14,314 nucleotides of DNA, taken from an uncultured bacterium (GTDB lineage Bacteria > Abyssobacteria > SURF-5). Shown one piece after another: positions 1-14,314 of this stretch. The DNA lies in the NCBI GenBank assembly GCA_964510165.1, contig CAZEBC010000092.1, positions 1,282 to 15,595 on the forward strand, in the 5' to 3' direction. How positions within the stretch are numbered: the first letter of the stretch is position 1; each line of letters opens with the position of its first letter. The position numbers were made by a program, and so were the translations under genes. A model generated the notes under the pieces. That model saw nothing but the letters and a program-made list of their open reading frames with translations, was not told the DNA's origin and did not search any database.

Positions 1-9
1 CGTCTTGGA

Positions 10-2136
10 ATGCAGAACATATCAATGGATCTCGGCAAGTCATCATCCCGCAAAGACATCATTCATGTCGTCCTCCTGCTCATAATCGGGTTGCTGTATT
101 TCTCCCTCCTGTATAAGAGCATACTTTATCCTCCCGATGAAGGAACCATTGCATACCAGTTCGAGAGATGCCTGAAAGGCGAACTTCCACACCGCGACTT
201 CTACTCGGTGTACGGAGTAGGTTTCTATCTGCTTGGCGAGTGGCTATTCAGGCTTTTTGGGATCAACCTGGTGGTGCTGAGAACATTTGTGGTCCTTCTG
301 AAACTGGCCACCATAGCGCTCGTCTATGTCGTCTCACGCCGGCTGGTCAAGCCGGCCTTTGCGTTTCTGAGTGTGTTCATCTTCATCATCTGGTGGGGAG
401 ACCCCTTCATCAACACAAGCACCTTTCTCTACCCGAGTCATATCAGCCAATTCCTGGGATTCCTGGGCCTGTGGTTAATTCTTCGCTACGTGGAAAGCAG
501 GCGAAGCGGCTATGTCTTTTTGGCCGGGCTGGCCGTCGGGCTTGGCAGCCTGTTCAAGCCGACCGTCGCCGTCTTCAACATATCGGCGCTCTTCCTGTTC
601 TTTTTCTGCCGGGATATGACCAGGGATTTGAGCCACCATTACTCTGGGGTGGCGTCCCAGCGCGAACATCCTTTGGGCAGACCCGCTGCGGTGGTTGAAA
701 CAGTGGGCGCCGTGGTCGGTGCGAGCCTGGTGGGCGCCATGCTCTTGAGATTCGGAATCGCCGTTGACATGCTGGCATTCTTCCTCGTTCCGTTCGCCCT
801 TGTGCTCGCATACACTCTTTGGCTCTCATTCCTGGTGCTGCGGGCGCAGGTTGCCGGGTCAATTCTCTGGTGCAATTTTACGGAGACCCTTCGTTCGTAT
901 TTTCTTTTGTCGGTGGGGATAGTGGTCTGGCAGGTGTTGCAGGTTGTGTACTTTGCCTGGCACGGGGCGCTGGGAGATTTTCTTAATACCTACCGGACCG
1001 CATCGGCGTATTACAGCAATTACTCGCTCCCGCTGCTCGGCGGAGCAAGCGTGCTCCCTTATTCGGGGCTTACACTGTTCATCGCATACGTGATGTACCT
1101 CGCGATGAGCACGTCAAACGAGCGCGGGAAGAGATGGAGACACCCGGTCGCGGCGATAGCGGCCGTAATTGTTTTGGCCGTGCCGGGTTCCTTCTATTTC
1201 GCGCAGAAATCTTCTCTGATGCTGCACCACCTCGGAGTAACGGGCGTTTCGATGATCCTGTGCATGGCGTGGGGCCTACTTATCATCTTCAGGGATTCCG
1301 CAAAGCTCATACGAGGGGAAGATATCACGCCGCTTCTGATGCTGCAGGCGCTCCTCATCTATGCGATCGTCAACCTTCTCGATGCCTACCCACGGGCGGA
1401 CCCCGGCCACGTTTCAACTGCTCAGCTTCCCTTCTTCGTCCTGTTTGGTTTCTTGCTGCAAAGGTTTTGCGACTCGTGGTCCGACTATCTCGCCCCGATC
1501 GCACACGCCCACAGAGCGGCGGCCAGACTCCTTACAGGCACACTTGTCTTTGGGCTGCTGCTGCCGAGCTTTGTCATGATGATCAGGTTCAACTTCCTCG
1601 TGGTCTTGTCTCGGAACGGAGGGCTTTACCTGTACGGAGACAGGCTCTCTCTTGCGCCCAGGCTGCCCGTTGAGTTCGAACGAGCAAGAGGCATTACCTT
1701 ACACTTCCTCGACGGTTTCTATGCCGCTCCCCTCCAGGGTCCTCACATGAAAGCGTTCCTGGAGACGACTCGCAGGACCGCCGAGATCACGCGGCCGGGC
1801 GACAGGCTGTTCTCGACCGACACCTGGGGGCGCATGCTGTATTTCCTCGCGGAGCGGGAAGGGCTGTCGGGAAAGACCAACGACTTCGTCTGGCAGAGCG
1901 TCGCGGGCGTGGCGGCACGGAACGCATTCCCCAACTTCTCTGATATTGACCTCACCCGTCAGATCGAGCGCGAAAGGCCGGCCGCAATCATCGTCAATAC
2001 CGACACTCTTGAGACGAAACAGTTCATTCGGAACTGGCCGACCGCATGGAACTTTATCGGGTACAATTACCGCCTTGCAGATGAGATATACCCATTCGAG
2101 ATATACGTGCCGATCAAGCAGGTGGATTCACGATAG
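10..2136 (+). CDS. Multi-pass membrane glycosyltransferase, GT-C fold (ArnT/PMT-like), 708 aa
   Basis: One N-terminal TM helix, then the acidic loop YPPDEG...GELPHRDFYSVYG...FRLFG typical of ArnT/PMT-like GT-C proteins; more than 10 hydrophobic segments, a GxxxLFKP motif and a soluble C-terminal domain. The start is uncertain because only 9 nt of upstream sequence are visible. Confidence 0.75.
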   Translation: MQNISMDLGKSSSRKDIIHVVLLLIIGLLYFSLLYKSILYPPDEGTIAYQFERCLKGELPHRDFYSVYGVGFYLLGEWLFRLFGINLVVLRTFVVLLKLATIALVYVVSRRLVKPAFAFLSVFIFIIWWGDPFINTSTFLYPSHISQFLGFLGLWLILRYVESRRSGYVFLAGLAVGLGSLFKPTVAVFNISALFLFFFCRDMTRDLSHHYSGVASQREHPLGRPAAVVETVGAVVGASLVGAMLLRFGIAVDMLAFFLVPFALVLAYTLWLSFLVLRAQVAGSILWCNFTETLRSYFLLSVGIVVWQVLQVVYFAWHGALGDFLNTYRTASAYYSNYSLPLLGGASVLPYSGLTLFIAYVMYLAMSTSNERGKRWRHPVAAIAAVIVLAVPGSFYFAQKSSLMLHHLGVTGVSMILCMAWGLLIIFRDSAKLIRGEDITPLLMLQALLIYAIVNLLDAYPRADPGHVSTAQLPFFVLFGFLLQRFCDSWSDYLAPIAHAHRAAARLLTGTLVFGLLLPSFVMMIRFNFLVVLSRNGGLYLYGDRLSLAPRLPVEFERARGITLHFLDGFYAAPLQGPHMKAFLETTRRTAEITRPGDRLFSTDTWGRMLYFLAEREGLSGKTNDFVWQSVAGVAARNAFPNFSDIDLTRQIERERPAAIIVNTDTLETKQFIRNWPTAWNFIGYNYRLADEIYPFEIYVPIKQVDSR

Positions 2137-2163
2137 CTTGGCGTGGCAGAGAGCAGCACGGCC

Positions 2164-4710
2164 TCAGGAATCGAGCACGGTCCTTACCTTCGAGAGAAGC
2201 GCCTCGGCGTGGTAGGGCTTCTGCAGGAAGCCCATGACTCCGCTGTCAAGGATTTCCTTTGCCTTCCCGTTCTGACTGTAGCCGGTTGACAGGAGCGTCT
2301 TCACCCCGGGATTGAGTTTCTTCAGATTCAGGAACGTTTCCCGCCCACCCATGCGCGGCATGATCATATCCAATATCGTGAGGTCGATCTTATCGAGTAA
2401 CTCCTGGTAGATTCTGACGGCTTCCTCCCCGTCCTCCGCGACTATGACCCTGTATCCGTAGTTCTCCAGTATATCCTTCGCCAACGCACGAATCGAATCC
2501 TCGTCATCAACCACAAGTATCAGTTCATTCCCTTTGAGCGGAGGCTCGCACCCTGCGGGGTCTTTGGCTTCCATCTTTCCGCTTACGGGCAGGTATATCT
2601 TGAACGTCGAGCCTTCACCCACTTCACTATACACGTTTATATAGCCCCCGTGATTCTTGACGACCCCGTATACCATCGAGAGTCCCAGGCCCGTTCCCTT
2701 GCCCTCTTCCTTCGTCGTGAAGAACGGCTCGAACACCCTCTGCATGGTCGCTGAATCCATGCCGATGCCGGTATCGGTCACCGACAGGATCACATAGGCC
2801 CCGGGGCGCGCATCCGCATGGGTCTTCAGATATTCCTCCGTGAGAACCACCGCGCCCGTTTCGATGATGAGTTTTCCTCCGTTCGGCATTGCGTCACGCG
2901 CGTTCACGCAGAGATTCATGAGCACTTGCTGCATCTGGGCGGCGTCGGCCTCGACTGTGGGCAGCGATTCACACAAATGCGCCTCGATGACAATGGATTT
3001 GTCAAAGGTCCGCCCGATTATCTCGAGAACATCATGTATGACGGTAGTCAGGTTGATGATCTTGGCCTCGTACTTGCCGCCCCGCGCAAACGCGAGCAGT
3101 TGGCCCGTGAGTTCGGCCGCGCGGCTGGCGCTCCTCTCGATCGTGTTCACGTAATTGAAGAACTCATGCTCCTTGGAAAGCTTGGTCTTCATGAACGAGG
3201 CGTATCCGAGGATGCCTCCCAGGAGATTGTTGAAATCGTGGGCTATCCCGCCCGCCAACGTGCCGATGCTCTCCATCTTCTGCGCCTGCATCAATTGGCG
3301 CTCAAGCTGCTTGCGGTCGGTTATGTCGCGCGCCACCGAGACGACGGCTATCACCTTGCCGTCCCTCATCAGAGGCGCTCCGCTCACGCTGCCCAGCCTG
3401 CGCTTGCCCTCCTTTGTGATGAACTCGTATTCGCTCGAAATGATGCGTTCGCCCGCGAACACGCGGCCCGCCTCCTCAAGCGCCTTTTCAAAATACTCCG
3501 GCGCCAGAACGTTCAGTTCCCCGAAATTGCGCCCTATCAATTCTTCCGGCCTGTAGCCCAACAGCCTCTCAACCGAAGGCGACACACTCGTCACACAATA
3601 GTTGGAATCGTAGGAATATATGCAGTCGTTCACGTGTTCGAAGTGAAGCCTGTATCGCTCCTCGCTTTCACGAAGCGCCTGCTCGGCCCGCTTCCGTTCG
3701 GTTATATCCAGGAAGATGGCCTGCACGGCAGGCCCACCACGATATTCAATCCGGCTTGCGAGCATCTCGAGCCAGCTCGCCGTGCCGTCCTTCTTGATTG
3801 CCTTGAACTCGTATCGCGCGGGCTCACCCTTGCTCTCCAACCGCTCCTTGAAACGCTCCCACACAGCCTTCCGGTCATCGGGATGCACAAGCTCCTGCAC
3901 TTTTTCAGATGAGAGAGACAAAAGTTCCTCAACGCTGTAACCCAAAATGTCGCCAAGCGCAGGGTTCGCAAAGACAATGCGGAAATCCTGGATGACAACA
4001 AGACCCTGCAAGGACTGTTCGACAAGCGCCTGATACTTGGCGCCGCTGTCGCGCCTCGCCTTTTCCGCTCGCTGGCGCTCTGTAATCTCCTTGCGAAGTT
4101 CCTCGTTGATGTCTTCCAGCTCGCGCTTGTGCTTGATCAGCCGCTCAGAAAGAAGCCCCGACACAATCGCCGAGGTGAAGAAGAGGAAATTGTCGCATAA
4201 CAGCTTGATGGCCAGGTATGAAGGGCTCTCATGGATATAGACGGGATTAAGGTAGGAGCGCGGAATGTGCTCAATGAGGCCGGCATACTCCGCATACAAC
4301 AGCGATGAGTACAATACCGAACTTATCGCCGCCGTCGAGATGCCCGCACGCATGCCGTAGAGCGACGCATAGGCGATGGCGACCACGGCATATATCCAGG
4401 ACGCAGGCGATTCTATCCCGCCGACATAGTGGACCGCAGCCGTCACCAGGCATACATCCACAAGCGCCGCGAAATAAATCCTGTAGCGGATCCCCTTCCC
4501 CCATACAATCCAGAGAAATGAAAGAAAATTGCTGAATAGCGCCAGCGTGATGAGGACCATCACCGACGGCAGGTAATAGAAGCCCACCTTCTCCATGGGC
4601 GAAACTACCACCGCCATGACGAGCAGAAATCCGAGTATCCCAAAACGGGCCTTTACACCCCTTAAATGTTGCGGCTCGTCCTCCGCAACACTTCGAGTGA
4701 ATGGGCGCAC
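2164..4710 (-). CDS. Hybrid sensor histidine kinase/response regulator (membrane domain, 2 PAS, HisKA, HATPase_c, receiver), about 848 aa
   Basis: H-box LAGGIAHDFNNLL, N-box QVLMNLCVNARDAM, G1 DTGIGM, F-box FEPFFTTK, G2 GTGLGL, receiver ILVVDDE...ILDMIMP...FLQKPY; two PAS domains ending in DITER/DITDR. Start moved from 4920 to the in-frame GTG at 4710, which has AGGAGAGG 6 nt upstream; the first 70 codons of the longer ORF look non-coding. Confidence 0.93.
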   Translation of the reverse strand: MRPFTRSVAEDEPQHLRGVKARFGILGFLLVMAVVVSPMEKVGFYYLPSVMVLITLALFSNFLSFLWIVWGKGIRYRIYFAALVDVCLVTAAVHYVGGIESPASWIYAVVAIAYASLYGMRAGISTAAISSVLYSSLLYAEYAGLIEHIPRSYLNPVYIHESPSYLAIKLLCDNFLFFTSAIVSGLLSERLIKHKRELEDINEELRKEITERQRAEKARRDSGAKYQALVEQSLQGLVVIQDFRIVFANPALGDILGYSVEELLSLSSEKVQELVHPDDRKAVWERFKERLESKGEPARYEFKAIKKDGTASWLEMLASRIEYRGGPAVQAIFLDITERKRAEQALRESEERYRLHFEHVNDCIYSYDSNYCVTSVSPSVERLLGYRPEELIGRNFGELNVLAPEYFEKALEEAGRVFAGERIISSEYEFITKEGKRRLGSVSGAPLMRDGKVIAVVSVARDITDRKQLERQLMQAQKMESIGTLAGGIAHDFNNLLGGILGYASFMKTKLSKEHEFFNYVNTIERSASRAAELTGQLLAFARGGKYEAKIINLTTVIHDVLEIIGRTFDKSIVIEAHLCESLPTVEADAAQMQQVLMNLCVNARDAMPNGGKLIIETGAVVLTEEYLKTHADARPGAYVILSVTDTGIGMDSATMQRVFEPFFTTKEEGKGTGLGLSMVYGVVKNHGGYINVYSEVGEGSTFKIYLPVSGKMEAKDPAGCEPPLKGNELILVVDDEDSIRALAKDILENYGYRVIVAEDGEEAVRIYQELLDKIDLTILDMIMPRMGGRETFLNLKKLNPGVKTLLSTGYSQNGKAKEILDSGVMGFLQKPYHAEALLSKVRTVLDS

Positions 4711-4778
4711 CTTCGGCCTCTCCTGTGGACAAGCACAATTCCCCAACGGGCAAATGAATGGACTCGCGTCTTTGTCAG

Positions 4779-4794
4779 AGCATTTTCTGTGCCA
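4779..4794 (-). promoter_or_regulatory. Candidate sigma-54 (-24/-12) promoter of the hybrid kinase
   Basis: Minus strand reads TGGCACAGAAAATGCT: exact GG-N10-GC spacing and one mismatch to TGGCAC-N5-TTGC; about 70 nt upstream of the GTG start. Confidence 0.6.
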
Positions 4795-5035
4795 CAACGG
4801 AAGCGCGGCGCGCCAATAAACGCAAGCTATTGCAGGATTGATGGTTAGAATGTAGACAAGGCAGCGATGTGAACTTTCCTTCGTGCATGAAGGTGAGTGA
4901 TGTTGCACATAAGTGGGCACGTGAGAGGACGCGAAGACATGATTCTCCAGAGTCTTTTCTCACCGTTCGACACGGCCGTATCAGGCGAGGCGCGCTTGCC
5001 CAAAGCACGGCCGCCGTCTCTGATTGGAAATCTAT

Positions 5036-5064
5036 TTGCAAAAAGGGAATGTTTATGATAATAT
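5036..5064 (+). promoter_or_regulatory. Candidate sigma-70 promoter for the secreted-protein gene
   Basis: TTGCAA (5036-5041), 17 nt spacer, TAATAT (5059-5064) with an extended -10 TG at 5056-5057, in an AT-rich patch. Confidence 0.45.
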
Positions 5065-5220
5065 TTACGCGATGCTTTAAACGAAAAGGCCTAATAGTGG
5101 AAAGCAGAGGACCGGGTTACCGAAATTCCGGGAGGTGAGGAATAAAGCAGAAAGCGGCGACATCGGATTGGCAAGAAGGAGAAGCATTGTTGGTCATGAC
5201 AATTTCACGGAGGATGCGCT

Positions 5221-5925
5221 ATGGGCAAGAGGTTTTTTGCAGTCGGAATCACAATGCTCGCTCTGCTGCTTGCCGCAACCGCAACCGCGGAAACCAGGCG
5301 AGCCATTCAACAGCAAGGGGATTTGGATGTGTTCGTTGAGATCGGCAAGGAAAAATTCGGAACGAACCCGACTCTGGAGGGCACGCTGGGGTTTGAAGTC
5401 GAGGGATCAGGCATTCAGAGCGTATCGCTGAGACACCCGAGCTACGCCCAGCCGGTGCCGCTCATGCCAAGCAACCCCGCAGGCATGACCGAAATCGAAC
5501 TGGAAAGATCGGACCTGTGGAATACACTCGTCTCGATGCTGCCCGACGGATACTATGAACTGATCGTCCGGCAATCTGGCCAGAATGTGCCCTTCCCGTT
5601 CTTGCTGCAACGCCTGACTTTGATGCCTGAACGGCCCACCATCACCTATCCAGCTCATGGGCAAACGGTCTCGACGACTCCAACCATTACCTGGAATCCC
5701 GTCTCCACCAACGTAGAGGTGATTTGGATTGATTTGGACTCGGAGGGAACCGTCGACCTCGAGTTCGGCGTGGACCTGCCCGCGAACAGTACCAGCTTCC
5801 CAGTGCCCGCCGGGTTATTGATACCTGGGCAGATACATGAGGTTTGCGTCGAGTCCTATATGACCGGCACAGGAATGAGCTACGAAAGCTCACACTGCGT
5901 CGAATTTATGGTGACGGGGCCATGA
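5221..5925 (+). CDS. Secreted protein of unknown function with a probable Ig/Fn3-like C-terminal beta domain, 234 aa
   Basis: RBS GGAGGA 6 nt before ATG; Sec signal MGKRFFAVGITMLALLLAATATA ending in A-x-A; C-terminal PTITYPAHGQTVSTTPTITWNPVS...SFPVPAGLLIPGQIHEVCV resembles a beta-sandwich. Confidence 0.8.
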   Translation: MGKRFFAVGITMLALLLAATATAETRRAIQQQGDLDVFVEIGKEKFGTNPTLEGTLGFEVEGSGIQSVSLRHPSYAQPVPLMPSNPAGMTEIELERSDLWNTLVSMLPDGYYELIVRQSGQNVPFPFLLQRLTLMPERPTITYPAHGQTVSTTPTITWNPVSTNVEVIWIDLDSEGTVDLEFGVDLPANSTSFPVPAGLLIPGQIHEVCVESYMTGTGMSYESSHCVEFMVTGP

Positions 5926-5966
5926 TGTGACAGCCGGGAGCGTTGACGCCAAAGCAGATCACAAAT

Positions 5967-6020
5967 ACCGTGTAATGGATGGGGACACCATGCAGCATGG
6001 TGTCCCCATTACGGTCTTTT
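5967..6020. terminator. Probable bidirectional intrinsic terminator between convergent genes
   Basis: Perfect inverted repeat ATGGGGACACCATGC-A-GCATGGTGTCCCCAT (5979-6009) with outer arms ACCGT/ACGGT; CTTTT follows on + and ATTTGT on -; lies between the stops at 5925 and 6031. Confidence 0.75.
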
Positions 6021-6030
6021 GCTTGCCGCA

Positions 6031-6861
6031 TCATTCTGTTCTCACAAATTTCATGCGTTCGCTCACAAGCATCGGAACGCGCTCACTCCCGATGCGCGCC
6101 CGCTTCAAAGATCCATCCAAGAAAAGCGATTCGATAACCTCTCGCGTCTCCTTGAGAGACCAGCCGAACATGCGCGGAATCTGCGCCTCCGGCACGGCGC
6201 CCGCCGTATCCATAAATGCCGATGTGATCCGCGCAAGCGCCTCGTCACGTGACATGCTTTCGGCGGTCCTTTCGATTTCCGGCGGCGCCCAATTCATGAA
6301 CAGGTCAAGCACGCGCACGCCCCAGCTCCTGTCCTCCAAACCAGCCGTAACAATCTTAAACTTCGATTGAAGCTCAAACAGAGCCGCGTGGAAGCGCCGA
6401 GTATTGTCCTTGCCGGACGGCACAACTGCCTGGCGAAGCTGGTCAACTGGCGTCGGCCCATGACGGTCCAGATACTCGGCCACCTCATTGGCCAGCTTGC
6501 CAAGTTTCCCCCAGTAATACTCCTCCTCGTACATGGCGTATCCGCCGCCAGTGAGATATGCTGCAAGAAACGCGGGCAACAAGCGCATCGAGACCAGCGT
6601 CGCCTTCCGCCGCACCATGCGACCGTTATACGCCAGCTTCTTCACCTGCAGCAGGTCCTTCCACTCCCACCACTCGTAATCGCTGCCCGCGGAGCAGTCG
6701 TTCAGCTTCGGCAGCGGGATATCCCGACAGGCAAAGAGGAGAGACATACCCACATCGTCAAGAAACGTGGCCGCCTCCTCAAGAGACCGGAGTCGTGACG
6801 AGGGATTCATCCGCCAGCGACGCCGGCGGTACTCCTGTATCTCAGTCCTTGAAATCTTCAT
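6031..6861 (-). CDS. AlkZ/YcaQ-related winged-helix DNA-binding protein, about 276 aa
   Basis: Pattern LRSLEEAATFLDDVG...WWEWKDLL...YNGRMVRRKATLVS, then wHTH-like segments (YLDRHGPTPVDQLRQ; QIPRMFGWSLKETREVIESL), recalled from AlkZ-related proteins. Start placed at ATG 6861 because the longer ORF begins inside a terminator hairpin. Confidence 0.65.
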   Translation of the reverse strand: MKISRTEIQEYRRRRWRMNPSSRLRSLEEAATFLDDVGMSLLFACRDIPLPKLNDCSAGSDYEWWEWKDLLQVKKLAYNGRMVRRKATLVSMRLLPAFLAAYLTGGGYAMYEEEYYWGKLGKLANEVAEYLDRHGPTPVDQLRQAVVPSGKDNTRRFHAALFELQSKFKIVTAGLEDRSWGVRVLDLFMNWAPPEIERTAESMSRDEALARITSAFMDTAGAVPEAQIPRMFGWSLKETREVIESLFLDGSLKRARIGSERVPMLVSERMKFVRTE

Positions 6862-6878
6862 TCCTTCCACTATACACC

Positions 6879-6920
6879 AAACAAACAAGAAGCCGCCAAA
6901 CAAAGCTGAATGGCGGCTCC
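6879..6920 (-). terminator. Intrinsic terminator downstream of the His-rich gene
   Basis: Minus strand GGAGCCGCCA, 12 nt loop, TGGCGGCTTC, then TTGTTTGTTT. Confidence 0.7.
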
Positions 6921-6972
6921 GAAATGTCGGCTCGACGGCTCGGTTACAGCCGCCTGCCCAAATTACGCTCCA

Positions 6973-7302
6973 TCAAAAACCAAAGCTGAAGTGCACCCCA
7001 ACCCTGCTGTGATGGCGATGTCCAAAGTGATGGCCGGGGAAGAAGTGACCCTGGTAATGGAACGGGTGATGTCCGAAGTGATGTGCTCGATGCCTGAAAT
7101 GGACCCCATGATGACCGAAGCGATGGTGGCCAAAATTGTGTCCGAAGTGATGGCCGTGATGTACGCGAACGCTGTGATGTCCGAAGTGACGACCGTGGTG
7201 ACCGCCCCTCGCGAGCGCGTCCCCGGTCATGCCAAACCCGAGCAACCCCGCAGACAGCAAGGCCACAACCAGCAACTTCTTTATGCCAAGGTGTCTCCTC
7301 AA
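6973..7302 (-). CDS. Small exported His/Gly/Phe-rich protein (FGH repeats), about 109 aa
   Basis: Signal peptide KKLLVVALLSAGLLGFGMTGDALA; the mature 78 aa contain 28 His and six FGH motifs. TTG at 7302 follows AGGAAGGGGG; the in-frame ATG at 7323 lacks an SD and is the alternative start. A terminator follows. Confidence 0.8.
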   Translation of the reverse strand: MRRHLGIKKLLVVALLSAGLLGFGMTGDALARGGHHGRHFGHHSVRVHHGHHFGHNFGHHRFGHHGVHFRHRAHHFGHHPFHYQGHFFPGHHFGHRHHSRVGVHFSFGF

Positions 7303-7381
7303 TGCAGACACCCCCTTCCTCATTCAAGTATGTCAAAATCGTGCCTCCGTCATAAAGACGATTGCGCACGTGACTCAGTCT

Positions 7382-7681
7382 CTAATAGCGATACCCGTAG
7401 CCGTGATAGTAGTACCCCCTGTACGGATACGGATATACATAGGGGTACGGGTAAGGGTACGGATAAGCCCTGTAGTATCCATAGGGATATGGATACGGCG
7501 CAGGATACACATAGTACGGCCGCGGATAAACCGGCACATTGAAGTTGAACCCCACCGAGAAATGGCTGTGGCCATGATGCCACGAATGCGCGAGCGCATT
7601 CCCCGAAAGCCCGAATCCCAGCAGTCCAACAGCCAGTAATCCCGTGACGAGCAACCTGCAAAACCCAAAGCCAACCTTCAT
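7382..7681 (-). CDS. Small exported Tyr/Pro-rich protein (YP repeats) with an N-terminal His patch, 99 aa
   Basis: GGAGG 8 nt before ATG 7681; signal peptide MKVGFGFCRLLVTGLLAVGLLGFGLSGNALA; the mature 68 aa contain 23 Tyr and 13 Pro. The signal peptide is similar to that of the neighbouring gene. Confidence 0.82.
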   Translation of the reverse strand: MKVGFGFCRLLVTGLLAVGLLGFGLSGNALAHSWHHGHSHFSVGFNFNVPVYPRPYYVYPAPYPYPYGYYRAYPYPYPYPYVYPYPYRGYYYHGYGYRY

Positions 7682-7809
7682 GTTCTGACCTCCCGTCCAA
7701 TCTAAACAAGCCTTTTGTCCATCCACTATCTTAGACGGTTCTAAATAGTCACTCATTCAATACGAAATTCGACTCGAACAAACCGCCAGAATCAAGAACT
7801 CCAGCCCAG

Positions 7810-8607
7810 TCACACCTTCATGCCCGGCAGGTTAAGCGAAGCCGTATTGCCCCCGTCAACGGGAAGCGCCTGCCCCGTCACGTAGCTGGCTTCATCGCTG
7901 GCGAGGAACAAAATGGCCGCTGCCACCTCCTCGGGCCGACCATAGCGCCGTAGCTCACAACGGTAGCCCAGCCTCGATTCTTTCCCCGTCTGGCGCGCGT
8001 ACTCGAACACCGGCTTCGTCATGCCCGTCTCGATCAAGCCCGGGCACACCGCGTTCACACGCACGTTGTATCCGCCAAGGTCACAGGCGGACGTCTGCGT
8101 GAAATTGATGAGCGCCGCCTTGCTCGCGCTATAAGCGTTGCCCCCCGCGCCGGAGCGAATCCCGGCGACCGACGCCGTATTCACGATCGCGCCCGAGCGT
8201 CTTGCCTGCATGTGCCGTGCGACGTGCTTGGTCGCGTACACCGCCCCCATCAGATTCACTTCGAATATCCTCCGCCATTCGCCGGCATCCTCGTCCTCCA
8301 CGCTGGGATAGCCGCTTGCTATTCCCGCATTGTTGCAGAGGATATCCACCTGCGAATAGGTGTCAATCGCGAACTCGATGAGCGCCTTCACTTCTTCTTC
8401 GATCGAAACGTCCGTCTTCCGGAAAACCGCCTCTCCGCCCTGCCCGGCTATGGCTCCCGCCACTTCTGCCAGCGCGTGCTCACTCACGTCGGCAAGCACC
8501 ACCGTCGCGCCTTCACGCGCAAACAAGACAGCCGTTGCCCGACCGATTCCGCTCGCGGCTCCAGTGATAATCGCCACTTTCCCTCTTAGTCGTTCACCGC
8601 GCGCCAT
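7810..8607 (-). CDS. Classical short-chain dehydrogenase/reductase (SDR), probably NAD(H)-dependent, 265 aa
   Basis: TGAASGIG cofactor motif, Asp after beta-2 (LADV), NNAGI, catalytic YSASK, VRVNAVCPG and C-terminal VTGQALPVDGG; RBS AAGGAG. The substrate cannot be determined. Confidence 0.95.
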   Translation of the reverse strand: MARGERLRGKVAIITGAASGIGRATAVLFAREGATVVLADVSEHALAEVAGAIAGQGGEAVFRKTDVSIEEEVKALIEFAIDTYSQVDILCNNAGIASGYPSVEDEDAGEWRRIFEVNLMGAVYATKHVARHMQARRSGAIVNTASVAGIRSGAGGNAYSASKAALINFTQTSACDLGGYNVRVNAVCPGLIETGMTKPVFEYARQTGKESRLGYRCELRRYGRPEEVAAAILFLASDEASYVTGQALPVDGGNTASLNLPGMKV

Positions 8608-8751
8608 ACCCGCTCCTTGCCTTTGATTTCAAGCAAACCCTTGCCGCGTCCGGTCAAACGCCTGGCCGCACTCGGCGTCGCTTCCCGTTTCCATGCGTAG
8701 CGGCTGCATTATATATCATCCAACTCATAAATTGGACCACAAACCGTCCGA

Positions 8752-8780
8752 TTGACATTTCCGCGAGAAACTGCTAGAAA
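8752..8780 (+). promoter_or_regulatory. Candidate sigma-70 promoter for the CGGC-domain gene
   Basis: TTGACA (8752-8757), 17 nt spacer, TAGAAA (8775-8780) with an extended -10 TG at 8772-8773; the -10 lacks the final T. Confidence 0.5.
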
Positions 8781-8825
8781 TTAGCTGCGGGGGGCAAGAC
8801 ACCATTCCGAGGAGAGAGGTGAAAC

Positions 8826-9185
8826 ATGGCTAGGAACGTCGGCATCATCTACTGCAAGAGAATCCAGGACCAAAGCTGCGTCGGTTGCGCGAAGTGCTAC
8901 AAGGCCGTCAACGACAAGGCCTTCGCCTTCGAGGGACAGAGCGACGTCAGGCTTGTGTTCAAGACAAGTTGCGGCGATTGCCCCGGACTCGTCCTGCCGA
9001 AACTGCAACTGCAGATGGGTGTCCTCGAGAAACTCGGAGAAAAAGTGGATGAGATCTACTTCGGCACCTGCGTCAAGAAAGCGCATGCCGTCATGAACTG
9101 CCCCATGAATCTTGACGGCATCAAAAACAAAATCGAGGAGATATTCAAGGTCCCTGCCAAAGTCGGCACCCATGATTTCCCGTAA
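8826..9185 (+). CDS. CGGC-domain Cys-rich putative metal/Fe-S-binding protein, 119 aa
   Basis: Strong RBS GAGGAGAGAGGTG; pattern VGIIYC...CVGCAKC...AF...SCGDCPG...IYFGTC...CP...VGTH matches the CGGC domain (CGDC variant); 8 Cys. Confidence 0.88.
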   Translation: MARNVGIIYCKRIQDQSCVGCAKCYKAVNDKAFAFEGQSDVRLVFKTSCGDCPGLVLPKLQLQMGVLEKLGEKVDEIYFGTCVKKAHAVMNCPMNLDGIKNKIEEIFKVPAKVGTHDFP

Positions 9186-9212
9186 TCCATCGCTCTCGTG
9201 CAGTATCTCTTG

Positions 9213-10256
9213 TCAGTCGGGAGACCGCATCCTCTTGCTGAGGGCGTCCATGAGGGATTTGCAGGAAGGATCGGTTCTCATCTTGTCCTCGATCTTTCGG
9301 CAGGCGTGCAATACCGTGGTGTGGTCCTTGCGGCCAAAGGCCCGGCCTATCTCGGCAAGCGATGCCGTGGTGAATTTTCTCGTCAGGTACATCGCCGCCT
9401 GACGGGGAAATGCAACGGAGCGCCCTCGGCGCGTCGAGGAAAGCTCGGAGAGCTTGACCTCGAAGAATTTCGCCGTAATCTGCTTTATGTCCTCGACCGT
9501 GAGGTCGCGCGGAGCGGTCCGCTCGAAAAGGTCCTTGAGCACTTCCCGCGCGAGTTCAACCGTCGGCGCTTCGCCGCGCAGGCTCGCCGCGGCCACGACT
9601 CTGGTCAGAGCGCCCTCCAATTCGCGGATATTCGAATCAATCCGTTCCGCTATCAGGAGCACAACCTCACGCGGAATGTCCGCCTTGCAGCTCCTCGTCT
9701 TCTTCTCGAGAATCGCGACGCGCGTCTCGAACTCAGGCGGTTCAATACGGGTCACAAGCCCCCACTCGAACCTGCTCACAAGCCGCTCCTCAAGCGTGGG
9801 TATCTGCTTCGGAGCCCGATCGGACGAAATCACTATCTGCCTCTTCTTATCGTGCAGCGCGTTGAAGGTGTGAAAAAACTCCTCCTGCGTGGCGTCTTTG
9901 CCGGCTATAAAGTGAATATCATCAATGAGCAGGAAATCAATCTCTCGGAATCGCCGTCTGAACTCCTGCGTAGACCCCGTCTGTATCGCCGAAATAAGTT
10001 GGTTTGTGAATTGCTCGGTAGACAGGTACAAGGCCTTCAGACTTTCCTGATGCCTCGACAAAGTGTAATGCCGAATCGCATGCAGAAGATGCGTCTTGCC
10101 CAAGCCCACCCCGCTGTAAATGAACAGCGGATTGTAGAGCTCGCCCGGCCGCTCCGCTACACCTCTGGCTGCGGAATGCGCAAACAAGTTGCAGGACCCG
10201 ACAACAAAATTCTCAAACGTGTACTGGGGATAGACCGCCGAGAGTTGCTTCTTCAT
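9213..10256 (-). CDS. dnaA: DnaA homologue with only the AAA+ (III) and DNA-binding (IV) domains, 347 aa
   Basis: YTFENFVVG, YNPLFIYSGVGLGKTHL (Walker A), LLIDDI (Walker B), TQEEFFHTFN, RLVSRFEWGL (Arg finger), NIRELEGAL (sensor II), PRQAAMYL and DHTTVLHA (domain IV). An in-frame TAA lies 6 codons upstream of the ATG, so domains I/II are absent. Confidence 0.95.
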   Translation of the reverse strand: MKKQLSAVYPQYTFENFVVGSCNLFAHSAARGVAERPGELYNPLFIYSGVGLGKTHLLHAIRHYTLSRHQESLKALYLSTEQFTNQLISAIQTGSTQEFRRRFREIDFLLIDDIHFIAGKDATQEEFFHTFNALHDKKRQIVISSDRAPKQIPTLEERLVSRFEWGLVTRIEPPEFETRVAILEKKTRSCKADIPREVVLLIAERIDSNIRELEGALTRVVAAASLRGEAPTVELAREVLKDLFERTAPRDLTVEDIKQITAKFFEVKLSELSSTRRGRSVAFPRQAAMYLTRKFTTASLAEIGRAFGRKDHTTVLHACRKIEDKMRTDPSCKSLMDALSKRMRSPD

Positions 10257-10305
10257 GCGAATACCGAACGATTAATCCAGACCCGCGCCGCTGTCTCTCT
10301 AAAAC

Positions 10306-10419
10306 CAATCCACAAAGTTATCAACATCCAAGCCCATCGAGCATAACACCTTGATATCACAAATGTTAGCATGAAACCAGCAAGAATATGAGCCGATTCT
10401 GTCCACAGACTTATCCACA
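10306..10419 (+). promoter_or_regulatory. Two tandem pairs of DnaA boxes upstream of dnaA
   Basis: CAATCCACA (10306-10314) plus TTATCAACA (10318-10326), and CTGTCCACA (10399-10407) plus perfect TTATCCACA (10411-10419); all in one orientation with a 3 nt gap in each pair. Confidence 0.8.
10340..10371 (-). promoter_or_regulatory. Candidate extended -10 promoter element(s) for dnaA
   Basis: Minus strand TGcTAACAT (10371-10363) and TGtTATGCT (10348-10340), both between the two DnaA-box pairs; no good -35. Confidence 0.35.
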
Positions 10420-10673
10420 TCGACAATGAGTAACAGAACGTGACATGAATGCGCCAGATGCCTGCAATCTTCATCTTAAACGAACGGTCGGTATAGAAAG
10501 GCCCGAGAAATCGGCCGCGCCGTTCATAGGTGCCGCAACAAGCACGGCAACCCCTATTCCGCATGTGGTGCACCTCACGTAATGCTATGTTACAGCGAGT
10601 CTGACATCAGACGGACGGGAGAGTCGTACGACATGTTGGCTTCAAGCCCTGCAGAAATGATGGGCGCGGATGT

Positions 10674-12401
10674 TCAGGCGTAGCCCATGGTCTCGCCCAG
10701 TACTTCTTCGATGGACGTGATGCCCGCAAGTATCTTCAATATGCCGGCCTCACGCAGTGTGCGCATGCCGGCTTTGATGGCGGCATCACGTATCTCTCCG
10801 GTCGAGCATCTTTTGAGTATCAAGTCCCGAAGCTCGTCATTCAAGGTCATCAGTTCATAGATACCGGTACGCCCCTTGTATCCGACGTGGAAGCACTCCT
10901 TGCACCCGCGAGCACGATATATCTTCTTCCCTTTAATGTCCTCACGGGTGAGGTTGATTGCTGCCAGTTCTTCGTCAGAGGGCTCGTACTCCTCCCGGCA
11001 GAACAGGCACAGTTTCCTGACGAGTCGCTGGGCGATGATGGCCTCGATCGTGGACGTGAGCAGGAAGGGCTCGACATCCATATCGATCATACGGGTGATG
11101 GTGCTTGGGGCGTCGTTGGTGTGAAGAGTGCTGAAGACAAGGTGGCCTGTAAGCGAGGCCTCCACCGCGAGCGCGGCGGTTTCGAGGTCGCGAATCTCGC
11201 CGACCATGCAGATATCGGGGTCCTGGCGGAGAATCGACCTCAGACATTTCGCGAAAGTAAGCCCGACCTTTTCATTGATATTCACTTGCACGATGCCGTT
11301 GACCTGATACTCTACAGGGTCTTCGGTCGTGATGATCTTCCATTGAGGGTCGTTCAACTCGTTGAGACACGCATACAGGGTTGTGGTCTTGCCCGAACCG
11401 GTCGGCCCGGTGACAAGAATGATTCCATTCGGCCTCTGGATAAGGTCTTTTATGATGTCGTGTTGTTCTTTTTCAAGTCCGAGACCGTCAAGGGATATCA
11501 TGACGGCGCTGCGGTCGAGAATACGAATCACGATGCTCTCGCCGAACATCGTCGGCAAAAACGAAATTCGAAGGTCGATATCTTTTCCGCCCAGTGTGAG
11601 CTGTATGCGGCCGTCCTGCGGAAGCCTGCGTTCGGCAATGTCAAGATTGGCCATGACCTTCAAACGCGAGCTGACGGCCAAGGCCAGATGCTTGGGCGGG
11701 GTCGCAATGTTGTAGAGCACGCCGTCAACGCGCTGCCGCACCTGGTAATCTTCCTCAAACGGCTCGAAGTGAAGGTCCGACGCACGGCTCTGGATCGCCT
11801 GGAGAATAACCAGGTTGATCAGCTTGATGACGGGACCCTCGTGGGCAAGGGATATCAGGTTGCTGGCATCGGCGATCTCCTCGCGGGTTCCTTTGCCGAT
11901 GTTCTCGTCAATGACCTTCTCGACGTCGGCGAACAGTTCATCGATGAGCGCAGCGGCGGATTGCTCCTGGTATCCGTAATACTTCTCGATTGCAGCGGCT
12001 ATCTCGCTCTGAGAACTGACGGCCCCTTCTATTTCGCAGCCGAGTATGACCTTCAGGTCGTCAATCGTATTGATGGCGAGCGGGTCGGCCATGGCGATGG
12101 TGAGCACGCCGTCGCTCTTCCTGATGGGAATAATATTGTAAAACTGCGCGATGTCGGGAGTGACAAGGTTCAGAACTTCGGAATCAATCGAAATCTGGGC
12201 AAGATTGATCTGCTCCATGCCCTGTTGAATCCCAAGGGCATTAACGATGTCTTGCTCGCTGGCGTACCCCATGCTGACGAGGGTGCGCCCAAGGAACTCC
12301 TGCGAGGCGCGCTGCTTCTCAAGGGCTTCCTCGAGTTGGGCGGCGGTGATGACACCGTTCTCAATCAGGATTTCTCCCAGATTCCTGGTTCCGAGAGTCA
12401 A
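10674..12401 (-). CDS. gspE: GspE/PilB-family type IV filament assembly ATPase (second copy), 575 aa
   Basis: MshEN-like N-terminus, RASDLHFEP, LDIAERRLPQDGRI, Walker A GPTGSGKTTT, Asp box TEDPVEY, LRQDPD, Walker B MVGEIRD, His box TGHLVFSTLHTND, tetracysteine CLFC...CKEC. TTG start with AAGGAG upstream. GspE and PilB cannot be told apart by eye. Confidence 0.93.
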   Translation of the reverse strand: MTLGTRNLGEILIENGVITAAQLEEALEKQRASQEFLGRTLVSMGYASEQDIVNALGIQQGMEQINLAQISIDSEVLNLVTPDIAQFYNIIPIRKSDGVLTIAMADPLAINTIDDLKVILGCEIEGAVSSQSEIAAAIEKYYGYQEQSAAALIDELFADVEKVIDENIGKGTREEIADASNLISLAHEGPVIKLINLVILQAIQSRASDLHFEPFEEDYQVRQRVDGVLYNIATPPKHLALAVSSRLKVMANLDIAERRLPQDGRIQLTLGGKDIDLRISFLPTMFGESIVIRILDRSAVMISLDGLGLEKEQHDIIKDLIQRPNGIILVTGPTGSGKTTTLYACLNELNDPQWKIITTEDPVEYQVNGIVQVNINEKVGLTFAKCLRSILRQDPDICMVGEIRDLETAALAVEASLTGHLVFSTLHTNDAPSTITRMIDMDVEPFLLTSTIEAIIAQRLVRKLCLFCREEYEPSDEELAAINLTREDIKGKKIYRARGCKECFHVGYKGRTGIYELMTLNDELRDLILKRCSTGEIRDAAIKAGMRTLREAGILKILAGITSIEEVLGETMGYA

Positions 12402-12435
12402 GACTGATTCACTCTCCTTCTCTACTCACCGTTCT

Positions 12436-14229
12436 TTACGATACGCTCTTCACCAATTTCAACCCGGGGATGGGGTCGTCCATCTGAGTTATCGCCACAG
12501 CTTCTTCGATGGTGGTGGTGCCGTTGAATACCTTGAGCCATGCGTCGTCTCGCAGCGTCCTCATGCCCATGCGGCGAGCCTGGTTCTTCAGATTGTTCGT
12601 GGGCTCGCGCCTGAGCACCATCTCGCGGATAGTCTCGTTCATGACCAAAAGTTCGAGCACCGTCGTCCGACCATGATAGCCTCGCCGATTGCAGCTCTCG
12701 CAGCCGGCTCCCTTATGGAACGTGATATCCCGCACCTCATCGGGATTGAGGCCTACGTGCCGCAGTTTCTCATCGGTCGGATGGTCTTCGGTCTTGCAGC
12801 TCTTGCATATCTTTCGCACGAGGCGCTGGGCCGAGACGGCCTGCACGGCCGACGCGACAAGGAAGGGCTTGATGCCCATGTCGATGAGTCGGTTCAGCGC
12901 GCCCGCCGAGTCGTTGGTGTGAAGCGTGCTGAACACCAAATGGCCGGTGAGCGACGCCCTGATGGCAATTTCCGCCGTCTCGCTGTCGCGGATTTCACCG
13001 ACCATCACGATGTCCGGCGACTGCCGCAGAATGGACCTCAGTCCTGCGGCAAATGTGAGCCCTATTTCTTCTTCAATCTGCACCTGATTGATGCCCGAAA
13101 GCACGTATTCAACCGGGTTCTCAATAGTGATTATCTTGCGTTCAGGCGTATTGATGGTGTTCAAGGAAGCGTACAGCGTCGTCGTCTTGCCCGAACCGGT
13201 CGGCCCGGTCACCAGCACGATGCCGGTCGGGATGTGAAGAAGTCCCTCCCACGTTCTCAGGGTATCCGGCGCATAACCCAAGTCGCGCAAATCGAGCGCC
13301 AGGCTGCTCTTGTCAAGGATACGGAGCACGAAGCTCTCGCCGTAAATGGCTGGCAGCGCCGACGCGCGAAGGTCAATGTCCTTGCCCATTAATTGAATCT
13401 TGATACGACCGTCCTGCGGAATCCTTTTCTCGGAAATGTCCATTCCGGCCATCAGCTTCAGACGCGAAAGGATGGCGTTTTGCAGTGCCTTGGGAGGCGG
13501 GTTCACCTCGTGCAGCACGCCGTCAATGCGATACCGCACTTTCAGCTCGCGCTCGAAAGGCTCTATGTGAATATCGCTCGCCCGATGCCTGAACGCTTCG
13601 AGGATGAGCAGGGTCACAAGCTTGATTATCGGCCCCTCATCCGATTCCTCGTCATCGCTTCCCTCCATGATGGAGCCGTCGAACTCGATGCTCTCCACGC
13701 TGAGGCTGCTCACGCTCAAGCTCGACACGGTGCTGAGACTGTCGCCGCTGACCTGAGACAACATGGTGTCAACGGTGACTTCCTCGAGCCCGTAGTACTT
13801 GCGAATCGCCTCCTTGATGTCCTCGGGCGTGGCGATGACAGGGCTGATGTTGCACTCGAGCAGGAGCCGCAGATTGTCCACAACGCCAAGATTGGTCGGG
13901 TCGGCCATCGCGACATAAAGATTCTTGCCGTCTTTTCTGACCGGGATCACCTGGTAGATTTTCGCTATCGAGGCCTGGACAAACTCAATCAACTCCTCTG
14001 ATATTTCGAGATTCGCGAGATTGACCAGAGGGAGGTTCAGTTGGGTCGCAAGCGCTTCGGCAAGATGCTTGGAGGTTATATACCCGAAACTTACCAGAAC
14101 GTCGCCCAGACGCCGGTTGCTCGCGCGCGTCTGCTGGCGCTTAAGGGCATCCTGCAACTGCTCTTGCGTGATGGCGCCCTGAGCCAGAAGTATCTGCCCG
14201 AGCGACTTGCTGCTCTCGATAACAGCCAC
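12436..14229 (-). CDS. gspE: GspE/PilB-family type IV filament assembly ATPase (first copy), 597 aa
   Basis: MshEN-like N-terminus, RASDIHIEP, MDISEKRIPQDGRI, Walker A GPTGSGKTTT, TIENPVEY, Walker B MVGEIRD, His box TGHLVFSTLHTND, tetracysteine CKSC...CESC. GTG start with AAGGGGGA upstream. Confidence 0.93.
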   Translation of the reverse strand: MAVIESSKSLGQILLAQGAITQEQLQDALKRQQTRASNRRLGDVLVSFGYITSKHLAEALATQLNLPLVNLANLEISEELIEFVQASIAKIYQVIPVRKDGKNLYVAMADPTNLGVVDNLRLLLECNISPVIATPEDIKEAIRKYYGLEEVTVDTMLSQVSGDSLSTVSSLSVSSLSVESIEFDGSIMEGSDDEESDEGPIIKLVTLLILEAFRHRASDIHIEPFERELKVRYRIDGVLHEVNPPPKALQNAILSRLKLMAGMDISEKRIPQDGRIKIQLMGKDIDLRASALPAIYGESFVLRILDKSSLALDLRDLGYAPDTLRTWEGLLHIPTGIVLVTGPTGSGKTTTLYASLNTINTPERKIITIENPVEYVLSGINQVQIEEEIGLTFAAGLRSILRQSPDIVMVGEIRDSETAEIAIRASLTGHLVFSTLHTNDSAGALNRLIDMGIKPFLVASAVQAVSAQRLVRKICKSCKTEDHPTDEKLRHVGLNPDEVRDITFHKGAGCESCNRRGYHGRTTVLELLVMNETIREMVLRREPTNNLKNQARRMGMRTLRDDAWLKVFNGTTTIEEAVAITQMDDPIPGLKLVKSVS

Positions 14230-14267
14230 AGTGGTCCCCCTTTTCCCGCGTTGCCTTCCGCGTTCAA

Positions 14268-14296
14268 ATTATATCGCACCCCGAAAATGATGTCAA
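14268..14296 (-). promoter_or_regulatory. Consensus sigma-70 promoter of the tandem ATPase genes
   Basis: Minus strand TTGACA (14296-14291), tcattttcggggtgcga (17 nt), TATAAT (14273-14268); about 40 nt upstream of the GTG start. Confidence 0.9.
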
Positions 14297-14314
14297 GCAG
14301 TATCGACGTATTCG

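Follow-up and report, generated by a model that had tools for sequence, protein, structure and literature searches.

A 14,314-nt stretch of contig C92 from an uncultured bacterium (hereafter the window) encodes a short DnaA protein, sDnaA, that retains the AAA+ ATPase domain (domain III) and the DNA-binding domain (domain IV) of the replication initiator and lacks domains I and II. From the sequence of the protein, its relatives and the DNA in front of its gene, we think it somewhat probable that sDnaA is a lineage-specific regulator that binds DnaA boxes, or a modulator of initiation, itself controlled through DnaA boxes, and that it is not an initiator.

Within sDnaA, residues 10-169 match Bac_DnaA (Pfam PF00308, E 8.3e-68) and residues 254-322 match Bac_DnaA_C (PF08299, E 1.6e-28), the helix-turn-helix of domain IV. 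The protein also scores 482 bits against the NCBIfam equivalog model for DnaA, TIGR00362, above the cut-off of 343.9. However, the alignment to this model spans positions 102-436 only of its 437 positions, and no match to DnaA_N (PF11638) was obtained with Pfam; thus, domains I and II are missing. The motifs of the remaining domains were located in an alignment of 18 short sequences with the lineage's canonical DnaA and the enterobacterial DnaA of locus L105, positions being assigned by offset from the latter. Walker A, Walker B, sensor I, both box VII arginines (including the arginine finger) and sensor II are present in sDnaA, as are the basic-loop arginines and the DHTTVLHA signature of domain IV, and the functional roles that we give to these residues are presumably those described for DnaA. 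The ATPase and DNA-binding motifs are at least 90% conserved among the 18 short sequences, and the contact residues of domain IV are identical in sDnaA and canonical DnaA. Among solved structures, the closest are DnaA chains (8btg, E 5.8e-120; 2z4r; 1l8q; 2hcb), which align end to end, and proteins of the sDnaA type carry the database label 'chromosomal replication initiator protein DnaA'. A PADLOC search with sDnaA returned no families, and a search of PHROGs returned only weak matches to DnaC-like helicase loaders (best E 5.4e-15).

These results bear out an earlier note on this DNA, made from the letters alone, in which the gene was described as a DnaA without domains I and II but intact in its ATPase and DNA-binding domains. 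The note also had the gene lying away from dnaN, rpmH, recF and gyrB. None of these is adjacent; the neighbours are two GspE/PilB-type ATPase genes on the 5' side and a short-chain dehydrogenase gene downstream. The features of the locus are collected in Table 1.

Table 1. Positions in the window of the sDnaA gene, its leader and the upstream genes. A1 is the alignment of leaders from eight genomes.
Feature	Position	Strand	Basis
sDnaA coding sequence, 347 aa, AAA+ domain III and DNA-binding domain IV	9213..10256	-	ORF, Pfam and NCBIfam
Leader separating PilB1 from sDnaA, non-coding, with islands of conserved sequence	10257..10673	-	Alignment A1 (8 genomes)
Conserved motif ATCGTTCGGTA, ending 5 nt before the ATG at the expected Shine-Dalgarno site	10262..10272	-	A1
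In-frame TAA, six codons 5' of the sDnaA ATG	10272..10274	-	Sequence
Proximal pair, DnaA-box-like 9-mer (TGTGGATTG in gene direction)	10306..10314	+	12 bp from the box at 10318..10326
Proximal pair, first box, 1 mismatch (TTATCAACA)	10318..10326	+	A1
Distal pair, DnaA-box-like 9-mer, 2 mismatches (TGTGGACAG in gene direction)	10399..10407	+	12 bp from the first box
Distal pair, first box, perfect DnaA box TTATCCACA (TGTGGATAA in gene direction)	10411..10419	+	Conserved A1 columns
Second imperfect palindrome, TGTAAC-N6-GTTACA type	10430..10445	-	A1
Second copy of the conserved motif (ACCGTTCGTT)	10479..10488	-	A1
Imperfect palindrome, TGTAAC-N6-GTTACA type, candidate operator	10579..10594	-	Conserved in A1
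PilB1, GspE/PilB-type ATPase with MshEN, directly 5' of the leader	10674..12401	-	Pfam (T2SSE E 1.5e-141, MshEN E 3.8e-19)
PilB2, second GspE/PilB-type ATPase with MshEN	12436..14229	-	Pfam, synteny

The start of the gene is well defined. The stop codon that had been noted in frame six codons upstream of the ATG is confirmed, each of nine short genes has an in-frame stop 5-19 codons 5' of the aligned start, and these genes, from nine independent genomes, are all intact and share the start position. The first 8-10 residues of the protein are variable among the nine orthologues. In the window protein they include the sequence QLSAVY, which resembles the clamp-binding motif conserved at the N-terminus of Hda; this candidate was rejected, as the sequence is absent from the eight other orthologues. 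A domain I hidden upstream was likewise rejected: a tblastn search with the N-terminus of canonical DnaA gave chance matches only, none of them within 10257-10673, a 106-aa ORF in the 417 bp upstream of sDnaA matches no Pfam family, and none of the leader's ORFs is kept across the eight genomes. The 106-aa ORF overlaps the sDnaA start in an ATGA arrangement, and translational coupling through this overlap was considered and rejected because the ORF is not kept in relatives.

Independent assemblies agree with the sequence of this region. Contigs from four public runs (X1-X4), belonging to three studies, cover parts of 9858-10800 with no insertions or deletions reported. The X1 contig covers all of 9858-10800 but possibly derives from the source sample, whereas the others cover 10166-10618 (X2), 10098-10286 and 10269-10639 (X3), and 10254-10499 (X4). 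An assembly error or frameshift that would restore a domain I, which the earlier note had named as grounds for abandoning its reading, was therefore found neither in these contigs nor by tblastn or among the leader ORFs. No RNA run is listed with the sDnaA locus; the organism itself occurs in freshwater and hot-spring habitats.

The gene is not the only dnaA of its genome, an assembly of 4.17 Mb in 325 contigs that is 97% complete and has a G+C content of 57.7%. The DnaA ATPase family gives five matches there, falling in four genes. As the earlier note had proposed checking, a full-length dnaA beside dnaN does exist: on contig C58, dnaN is directly preceded by a canonical gene, whose 446-aa product is 52% identical to sDnaA over 335 aa. 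Thus, sDnaA is a second DnaA. The canonical dnaA is also the sole match to PF11638 in the whole genome, so that a stand-alone domain I complementing sDnaA in trans was rejected. Searches with sDnaA as the query found canonical DnaA in eight of the nine other genomes of the family, the exception being G008.

The third gene, on contig C7 (L149:8734-10047 (+); also L003:907-2220), encodes a 437-aa fusion of MshEN to DnaA domain III that has no domain IV and is 44% identical to sDnaA. Its MshEN part scores 46.8 bits on the NCBIfam model of a c-di-GMP-binding motif (cut-off 38), and the gene heads a pilB-pilT-pilS-pilR-pilC operon. Homologues of the fusion occur in 10 of 11 genomes of the class and in eight of the nine other family genomes, the one in which none was found being G003 (77% complete); a full-text literature search found no paper on an MshEN-DnaA fusion. 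The fourth gene is an open frame of about 1,690 codons (G000:C99:4289-9379; L150) with DnaA-like AAA+ modules at both ends, separated by a coiled coil of roughly 1,000 residues, and similar open frames of 1,722-1,754 aa are present in G005 and G007. Proteins with a pair of DnaA-like stretches, 673-1,990 aa in length, are also present in a library of representative sequences.

The distribution of the short form is narrow. We searched 30 other genomes, nine from the same GTDB family, one from a sister family and 20 from other phyla. A short orthologue is present in eight of the nine family members (open frames of 353-363 aa, 64-69% identity); none was found in the ninth, G005, in the sister-family genome or in the 20 genomes of other phyla. 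When a large collection of proteins was searched, the query itself was followed by 25 clusters of short proteins (320-357 aa, 60-79% identity), none with DnaA_N. These outrank every full-length DnaA, the first of which appears at 56% identity, with none above 60%. The NCBI labels of the short clusters vary between Candidatus Abyssubacteria, Lindowbacteria and Poribacteria. Outside the family there were two candidate short forms, P0165 (360 aa) and P0121 (347 aa), each encoded by a contig of roughly 1.2 kb; these were rejected as gene calls that may be truncated at the 5' end. A search of genome contigs for related loci returned 80, all of them canonical DnaAs of other phyla with 46-56% identity, which have conserved peptide patterns in common with the query.

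A tree built from 58 sequences unites the 18 short proteins in a single clade (SH-aLRT 100) on a long stem, and the canonical DnaAs of the family and the MshEN fusions each form a clade of their own. The single clade and its long shared stem argue that the short form is old. When the short clade was constrained to group with the canonical DnaA of the lineage, the tree was better by 37 log-likelihood units, with a p-AU of 0.907, which fits, without proving, an origin of sDnaA by duplication within the lineage. The short form has since changed faster, with a mean identity of 69.7% versus 79.7% for the canonical protein over the same columns in 28 genome pairs. Values of dN/dS are 0.05-0.14 for the short gene (seven pairs) and 0.04-0.07 for the canonical gene; the short-gene values are rough because synonymous sites are saturated (dS 1.1-2.7). 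In so far as codon comparisons allow, they indicate purifying selection on the short dnaA at close to the canonical level. The earlier note had argued that the gene is not decaying and had suggested phylogeny and dN/dS as checks. Both speak for it: the orthologues in relatives are short and intact, not full-length, and are under purifying selection.

The short dnaA keeps constant company. In the loci of all seven relatives compared, the order is PilB2, PilB1, a spacer of 416-616 bp and the short dnaA, and in all seven sDnaA is followed on the same strand by genes for an LMW phosphatase and PolX. In the case of G001, a type II secretion cluster (gspC, D, E, F, J-like, K, L and M) closes with this block, and the phosphatase and PolX genes come next. 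This cluster (G001:C6:112681-127998; loci L140 and L141) contains three GspE-type ATPase genes, each with MshEN, one after gspD and two after gspM. The genome of the window is arranged differently, in that gspK-L-M lie on C2 (C2:17800-20854), C31 ends with the phosphatase and PolX genes (C31:25014-27176), and the PilB2-PilB1-sDnaA block (9213-14229) is on C92, with downstream genes other than those of the seven relatives. The downstream junction on C92 is supported by the X2 and X3 contigs, which run 400-550 bases below window position 9100. Since the block is intact where its flanks differ, PilB2, PilB1 and sDnaA stay together.

Two other genes of the window may be mentioned here. At 2164-4920 (-) lies a gene for a 918-aa hybrid histidine kinase with a PilS-like 6TM part, two PAS domains, HisKA, HATPase and a receiver, and hence another pilus-type sensor near the sDnaA locus. 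At 7382-7756 (-) is a 124-aa ORF without a Pfam family, whose product has an N-terminal hydrophobic stretch and a Tyr/Pro/Gly-rich tail with YPYPYPYP repeats.

G005 shows what the block looks like without sDnaA. On its contig C64 (L129:3220-4165), PilB2, PilB1 and the leader with its DnaA boxes are kept, the short dnaA and the LMW phosphatase gene are gone, and the leader is followed by a 22-codon ORF and then PolX. No remnant of sDnaA was found in this genome (98% complete) beyond the leader. Such a clean loss with retention of the leader means that sDnaA is dispensable, and the leader boxes may serve something other than the control of sDnaA.

The leader itself is conserved in islands. Mean column identity in the alignment of eight leaders is 50%, and the clearest of the sharply conserved islands are two tandem pairs of DnaA boxes, oriented with the gene, in which the boxes are spaced 12 bp from start to start. 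All four boxes lie within some 115 bp, and the DNA that separates the two pairs is AT-richer. In the first box of the proximal pair, GTTGATAA is invariant in all eight sequences, and the position of the weaker distal 9-mer (10399..10407) is a good DnaA box in most relatives. Perfect DnaA boxes are rare in the window genome (33 in 4.17 Mb), and tandem pairs in the 12-bp register are rarer still, with three in the genome and 0-2 at each of the other spacings. One of the three is in the sDnaA leader, another is upstream of canonical dnaA, and the third is near groES on C78. This third pair (G000:C78:14567-14587) is intergenic, upstream of a groES-like gene.

Other islands are less easily read. 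The canonical dnaA has a strong Shine-Dalgarno sequence; by contrast, the position expected for one in front of sDnaA is occupied by a conserved motif of another kind, of which the leader holds a second copy. The word ACCGTTCG(G/T)T was rejected as a genome-wide regulatory sequence, with 11 occurrences seen against about 16 expected. A search for a regulon of the TGTAAC-N6-GTTACA palindrome found no enrichment. Rfam, at E up to 1, gave nothing in the leader, including no c-di-GMP riboswitch, and a chance match to a miRNA outside it. Neither a consensus sigma-70 promoter nor an intrinsic terminator was found in 9000-10800.

The following mechanism is suggested by these data. The most likely history of sDnaA is that the lineage duplicated its own dnaA and that one copy then lost domains I and II. 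Given its intact motifs, the protein is predicted to bind ATP, to bind the 9-bp boxes that DnaA recognises, and to be capable of contacts through domain III, either with DnaA or between sDnaA molecules. Without domain I, it would be unable to recruit the helicase or to make the other contacts of that domain, and for want of helicase recruitment would not start replication. The roles assigned here to domain I were described in model species such as E. coli, and those in this phylum may not be the same. At the boxes, sDnaA may compete with or cap canonical DnaA, thereby modulating initiation, and alternatively or additionally may act there as a transcription factor. Its own expression would be set through the two tandem box pairs of the leader, either by auto-regulation or by cross-regulation with DnaA. 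Co-inheritance with two GspE/PilB-type ATPase genes suggests, as a matter of gene order, a link between the secretion machinery and this DnaA circuit.

Parts of this arrangement are familiar from other systems. sDnaA resembles canonical DnaA in domains III and IV, in having all the motifs, in its 52% identity to the protein of its own genome and in scoring above the TIGR00362 cut-off. It differs in lacking domains I and II, in not lying beside dnaN, in being a second copy limited to one family, one member of which has lost it, and in evolving faster. Like Hda/HdaA, it is a short DnaA-family paralogue without domain I that may act on DnaA and would not be an initiator; however, Hda lacks domain IV and sDnaA has it, and sDnaA scores 103.7 bits on the Hda model TIGR03420, below the cut-off of 194.8. 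Chlamydiae have two dnaA copies, apparently of full length. They share with the present case the presence of more than one DnaA-type gene per genome and of a copy away from dnaN, but in sDnaA domain I is missing, and the window genome has four genes of the DnaA family.

The closest parallel in domain content is artificial. Chains of Aquifex DnaA(III-IV) form ATP-dependent filaments. Such engineered proteins of E. coli and Aquifex aeolicus (1l8q, 2hcb, 3r8f) comprise the same domains as sDnaA, and the crystallised Aquifex chains (323-324 residues) align to sDnaA residues 9-342; the difference is that these are laboratory constructs, whereas sDnaA is a natural gene under selection beside a full-length DnaA. 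When domains I and II are removed from E. coli DnaA, the protein still opens oriC in vitro, but it fails to sustain replication and is not viable (PMC5448010). The full-text literature outside subscription journals yielded nothing relevant on naturally short DnaA paralogues or second dnaA copies, and the main text of the Candidatus Abyssubacteria genome description makes no mention of DnaA, replication, pili or c-di-GMP.

An alternative that we regard as unlikely is that sDnaA is a dedicated transcription factor with no part in replication control, for which DnaA boxes would be operators of its own gene and of neighbouring or distant ones, such as those for the LMW phosphatase, PolX and the secretion ATPases. 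In model bacteria, DnaA is established as a transcription factor, and it has reportedly been termed a master transcriptional regulator (PMC3193534). The shared strand and order of the sDnaA, phosphatase and PolX genes in all seven relatives are in keeping with such a role, as are the joint loss of sDnaA and the phosphatase in G005 and the location of the boxes in a leader and not in a recognisable origin. However, the contact residues of domain IV are the same as in canonical DnaA, so that sDnaA would meet every DnaA box, including those of the origin. In addition, the full ATPase and the arginine finger have been kept, which a plain repressor would not need, and in the window genome the phosphatase and PolX genes are on another contig.

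Less probable again is that sDnaA is a second initiator and the box-rich leader an origin, either of the chromosome or as a secondary origin under some conditions, the helicase being loaded by a route independent of domain I. Four boxes in about 115 bp, with AT-richer DNA between the pairs, next to a gene of the dnaA type would suit an origin, G005 has kept the box region after losing the gene, and in G001 no other site on the 161-kb contig has a perfect box or as dense a box cluster as the leader. Furthermore, domains III and IV of E. coli DnaA alone open oriC in vitro, although truncated E. coli DnaA does not support replication, in the experiments of PMC5448010 on this protein. Against an origin here, no turn in cumulative GC skew coincides with the locus, either on G001:C6 (161 kb) or on G004:C166 (82 kb), evidence that is weak because skew is noisy in the genomes of this family; genes run through the locus in one direction, and the gene has been lost in G005. 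The window genome also has a denser cluster elsewhere, beside serS-parB-parA on C223. This cluster (G000:C223:1616-1965), the densest in the genome with four boxes, two of them perfect, lies between a gene with a metallo-beta-lactamase fold and serS, with parB and parA adjoining, and makes a stronger candidate for oriC than the dnaA-dnaN locus does. The leader as origin is thus possible but unlikely.

That faulty assembly produced the gene, or that it is a duplicate in decay, as its faster evolution, its loss from one family member and the missing Shine-Dalgarno sequence might suggest, is barely credible and is already contradicted by the data, namely the independent contigs of three studies without indels, nine of nine genes intact with a common start, dN/dS of at most 0.14, the retention of all motifs and the single clade with its long common stem.

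The favoured reading of sDnaA as a regulator acting at DnaA boxes can be extended to the other members of the family, and here we can offer only a conjecture that is improbable as it stands, namely a DnaA network of several parts wired to c-di-GMP and to the secretion and pilus ATPases. In such a network, the MshEN-DnaA(III) fusion would sense c-di-GMP, sDnaA (domains III and IV) would supply box binding, and both would form mixed oligomers with canonical DnaA through domain III. The surface or secretion state of the cell would then set initiation and DnaA-box-dependent transcription, and sDnaA, as a naturally occurring subunit that is 'unwinding-competent, loading-incompetent', would tune the firing of the origin.

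DnaA is considered unable to act as an initiator without domain I. A natural DnaA that lacks this domain, maintained by selection in a genome that also has a full-length copy, amounts to a separation-of-function variant made by nature, and could show what the ATPase and box-binding parts are capable of by themselves in the cell, be it titration, filament capping or control of transcription. There is also a practical consequence, in that the label 'chromosomal replication initiator protein DnaA' on sDnaA would mislead the prediction of origins and the use of dnaA as a marker gene. The interest of the short protein grows when it is seen as one of a four-member DnaA family tied to genes for secretion and pilus ATPases. 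Together, sDnaA, the MshEN-DnaA(III) fusion and the two-module protein suggest an expansion of the DnaA family that has gone unrecognised, possibly tied to c-di-GMP signalling, in an uncultured lineage of the subsurface and of fresh water.
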